This document shows, piece by piece, positions 1-64,000 of a stretch of DNA of 64,000 bases. Origin of the DNA: Auanema rhodensis (lineage: Eukaryota > Animalia > Nematoda); the NCBI GenBank assembly GCA_964057225.1, contig OZ059897.1, positions 12,152,001 to 12,216,000 on the forward strand, given 5' to 3'. Position numbers and translations under genes: made by a program. Below the pieces are notes generated by a model. That model saw only the letters and a program-made list of their open reading frames with translations. It did not search any database and had not been told where the DNA came from. Numbering within the stretch: the first letter of the stretch is position 1; each line of letters starts with the position of its first letter.

Positions 1-1189
1 TCAAATGTTGGCAGAAAAATCAATATTTGTATTGGAATAAGTTCATATAAGGTAAACCTTTTGAGAGATTGCTAAAGGCAAAGAGAGAAATATAATTCAC
101 TAGATGAGAGATAAGAGAAAAGAAATGTGAGAGAAAGATAGATAAAGCAAGAGGGAAAGACAGAGAAATAGAAATGGTGAGCAAAACGGTGAGAAAAGCT
201 ACTTATAATGGGAGAAACAATCTTCAGAGATCTACTTATGTCAGCCTATGATGAATTCGAAATAGAATGAAATGCGTGTTACGTCATAATAGTGGTTTTG
301 AAAAATTTGTTCTCACAATGCTGAAAACAGTCGCTACGGATGTTTGATGGTTGAACAACTTTGTACTATCGCAGCCACATCACCGACAAATCATTGTAAA
401 AGGTTAGATTTTTGGCTTACAAAACCTATTGCACAAGCGATTTTGTATAAAATTTCTTTTAGTCTGCACTATTGAACTTATTGCGAAAGATGAATCAGTT
501 GCAAAATTGCTTTGCTAAGTAAAGTAGGGATGATGAAGCCATATGGGATAAACAAAATGAAAACTCAGCATACATTAGCATTTTAATTGCTTACTATAAC
601 TAAATTTTCAGCATAAGCATCTATATTTATATATTCTTTTATTTTATTTTTAAAAATAATAACAAAATCTAAAACAAGTCATGCTGGTCTTTGTGTAAAT
701 TTCAGAGTAAGTAATGAATGTAAACAGTAGTCTTGCATTCCTAAAAAAGAGAAAGAAAAGTCGAAAGTACATAAACATTAGGCTTGTTTGGAAAAAATAA
801 GAACAATTTATTGAATGCCAAGCTTTTTGACTATGTAGAAATAATTGAAAACTTGAAACAACATTTCAGATATTTTAAATACAAACAGTGTTGCTTGTTT
901 CAAAGCCTGACTATGCTAACGATATGTATAATATATATACAGATTGATGTATGTATATACATATATACAAAATATATATCTCTCACATAATCTTTTCATT
1001 TTTCATGAAAAATATGCAAAGGCATATCCTGTTGAAGAACAAGGCCGACGACTGTGAGATGACATATACATATATTACAAAATCTGTCAAAGATTTTAAA
1101 ATTATTTTAATTCATAAAACACGAAAGATCATTCAGAATTAGAATACAGTACTTCCAGTTTTCTTTTTAATTTCTAATTTGGACTGTTA

Positions 1190-1600
1190 ACGACTGGGTT
1201 CAGGTGCGATGACAATTGGACAGGGGGCTTTCAAAGAGTTCAGAAAATCTCAAAATTCTATCAATGTTTCAAGTTCTTATAGCATCAATTCGAAACAAAT
1301 GCCGGTTAATGTAATGAAAGCTAAATTTTCAACTAAATATAATGCTTTTTCATTATTTTGAATAATTATTTTTAGAAGGTTCTTCTTGAGCATAGCCTGA
1401 ACGTTGAAATGTCAAGTAGTCATTCTCCATATCTCAATTATGCCATTGAATACCTATGAAGAAAACGCAGTTGACGTGTAACCAAATGCTCCTGTTCAAA
1501 AAAACAGAGAAATTTGAAGAAATATTGCTTGAAGTTTTGAAGAATCTCGTGAAATTCATACCCCAATTCTTGCAGTTTATTAATGACTTCAACATATTTT
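1190..1600 (+). mobile_element. Decayed RTE-clade non-LTR retrotransposon fragment (start of RT domain)
   Basis: Interrupted frames give SGAMTIGQGAFKE, then KQMPVNVMKAK, then EEILLEVFEESREIHTPILAVY. This order resembles RT motifs 0-3 of RTE elements (APG.D.I / IP..WK / E..REY..PL...F.D). Stops and frameshifts are present. Confidence 0.35.
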
Positions 1601-2176
1601 TAAACATAATAAATTAATTTTTATTATGCTGGTATTATAAGTTTTTTTTTGTAAACAGGTGTTAAGGTATATCGTATAAGAAAAACATAATTTGATGTTT
1701 ACTGTTATTTTCAAATCTAACCATTTTCATATTAAGATTATTAAAGAATATTTAATATTAGAACTAACCTATGTACTATTCATTATACTTTCTTATTAAA
1801 AAATATTAAATATTTGAAAGAATATTTTAACTTTTTAAAAGTTATAACTATTATATAATATATAAACAAATACAATAATATTGAATATTCATTAAGCTTA
1901 CCTGGAAATATGAATTTCGAAGGAATTTTCTTGAATATAGTAACAAAATATTCAGTAAAGCGTAAATACATGCACATATTATACTATGTGTTAATTAGTT
2001 TTCAAAATCATATCTTACATTATCGCAGACCCCTGCTCTCTCGGATATTTAAATGTTCTAAACTTTAATTGTTTTAAAATGTATTTATTTAATTTATATT
2101 GACTAAATAATATTTACTATTCTATCTTTTGTTTTTCTAATTAATCTACTTATTTCAAGTTTATTAATCATTGAAA

Positions 2177-3310
2177 ATGATTCACGTAATAGTATTATAC
2201 TTTATTGCACCAATTTCCCTTGCATGTATATTTTTAACCCTTTTTTGTATTTTATTTCATTCGCCAATTCAAATTGGTAAAGAATATAGAAATATATTAT
2301 GTTTACAATGTTTTCTGTAAGTTTTATTTAATTTAAAATATTGTAAACATGTATGTTAAGAGCTTCATTTGTTTCTTTCATGATATCATGTATTGTGACT
2401 CCTGTATCACTGGCACCTTGTTTTGGAGGATACTTTGTGGGATTTCTAAGCGTTTTCCATGTACATACCGCACCCGCATATATGCTCCTCTTTACTATAT
2501 GTTATCGTAAGATTCAGAAACAAAAAGAAGAAAATTAAATTTTTCTTCATAATTTCAGATTATGGAGGAGTTACAATCATGACATTCTATCTCCGATATC
2601 GAGCATTACGTGTAAAATCAAAAGATAAAATAAAATATTTTTTATATTTTATATCATTTTTTGTATATTATCTACCACCATGGATACAATTAGCTACTCT
2701 CAAAGTTGATAATGTTGATTTTTTGAAAGAAACATGTTTAAAGGTTTCCACTTTTCCTCAGACTATAAGAGATATTGTTAAAATTTTAGATTTATCCAGG
2801 AAATATTGAAGATGTATTAAGAGAAGAAGCTTTATTCATATCTTCCGAAAACGCTGAAAAATATTTAGTTTTTTGTGTTTTGTATTGTGTATTTAGTATT
2901 TATATATTTTTTATAATATTATCTATACTAATCTACCGTATGTGGGTAAATTTTAAAGATCTCAAGAGAAATATGTCTAAACAAACTTTAAATATGCATA
3001 AATTATTTTTAAAAGTTAATTTCATGCAGGTTGTTTTTATAATTTCATTAATGATCTATTTGAAATATTGAAATTAAGACCGGTACATTGATTATACTTG
3101 GTGTAGTGGGCTTGAGTGGCTGGATAATTGCATTTACAAACATGAACGACGCTAGTAATATGACTGATTATTATTTTATAATTTATATTTTAATGTTTAG
3201 CAAGTGTTCATTTGGCAGTAGTACTTGTGGATTTTTTCTTTTTATATGGACCTATGTATACAATATATACAATACCTTCTTATAGAAGAGCATTTCTTAG
3301 TATCTTATAA
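2177..3310 (+). CDS. Serpentine 7TM chemoreceptor, Srh/Sri-like (Str superfamily), 6 coding exons
   Basis: Spliced protein MIHVIVLYFIAPISLACIFLTLFCILFHSP...TPVSLAPCFGGYFVG...MSKQTLNMHKLFLKVNFMQ...IPSYRRAFLSIL*. It has seven hydrophobic segments and the HSP, P..GGY..G, MS.KT..M..Q and PSYR motifs typical of Srh. Short GT-AG introns preserve the frame. Confidence 0.8.
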
Positions 3311-4200
3311 TAAAAAAAACAGTCTATAAATAGGTTAATAATATATAATAAAAGAATTTTTGTATTTATTATTTACAAAAACATATAATATTATTCTTTT
3401 TAGGAAAATTAATGCTGTTGAAACTATGAATGCAACTTGTATGGTTCGATAAATACAAACAAATACATATACATCTGCATAATACTTCCATTTTCAATCT
3501 TAATATCGAAATCAGGGAACTATCGAAAGTTCCTGATTAATAATTGCAACTGAAAAAACAGTTTATTAATTTATTTATAAAAGAAAACTTTTCAAAGTCT
3601 ACATCATCTATATTTTCGTCACTTTTATGGATTTCTAGTTGTCATATTCTTCAAAATTTGAAAAAATGGAGTTTTTGATAATTTTTTGGTAGCAATCGGA
3701 GTCCGATAAACATTTCTGAAAAAAGTAATTGTTTTTTTGAGGTTAAGGGATAAATAAATTATAGTTAATCGTAATTTATTTATTATCAATAATCGAGTCA
3801 AAATATCAGAAATCGGGCCCAAGTATAGTATGAAATCAACTACACCTAAGTTTTCAATAATATTTCATTTAATTTTTTAATATTATTTCATTAATATTTT
3901 TTCAATAATATTTCAAATTATGTGTAGATATTAGTTAATTATTTCATATAACTAATATTATTTAAAAGTTTTATTGAACTAATTAATAAAAAAATCACAT
4001 AAATAATATTATATTACACTAAAATAAACATATATGCAAGATTATTTAACTTTGATTTCAAAAAACATAATTTTATATTTTTATTTAAATTTTATTTTAT
4101 TTTATTACATCATAACTGAATTACGGGAAAAATCAATTTAATTTAATATAAATTAATACTTTAAATAACTTTATTTGTACTATATCAATGGGTAAACTTC

Positions 4201-4290
4201 AGTCATCTAAAAGTCGATGCGATTTAAGATGCTATTCGTCTAGTGCTTCCTAAAGAACTACCGTCGAAATCTGAACTTCGGGTGGGTCCT
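4201..4290 (+). pseudogene. Possible histone H2B-like fragment
   Basis: The frame from 4201 reads SHLKVDAI*DAIRLVLPKEL, similar to the H2B C-terminal TSREIQTAVRLILPGEL, with TAA where CAA (Gln) would be. The match is short. Confidence 0.25.
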
Positions 4291-4680
4291 CCCGTTTATT
4301 TTCAGATCAACTTTTCGCATCTTCATGATTTCAAGAATATTTTCAACTTACTAATATATAAATATGTGTAGAAGAACTAAAATTTGATTTCACAGAGATT
4401 TTCATAATTAGGAAAAAATTTCTGATGTAATCATTTCACTACAAAGTATGTACATTCGTCATGTGATTAAAATGATTATAATTTTATTTCTTGTGTTATG
4501 ATCTAATAAAATAAAAATATATAAAGATAGAGATAATATAATATCAAGAGATTTCAGATCTAAATATCATCACGTATATTGGAAAACGTGGCTCTTTTGA
4601 TTAGGGACGAGATGTGAAGCTTATACAGAGTGTAAATATATGAAAATCTTTTAAAATAACATTTAATTACCTGATTATAG

Positions 4681-4758
4681 TTATCACTTAAATCATTACT
4701 TGTTCCTTAATATATTCGTTATCATTGCTCAAGAATGGACCATCTGATGTAATGATAA
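4681..4758. promoter_or_regulatory. Cluster of three GATA (TGATAA) sites upstream of the carboxypeptidase
   Basis: TTATCA at 4681 and 4719 and TGATAA at 4753, 140-210 nt before the ATG. TGATAA is the ELT-2-type intestinal element. The motif is common by chance in AT-rich DNA. Confidence 0.4.
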
Positions 4759-4893
4759 CTATAGCTCATTCTAGGTTCATTCTAGCCTTTAATTATGCTT
4801 TAGTTTATAATTTTCTTTCTACTTTTTTTACATTTTTTTTCTAAAATTGTTATGCAAAATTATAAAAAAAATAAAAATAACGTACTTAAGGTA

Positions 4894-6872
4894 ATGAAGG
4901 GTATACTTGCTCTCAGCTCTTTGTTGCTGGTCCAACTGGTTGGAGCTGGTCCAGCTTCAGATCGGGTGACAAGCCTGCCATATTTTAATGGAACAGTTCC
5001 TTTCAATCATTATTCGGGATACTTGCAAGCTTCTCCTTCAAAGTACTTCCACTATTGGTTAACTGAATCTCAAACTAACCTTCCATCCAAAGATCCACTG
5101 GTTTTGTGGTTAAATGGTGGTCCAGGATGTTCCTCTGTTGGAGGTGATTGAAATTTATACATCAACTACAATAACATCAATATCTAGGTTTAATCGAAGA
5201 ATTAGGACCTTTCCATATTGCTGAGTTAGGAAAGAAAGTCTACTTGAATCCTTACTCTTGGAATAAGGTAGTATTCTTCCAATAAAAATCTATTAAATAG
5301 TTAAAATTTCTTTATAGTTTGCAAATGTATTGTTTATTGAATCGCCAGCTGGAGTAGGTTACTCTTACGAAACAACCTTTGAGCTTAGAACTGATGATGA
5401 TGAAGTTGCTACCAATAACTATAACGCTTTGGTATGTTATCGAATAGTAAATCGTAATTTCATATATGTTCGTATTCCAGCTTGAGTTTCTCAAAAAATT
5501 CCCCGAATATCGTGAACGTGAGTTCTACATTACTGGTGAATCTTATGGAGGTGTTTATCTTCCAACATTAGGATACAAAATTATTCAAGATAAGAAGAAC
5601 TTTCCAAACTTTAGAGTAAGAAATAAACAAATAGATGTATACATATCAATCTGAATATAGGGTATGGCTATTGGTAATGGAGTTCTTAATGTTCATAACA
5701 ATTACAATACTATGATTCCTCTTTATTATTATCACGGAATTATTCGAGACGAGTAAGATATATCAGTGATTTTTAAGAAAAAAACAGTTTGACTTATTAA
5801 GACTTTACAACAAATTAAAATATCAATGCTGTAATGGAGTAATCGAAGGATGTAACTTCTATGATCTTTTCCATCATTCTGAATGCAGACCTATGGTTTT
5901 GGAGGTATTGATATTGAAGAGAAATTCCTTAAATTTTATAATTTTTAAGGCTCTTGATGCAACAAATGATCTTGATCCTTATAACCTTTATAACACATGC
6001 TATTTGGGCGGTGATCCAACTTTTAAGAAGAACTTCATGCACAAAAGTTTACGTAAAATGGCTGGTATTCCAGACAGTATTCAAAAGCCAAAGCAAGAAG
6101 ATACATCTGTGAGTTGTTTCTTTTAAACTTATTCATAAAATCTGTTAATATTTAGATTCCACTCTGTGCTCAATCTCAGAACACTGCCACTTACATGAAT
6201 TGGCCAGAAGTACGTAAAGCTCTTCATATTCCCTCTTCCATTGGTAGATGGACTGATTGCAAGTAAGATTCAGAAAGATAATTCTATTTTTTATCTTTTA
6301 TTATCAAAATTTAAATTATTTTCTTTATTTTAATGTTTTTAGTGACAAATTTTATGCTCTTTATAAAACAACTCATTTGGATATGACACCTGAAGTTGAA
6401 GCTATTAGTGCTGCAGGTGTTAATGTAAGAAATCAAATTTCCGAACAAATCAATGATCATATTCTTAATAGATTCTTTTCTATAACGGAGATGTTGATAC
6501 AGTATGTAATCATGTTATGAATGCTGAATTCATTTCATCATTAAACAGAACTATTATTGTAAGTTTTTTAAAAATTTGTTCTTTTAAACTTTAAATTCCA
6601 TTTGTAGGGAAAAGAACGTGTTAACGAACCATGGAGATACAATGGAGAAACTCCAAGTGTCGCTGGTATGCAAATCAGATATGAAGGAAGTCAGATATAC
6701 AAAAATTGAAAATATTTATTTTTATTTTTATGAAATTTCAGATTTGGATTTCTTAACTGTTCGTGGAAGTGGACACTTTGTACCTCATGATAGACCAAGA
6801 GAAGCTCTTCAAATGATTTATAACTTTATTAAACGTAGAGATTATTCTGATGAACTTCCAACTGTATTTTAA
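4894..6872 (+). CDS. Serine carboxypeptidase, family S10 (cathepsin A / lysosomal protective protein-like), 12 exons
   Basis: Signal peptide [18 protein letters not shown]; motifs [19 protein letters not shown] and [10 protein letters not shown]; catalytic motifs GESYGG (Ser), [10 protein letters not shown] (Asp) and GSGHFVP (His). All 11 introns splice in frame. TAA at 6870-6872 is followed by AATAAA. Confidence 0.95.
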
Positions 6873-7136
6873 TTTAAAAAAATAAATCAATAATAATATA
6901 ATTATAAAAATTAATTTTATTTGTTTTATTATAATTGATTAGTATAGATAGTTATTATTAGTTTTTCTTTATATTAATTAATTTATAAAAATAAACTAAA
7001 AATTTAATGACTTGATATATTATCATTTCATTAACCATTATACAATATACAATGAAAAAACTAGAAGAAAAACATACTGAATTTGCTTTTTGAAGATAAA
7101 ACAATCAAAAGCAAACCTAACTGGATATGAATGAAT

Positions 7137-7169
7137 ACTGATAGTTGATAAGAATATAAAGTATAAAAG
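7137..7169 (+). promoter_or_regulatory. GATA sites plus TATA box for saposin gene 1
   Basis: ACTGATAG at 7137, TGATAA at 7146-7151, and the nematode-type TATA GTATAAAAG at 7161-7169, about 60 nt before the ATG at 7229. Confidence 0.55.
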
Positions 7170-7228
7170 AAATTTTAAGTAAAAAAAGAATTGAGTTTTT
7201 TTGAGTTAAAATACATACAAATTTCAAT

Positions 7229-8083
7229 ATGTGGAGAAAAATATCAATTCTTCTTCTTTTTGTATATATAACTACTATAAGTTGTGATCCATTACCAAAA
7301 GATAATGATATTATTGTTACACCTGTTGATCCAGATATGGTATACATTTAAATTTATTTTAATATTAATTATTATCAATTTAGGAAAAATTTAAATTCCC
7401 TAAAGCTCTTTGTGTTCCTTGTAAAGTTATTGTTAAACTAGCTAGCTTAGGTACTACTAATCCAATTGGAAAAGGAGTTCGTTTTATTCTTTTACAATAA
7501 TTTCTCGTTTTTTACTTTTTAGGTATCGATGGGATTATGCTCATTCGCTTTACCTGGTTACGGTAAGCATGGTTGTGGACCTCTCATTGAGGTATGTTTA
7601 TGAGATAAGCTTTTATAAAATTAAAAAGAAAACAAATAATTTATTTTGAAGGTTGGATCATTCTTCTTAAAACGTGTTAAGCCCTCGGCAGTTTGTCAGA
7701 AGATTAAACTTTGCAAGAGTAAAGCTGAAACTGAAGAGAGTATGATGAAACTTCATCCAGTACTTTCTGAAACTCTTAATGTATTACTATCATATATTAT
7801 TTTTGGATATCATATCTTTTCAATTGTAGATTCTTGGTGAGAGCTCTCGTAACCTCGGTTCTTCTGCAAATAACACTGAAGTTCATAATTTCTTTAACGA
7901 ATTCGTTAGAGATTTAAATCTTGAATTCAGTAAGTTTAACCATATAAACTTAAACTTAATTTTATAATTTAAGACAAAGAATTCACTCACGATCAAGTTA
8001 TGGATTTCATAGATGACCTATCAGGAAGATTTATGGATGCAGCCAAGCATTTAATTGATAATAAGGACAAACTTGTAGATTAA
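7229..8083 (+). CDS. Secreted saposin-like protein 1: cationic saposin-B domain plus acidic C-terminal extension, 6 exons
   Basis: Signal MWRKISILLLFVYITTISC; six-Cys pattern LCVPCK...GLCS...HGCG...VCQKIKLC; then an extension of about 90 aa ending DNKDKLVD*. Five introns splice in frame. Confidence 0.85.
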
Positions 8084-8330
8084 ACATTTTCTTTACATAA
8101 CCTATGCACTTTCACATATATATTTTCAACTTTTTTTGTGATTATTAACACTATTACTATGTTTTTTATTTATTTTATAAGCATTAATATTATTATTTAA
8201 TAACTTTTAAATTTTATTTTTTTTAGAATGACAATTTATAATTTTTTAACTGATAACATATTAAATAAACAAATTGTGATGACTACTTAAAGCTATTGTC
8301 ATATTATTATTTTGTACTATTTGGTTGAAA

Positions 8331-9183
8331 ATGTGGAAAAAAAGTTTAATTTTTTCTATTATTCTAGCTGTCGTACTTGGACATGAACATCAAGGTATTA
8401 CTATCAACTTTGAACTTTTCATGATATAACTCGTTACAATTACAAATCTAAATTTGAATTATACATTTCTTATAGATGATCCAGAGTATAGATGCAAAAA
8501 ATGTATTGATCTTCTCACTATTATTAGTAATTCAAAGGTTATTTTCTTATAAACATATTAATAAATATCTTATTTATTATTTTAAGGCAGCTGATTTGAT
8601 TTTCTGTAATGTAGAATTTACTGCTGCAGATTGTAAAAAATCTAGAAGACTTATTGAACATTATAGTGATATTCTTGGACCAGAAACTACTTGTTCAATG
8701 GCTCATGCTTGTCCACCTACGCAGATTTCCCGGCGTCTTGAAATATCAATGAAAACTGGTCGATTTTTTGATATTCTTTTTGGAAAACCAAGTGCAGCAT
8801 TCGATATGCTAACTGGTAATCTATTATATTCTTGAAAAACTAATAGTTATTGTTCTGTGCTCTCAGAAACCACTAATGTATTAGGTGGAGCAGCCAGTGG
8901 AACTGTTGAATTAGCCAATGGAGTTGTTCAAACAGCAGCAGGAGTTTTATCTGATACAATGAATAAAGTACCGCTTGCTGGAGGCTTACTCTCTGGTGTA
9001 ATCAAAGGAACAGCAAGTATTTCCAGATAATTCATAGTTTTATTTTTATTTTTTAATACTTAAGATACTGTTAATGGCGTAGCAGGAGGTATTAGTTCTA
9101 TCCTTCAGGGCGCAACTAAGGGAGTAGGAGATTTCTTTTCTGGATTAGGATCTACAAGCAGCAGTTTCTTTGGAAAACGATAA
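8331..9183 (+). CDS. Secreted saposin-like protein 2: compact saposin domain plus Gly-rich 11-mer-repeat tail ending in GKR, 5 exons
   Basis: Signal MWKKSLIFSIILAVVLG; Cys pattern RCKKCI...FCN...DCK...TCSMAHAC; tail ...ETTNVLGGAASGTVELANGVVQ...GVGDFFSGLGSTSSSFFGKR*. Four introns splice in frame. AATAAA follows the stop. Confidence 0.8.
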
Positions 9184-9617
9184 CTTGAAGAAGAAAAACA
9201 AATAAATATTTGAAATAAAATATTTAATTTTCAAGATTAAGACGCACAACCGCTTCAATTGTCTAAGATATATGAAATGACATCTTCGATAATATTCTGA
9301 AGTGAGTAAGTACGTCGTTTCAAGTAAAGTTTGTTAAAGTTTTTAATCTAAGTTTAAAATAATATTTTTTTAACTCATACTCATGTATGTGTATGTATGT
9401 TTGTATGTACATACATATATATATATATATATATATGTATATAATAATATTTACAAGCCTATCTATCTATAACTAAATATCAATTTGTAATCATTATTTA
9501 AAAAAACCATTTTATAATCATTACAAATGTAAATATTTATTAAGAAGATTGTTTAATAGCTGCTATTATATAGATAGACAAGTTGATATTAATTCATTTT
9601 TATAAAACATTTTCTGA

Positions 9618-10144
9618 ATGACTTCTTCGCTATTTACAACCTTCATTATATTTTCTTTATTTATTACTTATACTGAAAGTAGATACCGTAAATATGCTGC
9701 TACTGATAGTGAGCAGGTAATATTATAATTTATAATTTATATAATTTATTTTTCTTTTAGACTTTCAAAAGAAATCAGTTTTGCGATTCATGTGAACGTA
9801 TTGTTGGGGAAGTTTTCAATCAAATTCCAAAGCTAGCTAACTTCACAATTCTTCAAATGAGAAATGGCGTAGAAGTAAGTTAACAGATAAAAACTTTGTT
9901 TTTTTTTCAAATAATTGTTCTAGAAATTTTGTGATACCCGATTAAACAAGTTTGAACCTGTTCGAGACCTTTGTCACAGAATTAACGGTGATGTATGTTA
10001 CAATTCTGGGAATAGTTTAACTAATAGCTATTACAATTTCAGATGATAGAGCCATTTTATAACTATATTGTTACAAAAGTTGATCAAGATGCTCCGAAAA
10101 AATGGTGTAACTTCGTAAAACTTTGTAAACCATCTGAAACTTAA
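9618..10144 (+). CDS. Secreted saposin-like protein 3 (caenopore/SPP-type), 4 exons
   Basis: Signal MTSSLFTTFIIFSLFITYTES, a short pro-piece ending TFKR, then FCDSCE...KFCD...DLCH...PKKWCNFVKLC, a canonical saposin-B cysteine spacing. Confidence 0.9.
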
Positions 10145-10984
10145 ATATATACTTTGTGTATTTATAAAAATAACATTGACCTTTTTGTAAATTGTTTAGA
10201 AAGATTCTTCTTTGAAATTATCAGTTTTAATTTTCATTTGAAACGTTTGCCATCAAATACCATTACAGATGGCAATCCGGCAAACACCACAAGAAACCTG
10301 TTCTCTTTTACTATCAGTTAACGGAAACTTTCCTTTTTCATTTAATTTCACATCTGTGAATGTATTTATTTCTGAATTAGATTTCAATTTTGGTTCACTA
10401 TCTTCGAAAATCAAACAACTGTTTGATACAACCTGTTGTTTCTTTTCCCTTTTCTGCAAATGTAAATGAAAAAAGACAAAAATCTCGAATGAATGACTTT
10501 ATTGTACGAAGTGCAGTTGTTATGGTAAAACATATCCAATTTACAAAGAATATCAGGCACAGCTTTGAAATTCAGATATTGGATGATGACCAGATACAAC
10601 AACAAGACCAAGAGAAACATCTAAATAGATGCTTTAGAATAATACAAGAAGGGAAAACATCAAGTTGATGGGGTCGGAACAATCCGTGGAATGTTTAGGC
10701 AGTTGGTGTGGGAAGTTATCACATTGGGACATCTAATCGGTGGAACTACAGGTAAAGGTAGGGAGGAAGGTATGAAGTAATACAATCTCAACAGAAAATC
10801 CGAGACTGTATTTGGGGGGAAGGGGGCTTTTAATACAATTTTTGGTCAAATCGCTGAGTTACTGCAATGTAAGGTAGATATGAGTAGGTGGAGTAGAAAA
10901 GCATGTAGAATACTATGGCTATGTCGACACGTAAGCCAACTAAGTCGATTAGTGATCGTCTGTGGCTTAGACGATATGACCTTC

Positions 10985-12623
10985 TTAGTATCCTGGGGCA
11001 GTTCTTGGTGGTGGGCAGTGGTCGCAACCACCTCCGACTCCTGGCTCTCCTGGGGCTCCTGGCTGTCCTGGGGCTCCGGCGTTTCCTGGGGCTCCATCGA
11101 GTCCAGCATCTCCTGGTGGTCCTGGTGGTCCTGGACGGCTGTTTCCTGGGGTTCCTGGTTGTCCTGATTGTCCTGGTGGTCCTGGTGGTCCTGGTGGTCC
11201 TGAAAAAACATATGTTATAAATGATTCAATTTTTTAAATAGTAATATTATCTTACCAGCTGGTCCTGGAGTTCCTGGAACATCGGTGACAATTCCTGGCT
11301 GTCCTGGGGCTCCTGGTTGTCCTGGGGCTCCGTTGTTTCCTGGTGCTCCTGGTGGTCCTGGTGGTCCTGGTGGTCCTGGGCGAGCATCTCCTCCTCCGGA
11401 TCCTGGGGCTCCTGGGGCTCCTGGGGCTCCCTTTGGTCCTGGACGTCCTGGTGGTCCAGCTGGGGCTGGTGGGCAGGTGAAGCAGAAATCTCCCTCGGAT
11501 GGCTCTTGGTCTGGGCGAGCATCTTGTCCTGGTTGTCCTGGAGCTCCTGGTTGTCCGTCAGATCCTGGAAGACCGTCATCTCCTGGAAGACCTGGTGGTC
11601 CAGCCAATCCAACTCCGCAAGAGCAGCAAGTTCCAGCTGATCCTCCAACAACAGCCTCATCAGCGACTGGTTGTCCGTATCCTCCGTATCCGGCCTCGTA
11701 GGTGCTAGCTCCGCGGGCAACAGCACGACGGCCATGATATCCAGTTACTCCGGCGGCATGACGCTTGTAGTGAACATCACGACGAAGACGTCCCTTGACT
11801 CCTTGAACGTTCTCGAACTGAAACAATGAAATCTAAGTAAAGTGATGGATATATCGAAAAGGAGGGTAAGCTTTCAGAAGTTGAGGGAGTGATGTTTTCT
11901 GATTTTGTAATCTGACAGATTTCGTCATCTTTGAGGATTTGGTGATGACAGTTGTCAAAACAAGTTGAAAGGGAGAAAGAAATATGTCTTAGTATTAGCT
12001 AATTAGCCCAGTACCCATACTACATATATTTGTAGATGCTAGAATAAAGGAGGATATAGTCAAGTCAAGGCGAGGCTAGATAGACGAATAGCCAATTTGA
12101 CTGAAGAACCCGTTTTTTCCTCTTTTCTACTTTATAAAGCTAATGGTTATTTCTTTTGTTGTCTATCTATTATAAGAATAAATCAGAATAAACAATTCAC
12201 ATAATAAACAAAGATTAAGAGAAAATTGACATGGAATTCATATGCTTAACTCAGTGATCAGAAATGACACGAAAATTTGCGATCATTCCAGAAACTTTGA
12301 GTTTATCCTTTATCAATTACCCTCTCTTATCCCATTTTATCAAGGTAAAGAAATAAATAGCAAACTTACACGTCCATATTCACTCCAGAGTCCATCAGTT
12401 CTGTGGCGGCAGAATTCAACCTCGTTTTGAAGGGAAGACTGAACATGCTGCATGTAGTTGTAGAGCATTGGTACAGCAATAATGGCCGTCAAAGTAGCGA
12501 CGGTGGAAATCGCGATTCCTAGATAGAAATAGATGAGCTCATATTAGAGTGAATATTAATACCGAAGAATGCCAATTTGCGGAGAGACTCAGCCTCCTGG
12601 AGTTCGTGTTTGGGATCAGACAT
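10985..12623 (-). CDS. Nematode cuticle collagen, col-12/col-13-like group; exons 12623-12563, 12518-12370, 11817-11256, 11199-10985
   Basis: Col_cuticle_N region [57 protein letters not shown], furin-type RLRR, CCSCG, Gly-X-Y blocks interrupted by FCFTC, and C-terminal [19 protein letters not shown] lies directly before the ATG. Confidence 0.97.
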
Positions 12624-13462
12624 CTGAAATTATTTAAAAACTGTTTAAAGCTGTAAAATAAGCTTTAAAGTATCGAGAGAGGCAGCTAAATAACAAAGGA
12701 AGTTGAGTAAATAGGGTTTGAAGACGACAAAAATGACAAAAGCAAAAGGGCACACTAAAAAAGTGAAGAAACTACTTCAGATGAAGTAACCGGATCGTAT
12801 GTTATAGTATTCGAGGACCTCCAAGGCCTAATGACTAGTAGTAAGGAAGATGATGGGTGAAGCCGCAAAAACTATGACGAACAAGTTGACTGAGGTCGAA
12901 CAAACTGAAGAGGCTTCAGTTTGAACTTGAGCTCTTGTCTCATGTCCGTAGTGAAATCCATGCTTCTTCGATTACGATTAGATGAAAGATAATTCAAATT
13001 ATGAAAATATGAAGTTGTAAGCTTATTATGTAAGAATGAGAGATATTTGAGAAAATATAATTGAATAGGCTTATTTGGATGCTGAACTAAGTATTACTAG
13101 TCTATATACCATACTTTTAATATAAGTTAATGTATAGATGTAATAAGAGATTTGTAGCAGAGAAAATATTTAAAATCAAAACATATTCAATTTGCTTGAA
13201 ATTCTGAAATAGTTCAGAAATTTCCAGAAAAAAATAATATTATAGAAAAGGGAATTGTGGATAGCCGTCTGAAATACGTCTCAACAGCACCATTACCAGG
13301 AATGGTTTCATACTGCGGATGAGTGTCGGATGTTAACGAACTTCTGAACCGTATTTTGAAAACCGGTACCGGAAAGTTCGTCACGTTGCGTTTTCCTAAT
13401 CGGAAGATTGTAGTGGTTGTTGGAGCTTCAGACGATCTGCCATTGCCAATCATCAGATACTC

Positions 13463-13501
13463 CTTATATAGTCGAGCCAACAGAGGTGATTCAGGGGCGG
13501 G
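13463..13501 (-). promoter_or_regulatory. Candidate collagen core promoter (TATA plus GC box)
   Basis: TATATAAG on the - strand at 13470-13463 with GGGGCGGG at 13494-13501, inside a locally GC-richer island about 840 nt upstream of the acceptor next to the ATG. Confidence 0.45.
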
Positions 13502-16500
13502 ACGTCGCATGCGACATCGCAATTCGTCAAATTTCTGCTACTAGTTGACGCCTATCGTTGGATTTGTATGAACTTTAATTTGTTAGAGATAAGGTAAATT
13601 GCAAATGAAATACTTCTTTGTGGTATTTAATTTTCTCAATAAACAACGAGGTAATGAGTTGTGTTTTCAAATAACATTCAATTAGGTTTTTTTAACTATG
13701 TGTATAACTTCATTACAGTTCATTTAAAGAGATTTTAAGAGCTTCCACCCAATTTTTTTCAAGATCAATTACAGTTTTCTGATAATTAAACAAGACTTTA
13801 TTTGAATTACATTATCGGATATGAACATTTTGTCCTAGTATTTACAAGAATGAAGTATTTTCATTGCTTGTTGTATTAGTTTTATATTTTTTTCAGCTAA
13901 AACAATCTATTTTGAATATTTTTCGTTATCATCTTCATTTTTTATTTCTCAAAAGATGTTTTTCTATTCATTTAACTTCTAATAGAAGCAGTCAGCTGAT
14001 AGGTCAAAAATCGTGAATGGTTCCAGCTTCTCATGATCACAGCATGTATTCGTTCTCTTATATTCTCGTAATAAACCTTTTTTTTCCTTATCATGTTAAT
14101 AACGATATTGTTTGAATCTAAGGTACATACTGTACAGTCGGATTCAGAAAAAAACGGTTCCAGGTCGTTTACAGTTTCAGTTAATGTCGGCCCGAAGATC
14201 AACCCCTGAAAGAGCTGATTTGCTAAACGTTCCAGTATTCTACTCTTTTACTCATTTTTTTTCATTAAAAATGACGTTTCTATTAAACGTATAAATATAT
14301 TTTTTAAAATAAACGAAACTGATATTATATTTGAAAGAAGGAATTTTTCGTAAATTTTCTTAAAAGCATTCTTCATTCTTCTTCATCACATTCGTTCAAA
14401 GATTCGTTTATATGCCGACAGTTACAAATTCGAATTTTTTCTAAAAGTATTCAGCTAACTCTATGAACATTCTTTTCTTTTCTTTTTGAAATAAATTATC
14501 ATTTCAAATAAAATTTTCTCTTTAAAGAATATTCAATGTTGATTAGAAGAATTTGGGTTTTCCAACATTAACCGGATTGAAAAACTCTTTCGTATTTCAG
14601 ATTCTTTTCCTCGTTTGACCCATAGTAGTATGAAGACTTGTATATTTAATAGAACGAGATGGTTTGTATGAAAACCAATAGAAGATACAAAGGTTATTGT
14701 GAGAGATAGAGGGAATTGTAAAGAGAGATCAATTATTAGTATATTTTAATAATTGAAACGAATAGAAAATTAATATTACAACACTTGAACATTAAAAATG
14801 CTTTTCTTTACTTAATTCATTCGATATTTCTCTTAAAACTTTGTTTATTCCATCTTTCTCTTATTCTTTCTCTCTCTCTCTCTCAACCTAAAAAAAACTC
14901 TCATTGACATCTTTTGCTACTAATTAGAGTTAGAAACGAATCTTCAGTTTCAATGAAGCAAGGCAACGTCATTAAAGACAAAAGCCGGAAAAATCGAAAC
15001 GGAAAATCAGCGGCAAACAAAATGAACAAGTCATAGCTTTGTAGTTGCCGGTACAAACATGGTACGAAGAAAACTGTAAAAAGCTTTTTAGTATTTTATA
15101 TTTCGTTTTTTTCGTGAATTGTATGTATTCCACTATTAATTGAAGAGAATTAGAGTTACATTACCAATTAAACTACTTCTTTTCAATTTTAGTTTCTGAT
15201 AGAAGATGGTAGAAGCACGTAAAAGAACAATATGATAATCCAATTATTTAACATTCAAAGAAATTATTTCATTTAATAAGATAATTTCTTACATCTATTA
15301 CAGTTTATAACTTTCTTAATAAAATGTATTTTCTTTTTCCTTCATCAAAAAGTTTTTTATTTAGTTCCTTATGCTGCAACTTCAGAACAGAACAAACCAG
15401 ATCAGTTGTGAAATTGTAGTAGTATTACCTTCAATCGTCTCAATTATTCGTTCATATAACCGATTTTCTTTAATATTTTCTTTGATTATTTAACATCGTC
15501 AATATTGATAGATATCATCTATCTATCTATCTGTCTACATGTACTTATATCTTTTTTCATTTGAACGGAATAGGTTTTCTTATACAAGGTGTTCAATTTG
15601 ATCCTTATATTTTTCATCTATATCATCATAATAAGTTACATTAAACTGCGTTTATCAATTAGAATTGTTGTTAGTTCAAATAATAATCAATTTTAACATC
15701 ACTGAACACTTTCTATAAACTTCTAAATATGATCATAAATCGAGATATATATATATACATCCTGATATATGTATATCTTCAAATATGATAGATAATAGAC
15801 AAACTTAGTGATATAAACTATTTTCATAAGTTTTTCAGCCGAAATACAGATACTCTATCATATCAGTTTTAACTTTCGATTTTCTGCCGTAGGCTCGTAT
15901 GTGTTTTGATGATTTTGCCGTGCTCATGATCACGAAAATCTTCAATGACCCGCCGTATAAACTTCCGTATTGCTTTCAAGTTCAGTATGAACCAAACGTA
16001 GATTGATAGAGAGACTAGGAAATAAAGATTACAAGGTCGATTCGAATGATATATGTGTTTGAATCAAAATTACTGATGATGCCATTGGTGATGATTCTCA
16101 TCTCCGAACTCATTTATATCGATATTCGATGTTTAATTGAAGTATTTTTGTGTAATTATAATTAAATAGAAGATATTTGTTAGCTATATGTTAACTTATT
16201 GAATTTTCTAGAGAAATTTGTAGAAGCAAGCATGTTGACAAGCATTAAGTGGAATGGTTGAAAAAGACTTGTATTTGGCCAACTTTTTCTGTTAATTTCA
16301 TTATATATATTCGTATTATAAAATAACAAAAAAGCAATTCATTTATGCAACTTTTCTATAAATTTTCTAGATTATTGTCCACTTTACGCCTAGAACAGAC
16401 GTTAAACCGAAAAAACAGACTTCTCCTCGTAAGTCATGAACCAGATGACCTTGTATTGAAAGTAGTATATGAAGTGAATAAATTGGGAATGAATAAAAAG

Positions 16501-19289
16501 AGAAAGAGAGAATAGTAAATTAAAGAAAAAATAAAAAAACGGGACTGAGGTCATCCTAGACTAACATGCAAGTTGTTTTCTGATCGCTAGCTATAGAAGA
16601 AAAAACTTTAAATAACTTTTTACATATTCTGATAAACATTTTGAATCATTTCTTTTTTTGTTCTCATCTTTTTTTTTCAGAATATATCTCTAAAGATAAG
16701 GTAAAAAGCAACTTTTTCTTCCGTATTTGATAAGAATATATGGGATATTTTCATTTTAAGAAAACATTTTAGCCATCATCAACCTTGCTATTCCGCCATG
16801 TTATACTGGTCTCTATCTCTTTCGTTTATATTTGAAGAGCTTCGGTTTTTTTTTTGGATTTTTTACACCAGCTTAAAGCATACATATCCAACATGTTGGA
16901 TATGAATCAAAAAACACTTTTTGAAACATTTTGAATTTAAAATAATTTGAAAATTAAAGAAAAAGAACAAAGATTTTAATATTTAAAAACAAATAATTAA
17001 ATTATAATATCTATATATATATATAATTTGTTTTTATGAGTTATTGAATGAAAATCATATATATATATATAAACTATATACTATATAATGATTTTTATCC
17101 ATCTATCTATATAGTATTCTTTACAATATCACAAAGAAGAACTTGTAAATTACAAAATTCAAACAATATTGTATTGTTCATCATTATAACAGATATTTGT
17201 AATAAAGAAAAGTTCAGAAAAATAAAGTCTATAGGGACGGAAGAAATAAAAAAGAAATATTTTGAAAAAATTAAAATAATTTTAATGAGAAAAACAGAAA
17301 ATTATTTTTTTGGAATCTCTATCTCTATCTCTTGCTTCTTCACTGATTAAACTGTCTAACAACTATTTTTTTATTTTGTTTTTTGAGTGAAAGTGGATTT
17401 ATATATATTAGAAGTAAATTATAAAATTATTTAATAATTTTGACGGATGTAGATCTAGTCATACTTGTTGAATATCTTGTTTTGACTTCCATATATATAT
17501 ATTTTCTCTTTCAATAGTAGGCATTTAACTATTTTAGTTCTACTTTCAGTAAAAGTTAAAGAAGAAAATCAAAGGGAAGATCAGAGTTTTAGTTTCTTTA
17601 AGAATATCGAAATTTTTCTTATTTTCATCAATACTGTCTATTTTCTCCGAATTTATATGTTTAAATTTGAAAAATGTCAGTAGATATGTGTGACCATCAT
17701 ATAGTTAACGATCTCAAAATAAACCATACGAATTTCAAAATTTTTCGTGAACAAACAGGCTGTTGCTCTGTTACAATATTTTTCCATTGAAAACGTTTTT
17801 TTTTTCGGCTGAAACTTATTTGGTATACTTTTCTCTTTCCTTTCTTTTTTTTGTCAATTTCTTTGTTTCTGAATGAGGTTATAACATTGTATTTACAGCA
17901 TTTTCTACTTAAGACTTGAATGAATAATTGCTTCACCATCATTTTAGCAACCTTATTATACCAATAGTTTAGACAAGTCTATTATTCTGTAGATACAACT
18001 TGAAAAAACTTTAATGGCAACTAATTTTTTTTGATCATCTAATTTTTTTAAAGATTTTTACATTTCATCAAATAATAAAAATAAATCAAAAGGTCAACTA
18101 TACTATATGAAAAGTGTACAAGGTGCAATTAATACGTGATGAAACCTTTTATTATAAACGACAAGCTGGTACATTTTAATTTCTTTACAATGAAGTTCTT
18201 CTATTAAAGATGTTGATGTCAACGACATCGATACAAGGAAACATAATTCAAATTCTGAACACCTTGATATGAAGCTTTTAGCTGTATTTTTTTCTTTTTT
18301 TTTCTCAAGGCCAATATTTTTTTTTGAAACGAGATCTTGTTTGGAAATTATTGTCTGCTAATGCTATCATTCAGCGATAAAATTGAAAAAAAAACCTATG
18401 GAAAGCTATAGGAGAGGGATGAAGTTCGCTTGATTTTCTTTGATTTTGCTTTCATGAAGATATCTTAATTTCCACAATGATAGTGATATTGTAATCAACG
18501 GAATCTGGTAAACATTAACATGTTTCTATTAAAATCTATCTATATATGATACAATCACCTTCAATTAGCAAAAAGTTATCGAAAAGTGTTAAGGAGATTG
18601 ACCAATCAACCCTATAGATGATAGGAAGAATAAACTGTTTTTTATCTATTTCAATGACAATTGCTTCATCATAACCTCCCCCTCTCATGCATCATATGCA
18701 ATTTTACCTCCAACGCATATTTCTTTGATGTTTGATTTCATAAAACAGTAATGATATCATAAGAAATAATTCCAAACTGTTCACATGATAAGCATAATTT
18801 CATTTTGCAATTTCCGGCTAATAAACTAATGTTTTTTACCTTTGAACACCGAATATTCGTCATTATTGAAATTCTATTGACTATTAGATGAAGGTATAAG
18901 CTCATATTTTGTTTGTAATTTGTTTGAATTCAATATTAATGCTGAGATATATGTATAATTCATAATAACAATTATTTTTTTTTGTTTTAATATGACTTTA
19001 TAATCTTGAGATGAATCATTAACTACAAAACACAAATAAAACATACAAACTTGTGAAAAAATAGAATACAAGCATATGTAAATGGATAAAGTTGACAACG
19101 TAAAATAAGTGTGAAGAATTCTATTTTACCTAAATATATGTATATATCAAGCGAAAACGAAGCTTTCCTATCTTGTAGGTTTAAAATGGAAAAAGAATTT
19201 TGGATTTAACTAACATTATATAATAATATTTAAATTGAATTCATTAATAAAGGTAACAAAAAAAAAGAAAAAAAGGAAAAGAGACTAAA

Positions 19290-19460
19290 AAGGATGGATT
19301 TGGATGGAGATCGAGTATTTTTATGAAAAACCTGGTACATGGAGAGGAATTGTGAAAGCAAATGTTTCCAACATTAATATATTCAAATTTACAATTAATA
19401 AAAGAATAGAAAAAATGTATTTTTGAAGTATTAGGAATAGAAGATGATGATGATGATGCT
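19290..19460 (+). mobile_element. Decayed RTE-like fragment (post-RT region)
   Basis: FGWRSSIFMKNLV...KQMFPTLIYS...EVLGI resembles the RTE GW.AF / LP.L.Y / RMLGI motifs. In-frame stops are present. Confidence 0.3.
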
Positions 19461-20210
19461 AAGAGAATTATTAATACCGTATTATCTGATGAAGGCATGT
19501 CATCAGTTTTAGACCAGAAAAGTTGAAAAAGTTGAAGACTACAATGTTTGAATAGAGATAGAGAGAGGTGTGTTAGGGTTATAAAGAGAGAGAAAAAACG
19601 AATATGATAGTGTAATGAAATGCTTAATTATGTAAGTTATACATATGACAAGTTTCCCACAAAAAAAAATTCCCTAATTTCAAGAATACTAACGATATGG
19701 CTAGATGATAAAATGATATAAGAAACAATGTATTACTTTTTCTTTTTTTAGTTTAAAATATGATTCAATAGGTATATAGTTTGATATTGTCTCAAAACTT
19801 CCTTTCAAAGATGTTTTAAAACTAAAAAAAAAATAAAATGAAGCCTAAGATGAAGAAACTGGGAGGAGGTAATTCAATGTAACTAGATGGTTCATCGGTA
19901 TTGCATTATTGAAATCAGCTAAAGAAAAATTTTACATGGATTCCTGGTTTTCACGTTATATACATATAATTATGTTCTAATAGTGATAACAGGGGATATT
20001 TGAATTCAACGCCCTTTTATGGATGGAGGTCCAAATATCAAACACTTTCTGAACGTTTTTCAAGGAAAGATGTAACAGACACGTAATGTTTGCAAGCTGA
20101 TCCGAAACATATGCCCAAATATCAATTTTAATGGTCATACTGTAGCAGATAACATATAAGTAGACTAGAATACCCGGACTTCGATTCAATTTCAATATGA
20201 AATTAAAGCT

Positions 20211-21266
20211 TTATAGGCTATTGCCATGTTGATCTTTAAAAATTGTAGCAGGTGAATTACAGTTGACAGGAGAAGCTGGAGTTACTGCTTCAGGGATTGG
20301 AGGCAAAGCTGAAAGAAAGTAAAGATAAATATAAATAGAATTGAAATAAAAACAAATAATTATTTGAAGAAAATAGCGAAAAAACGGCTTATTCCCCTTC
20401 CTTCTGCACAACAAAATCTCAGGTGATATTGTTGTTGAATTTCGTAGGTATAAGCTTTTTTTCAAGTTACTTAAGAATTGTTTGTTTGCATGAACTTTAA
20501 GAAGAAAACTAGTAAACAATAATTGTTTTGTTTTGTTTTAATCTTGTTAAATAAATATATTTGTTGGTTTTTTTCCACAAAAAATTTAAATAGTCATAAC
20601 TAACTTACACAGTAAATCTGATGATGCTTCTGGAAAAACTTCACAACTTTGTTGCAAAATTGTGGGAAGAGAGGATTTACGGCGGAAAAGAGGATCAGAG
20701 AATCCTCTCATTAGACGATTTGGAAAAGATCTCCTGAAAAACGATTGTTACTAATATTAAGTATTCTGTCACATGCGTCAAAGTTATGAAATTTCAAGGA
20801 ACTTTCAAATAATGGTTAATCATGAAAATTAAATTTTTGCAGAAACTCACTTTGCGAACTTTGGACTCATGTTTGGAGTATGTGTTAGAGAGTTACTTCG
20901 TCTTTGACTAAATGGTGATTCTGATTGAATATAAGGTGATCTTCCACATGAATCAGAATAAAAAGGAACTGAATCCTGTAATGAAAGCGATTAATTGGAA
21001 TAAGATTATATAAAAATTAATATTACCTGTATCTCTTCTTCTTCTGATTCTGTAATTTCTTCAAATGAACTTGCTATTGAACGAATACGATCATCTCTAA
21101 AAATATACAAAACAAGTTATTCGTATTTATAATAATAATTAAAAAATAATAATATGAATAAAATAAAAATAAAAATAACTAACCGACGAGATATTGGAGG
21201 TGGACGAACTTCACTTCCGAATTTCTTCAAATGACACTGAACTCTGGTTTCGGCTGTTGTAGTCAT
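20211..21266 (-). CDS. Unknown, probably disordered Ser/Pro-rich protein of about 165 aa, 5 coding exons
   Basis: Five exons with good splice sites join in frame: MTTTAETRVQCHLKKFGSEVRPPPISRRDDRIRSIASSFEEITESEEEE...RRSNSL...MRGFSDPLFRRKSSLPTIL...SLPPIPEAVTP...DQHGNSL*. An acceptor TTTGCAG lies 6 nt upstream of the ATG, so further upstream exons are possible. Confidence 0.8.
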
Positions 21267-21959
21267 ATTTAGCTGCAAAATAGAAAATATTAAGATCAGT
21301 GAAAATAATATTTTTTTCTAATTATGATAGAATATGAAAAACGAGAAGATAACATGAAAATAAAATAATAAATGACCAATGTTTACACGTAACAGTATTA
21401 ATATGAAGAACGTGTGATGCAAAACATGCAACTTATGACAATAAAATAAAAAAAAAGAATGAATTATACACAGTAAATATTGAAATATGTATCTAAATAC
21501 TAACAAGTATTAGAAAACAATTCTGTTAATCGGATGCTCAATAGCGCACGAGATTCCGAAAACTGTCGTTTTTACGATATGTTTCGAAAAAAAACCGAAA
21601 CAATCTATAATGGATATGCATGAAAATAAAAGTTAACAACAGTTTTTGGAACTATAGATCAACAAAAAGTGCAACGGAAATTAGCGGAAAAAGAAAATGG
21701 AAGCGGAAATGTGCATGAATCGACGTCGAATGTCATGTCTTAGATATGAAATATATTATATTTGAGATACAAAATACGAATACGATGAGGTCATCATATT
21801 AAACAGCAAATTGCTATGAAAAAGGTCTTGTATCAGCATGAAGTGAAACAAAAAAAGAAAGGGAGGAGCTGAAATAGGAGGAACAAGAGGAGGAGGAGCT
21901 GAGCGGAAGGGAGGATATAATCTTTGTAGAAAAACATATACAGAAGTATAGAGAAAGTA

Positions 21960-22490
21960 TGAACAACGTACAGGCATCTTGAAGAGATGCTCTCAGATTA
22001 TTGAAACAACATCTGATGACAGAGGTTAGCTACAGTACAACAAGATATCAAAAGTCTAAGACTCTTGTAAAATTTGTGGAAATATCTTATATTAGTTCAA
22101 GAAATTGGAAAAAGAAACAGTTGAAGATGGCGGTTGAAGAGGTTAATGAAGCAGAAGCTGTGATGCTAGCAAGAAAATCATAAATTAAGGTTTTGCATGA
22201 TAATAAATCGTGGGGAGACATGAAAGGATATGACATTTAGATAGCTTGTTTGAAGAATGTATAGCGATCTCGCATATTGATACTCAGTGGGATCTCACCT
22301 TCATAATCTGACTATATCTGTTAAAATATTTAAGATAGAAGATGAACAATAAGAACAGAGAATGCTAGAAGAGGTATGAGAAGAAAGGATATATGAAGAA
22401 TTTGAAACGTTGCTGAATCGCCCTCAGTCATATAATCAAAGCAAGCGGTAGAATTGTTTCAGATATGATGATCTGGGTAGATGGATTTGT
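21960..22490 (+). mobile_element. Decayed RTE-like RT fragment
   Basis: The frame from 22266 reads GSHLHNL...EQRMLEEV*EE...LLNR...RYDDLGRWI, paralleling RT motifs 5-7 (L.NL.FADD / LQ.ML.EL / GL.+N / Y.YLG). It has many stops. Confidence 0.3.
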
Positions 22491-22593
22491 GGAGGGGAGA
22501 GTACGACTGATCAACAGATTGTTAGAGAAAGAAATATAAAACAGAAAAGGAAAAAAGCTAGAGGGTGAGAAAGAACGAGGGATGGCTGATGTA

Positions 22594-22608
22594 AAGAAAG
22601 AGAGAAAA

Positions 22609-22679
<71 letters not shown>

Positions 22680-22731
22680 GAGAGAGAAAGAGAAAGGGAA
22701 AGAGAAAGAGAAAAAGAGGGAGGGAAAGAGG
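22594..22731 (+). repeat. (GA)n / purine microsatellite
   Basis: About 140 nt of GAGAGA/GAGAAA repeats, directly visible. Confidence 0.95.
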
Positions 22732-25700
22732 GAAAATAACCGGTTAGAGGTAAGGAGCTATGGCATAACCACTCTAAAATATAGAACACTTAAACCCTAA
22801 GCCGCTAATTTCTGCTTACTCTATTGAATCCAGTAATACCTACTTAGTGGATTTGATGACCATGTTTTCCTTTCACCATGCTGGTGCTCCCCCATTTGAT
22901 CTCTGTCTAAACTAGAAAATGGAACAGTTTTCATCAAACTTCAAACAAATATTAATTTTGCAGATTTTACTGTGTTGTTTATTTCTAAATCTTGTCTAGA
23001 TGCCTAGCTAATGCCCCGATCTACTGGAAGAGAAAGTGAACGAGATGGGAGAACGGAAGTTTGGCGCCGATTGGCGGCCACCGCGACTATGGACGTGATC
23101 ATAATGACACACGACACCGCCAGTCCGCGAGCCTGCTCTAGAAGACAACATGGAACAATTAGGCCGAAGAAAAGCGAAATAGATGCGGTGAAAGTTGCAT
23201 CTATCTGGACATGAAAGGAGGAGAAAGGGAGAGGAATAGCGGGAGATGAATAAAGACGACGAAGAGAAAAGTTTCAGTCTGCAAACACATTCAAGACAGA
23301 AGCTAAAAATGTGAAGAAAAAAAAGTGGAAGTGAAAGAAATGTTCCAGCTTTTCATTGAAACTAACGGAAGCAGACAATTTGTTGGTAAAGTCCTCACTG
23401 GTATAGCAACAAGCATACATGATGGGTGTAAAACATCACAAAAATCTAGAGTACAGAACATAAAAACAGAGAAAGTAAAAAAAATGAGGGCTGTAACGAA
23501 ATAAAGAGATCTGCAAGTCACAATCGTTCGCTTCATCGCATATGGAAGTTGCGGCTTCTGTTATTGCTATAGCTAAGACGACGCGAAGCGATAATGATGA
23601 GGAAACTGAGAAGAGAAAAAAAATGTTTTCTATGAATAGAATTAGAAATTAAAAGAAATTATATGTCTTACGATAGAATTATATAGATAATATCTATTAC
23701 AGGTTAAATAATAAAGGATAACTAGGAATAAGTTAGAATATTTGATTAAAAAAAAAAGAAATACTTGAATTACTATTTGTAATAAGATATGAATTCTCTT
23801 AGTTGTTAGAAAATAAGGTAAAAAGATAAAGAGAAAGCAAAAAACAAGAATTTATAATTATTCTCAAAGCATTAAAACGTATAAAGTAAGCAATTAAGAA
23901 GATTACGTATAGTTATAAACGCTAAAATGCTAGTTAATTGCTCATAACTACTAGAAAAGCAAAAAAAAACAATGAAAAGCTATAAAAATCTGTCTATCGT
24001 TTAATACTTAATCATCAATTGAACTAAACTAAAAAAAGAAATTATAAAATTTTTAAAGAATAGATAGTAGTTGTAAAGTTCAGTTGAAAGCTGAATAAGC
24101 TTGTGATGTTTGTTCTCCATTACGATATTATGGTGATAAGGTTCAATAAAACCATAACCAAGAAAACAAATTTAAAAAAAGAATATTAATCATTTGAAAC
24201 TAATATTATCAGTGAATATTATACTTTTTTTATTATTTAAAAAAGGAATTAAAGAATAAAACAATAAAATTATAATATAGTTTAAGTAACTTTTGAAAAC
24301 AAAACCCCGAAATAGTGTCATTTAACAAATTTTTCTCTTTTCTCTGACAATTAGAGAAAAACATAAGTTCCTCATGTCGTATTATATCCAACATTATGAT
24401 GAACAACTGTTCGTTATGAAGAATAGTTAGTATATATGTATATATTCAAAAAGATAATAAGATATAAAAGATGTCAATTACATAAAATATTATATATTAT
24501 AGATAGATAGATAGGCAGGATATATTATACTTGCTTGAAAATTATAAAACATTAATTATTCACATAAATGAAATATTATTATCAAATAATCCTAACTATG
24601 CTCAAATTTATTGTGACATACCAAATATTTCTAGCAAATCAATGAATTGTTATATTTTTCTACAAAAAGAATAATCAAAATAACATTAGTACGTGTGTTA
24701 TAACTAATTATGTGACAAAAGGAAAAAAAAGGTATATTCAAAGTTCAATTCATTAGAAATAAATCAAATTGTTTTCATTTTTCATGAAAATAACTAAATT
24801 TGAGAGAAATTGGAAGAAATATGGATGAAATAGAAGAAAATGTGACTAAGCTAGCTTAAGCTTATGTCAATCTAGTACTACACTTTTCTGAAATGAGTAC
24901 AAAGAGGATCGAGGTTTGCCTTTTACAACTGTTCTTTTTGAATTTGTAACTAAAGAATAAGAAAGAGATAGTATAAGAGAAAAAAAAGATAAAAAGAAAC
25001 GACAGAAGAGAACTTATGCTGTTTGTACTCAAAAAACGTCACAAAAACTAGAGTGTGAGCATGCATGAAGAATATCTTTAGACTTATGACGTCGTCCACT
25101 AACACAGTTGCTCAATGGAAAAATGCTATGCAAGGTCAATGCGGTTCAAAAACAAAGAAGATGACAGCTTAGAGTAATATATGAGATCAAAACCTATTCT
25201 ACGTTCAGGCTAAGCGAGATCAAAAGATTGAAGGTATGCAATACTGACCTGTTGGCACGTAGTTTTGATGAAAATGAAACATTTGAGCAACGCTGTCATA
25301 CTTCACGTGATATATGATCAATGTGCATCATGAGACGTGAGCATAAATGACTTAATTAGAATATGCTGTAGGTTTATTGCATATTCATCTGTATGATAAC
25401 AACTTTATAATGTCATTTCCGTTTCAATTAGCTCAATCACTTGATCAGTTTAATCTTTAAGAAATGATGTTTTCAGCCAATTAATTACGATTAATTGTTA
25501 ATTGATATCATTCAGAAAGTTTTTTTTAAACAAAATTAGAAGCTAGATGAAGAAAATATAATTCTATATAAGTTTATAATATTTATATAATCGTTTAAAA
25601 TATTAACTTATATTCATATAATCCTATAGAAAAATGCAAAAAAAACCTTTGAGCAAAAACTAATTTAGAAGATTCTAAAGAAATCACAAATAGATTGTAA

Positions 25701-27469
25701 GTTTCACTTTTTCATCATTTGATCTTAATATTACTGTATAAAAAAATATAAATAATCTTAAATTCTATGAAATTGCAGAAATAATGTTCAAAAGACCATG
25801 TGCATGTGAATGTGAAACATAGTAAATATGCTCTCCCTCTTAATCATAATACATAGAATCCAAATTATTTTTGTTCAACAAAGTCGTTAAAAAACATTTT
25901 TAACTTCATTTTTCTAGTTTTTCTTTGTAAAACTTTTTTTTTTTGCTAAACATGTAAGAAAGAACACGATATAATTCCACCAAAAGAACTTATGAGTCAC
26001 ACTTTTGAGAAGTTTAAGAGAATAGTTGTTGAAATGTTTGAAGTATCAATAACATGCAGTTTTCTGTTTTCACCATACAATCATCATGATAAAGATGACA
26101 ATAATGGTGAGTTCCCCTGAAGGATCAACATCACCAGATTATCAGAACTAACTAATCCGGACGAGTTTTTAGTTAAATATATTCCTACTTAACCATCTTT
26201 TCTGATTGATTTTGAGATTTGAAAATGATTCTCTATCATCAGTGTTGTGTCAACAACTCAAGAATGATTTTTTTCTAGTTGAAATATATAGGTGGATTGC
26301 CCTCTTCAATGAGAACACAAAATATTGAGTTAAGATGATCTTACAAGAGACATTAGCTAGATATAGCAAAAGATATAATGTGGTTAGTTAGATGATAGAG
26401 AGAAATGTATAAGACAGCAGGGATAGAAGATCAGAAGATCGTTAACTGTATTTGAATTGTCTCCGGAAGACGATTCACAGTCAAAACAAGGAAAGTGAGA
26501 CTTCTAAATCTAATCTATAGAATAAATAAGAATATTATAAGAAGAGAGAGAGAGAGAAAGAGAGAGAATAGATAATTTTGGAAATATGGAAAAAATGCTG
26601 ATGATGAAAATTAAGAAAAAAATATTTTTTTTTATGATTTGCTTATATGAACATTGGCAAAAATTACAAGCATTTATAGAAGAGTGAAGAGATAGTAGAG
26701 CTGATTATAAGGTTTTTCATTCCTTTTGTGGTTAAATATACATTTTAAAATAGATTGAAGCAAAATGTTATATTTATACAGGTGAGGTCGAAGGATCAAA
26801 ACTCTGAATGTGAGGGAATCACAAAGCTAGAAAATCAAAATAACGGAAACGAATTGTAAACGAATGAAATGTTAAATAGGAAGAGATAATATGACCAAAA
26901 ATGCAAAAAATAATTTTATGGAAATTATTCTTTCGGGTCAATCAGTTTCCGATGAAACTGCATATATTTCATCATAACAGTGACTGTGTTTCTTCGTATA
27001 AAAAAAAAGTTGTGGAAAAAGGAAAACTATGTATGATGGGTGTAAAGGAAAATATGATATTTCATATAAATGTTATCTAATACATAATATCTGTTTATAT
27101 CTAACTATATGTATAGTATACATATAAGATATTGTATAATGTGATCACAACTGCATATCTAGGTCTATGATCTGTGCTCATCTCCTATGATGACGATGTG
27201 TAAGTGATAATGAAAGGTTGTGAAAGTGATGAGATGAGAATAATGGTCAAGAGAACGGAAACAAGACCTGTAAACCAGATTGAGGCTGGTTCTATGTATG
27301 AAGAAGCTTTCTCAAGGTGATTGGCAATGAAAAATCGGATGATCATTATAAATAAGCTTGGTAGAATGATTATGCCTAGTGTTATATCAAAATATAGATT
27401 ATATCTTTGATATCCTCCCATACATTTTTCAAATTCAAACGCAAAAAATAAATAAAACTAAATCGTTGT

Positions 27470-30370
27470 TATAGGAAAAGCGGAAAATATCAAAAGAGAT
27501 AAAATATTCTGGAGCTAGATCAAACTTAGATAGTTGAGGCAAGATTTGCTGCATGATAGGTTGAAAAAGAATCTAGATTACATACTGGAACAAAAGAACA
27601 GGAAAAGTTATTTGAGTTAAGTTTGATCGATCAAAGAGCAGTTAAGTTTGTGCTGGATGAGTTCAGTACAATACCACGAACCTGAAGGCAATACACATAT
27701 AAACCAGTCAAGAACGTTTGCAGAAATCGGCTCAAGTTGGACGTTTTCGTTGAAACAAGTACATTATTGGTTAAATAAATGTTATTCGTTTATATATATA
27801 TATATATATATGCAAAAAGCAAAAGCAAAATGAAAATACGTATTGAGATTATGACTTGAGATTGCCCAAGGCTGTGATGGTTGATGCCTAAGGCACTCTT
27901 TCTAGCATATAGTCCTTTATTCTCTTCTTCTGTTTGATTATATGTGTACGCATACGCAGTCTAGTTTTCCGAGATTGTTTTCTCTCCATCTCTTCAGATG
28001 CCATTGTCTATCTCACTTCCTTTTTTATCTTTTTTTTTCTTCGCATTTAAAGGTAGCAAACAATAAAATAGCAAAAATACGGTTAGTGGAAGGAAACGAG
28101 AAGACAAAGCAGTAACTGGTCAGACAGCCGTAATGGAAGCGGTCCTGTTTCTACCTGATGGAGCGGAAAACCAACCGTATGAAAGGCAGTCCTAGGTTTT
28201 TAGAAGAATTGTTATTGGGCTCCCTCATCACTTCTATATTCACATACTATTGACTGCAAATTTCCTCGATTGGTAGTTCAATCGTTCAGTTTTGCCTTTT
28301 TCCAGATGAAAGTCCAGAAATTTTGCACTTTTTAGTTCAAAGTTAGAAGTTTAATGGCTGAAAAGTTTCAAGAGAATAAGTGAGCCATCACTTTGAAACT
28401 CGAACTTATCTAGCATACTAATAGACTTGAGAAATAAATCAATTCAATTGATATATTAAACGTTAAACGAACAAAAGTTTAGAACATGACTTATACAGTA
28501 TATTACAACGATACTTCAATAAAAAGCTTAGTAACAAATAGAAAAAACAAGCTAACAAATCAAGTAATTTAATACTGAACTAGCTTGCTGTATAATCATT
28601 GAAGTATGTGCGCAAAATCAGTCAGCTACATCTAGGAGGCTGCAGATCAAAAAGAAAATTGGAACACTGAATTCAATAGAGTGTTTTGTTATTTTAACAA
28701 AAAAAAAACCAAATCATGAACTGCAGAATTTCATTCAATAATCACATTGTTATGTGTAGAATGTCTATAGTGTGTGTGCAACAACCCCCGCGTGTTTAAA
28801 GCATAAATGTATTGAAGTAATATGTTATAACAATAATGTAGGATCGGAAATTACTTTGAACGGATTACAGGTGTAAGAAACAAATATAAGAAGAAAAATC
28901 ATCTAAGAATGATGATGGAATAGAGACTGTATGACAGAAAAAAATAAACAAACGGTTCGGTGTTGATACTGATGAAGGAGGGAGGAGAGGACGGGCTTTT
29001 CCCACCAATTATTTAGCTCAAATGAAGATGAGCCGTGAAATTGTCGGGGGTAAATAAAATACAGAACTGTTGACGTTGAACTGAATCGGTTAATATAATA
29101 AGATGACGTCATATATAGCTATTGAAAGATAGAATAGGGATGGTGACTCATGGTCATGTTAGACGAATTGTCAAGCCATAGCTTAGTTCATGAACAAGTC
29201 TTCATTAACCTTTTGAAGAATAGCGATATACACGTGTTAAAACAAGGTCGGAATTCTCTGAGAACAAGCTGTCAATCATGTTTTCGTAATTGGAAAAACC
29301 TGACCGACTTTGAAAGCATTTCAGGCTCCAAGCTTTATATCTCAATGATCAAAGTTAATGTGATGAGGAAGAAGTTCAAAGTAAAATAAAATTATGAACA
29401 ATTGAATAATTAGAAACATCCATTCTATTGTTCACAAATCATTGCATAAGTCAATAAGTTTCATCAAATAGAATTTCAAAACACACATAAATACTAATAA
29501 AATTAAAATTGAATAATATATCTGATTTCTGAGAAGATTGCCACATTAAAAACAAAGGCAAAAATCAAAGAAAAGAAAATATTTCCTGGTCTTTTTATAG
29601 AAAGATCTATGGATTACTTGAATAAAAATGCAATAAGGAAATAATTTTTTTGGCTTTGTCTTCTAATTTGAATGAGTCACATCAGTACTTTATGCTTCTT
29701 GTCAATAAGTCGATTAGAGGAACTCTACTTAAAGATTTCGGAAGCTCCCCTAGTCACCGTCAAAGGTCAACGAGCGGCCATAAAGCGAGCTGATAAAAAC
29801 GAGAAAGAGAGAGAGAGAGAAAGAAGTGTCACTTTATGAACTGCTCCAAAATTTGGGGAAAAAAAAGTCGAGAGAATGATTCATTGTGAACTGTGAACCA
29901 TAGAAAAATCTTTTTTTGTTGTTGATTTTACATCTGATTGCGCAATAGTATGATGTATGTATGCATGTATTTGGGTGTATTGTGTATATATTGGTTGATC
30001 AAAAAGATAAGTGAAAGAGCAAGTTGAAATCATGAAAATATTTGGTAGAGGACAGTAGACATCTAAGTACAAACAATGTATTTGGTAAGGAAAACTTTTG
30101 TGTTTTAACTAGTTATATCGTTAGCATCAACACCATCATCAGCATCATCACGAGGTGGTAGGAAACATCATTGGAAAAAGGCTTGAAATAGAAGCTTCAT
30201 ACAAGTGTTTAAAGGCTTCTTCCTTCACCGACTATTTGACTCTCTAATAGCTGCAAATTAAGTGAAGAGGCTATGGGCAATGCAGGAGAATATGCTGAAG
30301 AGAATGAAGAAAAGAGAATGAGGTGAAATAGCCAAATGGAAAAGAAGACATCCGTCGGATGTAAATCGTT
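27470..30370 (+). mobile_element. Ancient RTE-clade LINE split into three collinear fragments
   Basis: About 27500-27770 reads LLHDRLKKNLDY...QYHEP..HINQSRTFAEI (RT 2-3). About 29081-29230 reads LNRLI**DDVIY...MLDELSSHS...INLLK (decayed YADD region). About 30244-30370 reads VKRLWAMQENMLKRM...HPSDVNR (C-terminal region). The order matches RTE ORF2. Confidence 0.4.
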
Positions 30371-33300
30371 TTTAGTTTTCTTCGCAAAGGAAGAGAAAGG
30401 AAAAGAAAGGCAGTAACCACCAAGCTGCCTCCCAAACATATAATATAAAGGTTAAAAATACACTGAGAGAAAGGTGAAAAAGAGCTAAAAATAAGTAGTG
30501 AATTAAAAAAAGAAACCAAAACAATAACATATGATATAAGATGGAGCTAAGAAGCAAATATAGAATAAAAAACAAATAAGAATTCATCTACAGCTACTTT
30601 TAAACAGAACGATATCAATTCACAATGAAGCTCATCGCTCTCTTTTTGAAGATTAAAGACAACACACACTCACACACACATACAAGACAATATGGCAACG
30701 AGCATATTCATACAACTTTCTATTTCACAAAAAAATAATATGACAGGTTCGTTATGAGTATTGGAAAAACATGAGGATGTTATGCGGGAAACCGTTACAA
30801 AGACCGGTTTCAAGCTATATGTATTTAGAGTACCGGGTGCATCAGAGAACGCAACTATGACGCCGTCGAGAAGTAGGCACGATGGGCGTGACACCCTTCG
30901 AGTATGTTTCAACGTTTCAAGATCAGGTTGATGTTGATGCAAGATTCAAACAACACGCACAAACATACATATACACAACAAAACATCGAAGCTGCATAGA
31001 AGGCATTGATGAATGAAGAAGTCGATGAGAAAAAAATGAGACAATAGAATAACATGAATGGGCAATTTCATGAGGTAATTTATAAAGGAAACGCCAAAAA
31101 AAAGTTTGAAAAGAACATTAAATAGATAGGAACTATGAAAATCAAAAAAATTTATTGAATTTGTAAAAAAAACTGATCTAGAGCAAAAGGATCAACAGAG
31201 CAGAGCTGCTGAACTATTGATAAGAGAAGGGGGGGGGGGGAAGGATAGATAGAGATTGATAAAACATTTGTAGTTTTGAAGATAATGCTCATACAAAAAA
31301 AGAGCAAAAGAGCAAAATGAAGACATCATCAGCGAAAAATATTAGAAAGGACAAAATATATTTCTGCAAAAGAAAGAAGAAAAAAGAAGAATAAATCAGT
31401 TGTGTTGAAAGGAACTGAGAGGAAGAATAAAGAAGAAGAAGAATGAATTATGGATAATGTGCTATGAAGTAGTTAAGACCAAAGTGTAGATATTGATTAA
31501 TTGTTATCAAAATGTTATATAATGAATAATTTATAATATAATAAAGAAATATAATATATAAAATTAAGATAAACATCTAAATTTAACTAACTAAGAAGTA
31601 ATGGTATACATATTTCTATTAAATAATAAAAATTAATTCTTCTCATTGAGATAGTAATGAATTACTATTGCACAGCTAAATGAAAATAAAATGCTTCAGT
31701 GGAAGGAATATGAAGAAAAAACTTTTTTTTTCTTTTCATGGAACGAAACTTTCATAGATTCATCTCAATAATATATCTTATATTATATTTTATATATAAT
31801 TATAAAAAAAAAGTTTGAGAAAAAGAAAACTTGGTTTCAATTGATTATTATCGGAAATACCATCGAAATCATTTACAACAACTTTAAATCTAAAAATTGA
31901 AACCTGAAAAGTTAGTTTATGAAAGTCATTCCATGAATTTCATCTTTATTAGTTTTATTTGATAATTGTGGTTGTGAAAAGATTTATCAATTAAGCATAC
32001 TATGTATTACTAGCAGTAACATCAGCATTTCTTAATTCCTTATTCTCTATATGAGGTTTAATATTTTAAATCATTTTTCGTGATTATAAACATTAAAAAG
32101 TAAGAAAAAAAAGCTTTTAAAATTTTAAATACTATAAAGCCTAGTATTATGAATACTTACTTAATCTGATAAGCAGCTCCCAACTATTTGCACGAAAATA
32201 TTTCATGAAAGCATAAGATAAAGCCTAGGGGGTAGGATTTGCGTCTTCAAGCTCTCTTGTTTTAGTCCCAGCTGTTGGTCACAATTCTACGGAACTAAAT
32301 GCAAATCAAGAGGATAGTGAAAAAGAGGAAAAGAGAGTTAGAGAAAAGAAGGAAAATGTAGAGAAAACGAAGAAGGGAGGCCAGCAAACGTTTACCAGTA
32401 AAATGGCTTTCATATTCAAAGAAATGGGGAAAGGAAGAAGAACCAAAGAAACATCAGACTATACAGTTGAAGCATATAGCTTGAATAGAAAAATCGTTAG
32501 TAAGGTTTTAGAAAAGATAATTAAGAAAATTTCGTGAAATAGCTTAAGCTTTGCGTTTTTTTTTTAAAGAAAAATAGATTCATCAATAGATGACGATGAT
32601 CATTCATGATAATAATCCAATATTTCTTATTTTTAATTGATGTATACTAGAAAGAATATTAAAAAAAAGTATTTAAGACGAGAAAAAGCTAAAAGAAGAA
32701 TAAAAATCTTGTTAACTTTCGTTTTGATCTAGGCTTTTCTATTTTCATGCAAAATCTTTTCATCTTATTCAACTCGTTCATCTTTCTCTCCATCCTACCC
32801 TTCTCTTTCTCCCCTTGTTTTCCCTCTCTATTTCTTTTTTTTCTCTCTCTCTCTCTCTTTTTCTTATTCTATCTATCTTGCATTTTGTTAAGAAAAATTC
32901 TTTTATACAGGCTTATTATATATTTTTTTTATATAAAACATTCAGTATATTTGTTTTAATTTAATAATAAACAAGAAAGAAATATATAAATAAAGAAAAA
33001 GTATCACATAATATTATTTAAATAAGATAAGAAACATTATATAATTCTTATCATGCAATACTTCTTCATGTATAGAAACAGACAGATGCTCTAGCTACTA
33101 CAGCTACTATTACTACTAGCTATTTCTATTTCAACATTGAAGTATATTATTAGTAAACATGTTTAAACTTTAAGAACTATATACATAGATGTATATGTAT
33201 ATATATATATACATATATATATTAGATTTAAAAACCTCATATTATTATCATTAAAATCTAAAAATAACAAATTATCGTTATACTATTATGTTGTCTAAAA

Positions 33301-36300
33301 GTTTGTTTGAAGAATTTGAATGAGAAATCAACGATTGTTAGATAGACATGATGGTCAGTCAAACTGACATCATTACTATGTGTGGTTATACACTTTCGTT
33401 TTCTAGAAATGAAAGGAGCAAAAAAAATGAGAAAAAGGACAATTACACCTCTCGAAGGCAATTAAATCAAAACATTTGTTTTGTCTGATTATGGAATAAT
33501 AATAATAATAGCTATGACAATGTTTACAACATGGAAAGAAATAATATTATGTGAACTCTGGTGTACTTGTTGATAATGTTAGGATGTAGATGTAACTATC
33601 TAACATATAATATTGCAAATAGGATAGTGTCAATTCTAAATTCCAATATTTTCTAAATAGTATTTAGTCAGTTTTAGGCATTCTCAACCACCCTACTCGT
33701 TGCAATATGGTTTGAGATTCTTTAGAGTTGAATCTGAAAGAACAGGAAACCTTTCATTGAATGACAGGAAGAGCCATTGAAACACAAGAGGCAACTATGC
33801 ATGTAATCATGATGTGATGATCTTGCCTATCTTGACAGAAGAAGAAATAAAATGTATCATATAAGATATACCAGTTATAATATTTTTTAATTTCTATGAT
33901 ATTATATTTAACAAATAATTTTACGATGGAAGTTTTTGGGAAAAATGAATAATATGTAGTAAATGAATCTGTAGACTAAACGAATGAATTTCATTTGAAA
34001 TTTGAGAAAACATCCAAAGAAATGTTCATACATGTTCATTCTTTATAAAGATTGAATTACAAAATATCAAAAAGAAATATATTTAGAAGTTAGATTGAAA
34101 GTAACACAAAGTTTTCAATTCGATTTCTAACCAGGAAATTTTGAAAGAAGAACGAATAATCATCATGTTGGGTTATTCTACTCAATTTTTCCATTTATTG
34201 CGTAATGTATATGCTTGAATAGGCTTGAACCTAAAATGTCCCAAAGGAAAAACATGATTTGCTAGCATTTTATCTTAACGATCAGAAACATCACTATCCG
34301 TTTGTATTTTTTCGACCTTGATTACGATAAATAAAAGAATTCGATGAGTAGGTTAAATAGTAAAGAATTATAGTATATATTCAATATACTTTAAGTTTAA
34401 TATGGATCATGTGATGACTTCATCATTGAGTTACATCTCCTTGTTGCAAGTAAACGAAATTAAGGAGAAATGTACTCTACACGGCAACAGAAATCCAAGA
34501 AGAGAGAAAAGATGGATCTATTGTATAATGCAAAACATCTTTCTCGTAACTTACTGATTCAAATACATTTTGCGTTTAACACTGAAGTAGATTGAAACAA
34601 AAAAATCCTGTAAAAACAAGAAAAACAGGATATATTAGAAAAAAAAAGAAGAAATTGATAGAAAACATAAAGAAGGTCAACTAAGCTCTTGCTTTCAATG
34701 TTCATTCGCCTTTATGATAATGATATATAGGCCTGGACCAAGCTTCGCAAACATCAATCCTGCAAAGAATATGAATTAAATGCTTAATCATATATGTAGT
34801 TAAATAATATATATAATTCAAAGAAATGAAAAATAAATCAAGTTTTCAATACATATAGATATACATACATACATATACTTTAGTTTGGAAATAATATATT
34901 TGATTAATTGGAGTGCATGATGAAACGTTCACTATTGAACAATCATACGAATAGCTTTAATAAATATAAAACTTTGGTGAAAATAGTGAAAGTTTAATTT
35001 GAGCTTTTGAGCCAATATTTTGAATAAAAAGCTAATAAACTTTACGAATTTTTAGTTTAGAAAGTATATAGTAAAGCTAAATATTGATAGATGTGATAAG
35101 ATGTGAGAAGATTAATCATATCATATGTATCACAGGTATCACACGTACATATGACAAAAGTTTAATTGTGACAGATGATACACATAGTCGTATAAATCTT
35201 TGAGTATGTATAGTATATACTAACTATTTTTCTCACGTGCATGATAAATCATAGATTAAGAGAAGTATTTCAAAAGTATCTATAGTAATTTTTGAAATAA
35301 TAAAGTTTTAATTGCTACAAATATCTTTTTCTGATTATATTTTTTAATTTTCTACTATATTTTAATAATCTAATTACATAAATGGATAATTATAAATATG
35401 AATTATAAATATAAAGATTTTTCGTGGAATCTTTGTCATATGAAAACTATTTAATAATATATTTAAGAAAGTTTTACATCGTACATCTATATATATATAA
35501 GATAAAAAAAGGATTTGTTCATACTAATTTCAGAAAAAAAAGCGAAAGAAGACCTAAGAAAACACTTACAACTATTTCTTTTTCGTAAAAGGAAAATTTT
35601 TAAATTAAATAAAAAAGAAATACATTCGTATTAATACTAAATTTCTATATCCAGGTTAAACTAAATGAAATTTTTAAATAATCCTGGACAAAAAAAAAGA
35701 AAAAAGTTGAAATAAATAAATTAAATGAAATACTAAAATCTAATTATGACCAATATAAAATTCATAAAACAGTAGAATATAAATATTTTCAAAAAAAAAA
35801 GAATTTATAACGAAAACATTGTTGAAGATTGAGTTAATTTCTCAAACTGGCCAGTTCGGGAGGCCAACGATGTCTCTGACACAACATACATTTACATACA
35901 CATACATGTGTGCAGCACGCAATCTGTCCTATGAAATTTTTAGATTTGTCAATCAGAAAAAGCAAAAAAAACACAAAAAAGAGCAATGATCGGTGAAGAT
36001 TAAGTGAATATATGCATTTGCTAAACATATAATCTATTCAACCAAATTAACGAATATTTTGCTTTGAATTTCGAAAAAGTTTGAAAACAAAAAAGGCTTT
36101 TTTGAAAAGAAATCATAAAGAATAGCGGAAACTTCTCTTACACTTTCATCCAGAAGAGTATTTGCCCTTAAGATATACCAGCCATCATGCCGACACATAT
36201 GACGAAATCATTTTAACAAACTCTGTACTTCAGGCTTCGAAAAATATGGATATTTCGAAAATAATTGCCAGGAAACTGAGCAAAACGAGCAAACAAGGAT

Positions 36301-38463
36301 AAAATACCAAAACGTTAATTCTATGAAAATAAATGAAGAAATCGATTTCAGTACTATAAAAATAATTTCAATAATAAAATAATTATATATATATATATAT
36401 ATAACTATCTAGTTACTTTACCATTTAAAAACTCTTTGATCGTAATGTAAGAAATGAATTAAACATATTTCTTAGTTAGTATAGTTAGAAATATATAATA
36501 TTGATTATAACTAACTAGAGGAAATATTTAGTTTTCTCAAGGTATATTGAAGCTTATAAGATTTCAGAAGCCTCTACGACCTTTGTATTATATACAGCAT
36601 TACTAGAAGAACGGGAAAATATTATTATCCACTTCCTTTTCTTACAACCTAATCTTTAAATAGTTCTGCTAATTCGCCAATAAGAACCGAACCTATAAAC
36701 AATGAAGAAATTGAGTAAAAACTGAAGATAAGAGGAGAAAACATTTGAAAAAAAGAAGAAGTCTGATTAGATGAATGATTGCTGTAATTAAAGCAAATCG
36801 ATTTTGTTAGATTTTTGATAAATGAATAAAAATAGAAAAAACTAATAATAAAAAAGCTAAACACTTCATATATCACAAGGAATAAAGCTCTGTATTCTCA
36901 ATCTTATCAATATAGAAAGGTGGAACCTATGCTATTTTAAGATTTTCATGTGAGATTATATTGAAATAGCATTATAATGATTATTATAACTATAACAACA
37001 TTATTATTATTATTGTCAATGAAATTTGATTTTTACTTTACATTTATCTTTTGAAATACGTTATAATTATGAAAGAAATAAACGATTTGAAAGAATCCTT
37101 TTTCTCAAAGTTTTTAAATTTTAGTTGTTGACTGTTAAGGAGATTGCTTGAAAAGAAAGTTTATCAAGAAGTAATTGCATCTGATGAATTTTGAAAGGAC
37201 AAACCACACTTTGTGGGGTCATTTAATTGACGTCATTAGAAACTTTTCCAGCTTTAACGCATGACAATGATGCCTTGAGGGCTTAGCCACGTCAAGCCAA
37301 TGTAAAATGATTTTGATGGAAACGTTCCAAAAATGAATCTAATGAAATTTCATAGAGAATATACTGACATGTTTGCTTGTCTTCATTCTCTAATTTTTCG
37401 TGGTTTATCCTGGAAAAATTGAATAAAATGCAGCTTAATTTACTGAAAGTTTGAAACACGAGAAAATTTCATTTATAAAGATAATAGAAAAAGATATGCT
37501 ATTGGTACCAAGAAGTAATCATTTGCATTTCAGACTATTCAAGTGGAATTATCAAATTTTCTCATTTGTCAAAAAATGCAGTGAAGCATGGAAGAACATT
37601 AAAAATTGAGAATACGCTAAAGATACATAGTGAAGTAACATCATCAGATTCAGACAGATGAAACAAAAAATAATTATTATTTTATTATATTAACGCAGTT
37701 CTATAGTGTTTTCCATTCGATTGGCCTATAAACAAAGCTGAAGATGAAAGATTGAAATATATAATCATGTCTAAAGATTCTTTTTTTTTGTTTGTTTTGA
37801 TTCAGTTAAAGTTTCTTAATTCTATAGGGAATTTATCTGGAAATGCGCTTTCTGTCTCTCCTTGATAAAGATATTTACGTTTTTTTCTTCTCAGAAAAAC
37901 TTTAGCTAATCTATAATATATAATAAAAGTATAATATGGGTATGTCTAGAAACTAACTATAAAATATTGCTTTGAAAGACTGGACTCAATGATCGAAGCG
38001 TTAGTTATAAGTATCAAAAAGGACAAGTGCAAACCAAAAAGACGACATTGTCTCAAGACTTGTCGTTAAATGTGAGAATTTTATGAGCGGAAGACAAATT
38101 CATAGAAACATAAATTGAACCCGAGAAAAATTTGAGAGAAATGAAAAAATGATTAATTAGATTAGTTCTAATGCAGCTTTTTGAAATTTGAAGTTTTCTT
38201 TGAAAGAAAATTTAATCCCTCTCCCTTCACATCCAATTTTTTGTTTCCAACTGACCAATATTTTGTTTCAATTTCTTCTAAGTATTTTTTAGCAAAATAT
38301 ATTGTTTTTATGATGTTTAAGGCTCAATGTTATCAAACTCAACCAAAGGCATAATATATCTGTGTGTATTTTGATGCTTTGTGTCTGGTCTTCTCAGAAT
38401 ACGCTCATTGCATAAAGCATTATTCATGTTTTGAAATATGTACAGTTATTGTTTTGAGATTTC

Positions 38464-38820
38464 GTGTTTTTTGCTGGAAGAAATCCAAAAAACACAATTG
38501 AGACTAAACTTCAAAAAATGTCCTGTGCATACATAGCAAAGTTAAAAGATATCGAATGGGCTAATGAGCACTTGACATGCTATCCACAGCCTCAGGAGTT
38601 AAACCGAGTGACATGTGATATGGCCGGAACGATGGTTTTTCAATATAAAAAATGGAAACTAAAGACTTCTGTTCTTCATTACGATTTGCAACAAAAATTA
38701 GAATGTGAATAGAAAATAGCATGCGAAACAAATTGAATATGAAGGCAAATGGAGAATAGACAAATGCAACCGCTCTACGAGTTCGATTCGATCAAAATGA
38801 AACACATGCAGATTCAAAAA
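38464..38820 (+). mobile_element. Possible Tc1-like transposase remnant
   Basis: FAGRNPK...IEWANEHLTCYPQ..ELNRVTCD resembles Tc1 LHGRKPV...VAWAKAHLRWGRQEWAKHIWSD. No TIRs were found. Confidence 0.25.
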
Positions 38821-40546
38821 TGGAAATAGTAACCCATATTACATAGATAAACATATATATAAAGAGAGAAAGAGATAAACAAAAAAGGGTTCAATTTCCA
38901 AACTGATTTAGATCGTTTATATAAATTAGTGTACAAACGTTCACAGTTCAAATAAATCAAATTAAAGATCTCAAAAACTTTTTTTATTCATTACAGGAAA
39001 ACTGAATATTTATATATTCCTTTAAGTATTCAATAATATTATTTTGAAAAATAGTATATTAGTTTTCGCTAAAAACCATTAAACTAATCTTTCTGCTGTT
39101 CCTCTATAACTACAACTGTCTTCAACTGTGAAAATTGTAAACAAAATTATATATCATCTACCAATAACAGTTTCAAATTTTTTCAACAAGTCTTGGTATT
39201 TCAACCATTTAATGCGAATTCATCTGCTATGAAGCACTTTACATCGATCAGCAGATTTGAAAAAAAAACGATTTTCAGAAAAATCAAAGACGGAAGATTA
39301 ATCATGAGAAAGTTAGGATAACGAATTGTTCTTGTTCAATGCTTTGTAACCCTATTTGCCTCTCAAAGAACAATTCAAGAAACAGAACTTATAATCCCAA
39401 TGAAAACTAAAAACACATCATATTGTAGAAAATACTCGAAAAATGTATGCAGATAAGAATAAAACGAACAAATGATATTATAGTTTAAACTTTGTTCTAA
39501 TTTTTACAAAATGCACTAACTAATCTGAAAATCAAAGAAATAGTTCGAAATAATCCCAAAGCTATTGGAAATTATATTTAAAAAAAGTTCAAATCACTTT
39601 CACAATTTTTTCGAAGCGAATAGCCTTCCTTTATATTTATGAGATGACACTTTCACAGCACAACTGACATGAGACAGATAAGATTGAAGAAAGCTCAATG
39701 ACTGAATATGTTGTAATAGATAAACTAAATATTCGCTTAAGAAAATTCATAAATTTGATTAATATTATATAGACGTAAATAAGTTATTTTGGCTACGAAT
39801 ATACTATTTTCGTGTTTTGACTCAAGTTCAAAGCATGCTTCATGAGAACTTTTACTTAATCTTACCGGTGGTAATTCTAAATACTCACAGAACGCATATA
39901 CCGAGACTCTGATGATTCAAATATTTATTGTAACTTCATAAGTCAAAAAGCTGAAAGAATAAGCAATTATTAAGACTTCTGTACAATAAATTTCTACATT
40001 CCCAAATCTACAGATATTTCAATTGAAATTCATGTAAAAATAAAATCGAATATAAACAACAAAAGCTCATCAAAGCCGAATGATCCTTACAAGACGTTTC
40101 TATCATCACAGATCAGTTAGTGGACCATTGGGTCATGTAAGACACAGTTTAACCGTAAATAATCAAATAGACTCAAAAAAAATTTAAAAAAGAACTATAT
40201 ACACTTGCTCTAACGTTCTATACAAATAAAAATATATCACTAAATTACCCGCCTAAAAAATGTTAAGACAACGGGTTGAAGAGCACGATATATGAGGTAA
40301 ATAGTATTTAGAGTGTATGAAAATAAAATTGCGGATTTTAACCCATGAATTTACCACCTTGAAATAAAGCTAAAACTTTTGAATTTGCATAGCAACATGC
40401 AAAAAATCTGAATTCGATATAACGCACTAAAAAAGGTCACAGAATAATTAACGACAGTTTTGGATTTGTTTTTTCATAAAGACCGTTAGCTGATGAAAAA
40501 TTAATAAATTTGCATGATAGTTGCAATATAGGAGATCAAATCTGAT

Positions 40547-43500
40547 TTAATCTAATGGTAGGTCAGAAGCATCTCGTGATGTTTCATAACGAGCACGGCG
40601 AGTGCATTTAGGGCATTCAGCTTGAATACATTCTAAATGAAATAACGAATAGCATTCGGAACACTGCAATATTGTAAATTATAAGAAACTAGGGAGAACT
40701 ATAAACAAACTCGGTGGGTATTAGACGTGTTGAATGGATATATTACTTCTTTGGCATTGCATATTTCACAAATAAATCCTTTTTGTTTACATGTCGTGCA
40801 AGCTAGTACATGCCCTATAGCAAATTTGAGCCAATTGGACAATTGGCGTTCTAAAGTACCAGACTTCACGGCCTCCAAATCCTGCACAAAAAAAGGTTAA
40901 AAATAGGCCAGGAAATTTCAAACTTACTGAGAACGAATATAAATGGATATCGTTGTAAATATAATCCCTTGGCTCAATCTTTTTTCGTAATTCATCAGCA
41001 ATAGTTGGACGACAAGTGAATAAATATCTTGCAGCCAGCGACAATCGAACTCTCAAGTCCTTAAATTTAACAAATCTATAAACAATAGTAAAAACTAAAA
41101 ATATTACTTTCACAGATTGAAGACAAGGGCAATGATCGTATAATCCGTCGTTATGATCAACTAAGTTAATAATGGCATTATCCTAAAACACAATAAAAAA
41201 ATTAAAAATTAGGGAAATGTAAATTACGTTATGTAGATTTAAGAATGCTCTTCCTTTTTGAGAAACATCTCTTTTTGACCAATCCCATGATTGGATAACA
41301 CGAGATGGAATAGAACTGGATCCTCCTGGCGATAAACAATCTATACAATAGTACAAGCCATCCATTGCACAACAACTACAAAAAGTTTTAAAATTTGGAA
41401 CAAGTCGTGGCTATCATCTAACCCATATTTTGCATAGCCAAATTGCGGTCCAATAGATTTCCTACACAAAGCGCAACGAAATTCCTGGAATTTTTGATAA
41501 TAAATTAGTTACATATGAACATTTGAAAACCTGAGCTGGTAGCCCAATCTCAAAAGGAATCATAGTTAAAACATCAACGACACCTCTTTCGCCTTTATCG
41601 CTATCACTATCCTTAAACCGAAAAAGATCATAGAATAACTTCAAAGCGTTTCTCACTTGATGTTCATTTGAAGATGCTTTACTTAATAGATCCCTATCTT
41701 CTATTACAGGAGACTAAATCATATTATTACTGAAATTACTAAAGAACCCTAAAACCTCTTGTTCCAAAGCAGAACGCAATGCCTGTCCGAAGCTGACAAC
41801 ACCAATGCTACAGTCGGTACTAGAAGACGATGACAGACAGTTGCTTTCAGATTCCACACTCTAAAAATCGAAGAAGATATGATTAGACCAGAAACATTTT
41901 CGAACTCTAGCTACAGCCCAGCCTTTACCCATTAGGGTGTTGCTGCAAGCTGAATCATCATGTGAGTTAAAAGGGATGGCATTAGTTAGTTCATCGAGCA
42001 GGGAAGTGCCAAGGGTAGCAGACTTAATAAAAACAAAACTGAAGAGAAAAAAAGATGTTCATACCTCATCGCAATCGATTTGAGCTGGTGACGCACTATT
42101 GCCGACATCTTGATGTAGCCCAAATGATGGTGGCTCATCTTTGGGTGAAAAGGGAATTTCTTCTTCTTTAGTGGGAGAGTAAGGAATATCTTCGTCAGGT
42201 CCATAAAATGAAACTTGCTTTGCCTCAATCTTTTCACTTTTAGGCAAATCTTCGTTATTTTTTTCTTCTTCAATTTCATCTTGCTCAGTAGTCGGCTCAT
42301 ATATGAGTGAAGGATCGAAAACAAATGGAAGCGGTGGAGGTGGTGTTTCTGATCCAAATACAGCATCATAAGCACTTCTTTTAGCGGCTTTATGTAATTG
42401 TTCTTCGGGCTCTATTTCGATCGGAGCTGTAATAAACCGGAGATAACACTAATTTAAACATTATCAATCATACCAGTTAGTGCTTGTTTAGTTTGTTCAG
42501 CTCTGTTTTCAAGCGTTGTAGCTAGGAGATTACCCAAAAGTACATCTTGAGGAAGATTGGGTAATGAACTGGCAAGGAATCTGTCTCTTGAGTCAACATC
42601 AGACCTAATAGGAACATCAATAACATTTTCTGTTGGAGAGCTATTCCGTGTACTACTATCTCCCTGAAAGTAAAAAATAAGCTTAAGATAATTTGAAAAG
42701 AGCATACAGATTCTTTCATGTACAGGGACATTCTTGGGTTTGAAGCACTACTTCCAATAGAAGGTTTTCTTGGACATGCTGTTCTACGATGCACGAACAA
42801 TGGCTTCAATAGAAAAAATAAATGTATGCAGGACAATACAAAAATACCTGATGTGTAGTATCAGGTGATCCTCTAGTAAATGAACTTTCAGAACGAGGTG
42901 TAGATGATATAATAGCATCATCGTTTTTATCAAGTAATGACGGATGAGAATACGTTGATGATACATCATCATCAGAAACTTTCCGATTCGGAATACGATT
43001 GGGAGAAATATTACCAGAAAGAATATCAAGAGCATTTGTTCCAACTTCCTCAGAGTCTTTTGAAGAGCGGCGAATAAGTATAGCACTACCTAAAGCTAGA
43101 CATGAAGCTGATAAGAGAAATGTGCTCTACTCTTGATAGGTTTCCCAGAAACCAGACCAGCTAAAATTAGCGGCGAAGGAGTCCAGGAATTTAAAAAAGA
43201 ACTATTCGTGGCAGCATTTAGCGATAGTAAAGAAAGACCCTATAAGATAGTTAAAAGTTAGTATCATAAAACTCATTTTCAAACTTACTTTCAGAATTCC
43301 CTTTAAACGTTCAATACGTTCGCAATCCTTAAGAAAAGCATACTCATTGTAAAACTGACTGAAAACAAGGAAATAATAATTGATCAGTTTAAAACAAACA
43401 CCTCAACGCTTTTTTTTCACTTAGTAACAAATCAACATAATGTTCTAATGATCTTTCATTCAAAACTATTCGAATCCAAGCCTAAATTCTAAATGTTTAC

Positions 43501-43930
43501 TAAAAACTGTATTTGAATAGCTTACGCGACTACGACCTATCTCTGTTTTGATCTGATTAAGGTTTCTTATTTGATTAGTAATACCACGATGAGAGTACTT
43601 AGAAACAAAGGGCCAAAAATTCTTAAAAAAATTAAAGATCAAACAACTTATATCAAAATAAAAATATACAGGTTCAGGATATTTAGCATAACGGGAACCT
43701 TTCAGGAAGAACGGATCTCTTAAACCATGAATGAAAACGGCTTCAATAACATTACAAATAGTCAATGTAATTTCACTTAAAATCAAATATAGATACATCT
43801 AGACAGCAAAGTACCTTGATACATATTCCTTTGAGGATACAGGTGTGGATATAGCCGCTTTCAAAACGGATTCTAATTCATTTGATAACTCAGTCTTCGT
43901 TTTTTCATGGTTTGAACGTTCAGCACTCAT
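40547..43930 (-). CDS. cup-14: RUN-domain plus Rubicon-homology (DUF4206) protein, PLEKHM1/CUP-14-like, about 20 exons
   Basis: N-terminal RUN motifs ICNVIEAVFIHGL...NFWPFV...IKTEIGRSRAWIRIVLNE, a low-complexity middle, and C-terminal RH motifs GLPAQEFRCALC, YYCIDC, IPSRVIQSWDW, HVLACTTCKQKGFICEIC and CSECYSLFHLEC...CPKCTRR. All introns splice in frame. The assignment to cup-14 rather than Rubicon is from memory of domain architecture. Confidence 0.88.
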
Positions 43931-44062
43931 TGTCTAAAAAATATTATGCGTAGTTACATATATACATAACAAGAAAAAGACGCCAAAATGATACGACATA
44001 ATACTAAAATAACGGCAATTTCATATCTTGCAACACTAATTATCTTCCAGTACAGTGTCGTG

Positions 44063-44467
44063 CACGTGATATCACAAATTTAAAGATATGAACACTAAAG
44101 GTAAGTGATAAAGTTTGCAATGCAAATTTAACAGAACAGTGAGATAAAAATAAAAAATAGAGACTATATTTCAGTAGTGAATGATGATTAAGAAATATTT
44201 TTGTACAAAATATAAACTGTTTACTTTTGTATCTTGAAAGTAATAAGTAGTTTTCTAGAATTAATATATAATAATATTCTTCCTACATTATTCTAAAACA
44301 TTTAAATCTAGATATAGTAATATATTAATTTATATATCTATAATTATATAATTTAGACGCGAATAATGCGGGAAATTGCAAAGTTATAAACACAGCCAAG
44401 TTTACGCCATCAGGTTAGCTGACATATTCGAGGTGCTTTCGGTTTGCGCACTGTTCGGTGACGTCAC
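44063..44467. promoter_or_regulatory. Bidirectional promoter between the cup-14-like gene and ccm-3
   Basis: Divergent ATGs at 43930 and 44596. Motifs: CACGTGA E-box 44063-44069, TGATAA about 44105, E2F-like GCGGGAAA 44368-44375, and palindromic CRE GTGACGTCAC 44458-44467. Confidence 0.5.
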
Positions 44468-44595
44468 TGGACGGTCTATGTATCTATTTGTCAATTGAAC
44501 ATGTATATATATATATGTGTAGAAATAAATTATGCTTTTTTTATTACCTTATTTTAGGAAACTGTTCTAATCTTTTAAACATTTGCAATCCTAGC

Positions 44596-45705
44596 ATGTA
44601 CAACCAGAACGTGAATTCTTATTTTTGAAATATATACAAATTAATTCATTTTAGAGACTCGGAATGAATGACGAGGGCGGTTATCTTGGTGCTATGACTT
44701 ACCAATGTCTTTATAGTGTGGTTATGGATAAAATTCGTTCCTCTAGAAAAGATGATCAAGCTGCTCAAGCTGCCATTCATGTATGAAATGTGAATTTTAA
44801 AAATATAAATGTTCATTCTACAGAGATTAAGATCAGCACTGAAACAATCTGAAGCTTCCTCACCTTCTTTTCTTTTTGATTTAACTAAAATTCTACTTGA
44901 ACAATCCGAATTGAATGTTAATTTACAGGTATTTCAATTTCTGTAATTAGAAAATCGAGGTTTCACCTCTTTTGTAGGAATCATTTTTACGAATGCATCA
45001 TAATTCTCCTCCTGAAGATCTTGTGGTATATGGATATGATCACATAGCGGAATACAAAGAATTAACAAACAGGTATCATAATTGAATAATTTGAAAAATA
45101 ATTAGTTTTAGAGCAACTGAGTTACGTAGAGTATTGTCCCGAGTTCCAGAGGAAATGAGCGATCGTCACGCCTTTCTGGAAACAATTAAGGTTGTTTTTA
45201 AAACATTGCTAACGTCAATCTCTTCATAAAATCGAAAAGAAACGAGAAAACAACCGATCACTTTCTGCGCGTGGTTTAAAATAAAATATCAGCTAATTTT
45301 CATCGATTCTTGTTATATCAATTGAAACACAAGCCTGTTATTACGAACGTAGAATTATGTTGACCATTTTAGGAAATAGCTTCTTCTATTAAAAAACTGT
45401 TGGATGCTATTAATGCTGTGTATCAAATTGTTCCTCCTAATGCACAACAAGGTATATCCCATAATTTAACTTGATCTTATTTTTTTAGCTGTTGAAAAGA
45501 GAAAGCGAGAGTTTGTTCATTACGCGAAACGGTTCAGCGATACATTAAAAACTTATTTCCGTGATCAGAATGCTACTCAGGTAACACTTGAGTTCAATGT
45601 AATGATTGACAAAATCGTATTCAGGTCACAGTTTCTGCCAATCAACTTGTCTTTCAAACTTCTTTAATCGTGAGAACTATCAATGATAAGCTTCGAAGAG
45701 CTTAA
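44596..45705 (+). CDS. ccm-3: PDCD10/CCM3 ortholog, 8 exons
   Basis: MYNQNRLG-MNDEGGYLGAMTYQCLYSV...PSFLFDLTK...VNLQESFLRMH...ELRRVLSRVPEEMSDRHAFLETIKEIASSIKKLLDA...EKRKREFVHYAKRFSDTLKTYF...SANQLVFQT...KLRRA*. This is very close to nematode CCM-3. The ATG at 44663 is an alternative start. Confidence 0.95.
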
Positions 45706-46096
45706 ATATACAAAATGATCTACAGAACGTTTTTTTATAAATTCTGAATATTTATTTTCTTTAATTAGTATTACATCTGTTTCAATCATAACTTACTAAT
45801 AGCTTTAAGCTACTTAATTATTGTCATATGTGCTGCAGCAAATGTTTTGTGCCGTATATTGACATCTATTTCTCAAAATAATTTTTTGATACATCCATTT
45901 CTCTTTTTGATATATGACGTTGTGCCTTTGATTCACTTTTCGGAACATATCACTTTGAACTCATTGGACGTAAATAATAATATAGTTTGTATTTAATATT
46001 GTTAAGTATTTTTTCTTGAATATATGGAGAAATCCGTCAATATTTCTTAATATTGCTTCTATTTTATGTATTTTTTAAGCTTTGTTTTAGCTTGGG

Positions 46097-46699
46097 ATGG
46101 ATGATGATGAAGACCTTTTCGGATCAGATCTCGAGGATGATGAGAAAAGAACCGAGAAGGTATAATTAGTCAGAAAAACTATAAATATTGTTTCGTTTTC
46201 AGCTTTCTCCTGAGGACAAGAAAGTCATGTTCCGGAAAGAGTTGAGGGCTATGTTATTCGGTTTTGGAGATGACAAGGTATCAAATATCTTGATTCACAA
46301 TGGTTTTTATTCTTATTCAACAGGTACCATTCGACAAAACATTGGAAACACTAGAAGCAATTGTATTGGATTATATAAAGGTTTTATTATATTACTATTT
46401 TATTATATTTTATTTTTAATAGGATTTATGTGAACGTGCTGTAAAAGTTGGAAAACCAGACAAACTTGGATTAGAAGATATACATTATTTGATTCGTCGA
46501 GATCCGAAAAAGTTTGCGAGAGTCAAGGTACATATCTACTATTTATACTCAATTATCTCGCTGATATGTCTATCTAGCCATTGAAGTGGAATTGCATTTC
46601 ATTTTTCTACTTGACTTTCTTTTATAGGATCTTCTGTCGATGAGTGAAGAACTGAAAAAGGCCAGGAAACAATTTGAAGATGCCAAACCAAGCATTTGA
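46097..46699 (+). CDS. taf-13: TFIID subunit TAF13, 5 exons
   Basis: MDDDEDLFG...FRKELRAMLFGFGDDKVPFDKTLETLEAIVLDYIKDLCERAVKVGKPDKLGLEDIHYLIRRDPKKFARVKDLLSMSEELKKARKQFED, the TAF13 histone-fold signature. Confidence 0.95.
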
Positions 46700-46989
46700 A
46701 AAATTTTCTTCTCTGTCACTGTTTGTATATTTTCGAATGATTTCCTTAAATCACCATGGTTTTGTTTCCGATATGCAGTTTCTGGTTTCATTCTAAGCTA
46801 ACAGAAATATCTTTCGTTAGAACAAACATTTCTCGTGAAATGCATCATGGTTTTAATTGTATTCATATAAATTTGTATCTAATATGTTTTTTTTTTGTTT
46901 CATTTGTTTGTCTTGTAAAATTTGACATATTTTTCCTTTAACTGAGTTCATGATCTTGGCTGTGAAGAAACGGTGAAACACGGATGTTT

Positions 46990-47560
46990 CACATTTACAT
47001 AGTTTCTGTAGCTGATCATCATTTCACTGATTTTGAGCAACTATGAAGAACTTTGTTTGGCCGTATCTCGATTCAGCTTTCAATTTCCTCTTCTCCGTTC
47101 TTGATGCTCTGTTCCCTTCCATATGTTCTTTCTGATGCTATTCTGTCTTCTACGTACAAGCTAAACTAGTACAGGAAATTGCTATCTCATGTTCTGCCTT
47201 AAACAACCAACATTCTTTCAGTAGCTTTTCTTGTTCATAGTTGCATGTTGTTGAAAGTTGGATATTTATTTTTGTTCTCTCTTTCGTATTAACTATTTTC
47301 TCCGGAAATCCGTCTGTCACAAACCTATATAATTCACATACCCTCTGTAAGACCATATGGTTTTGATTTCTTTGATGACGATGTAAGCATTAGCCAACAA
47401 TGAAATCACTACATGAATTTGCTTTAACTTTGTCTGCTATGCATCGCTTAAGCTTCGGCTTCTAGATATATAATATAATCGGAATGTCTGTTCATACTCT
47501 TATTCCCGGACTCGAAATTTGTCCTTTTCTTTGTTTTCTTTTCTTCCCAAATATCTCTTG
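46990..47560 (-). mobile_element. Decayed RTE-like endonuclease and linker fragment
   Basis: KKTKKRTNFESGNKSMNRHSDYII resembles the APE-endonuclease motif KK...RWTW.SP.......IDYIL. It is followed by a charged, stop-interrupted frame. Confidence 0.3.
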
Positions 47561-47679
47561 TCCGTATCAAATTCGCAACACAGAAGGTCATTAATATAAT
47601 GTAACATATTATGCTTTCATAAAATTTGAAATTTTAACTGCTAAAGGAGCTTTTTTTCAATTCTTAACTACGTCACTTG

Positions 47680-47940
47680 AGTGGTGGGAGGGTTGATTTG
47701 ATGGTAGTGAAACCTAAGATTCACGGAAGGAATTGTGTAATTAAGTGACCCGAGCGCTTGCTGCCGTTTCTCAATTTCGTCGTCATTTGGCGCATTCTTG
47801 ACCATATATGGAGCGTAATCGTGCTGCCTTTATGAGACCAAGATGATGAGATTTCTATATTAGGAGAGGGCAATTGAGCTGTTTGGACGGCTGAGACGAA
47901 GGATAAGCAGAAGAAGAAGAAGAAAAAGAAGAAGAAACGC
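47680..47940 (+). mobile_element. RTE-like 3' end with (GAA)n tail
   Basis: DGSET* (cf. YGSETW), WRILDHI (cf. WRWLGHI) and RPR**DF (cf. P.RW.D) occur in order, followed by GAAGAAGAAGAAGAAAAAGAAGAAGAA at about 47910-47937. Confidence 0.4.
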
Positions 47941-48036
47941 TGAAATCGACGTGGTAGTGGCTCAAGACGACGACGAAAACGAGGAGAAGCCGGCGACGAC
48001 GACGACGGCGGAGAGAATATTCTGATTCTCCGTGCA

Positions 48037-49829
48037 ATGCATATTTTTCAATTTATTGTTGAATTACAATTGATATACATCATTCCTTCTATTATTCTCT
48101 ATGTGGCAGAGCTCATTTATCTTATTCGAAATAAAGATCCACAATTCAAATCAGCGTTTCACACAATTTTTTTTGCAAGAGGTATATCTTTAACATCTGT
48201 TGAAATTTTTATCAAATATGAGTATATAAATATTCTTATAGGACCAGCTGATATAGTTCAAGTTATGACTAGTCTAATTGCTTTCAGACTACCTTTAGCA
48301 GGATGGAAGGTTAATAAATAATTAAAATTTAATTTTAGAATCAGAAGAGTTTTTTTTCAGTTTGTGCTTCATTTTCCTTGGATTGCCAAGGTTGGATTTG
48401 TTCTTTCTCAATATGCAACATTATTGGAACTTTTTGCTCAGCTGCTTCTGGCTATTAACCGCATGACAGCAATAGCGTATCCTCTAACTCATCGTTGGGT
48501 AAATTTTTATATTTCATATATAAAATGAATAAAAATAGTTTCCTTGGCTTACAATTATCTCATAAATTTCAGATGTGGTCGCCCAAGTCCATGTTATTTC
48601 TATTACTGATTAGCGCATTTCTTGCTATGCTTCCTACGGCCATCAGATTTCCTCAACCAGCTGGATATTCGGATCTTGGAGATCATGTAGTGCCTCAACT
48701 TTTAAATAAAGAAGATCAACAGGTTAATACTCTGTTTTATACTATTATATGAAACTAGTAATATTTCAGCTTAATTCTGTCGTTTCATGCATTATTTACC
48801 TATTTTTTGGTTTAACATCTCTTATTCTCAATACCACATCAGTATGCATACTCTCAAAACAGCGTAAAGAAAAAGTACGTTTTTTGATTCTCTTACTAAG
48901 ATAAATACAAAAAACAATCATAATATCTTACTAATCTTTTAGTTGTTCGATCAACAACATAGGTTGGCCATACGGGTACAGTACAATCTACTGGTATATT
49001 CATTCAGTTTTACGCTCACAATAATAGCTATGACCATATTTCAAGTTAGTTTTTCATGATTTTTTTTATGAATTTTCGAATTTTATCATAAATATTTTAA
49101 TGTTTTAATCGCGTTTTCAGAGTTTTCTGGCCTTGGGTATCATACCCTTAGGATCAACTGCATACCTTATAATTTTGTTTTCGTTAACATTGGCTGCAGA
49201 TGTGTTTGCGTTGTCTAATCCTTGGTTATTACTTCTTTTATCTGCTCCATTTAGGTATATTTAGTTGATATTCAATGAACTTTATAAAACGCTAACCTAG
49301 CATCAGTCACTAAATTTTAAACCTCACTTTTGAAGAAATCCTGACATAATAGTTGAGCATTAGAACTTTGAAAAAATATAAAAGACTGAGAAAGATTGTA
49401 AGAGAGAGAGAACCCGACATCCTGAATACTAGAAAGAGATTGAGAAAAGTAGGAAGAGATAAAGAAAACGGGAACAAAATTCGGATATACAAAGAAAAAA
49501 ATAGGTGGCAAGATAAATTTATGCATGTGATCATGAGAGCTTTCAAAAGAGAAGTCAAGTACGTCAAACATTGTGACATCATTTATTAAAAATGCTACAT
49601 TCTTCAGTTTTTTCTTTCAATTTAATTTGGTATTGTTTATTTTGGCTGAACGTTTCACCGGGTTTCAATTTTTACTATATGTAATATTTAGTTATATTCT
49701 AAAAAGATTAAATGTTAAAAAATCATTTTATAAACTATAAGAATAATATAATTTCATGATTTTAGGTCTCATTTTCTGAAGATTAGAATGCCGAAGCTCT
49801 TCAGAGATCGCTCAACGGATTGCGTATAG
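48037..49829 (+). CDS. Serpentine 7TM chemoreceptor, Srg-superfamily-like, 8 exons
   Basis: YIIPSIILY...FKSAFHTIF...DIVQVMTSLIAFRLP...LLAINRMTAIAYPLTHRWMW...DVFALSNPWLLLLLSAPFR-SHFLK...DCV*. It has seven TM segments and the NRMTAI..P..H and D...L..P..LL..S..R motifs of Srg/Srv receptors. Confidence 0.85.
49320..49590 (+). mobile_element. Decayed LINE RT fragment inside the last (about 510 nt) intron of the Srg-like gene
   Basis: TFEEILT**LSIRTLKKYK...IRIYKEKNR...KFMHVIMRAF loosely matches RT domains 0-2. This would explain why the intron is ten times longer than its neighbours. Confidence 0.3.
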
Positions 49830-52054
49830 AAGTGTGTATAGATTGAAAACAATATGAATTGAGAAGAAATGACACATTAAGAATAAGATAATCTAAAAGA
49901 CAAGAATTCAAAATATAATTATCATTAGATATAGTAATAATATTATTATTATAAATGAAAATTACATTTTGTATTTATTTTAAAATGTTTTTCTTTATGT
50001 ATGTTTCATTCGCATATCATTCACGTGAATGGACGTGAACTCACCACTCTTTCCCGGTGTAACCATTGTCAAAGATTATTCAGCTTAAGCGGTTGCATAA
50101 GGGATCTAAAATATATTTTAAGTTTTTAATCTGAAAGATTAAAAACTTAAAATCATACCATGAAAATTTTTTTTGTTTAAATTTTTAAACTTTAATTTCA
50201 AACTCTTACAAATAATGTATATTATTATGTTGTACATATATTATACTATGTTCTTATATATATATATATTCACGTCATTCATCAAATCATCATAATTTTG
50301 TTCAATAAATTGGCTTTTAAATAATAGGTCGTGAGAAATCAAAAATCCCTATTACATCAATTTCTCATCTTTTTTTTGGTTGTAAACGTTTATTATTTAT
50401 CAAATAATACATTAAGCTGAAGTTTCTGTTCCAAAAATGGTTTTTGGATCTGACCAAAAAAAAAAGATGACGGAGAAAAGGTCAATGTTAGAACATCATA
50501 ATTAGCTATTCTTATTCCTCGATTAATATTCAGGTTTAAAGTCTTGTATACTGAATGATAGGAACTATAATTAAATGAGATAATTACATGTTACTGATAC
50601 TGATACCACCTATTTCCATATATTATATCTGTGTTCGTTGTCAACAAAAATAAAAAAAAGTATATATATATATATATAAATATATATTTATATTTATATC
50701 TAAACCATTCTGTTTACACCCGAATAAGAAATGGAAGATATAAATATGTATTTTAATATGTATATATGTATGTATTTTACTGATTTTGAATGAGAGATAG
50801 TAGTACGAGAATTTGCATTTCATTCAAGAAATTCAAAGTAAATTTTCCTGTCCAGTGAGCTTAGGATAAAGTAAGTTTGCACGTGATAGTGCTTTTAGAA
50901 CCATAACAGGAACTTCAATTTTGTATTATTTTCTTGAATAACATATGTAAATGTATATTTTCTTCATGTGTTCATACTTACAACTTGTTCAAAATTAAAA
51001 ACAAATAATTAAACCATTTGCATGCTTCGAAATATTGATACAGTATACTCATATAATCTATAAATTTTTATAAAAAAAATAATGAAAATCATATACACTT
51101 TCAAGAATAGATTGAAAAAATAAAAAAATACAATTAAAGAGAGATAAAGAGAGAAAGTTAAGAAAACATCTAAATAGAAGGAAAAAAATGAAGTTGAGTC
51201 ATCAAGGCTTTATAAAGTATATAGAGTTCATATTACGACATGAGACGAATATTATGGACTTTCAACCTGTAAATTCAGCCGGGAATGTGTATCTTGGTGT
51301 ACTAAGACCGAGTGGATTTTTCTTAAATTTTAATACATTTTGAACAAACAGAGAAACATGAAATATCATTTGTGGAAACGTTTTTTTCTAATATTTTCAA
51401 AGAAATTTATGATTAGATATTGAATACTTTTAAAATAGAAATTTATGAAAAATTCAGAGTGACAGAGATTTAAAAAGGTAGTAGAGCTGTATGAGAGCAA
51501 GAAAAAGAGAGAGAAAGCAAGAGAGAGAGAGAGAGAGGGAGGGAGATAGAAAATGAGAATTAGAGAGAGAGAGGGTTTAGAAAAGAAAAAACACGGTAAA
51601 AAAAGAATTTTTAGGGGAAACTCAGTGATTTTGATTTTGTTAAACATCAACGAATGACGTGGAGCGATAATAAATCTGAAGATGAATGTATGTATATGAA
51701 GGTTATGATTCATGGATATAAAATCTACGATCTACACATAACTAGATCGAGTAAAATGTCTAATCTTTGGAAGAGAAAATAGAAAGAGATATTTGAATGT
51801 AAATAACAGTAACAATATTCATTATTAAATTAATCAACTGCTTATGCTTAATTAGAGGTCAGAAACATGTAATCTATAATAGCTACCATTCAATTCATTG
51901 TCAGATTTGTTTCAGTTGGTCCGTGTATTTTCTTAAGAGATTTTTGCAAGTAAAAAGAGCAGCCTATGACCAGGAAGGTGGTGACCAACCACTAATCACG
52001 TTGTTAACGTGGTAACCGTTGAAGAGAGTTTGATAACATCTATATCAAACGTCT

Positions 52055-55000
52055 TCACACGAAAAGGCTATTTTCTAGCCGTCGAGAATGACGTTTAGGT
52101 GGTAATATTCCAGCGAAGCTGTTAAATTCCAGGTTCACACTTCGTAAAGATTCAATGCAGGAACATGTGCCTAAAACAGGAAAATTGAGTATCATTCAAA
52201 GTAGTTTTATAACGTACCAATGTCCGACTCATCATTGCTGTTATCGGCTGGTGTCCAGGAATAGATTACTGCGCCGTTGACATCCATGCAGAATTCACGA
52301 CAATCATCAGATTTGCAATTATCCTTAGATGCCAATTCTGGTCCCGTAACGACGTGATCACGGAATCTGTCACGAATTTCATCATCTGAAAACAGAAAAT
52401 ATTGAATATATTTTTAGTATAAAACGTATAGTTCAAGAAGTTCTTTTTTATCCTAAAACACAGTAAATTTCAAAGTTGGAACTGCTATGCTATTAGGCCT
52501 GATGAGCCCCCGAACAGCTTTCAACTTTGACTGAGCTATCGTTTCCAGCAATCCACCCTAATGTTTTTATCATTCTCTATTTATGACTTTTGTTCTCACT
52601 TCCTGTTAAATCTTGTATCTATTTGAATATCAGAATGCTTTAAAAAGCCATTTAAAGGCCATTCCCCCCAGATGGGCACTGTGCTTTCAATCTCATTATG
52701 TCTTTTACTCATGTTCTAACTTTGTTCTAATTTTTTTCTTCTCATTTTATAATCATATCCCATCTCATGAATAGAGAGAATGAGGGAGGACGATAACTTG
52801 CATAAAGAAGAAGAAATAAAAATAAGCGAGGATTTAACCGGTTCAGCTGTTTCATACTGGTCAAGATATTCTTTTTAAGAGTTTCAACTGTTTTCATTCC
52901 AATGCATAGCTAATTGAAGCCGAATGACGTAAATCCGTATGCTAGTTATGACGTCAAACAGCCCGAAAGAGACAAGATTTGACATCAGAATTAGCCATTA
53001 ACATATTGGAAATTGTATAAATTTTGGATGAAGAAAAGAGACTCACACTCACTTTCGTCAAGACAGAAACCGAGGAAGGTGTCCTGTTTCTTGGTGAGCC
53101 CTCCAGAAAGCGAACGAGACTTCAGATAGCAGACCTAAAAGTTTTCATTTCAAAGATCGTGCATGGATCAACGCTTTTTGAACTTCAAATAATTTGGAGT
53201 GTGTATGACACAGAGCGAAAATTCAAAGAAATATATTATTATAGGATCAAGAAAAACATACAGAGCCGTCATCGGAGAATTCATATGCCAAGCACGATGG
53301 ATCATCACGACATTCTAATGCACATCTATAAAAAATAATACAACTAAATCCAGATTAAGAATAAACTTTTTATAAATTTTTGTCTTTTATTATCATTTCT
53401 ATTCGAATTCAAATTTAGATTTAGATCTTTCCCAAAATCAACAACGTCATTTTGATCTTAATCATATAAATTTTCTTGAATGAGAAGCATTGAGTTCAAA
53501 AAAAGAAGATAAAAATAGTTTTTCATTCTGTGCAAATTTCATCAAAATTTATAATTTACATATAACATTTAATTTTATACAAATAATTTATAAAAAATAA
53601 TAATTAAAACTGACTCTTTATGTGTTAGTTCTCGAATTCTACGATAATTTCCTCCATCTATACTCAAACCCTTTTGTAAGATGAAACAGCGGCCACCTGA
53701 AATCAATTATAATTTTCTCATAAATCTTCTTACAAATACAAATAAAATTTGGTTTTTGTTCTTAAATCAACTTTTCTGATTAAAATTTAATCTTTTAGCT
53801 TTATATATATATGTAATTTGGGTCATAACGAATAAAAGAAGATAGAGTAGGTTATTAAAAGACAAAAATCATAGAATTGATCTCAATAGTGTTTATAAAT
53901 TAAAAACGTGACTTATCAATATCAAAAAACTTTTTGATATTAAGTAATTCCAGCTTATAAAAATTACGTAGATGAGTGTGACGTATTATGCATTATTAAA
54001 AGATTTTGAAGAAAATATAATAGATTATATCTCAAAATATAAAATAATTATATATAATTCTATTTATCTATTATATTATTAAATTAAAATATATCTTCAT
54101 GTATTTATCCATCTAACCAGGAAAAACTTTAATTTCAACTTTGATTTCTTTCTTTTTTTTTTTTGAATTTTGTTTCCAAATTTGCAACTAATCCACATGA
54201 AGGAACTGTGCATATTATCACCTATTTTGTGGATTATCAATCAAACTAACAAATAATTTTTTTGTGATAAATAAAGATTTGTTGCCATTGTGTTGTTTTT
54301 TCACAAAGAAATTGTACAAATAGCTGGAAAAGCATACGCTAGACTGGCAATCACATTACGATGACCTCATGAATGAACTCTCCTGAAGTCATGAGATGTA
54401 GCTTTGACGGCAACGGCAATGACGTTGAATATCTTCCGCTTAACTTCACTCGTGGGTGTTGTATGTTTTAAATTCTATCAATCTATTCAGTCATATTTCT
54501 GGAGTACTCGTCATCATCTCTCTGCCTCACTCAGCAAGATGTTCAAACGAAAAATAGAGAATTGAGATTAATTTCAATATATCCGAACTAGGAAATTCTT
54601 ACCATTTAAAATGTAAAGGTTAAAGGAATTATTGGAGCATGTTTCTTATCGTTTATGTGCAAATTGTATAAAGTTTAATCTTATATGGTTATGATGTTTT
54701 AAAAAGTTTGCCAATTGTAAGATTAAAAATAATAATTAATAGATGATAATGTATTGAATTCATTAAAACAGTACGTTTTTCACTTAGGAGGTCATTGGTA
54801 TAGCTTAGAAAACTTATTTTTCTCTTTTTTTTTGCATATTAAATTAAGCCACAAGGATACAGTTTTTTTTAATAAATTTTTCATATTATTTGATAAATAA
54901 TTAACATTAGAAATTGGTTTACGCAGATACTATACTATTGTGAAGCATGTATCATATACGATGTACATGTGAAGCCGAGCTAATCGTGTACAGGTTTCAC

Positions 55001-55764
55001 ATTATATTTTCGTAAAAATAATCAAAATATAACATCATAGTATAAATATAAAAAGAAATGAATATTGTTTTGATTATACTATGTATAGAATCTATGTTGA
55101 TGATTATTTGATTATTTGTAGTCTTGTTGTCAAGACAAACTAGTATTAGTCTCAAAATGAAATCTATTATTATCAAATATAATGACGTTTAATTATAAAA
55201 AAAATTAAAAGAATTAAAGTTAACAAAAAAAAATTGGATTAGTAAAATTCTGTAAAAAGGGCAAAAACAAGGTCTTCATCAACTTGTTGTTAAACGGAAC
55301 ATTTTTCCAGCGAAAACTTCAGTTTGAAAATTTGAAAAAAAAAATTTTTTATTTATGATTAGCATCACGAGCGGCTTTTTTTTTGAAGAATTTTCTATAA
55401 AAATTTAAAGACTTGTATGGATTTGTATAAAATTGGAATAGCAAATAGAGGTAAAGGAAAAATTCTTTTGATCTTTTATGTTAGAAATATCAAGCAATTG
55501 ATGTTATAGTAGAAGCTAGGAAGATTTAAGAATATTCATGTTTTTTTAAAGTTAATTTAAAGAAAAAATATCTATTCTTTAAGTAAACGTACCATTCGCT
55601 ATAGAGGGAGCTACAAGTGACATAAAGATCAGCAGAGGATAAACGACTCGAGCTGTTGAGTGAACAGAATTCGAATAAGGATTATTAACTGTAGGAATGA
55701 TAACGGAAGAACTGATACGACCCAATAGAGGATTCATTGTAGATGATAGACTATCAGAGTTCAT
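52055..55764 (-). CDS. Secreted or signal-anchored protein with two PAN/Apple-like domains, 6 coding exons
   Basis: Spliced: MNSDSL...VVYPLLIFMSLVAPSIANG-GRCFILQKGLSIDGGNYRRIRELTHKE-CALECRDDPSCLAYEFSDDGS-VCYLKSRS...GFCLDE-NDEIRDRFRDHVVTG...DDCREFCMDV...YSW...G-TCSCIESL...FAGILPPKRHSRRLENSLFV*. The C..C....C.AY.F....C.LK pattern is the PAN signature. All intron phases match. Confidence 0.85.
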
Positions 55765-56141
55765 TTAATGAATTAAAGCTTACAAACAAATTCCTGAAAG
55801 AATATAATTTTAAAAGATATAATTAGTGAATGAAAGAAGAAAAATTTGAAAAAGAACGAAGAAGAGAAATGGTCAAATTAATGCATCCTAATACTTTTTT
55901 GTAAAATAAAAAAGGATGAATCATATAAATTTATTAGTATAAGAAGGAATCTCTCTCTATATCCCTCTCTGTCTCTGCTATATAGTACTATACTATATTA
56001 GTTATCTAAGGAAATGTATGAGATTATTCGATAAAACTCTATAAAAATCTGAATATTTCGAAGGAAAATTGACGATTTCTTTAATAAAAATGAAAAGAAT
56101 TGTAAGAAATCAAAAGATAGGAGATAGGAGATAGACCTCAC

Positions 56142-56222
56142 CGAATGGTGTCTGTTCAAACTGGGTGATGTATCTGAAGAGTGAAGAAAAGAAGGCGGAG
56201 CTGTGAGCAAGGAGGGGCGTGG
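56142..56222 (-). promoter_or_regulatory. Candidate non-coding first exon and GC box of the PAN gene
   Basis: A donor G|GTGAGG at 56142/56141 pairs with the acceptor TTTCAG ending at 55794. An Sp/KLF-like GGGGCGTGG is at 56214-56222. Confidence 0.35.
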
Positions 56223-57300
56223 TTAAACGACCACACACATACTTCCTTCAAATTGTAGAATACTACGTAACAGTTTTTAAGCGTTAACAACTACTTTAAA
56301 CCTTATTTAGAGATCAAATAAGATTTTTAATAAATATTATCGGAGAAAAGTTTAAAAAGACAAATGTCATTTTATGTGAAATTTAAATAATATATTCTCT
56401 AAATATTAAATGAAATCTTTAAAAGCTTAGTCTTTCATCTATTTGAAATTTGAGAATTATTTGATAAAAACTTAAACTCTATCATTAGAGTGTGAATGTT
56501 TCTAATGAAGAAGAAGGAAGTATTACGCATTCTAAGTATTTCCAGGCAAATATGTCAAAAACAAGAGTTCACTTGAAGTTGAAGCTTAACTAAATTGAGT
56601 AAAACGAAACTTTGTTATATCATACAATAGAAATAGAAGTATATATATATATTTTTGTTTTAATAAGAATATATACATATAATACTATTTAAATAACTTT
56701 TCTTGGTTTTCAAAAATACGAAGCTATACTGTTTTGATCATTATTTAGGGAGCTGATAATGATATTGAATGAGCTTTTCATTCATAAGATGATATATGAC
56801 TTATGAAATGCATATAGTTGGTTTCAGTTCAAATTGAATTGAAAATCGCTTTGATACATAGATTATCATACCTCATATTTCGTTTGAATCGGATTTATGA
56901 TGAGGAACCATGTTTGCAAGCTATCAAGCTGATTGATTCAGAATAAAAAAAGTCAAACATTACTTATACTAAGTCTCAAAAAATACTATTTATTTTATGA
57001 AAGTATTCATATATTATATGAAAATTCTATTAGATCTATTTGTTTTCTTCGTTATTTATATATGATATATAATAAATTAATTTGATAATGCCGTTTATTC
57101 TAAAATAAAGTTCCTTTTTCATGAATTGAGATTTAAGAGAACACTTTCTCAAAGCTCAACAATCATACTTTACCATATAATGCATATATACATACAAGGA
57201 ACACTTTTTTTTTCTCTAGAAACTAGTATAAAATATATTTGATTGATTGAAATTTCATTAGATAGCTTTAAGTATACTCAAAATGCGTAAGAACTTCATT

Positions 57301-58110
57301 GCTTCCTGCTTTCATCTATTCTTCCTTGTCTATGCAGATGACAAGTTAGTCTGACGACGACAGGAATTGAGGAGAGAAGCCAAAAATAGCCAAAGGCGAG
57401 ACAGGGGTAATGAACGAAAATCTGTAAAGTTTAAAAGAAGGAAGTGCTTGGTAACAAGAGGACGGAAGACTGATGCAAATGGGAAAGTCGCCTTCCGGAC
57501 TATATGAAGTTCTCTTCGTATTACTCTGCAAGACTTGCAACTTTTCCTAATCAACATTTTGCAACAATGTTTGCTTAGTATTTAACCATCTGAGTATGCT
57601 AGGGTATCATTAGGAGATTCGAACGGAAAAAATGTTTAGATATTTATGTTTATACGATGATCTGCTCATCGGTTCAATTAATTATTTAAATTTTCCCGAC
57701 ATCAAAAATCTTTGTAATATCTAATGATGATGTTGATGAGTACGATGATTGCTTGCTGCTGAAGTTCTGATATGTATTCATAACCTCCACTGGAAGTATA
57801 TGACGTCAATTTCGGATGAATAAGTATTGAAAATTATTATAACGTCATTCTTCCTTATACGTTGTCCTCTATATCTGGACCATATGGGTCAAATGGATGT
57901 GTATCGAAATATAAAGTAATTCTTAGAGTAAATATATAAAAAGTATATGCATAAGTTTATTTAGAGCAAAATGGAAAAGAGGGAGAAAGAGAGAAAGAGA
58001 GAGGGTGGAGAAAAAGAAGGGTGAAATAGGGAGAGAAGGTGGAAGAATATAAGAAGCTACCGTAATCTAGACGTCTTCCGGACCACTAGATGGCCATGAA
58101 GTTTCCGGCT
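57301..58110 (+). mobile_element. Decayed RTE-clade LINE, from the RT catalytic motif to the C-terminus
   Basis: Intact LVYADDKLV with YADD at 57331-57342, then ANGKVAFRTI*SSL...LQLFLINILQQCL (cf. GW.AF..I...L / LF...+LP.L), ERKKCLDI, LDHMGQMD and TTRWP in the expected order. Confidence 0.5.
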
Positions 58111-61100
58111 GCTCGAGCACATGTAATCTCAGTGGAACCAGATGCATTCTATGTTTCTATTCGTCTATCCCCCCTTCATATTCTTTCAATAATGTGAATC
58201 AGAATTTACAAAGAAAATCTGTGTTAGTGGCAGTAGGTGTATGAGCAAGTGATGAACAATTATTCAGTCAAGTTATACGAACCAATTTTCAGTTTTTCAA
58301 GACTTTTGATCCATCATTGCACGTGCGACGTGCTCATTGTTATAATACAATATGAAATAATTTAATGAATTTATACATAAGATTACTGTAATTCAAAAAA
58401 TTTGTTTAAAAAAAGCAACAACGTCAGCAAACAGGTTCGGATACATTTTTTTTTAAATTTTGAAATATTGTCAAGTTTCAAATATATTTATGTGTATTTA
58501 TAAATACATATTTATAAATATAAATAGCTTTGAATATATAAACACTGTAAGCAAGAACGTTGACGTATACTATAATATTAGAGACAATCCAACACAAAAA
58601 AGCTGTTGAAACAACAAATAAAGTATTTTGGATTAATTGCATAAGTTTATAATCATATTTGGAATATGCGTATAACAATATCAATGGATTCACATCAACA
58701 TCATCTAAATAAATAAATAAATAAACATATTTATAAATATGTCTATACGTATAATACACATATATTTTTTGTTAAAATGAAATAAAAATATTGGAGAAGA
58801 GGAGAGACGACGAGAGAAATATATTGCGAAATAATAAATCTTCACACGATTTAGTAAATGCTCATGATAATCTTATGAATCTTTTTATCATATTACTCAA
58901 TTGAATATTATTTTAATTTATTTTGAATATTTTGCTAAAAATGTAGTTCAAAAATGTCTAATATTAGTTTTTGTGCAAAAAAATGTATCTATGACAAATG
59001 AAAGATGTGGTCATTGATATGTAGCTAATGATTTTGCAATATTTGAAAAAGAAACAGTTTGTTGCCATGTTTGTTACAAATAGTAAATAGCCCTAGGTAT
59101 TATACATTTCACAGAAAAATTTTTCTTTTTTTGTTTTAGAAAAACAATTCTTAAAATTTTTGAATTTTTTTTATTGAAAACATGATTTTTATATGAATTT
59201 CAGTCGGCTTCTGTTGCAATAATATAGAAATTATATGTGGGATCAAGAATAAGCTGACAACCAAATTTTCTAAATCTGCTTCTGAATATCTTAAGAAAAT
59301 TTATTATTGTCTCTCTAACTGACTCAGCTAATGATACATTAGCCTATTTTGAGATAAAGCAAATTTCCAAACAAACAATCAGATTTTTTTTTTTGGAAAT
59401 ATATAAAGATTTAATTAATATATAGTTTATATAGTTAAGATTCACACGTCATATAGGAAGCAAAATAGTAATGCTCAAGAGAAAGTTTTAATTTTTTTTT
59501 AGTTTGAATGATCAAAATTCTTCTTCAGATTCCCTATTATCAAATATTCTTGAAAGAATTTTGCATTTAAATATTCATATGTCAGCGAAAAAAAAAATTA
59601 TATTTTCAAGGTTGATTATTCAGGGAGTTCCTTAGAGATTATGATATTTGAAGTTAATTATTCTTAATTAATAATACATATGAGAATTAAAACTTCAATT
59701 GAGATGTTTAAAATAAGAAATATAATTAACATTTTGAAATGTGATAATGAATGTAAAATTGTTCAAAATATTAATATTATATGATATACATATATGTATA
59801 TATATATATATATATATACACACTGTTTTAATTATTAAATTAAATAGTGTTTGGTTTATAATATATAAGATGGTAATGAACACCCTAGGCGAATATCAAA
59901 ATTTACTTCCTGTTAAATATGATTTAATGAGCATATCTTAAAAATTGCAATGTTCACGTACAAATGGCAAACTATTAGCATATTACTCACGTGAGATTAT
60001 GCAAACTAACATGTGCTATTATCCTATTTATAACTATATATAGTTAGTTATAACTATATACATATAGTTTTAATTTATTTCATAATCATTAATATATCAT
60101 TTTAATTTAATTTATGTACTGTTGATTTATATATTATTATAGAACGTAATATTCATATAATCAGACTATACCATGAATGATGTTTTGTTCAATTTCTATT
60201 TTCAATATATAACTTACAATCATTCTATATATGCAAATCTTTGTTAACCATAAATACTATGTAACGGATTAATAGATCAAAAAATAAAATAAAAGAATGA
60301 AGCATTGATTTTTTGATTTTATATAATTTAAATGATTAGTTTAATATAATAAAGAACATAAATATATATATATATATATAGTAAAAACAAAAAATATATA
60401 TATACATATCTATAATTTTCTTAGCAACAACAACAATAACCTATAACAATTGGTTAATGGACTTTGAATATTAACCTATGCATTTTTACAAAAACAGTTT
60501 CAAGTACAACAAAAATGGTATAAGAAATATATAATTTTGGGATTGAAACAAAATATTCTCAACTTTAGTTTATAGCTTTTTTTCAACAAAAAAAATGTAC
60601 TAAAGGATTATTGTTCAAACCTTGAGAGTGAATAAAAAAAATATTTTATAAAATTGAAATATTCAAAATTAACTGTTCAATGAGAAAGAGCATATTAATA
60701 TCTGAGTCTTCGCAAATAATTTATTTTGTAAATTTTTATTGGACATAAGCCAGAACACATAAACTTAATATGTGCTTCGAGCATTTCATTTTAGTTTTTG
60801 CCCCTTTTTTTGGGAAAACATGAAGAGTCACAATAAAAGGATAATGAATGAAGCATAAGCTAAATCTCTAACGCCTACTCACTCTCAACTTGAATTTGCA
60901 AATTTAGAAAACACAGGGTACTTTGAATCGGTAAGTATGCCATCATATATCTCATGACAAAATTTCATTTTGATTTGACTTCCATATATATAATGTAAAA
61001 AGCTTTGTAATAAAATAATTTATAATTATAATTATAATTTACTTTAAAAATGTCCTTATTTAAGTTTACCACTAAATCTTGTCCTTCTGTATCAAAAGAA

Positions 61101-61949
61101 ATATGCATATTTTGAAATTACAAAGCTGGTCATGATGCCGTAAAACATATTTCTACTTCTATTTTTAACCATTTCCGACAATGTAATAGTAATAAAAAAT
61201 TTTGAACTTAAAACTGAAAATACATAATTCATCATGATAATAAAAATGATTCGAAGCAACTTGATGATAACTGTGAATAGACTGAATAGATATTATGCAA
61301 ATATCTAATAATAATAATGAAAAGTTCATTAAATATATATTTTCTGTAAAATATATTTACAAATGCTTTTGTTTTACATATACATGTTGAAAGTTAAATA
61401 ATTTTCGTGTTCTAAGTGCAGAGTAGCAAGTTTTCAAATTAAATTCATGGATATGCAAAGGAAATAAAGTTTTTTTTGTATTCATTTTCTTCTCAAAGTT
61501 ATTATGGGGGTGTAGATTATATACTTGATATATACTTATCAGCATATCAATGACATTCTTTCAAGAATATTCAAATAGTTTTCATAAGAAGAACAAACTT
61601 TTTTTTTTTCATTTAGGTTGATGAATGGAATATATATATAGATATAGATATATATCTTCTCTATTTTATTTGAATGATCATTGACAAATGCAGGTTGTTT
61701 GACTTTAAAAGCTGCTATAACTAGCCAATTGAAAGTTGTGAAAGATCGACTGAATACGGACATAATGACGTCAAGAAAACTTTTTTTCATCTTGCTATTG
61801 AAACTACTGGACGATTATCTCCATCGTTTATTAACAAAGATTCTAGATACAAGGAATTGAATCTTTAGGAAGTGAGAAGAATGTCGGAAATGCAAGACAA
61901 AGATACATTATTAAGAAAGAAAAGAAGGAAGGGAGTAAGATTAAGCGAC

Positions 61950-62011
61950 AGATAAAGAGAGAAAGAGGGAGAGAAAGAGGGAGAGAAAGATAGAGAGAGA
62001 GAGGGAAATAA

Positions 62012-62042
<31 letters not shown>
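61950..62042 (+). repeat. (GA)n / GAGAGAAAGAGG purine repeat
   Basis: Directly visible. Similar tracts occur at about 26540, 29800, 51500 and 57980. Confidence 0.9.
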
Positions 62043-62043
<1 letters not shown>

Positions 62044-63196
62044 AAAAGTAAAGACGTAATATTAAAAAAAAAAGAAAAATGAGAGGGAGATTCAAAAGTG
62101 AATGACTTAACATTATCAAACTTTCATACGCATGAATTTGTTACAAAAACTTGAAAAAAATGACTTCACAGATCAATTGAAACTAATATTAAAAACCTAA
62201 TGAAAGCATTTTTTTAATTTTCAATATATTTGAACAAATCAAATACTCGGACGAAAAGTCAGAAATTGGACATGTATACTCTCCAAGTTCTTCTTTGCCT
62301 CTCTCACTCTATAAACTTCCGGTCTACTGTCCATCAAGCTAAACTGAGATCGCATGACATCACTTTAACAAATAAAGCTATGATCTGAACCTGACGAGAA
62401 TGTTGGGAAAGGAAAAGTATGGAAATAGGCTAGAAGTGATCTAGCTTCAGAGTTTGAAAAAGGCGGAAACGAATCTTCACAACATTCATCATTTTGATTT
62501 AATTCGATCATTCTATGATGGTCAGTGTTAAAAAAAGCTTTCTGAGCTGATTTACTTAAATTTCTTCACACCCACATCCTCCCTCACGTTTTATCATCTC
62601 AAATTATCTCTGTTATACTTCCGGCAAAGGAAAAAAAAAACTTATTTTAGTCTCTAGAGAATCCTAATATTGTCAATTGGTCAAGTTATAGACTCTTTGA
62701 TGACATCATTGTAGCATAATTCTCCATCATCATCGAATATAATATCAAATCGTCTTTGAATCATAATACTAGTTCTAATTTTGGTTGGATGGATTATGAA
62801 CTACGTTGGAACATCCATATAAAATTTAATTTGCCAACTCCCACAACTTTTCGTCTATTTTAGAAAAAAATGGTTTAGTAATATATATATATATATATAC
62901 ATTCAATCAAAAATCACCAGAAGGTCTATTCTAAATAGCTAAACCTACTCATGCAATGAATGGAAGTCATATGCGTTTCCTATTGTTTATAACAAAAAAA
63001 AACGCTGAAAATACTAAAAATATATAACTTTATAGAGCATTAATGACGTATGTAGCTTTAACTATTGCATCATCATAACAAGAATATAGTTAGTCCAAAG
63101 GATTTAAAGAAAAAAAAATGCAAAGCAAGCCAATTGCACGCATGCTAATAATGTCATTGTGAATTATATAATATTCAATAATTTTTAGATTTTAAT

Positions 63197-63769
63197 GTAC
63201 TGTAAGGGGATATGTCTATATTCTATATGAAGCGTCTGCTGTGCTTTCGCAAAGCAGTGAGGCCCAAGCGTTGTCATGCAACAACGCTATTCTTCTGTTT
63301 TTGAGCTCATTTAGAGCTTCAATCACTACACTGAGCCTTCTGAGTTGTTTAGAATAATGTGCTTTATCTATGGTTTTACCGTAAGGTAAGATCTCATAGA
63401 AGAGAACTCCGCTTTCGTTTCAGAAAACGGACTGAAGTGCCTTTTTAGCTGAATTTTACAGCAGATCTGGACTTGGATGATCTTCGAGATCGATCTCGCC
63501 GGTTTTGAAGCTTCTAAACTACTTCTTATCAAAAGTGTCTTTGGCAGAAACTTCTTTATTAAAATTATAAAGAAGAGTGTAGTTCATAGGAGGAATATCT
63601 ATAACGAAAACGAGAAACAAAAAAAAGTTTTTAAAGTTATTTTATATTTTTATAATATTTAAAACTATTTTAATTTTTTAATTTTAATATCTTTTTAAAA
63701 TAATTTTGTAAAATTAGCATAAAATTTTGAATTTTTCAAAAGGTGCAGCGAATCAATGCAACCACCTAA
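63197..63769 (-). mobile_element. Mariner (IS630-Tc1-mariner) transposon remnant, internally deleted, one TIR retained
   Basis: The - strand reads K*FRSFKTGEIDLEDHP [deletion] KKALQSVF*NESGVLFYEILPYGKTIDKAHYSKQLRRL...RRIALLHDNA, then after frameshifts PH and PYS, which are classic mariner motifs. A TA dinucleotide plus TIR-like TTAGGTGGTTGCATTGATTCGCTGCACCTTT starts at 63769. Confidence 0.85.
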
Positions 63770-64000
63770 TATACACATTATTAGAAATATGTATTAATAT
63801 ATATGCAGATTCATAAATGTTTCATTTCATTCGCTCTAAAACTATTTTCCTAAATTACTTCCAAATTTTCTGAATAGCTTACAAGTTTTTTTTTCAAAAT
63901 TACAAATAGCACATATTTGTATGGAAATACATGTTTGAGTGTAATTGATGAAGGTAGAAGTCCCGGAAGTCCTTAGTATTCTGTCCACTCTACTGATGGA

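What the first reader, a model, noticed from the sequence alone, without database searches (positions are those of the whole stretch)
8331..9183. Saposin fused to eight Gly-rich 11-mer amphipathic repeats with a terminal GKR amidation signal
Seen: after the saposin domain and a dibasic SRR, the tail falls into an 11-residue register: ETTNVLGGAAS / GTVELANGVVQ / TAAGVLSDTMN / (KVP turn) / LAGGLLSGVIK / GTANTVNGVAG / GISSILQGATK / GVGDFFSGLGS / TSSSFFGKR*. The consensus is G-h-x-x-h-h-x-G-h-x-x. Known: 11-mer (11/3) amphipathic helices bind lipid surfaces in synucleins, perilipins and apolipoproteins; Gly-zipper helices form pores; G-K-R is the standard signal for basic-residue trimming and alpha-amidation; and nematode caenopores are usually a lone saposin domain. 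Inference: this is a two-part membrane-active precursor, either a targeting or chaperoning saposin plus an amidated helical-hairpin pore former, or a secreted lipid-particle protein. I do not recognise this architecture.
Basis: partly seen in the sequence, partly recalled or inferred. Interest (0 to 1): 0.8.

Follow-up and report, generated by a model that had tools for sequence, protein, structure and literature searches.

The report
Saposin-like protein with lipid-binding tail
A nematode gene appears to encode a secreted saposin-like domain joined to an 86-residue glycine-rich helix built like the lipid-coating helices of perilipins and synuclein, a combination found in no database or paper searched, though its splicing, expression and function remain untested.

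Summary
A five-exon gene (8331-9183, + strand, all GT-AG, introns 48-81 nt) reads through to 207 aa. It has a signal peptide, a compact six-cysteine C-x2-C...C-x5-C domain, a linker and an 89-residue tail ending G-K-R-stop.

The tail's 11-residue register is real:
- z = 9.2 once K-V-P is removed.
- A blind search recovers the same 3-residue skip (z = 7.7, 0 of 150 shuffles).
- No other open stretch in the window comes close.

Drawn as a 3-11 helix, one half is V/L/A/T/F/I. The other half is G/S/N/T, holds 17 of the 18 glycines and has only 7 charged residues. This is ALPS/perilipin-like chemistry with net charge near zero.

My best reading is a secreted saposin-like protein with a conditionally folding lipid-surface anchor, probably made in the gut. 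An amidated pore-forming precursor is less likely: the RR site is one of six dibasic pairs, GKR conservation cannot be tested, and AlphaFold gives no hairpin.

No relatives were found, but this species has no close kin in the protein database, so the blanks are weak. Pfam does not recognise the saposin domain. The scan has not noted this on other DNA.

The parts
8251..8256 (+). TGATAA (GATA-factor site) 80 nt upstream of the ATG
   Evidence: The upstream paralogue has the same motif on the same strand at -83 (7146). TGATAA is not enriched window-wide (92 found, 107 expected), so this is only a hint of shared regulation, possibly intestinal.
8331..8394 (+). Exon 1: start codon and signal peptide (about residues 1-17, MWKK plus a hydrophobic core ending VLG), then HEHQ
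   Evidence: The signal peptide was judged by eye (n-region KK, 13-residue hydrophobic core). Donor is AAG|GTATTA.
8476..8537 (+). Exon 2: start of the six-cysteine domain (C28-x2-C31, first helix)
   Evidence: Acceptor is TTCTTATAG|, donor AAG|GTTATT.
8587..8815 (+). Exon 3: rest of the six-cysteine saposin-like domain (C49, C58, C78, C84; last Cys codon 8710-8712), R91-R92 (8731-8736) and a 27-residue linker
   Evidence: No Pfam SapB hit even at E<=10. AlphaFold2 on this exon alone gave pLDDT 46, which is uninformative.
8867..8964 (+). Tail segment 1: three 11-residue units (residues 119-151; E119 is split across the intron, first base at 8815)
   Evidence: Best period 3.65; hydrophobic moment as a 3-11 helix 0.34.
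8965..8973 (+). K-V-P, a 3-residue skip in the 11-mer register
   Evidence: Blind optimisation places a 3-residue deletion at residue 154. AlphaFold2 keeps the helix continuous here.
8974..9016 (+). Tail segment 2, part in exon 4 (residues 155-168 and the first base of N169)
   Evidence: Donor is CAA|GTATTT.
9065..9171 (+). Tail segment 2, part in exon 5 (to F204). Together with 8974-9016 it gives about four and a half 11-residue units, and the four Phe lie near the end.
   Evidence: Best period 3.69; hydrophobic moment 0.43-0.49.
9172..9183 (+). G205-K206-R207 and stop TAA: formally a signal for basic-residue trimming and amidation
   Evidence: Its function was not tested.
9201..9219 (+). Two AATAAA polyadenylation-type hexamers (9201, 9214) 18-31 nt after the stop

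Best explanation
This is a real, lineage-specific nematode gene for a secreted two-module lipid-interacting protein.

Module 1 is a compact saposin-like six-cysteine domain, derived from the neighbouring saposin-like (caenopore/nemapore-type) genes. Module 2 is an 86-residue glycine-rich tail. With 20 % Gly it is probably unfolded in water. On a lipid surface it would fold into one long, perhaps kinked, 3-11 amphipathic helix.

The tail's apolar stripe (V, L, A, T, I, with F at the end) would insert into lipid packing defects. Its uncharged G/S/N/T face would stay in the interface. The tail therefore works like ALPS motifs and the perilipin/synuclein 11-mer regions, as a weak, length-dependent 'Velcro' anchor. 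It would hold the saposin domain on poorly packed or curved lipid surfaces, such as ingested bacterial membranes, vesicles or lipid droplets and emulsions in the gut lumen or lysosomes, or it would stabilise protein-lipid particles.

Shown: the gene structure in silico, the cysteine pattern, the 11-mer periodicity and the face chemistry. Inferred: splicing, secretion, folding on lipid, the site of action and the target lipid.
For: - Gene model: clean GT-AG structure with an open joined frame. GC steps at every exon boundary and AATAAA follows the stop.
- Cysteines: the pattern C-x2-C...C-x5-C sits between two same-strand genes with the same pattern. These give sub-threshold SapB_2 (E = 0.002) and SapB_1 (E = 0.07) matches.
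- Periodicity: 0 of 2000 shuffles; 11-mer register z = 9.2 and blind z = 7.65; an outlier among 182 open stretches in the window.
- Helical wheel: the apolar half is V8 L7 A7 T6 F4 I3. The polar half is G17 S9 N5 T3 with 7 charged residues.
- Composition: hydrophobic 0.39, aromatic 0.045, charged 0.10, moment 0.34-0.49. Table 1 of PMC5889406 gives GMAP210 ALPS 0.37/0.05/0.05 with moment 0.48, and Nup133 0.38/0.05/0.10 with 0.44. It lists lengths of 89 aa for alpha-synuclein and 90 aa for Plin3.
- The ALPS definition and the 3-11 helix description come from PMC6164224.
- AlphaFold2 folds exon 4 as a single helix 4-47, pLDDT 73.
- Four small runs of about 20 Mb from one study each hold 47-64 % of the sampled words of 7200-10150. 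By my count of exon and UTR 31-mers, about 0.4-0.55 would be expected from spliced RNA.
Against:
- Pfam does not recognise the domain as saposin. Its C1-C6 span is 57 residues, against 82 in neighbouring gene C.
- The joined domain was never folded.
- No orthologue or paralogue of the tail exists in anything searched, so there is no evidence of conservation or selection.
- ALPS and perilipin helices are cytosolic, and an extracellular counterpart has no precedent that I found.
- Lipid binding is wholly inferred from composition.
Confidence: 0.48

Rival explanations
1. Processed precursor. A convertase cuts after R91-R92, a carboxypeptidase removes K206-R207, and G205 is used to amidate F204. 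This releases a free saposin domain and a free amidated peptide of about 110 residues, or smaller pieces, that permeabilises microbial membranes through GxxxG-mediated helix association.
For: - The sequence ends in G-K-R-stop. By my rough estimate from typical residue frequencies, only about 1 protein in 1000 ends this way by chance.
- KR is the commonest flank of amidated nematode peptides, and the Gly donates the amide (PMC4196577).
- G8-x3-G1' recurs at most repeat junctions.
- An S10 carboxypeptidase gene lies 1.5 kb upstream.
- Another note of this scan (s1-401387, unchecked) reports amidated Gly/Leu peptides elsewhere in this genome.
Against: - R91-R92 is one of six dibasic pairs in the protein and has no P4 arginine.
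- The tail's net charge is +1, or -1 after trimming. It has an uncharged polar face and a low moment, unlike cationic lytic peptides.
- No hairpin is predicted.
- The amidating machinery is described for neuronal dense-core vesicles, whereas the promoter hint (GATA at -80) and the neighbours point to gut-type expression.
- GKR conservation cannot be tested.
Confidence: 0.17
2. The tail is a removable pro-piece or intramolecular mask. It covers the lipid-binding surface of the saposin domain during synthesis and is degraded on activation. Precedents are the labile C-terminal extension of hookworm Na-SLP-1 and the acidic tail of the gene next door.
For: - Na-SLP-1 carries a C-terminal extension of about 30 aa that was unresolved and progressively truncated (PMC3184995).
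- Neighbouring gene A pairs a +9 saposin-like domain with a -9 tail of the same length, the classic charge-neutralising pro-piece layout.
- An amphipathic helix could dock onto the hydrophobic face of the saposin domain.
Against: - Gene B's domain (-2) and tail (+1) have no charge complementarity.
- A mere mask needs neither 86 residues nor a strict 11-residue register with glycines confined to one face.
Confidence: 0.13
3. Self-assembling extracellular material. The hendecad (a-d-e-h) repeats form straight or right-handed helical bundles or fibres, making a coat, plug or matrix component related in role to the secreted glycine-rich protein clusters noted elsewhere in this genome.
For: - The hendecad core pattern fits.
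- The tail is rich in Gly, Ser and Thr.
- A scan note (s1-384012, a follow-up by another agent that I did not check) describes a cluster of secreted Gly-rich genes with a GATA-plus-TATA promoter in the same genome.
Against: - 20 % Gly on the solvent face disfavours stable coiled coils.
- Seven and a half repeats is short for a fibre.
- Fusion to a saposin-like domain and the flanking saposin-like genes point to lipids, not matrix.
Confidence: 0.1
4. The five-exon model is wrong or the gene is dead. Exons 4 and 5 would be chance open frames, or remnants not joined to the saposin exons, and the protein would end at the stop at 8835.
For: - There is no RNA evidence.
- No homologue, not even the protein itself, is in the databases.
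- The acceptor at 8866 (GTGCTCTCAG) is less T-rich than the others.
Against: - The chance of 50 and of 39 open codons in local non-coding composition is 0.013 and 0.035.
- Both intron phases match.
- GC jumps to 41-42 % exactly in these two exons.
- The protein-level periodicity is the strongest in the window.
- AATAAA follows the final stop, not the stop at 8835.
Confidence: 0.08

Closest known systems
Nematode saposin-like antimicrobial proteins (caenopores / nemapores, e.g. C. elegans SPP-3, SPP-5; PMC10506718)
   Same: It has a signal peptide followed by a six-cysteine C-x2-C...C-x5-C domain. It sits in a tandem array with other such genes. A GATA site in the promoter fits the gut expression typical of spp genes, which I state from my own knowledge.
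   Different: Nemapores are lone or tandem saposin domains, and that survey excluded proteins with extra domains. Here the domain is shortened (loops 17/8/19 against 29/13/27 in neighbouring gene C) and unrecognised by Pfam. It is followed by about 120 further residues.
Hookworm Na-SLP-1 (PDB 3s64; PMC3184995)
   Same: It is a nematode saposin-like protein with an N-terminal Sap domain and a C-terminal extension, which is flexible and labile.
   Different: Its extension is about 30 aa, and the passages I read mention no repeat or periodic structure for it. There is no sequence similarity: exon 3 finds no PDB chain.
Perilipin 11-mer regions / Plin4 giant helix, alpha-synuclein, exchangeable apolipoproteins (PMC5889406, PMC6164224)
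   Same: It shares the 11-residue (3-11 helix) amphipathic periodicity and the length class (86-89 aa against 89 and 90). Like Plin4 it is enriched in Gly, Thr and Val, with low hydrophobicity and a low moment. One proline interrupts the repeats, as prolines do in apoA-I.
   Different: There is no sequence homology (no Pfam hit at E<=10). It is secreted rather than cytosolic. Charged residues are far fewer (0.10 against 0.15-0.35). The repeats are degenerate, not near-identical.
ALPS (amphipathic lipid packing sensor) motifs of GMAP-210, Nup133, ArfGAP1
   Same: The polar face is made of Gly/Ser/Thr(/Asn) with almost no charge. There is about one large hydrophobic residue per turn. The composition fractions are nearly identical (against Table 1 of PMC5889406).
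   Different: ALPS motifs are 20-40 aa, cytosolic and without an 11-mer register. This one is 86 aa, periodic, behind a signal peptide and fused to a saposin-like domain.
Amidated nematode neuropeptide precursors (FLP/NLP; PMC4196577)
   Same: It has a signal peptide and a C-terminal Gly followed by Lys-Arg.
   Different: Those precursors yield peptides of 5-24 residues flanked by basic sites on both sides and are neuronal. Here the only upstream dibasic site outside the folded domain lies 112 residues before the C-terminal Gly.

Membership tests
Saposin-like proteins (SAPLIP, saposin B-type domain) | Six cysteines in the order C-x2-C ... C ... C ... C-x5-C | tested here: met
   Cys at 28, 31, 49, 58, 78 and 84, gaps 2/17/8/19/5. 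The loops are shorter than in neighbouring gene C (2/29/13/27/5).
Saposin-like proteins (SAPLIP, saposin B-type domain) | Match to the Pfam half-domain profiles SapB_1 / SapB_2 | tested here: not met
   No SapB hit for exon 2 or exon 3 even at E<=10. The neighbours give sub-threshold hits: gene A SapB_2 at E = 0.002, gene C SapB_1 at E = 0.07.
Saposin-like proteins (SAPLIP, saposin B-type domain) | Four- or five-helix bundle fold with three disulfides | tested here: inconclusive
Only exon 3 could be folded by reference. It gave pLDDT 46 and one helix.
Saposin-like proteins (SAPLIP, saposin B-type domain) | Secretory signal peptide | tested here: met
   Judged by inspection of residues 1-17. 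No predictor was available.
3-11 (11-mer repeat) amphipathic helices: perilipin / synuclein / apolipoprotein type | 11-residue periodicity with apolar a, d, e, h positions | tested here: met
   z = 9.2 in register and blind z = 7.65. Apolar columns are 2, 5, 6 and 9. Best periods are 3.65 and 3.69 in the two segments.
3-11 (11-mer repeat) amphipathic helices: perilipin / synuclein / apolipoprotein type | Sequence homology to the Perilipin, Synuclein or Apolipoprotein families | tested here: not met
   No Pfam family at E<=10 for exon 4 or exon 5, and no PDB sequence match for exon 4. It is an analogue, not a member.
3-11 (11-mer repeat) amphipathic helices: perilipin / synuclein / apolipoprotein type | Unfolded in solution, helical on lipid | not testable with these tools
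   This needs circular dichroism or NMR with and without liposomes or oil droplets.
ALPS motif | Polar face of Ser/Thr/Gly with few or no charges; sparse large hydrophobic residues | tested here: met
   The polar half is G17 S9 N5 T3, with 7 charged of 47. The charged fraction is 0.10. There are 26 V/L/I/F/M residues in about 23 turns.
ALPS motif | Cytosolic peripheral membrane protein that senses curvature | tested here: not met
   The protein starts with a signal peptide. Curvature sensing cannot be tested here.
Amidated peptide precursor | Gly followed by basic residue(s) at the C-terminus of the peptide | tested here: met
   F204-G205-K206-R207-stop.
Amidated peptide precursor | Conservation of the Gly-basic signal in orthologues, and an N-terminal cleavage site that delimits a peptide | tested here: inconclusive
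   No orthologues were found. RR91-92 is one of six dibasic pairs.

The most novel reading that the evidence does not exclude
This would be the first extracellular counterpart of the perilipin/ALPS class. A secreted saposin-plus-3-11-helix protein would act as a protein emulsifier or apolipoprotein analogue in the nematode gut. It would coat ingested neutral-lipid droplets or poorly packed membranes and hand lipids to hydrolases, in an animal that makes no bile salts. Lipid-packing-defect sensing would then have been invented independently outside the cytosol.
Probability: 0.2. Interest if true: 0.75.

Novelty: new variant of a known kind. Interest (0 to 1): 0.5.

Why it matters
Saposin-like proteins are the most widespread antimicrobial and lipid-handling family in nematodes, and they are treated as lone saposin domains. 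A member that carries a long, uncharged, 11-residue-periodic amphipathic helix would couple a lipid-extracting fold to a lipid-packing sensor. So far that kind of helix is known only from cytosolic proteins (perilipins, synuclein, ALPS tethers) and, with charged faces, from apolipoproteins.

If it holds up, it gives:
- a small and easily made test case for how such helices read lipid surfaces outside cells;
- a possible new mode of lipid digestion or microbe targeting in worms;
- a natural scaffold related to the saposin-lipoprotein nanoparticles used in membrane-protein work.

If the tail turns out to be a discarded pro-piece, the finding is a modest curiosity in a fast-evolving gene family.

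Tried and rejected
RNA check
I sent nothing covering 9718-9753 to any search tool afterwards. Gene C was searched only from 9761 on.

Relatives, all blank
- Pfam on every exon.
- PDB sequences with exons 3 and 4.
- Word search with the 119-aa ORF restricted to exon 3 and with exon 4.
- Exhaustive phmmer of exon 3 against 1.84 billion representatives. Its only two hits, P0001 and P0002, are internally repetitive proteins whose score is summed over 6-8 weak stretches, so I reject them as spurious.
- Metagenome contigs with exons 4 and 3, and prokaryotic genomes with exon 4.
- ESM Atlas features for exons 4 and 3 scored 0.80-0.83, in the range reached by shuffled sequences.
- Exact look-up of the 119-aa ORF.

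Control for those blanks
- The cuticle collagen of the window finds nothing closer than 50-58 % identity, spread over unrelated nematode clades. The species has no near kin in the database, so blanks for a fast-evolving small protein say little.

Other negative results
- tblastn of the model against the window found no paralogue of the tail.
- Pairwise alignment of the three neighbouring saposin-like models was not significant.
- Folding exon 3 alone was useless (pLDDT 46).
- I rejected a recent DNA tandem duplication as the source of the repeats.
- I rejected a transmembrane reading, because no segment is hydrophobic enough (mean Eisenberg H about 0.2-0.4).
- Window-wide TGATAA enrichment was rejected.
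- The literature searches found no saposin plus 11-mer fusion.

Full report
**What is there**

Window 8331-9183 (+ strand) lies in AT-rich DNA (about 27 % GC) of a nematode. A cuticle collagen gene lies 1.7 kb downstream on the other strand (Pfam Collagen E = 5e-12; nematode collagens are its only relatives).

Reading the sequence and joining five exons gives an open frame of 207 codons:
- The exons are 8331-8394, 8476-8537, 8587-8815, 8867-9016 and 9065-9183.
- All four introns are GT..AG, of 81, 49, 51 and 48 nt.

Independent signs support the boundaries:
- Exon GC is 30/27/36/42/41 %, against 22/10/28/17 % for the introns and 17-20 % for the flanks.
- In local non-coding composition, 50 and 39 open codons have chance probabilities of 0.013 and 0.035.
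- AATAAA occurs at 9201 and 9214, right after the stop.
- Exon 4 has no upstream in-frame ATG and no signal peptide, so it cannot be a gene of its own.

**Splicing could not be checked with RNA**

Four small runs of one study hold 47-64 % of the sampled words of 7200-10150. That is about what exons plus UTRs of the three genes there would give. By my count, 0.40 of the 31-mers are in coding sequence and about 0.53 with UTRs.

I sent nothing covering those places to any search tool afterwards.

**The first domain**

After a signal peptide (judged by eye) come six cysteines at 28, 31, 49, 58, 78 and 84, giving C-x2-C-x17-C-x8-C-x19-C-x5-C. This is the saposin order with shortened loops.

- Pfam does not see it.
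- A fold of exon 3 alone was uninformative (pLDDT 46).
- The two same-strand neighbours have the same cysteine order. Gene A (7229-8083, 203 aa) has gaps 2/23/11/19/5 and gives SapB_2 at E = 0.002. Gene C (9618-10144, 127 aa) has gaps 2/29/13/27/5 and gives SapB_1 at E = 0.07. Both hits are below the Pfam cut-offs.

So 'saposin-like' is the most economical reading, but it rests on pattern and neighbourhood, not on a profile or a fold.

**The tail**

Residues 119-207 are 20 % Gly and 52 % G/A/S/T.

Periodicity:
- Hydrophobicity has one dominant period at 3.6-3.62 over the whole tail (0 of 2000 shuffles).
- The two halves peak at 3.65 and 3.69, which is 11/3.
- The mean BLOSUM62 column score in an 11-residue register is z = 3.7 ungapped and z = 9.2 once K-V-P (152-154) is taken out.
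- When I let a script choose any deletion of 0-5 residues anywhere, it chose 3 residues at position 154. That gave z = 7.65 against shuffles optimised the same way, and none of 150 reached it.
- As a control, the strongest helical periodicity among all 182 stop-free stretches of 60 aa or more in the six frames of the window is 9.3. That stretch is exon 4 itself. The spliced tail scores 19.4.
- There is no DNA tandem repeat, so the register is kept at the protein level.

Repeat anatomy:
- Columns 2, 5, 6 and 9 are apolar, the a-d-e-h pattern of hendecads.
- Columns 1 and 8 are glycine, which gives a G-x3-G at most unit junctions.

Helical wheel as a 3-11 helix:
- The apolar half is V8 L7 A7 T6 F4 I3.
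- The polar half is G17 S9 N5 T3, with only seven charged residues. Seventeen of the eighteen glycines sit there.

Composition and charge:
- Fractions are hydrophobic 0.39, aromatic 0.045 and charged 0.10.
- Net charge is +1, or -1 without K-R.

AlphaFold2 on exon 4 alone gives one helix over residues 4-47 (pLDDT 73) that runs straight through K-V-P.

**Comparison with known helices**

Table 1 of PMC5889406 lists the following.

| Helix | Hydrophobic | Aromatic | Charged | Moment | Length |
|---|---|---|---|---|---|
| GMAP210 ALPS | 0.37 | 0.05 | 0.05 | 0.48 | 38 aa |
| Nup133 ALPS | 0.38 | 0.05 | 0.10 | 0.44 | 21 aa |
| alpha-synuclein | 0.47 | 0.02 | 0.24 | 0.30 | 89 aa |
| Plin3 | 0.37 | 0.01 | 0.23 | 0.35 | 90 aa |
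| Plin4 | 0.35 | 0.002 | 0.15 | 0.257 | 968 aa |

PMC6164224 defines ALPS motifs by a polar face of Ser/Thr/Gly without charges. It describes 3-11 helices as the form taken by the 11/22/33-residue repeats of apolipoproteins, synucleins and perilipins.

The tail therefore combines ALPS chemistry with the perilipin/synuclein register and length. It has no sequence homology to any of them. It works like them on paper, but it is not a member.

**Processing claims**

- R91-R92 is one of six dibasic pairs in 207 residues and has no P4 arginine.
- G-K-R-stop is a correct amidation signal in form (PMC4196577). By my rough estimate it is uncommon by chance, about 1 protein in 1000.
- The described nematode machinery is neuronal.
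- There are no orthologues to test conservation.
- A neutral helix with an uncharged polar face is not what lytic peptides look like.

I therefore rank the processed pore-former below a lipid-surface anchor.

A third reading is a removable mask. It has precedent in the labile 30-aa extension of Na-SLP-1 (PMC3184995). It also fits gene A next door, whose +9 domain is paired with a -9 tail. Gene B shows no such charge pairing, however.

**Relatives**

Nothing was found in any of these searches:
- Pfam and the PDB;
- 1.84 billion protein representatives, whose only two hits are repeat artefacts;
- the word-indexed 5.8-billion set;
- metagenome and prokaryote contigs;
- Atlas features and the exact look-up;
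- the rest of the window.

The collagen control shows the nearest database relatives of this species at only 50-58 % identity. These blanks therefore show that the architecture is undescribed in what I could search. They do not show that it is unique in nature. Three literature searches found no such fusion.

**Context**

Four same-strand genes lie close together, 357, 248 and 435 nt apart:
- an S10 carboxypeptidase (Pfam E = 3e-19 and 1e-9);
- gene A;
- this gene;
- gene C.

Genes A and B each have a + strand TGATAA at -83 and -80. The motif is not enriched window-wide, so this is only a hint of shared regulation, possibly intestinal.

Notes of this scan, which I did not check, add three things:
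- They call the animal a rhabditid.
- They report a GATA-plus-TATA promoter on a secreted Gly-rich gene cluster (s1-384012).
- They report a family of putatively amidated Gly/Leu peptides elsewhere in the genome (s1-401387). I could not compare it with this tail.

**Left out**

It was built only inside scripts from window.fa for statistics.

**Verdict**

- The best reading is a secreted saposin-like protein with an ALPS/perilipin-like 3-11 lipid-surface helix (confidence about 0.5).
- It is a new variant of a known kind, of moderate interest until RNA and orthologues are seen.

Noticed in passing
window 7229-8083 (+): Gene A is a six-exon, 203-aa model with all introns GT-AG (44-60 nt). It has a signal peptide and a six-cysteine saposin-like domain (sub-threshold SapB_2, E = 0.002) with net charge +9. 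A 90-residue acidic tail (net -9) with helical periodicity follows. The layout resembles a cationic antimicrobial domain with a neutralising pro-piece.
   Followed up: partly
window 9618-10144 (+): Gene C is a four-exon, 127-aa model. It is a lone saposin-like protein with canonical cysteine spacing 2/29/13/27/5 (SapB_1, E = 0.07) and no tail.
   Followed up: partly
window 4852-10144 (+): Four same-strand genes (S10 serine carboxypeptidase, then three saposin-like genes) are separated by only 357, 248 and 435 nt. Genes A and B both carry a + strand TGATAA at -83 and -80 from the ATG. This suggests a co-regulated, possibly operon-like digestive or defence cluster. Trans-splicing and expression were not tested.
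   Followed up: partly
window 10846-11826 (-): A cuticle collagen gene forms a GC-rich island (44 % against about 27 %). Its closest database relatives are only 50-58 % identical and come from several unrelated nematode clades. This species therefore has no close kin in the protein database.
   Followed up: yes
window 9383-9445: A (TG/TA)n microsatellite lies in the spacer between this gene and gene C.
   Followed up: no
window 22511-22789 (-) and 61865-62119 (-): Long CT-rich low-complexity tracts read as (SL)n in one frame. They are probably simple-sequence DNA rather than genes.
   Followed up: no
proteins P0001, P0002: The only two 'hits' of the exhaustive protein search are highly repetitive proteins with 6-8 near-identical units. 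They reach E of about 1e-5 by summing weak matches, a reminder that multi-stretch hits to short queries can be spurious.
   Followed up: yes
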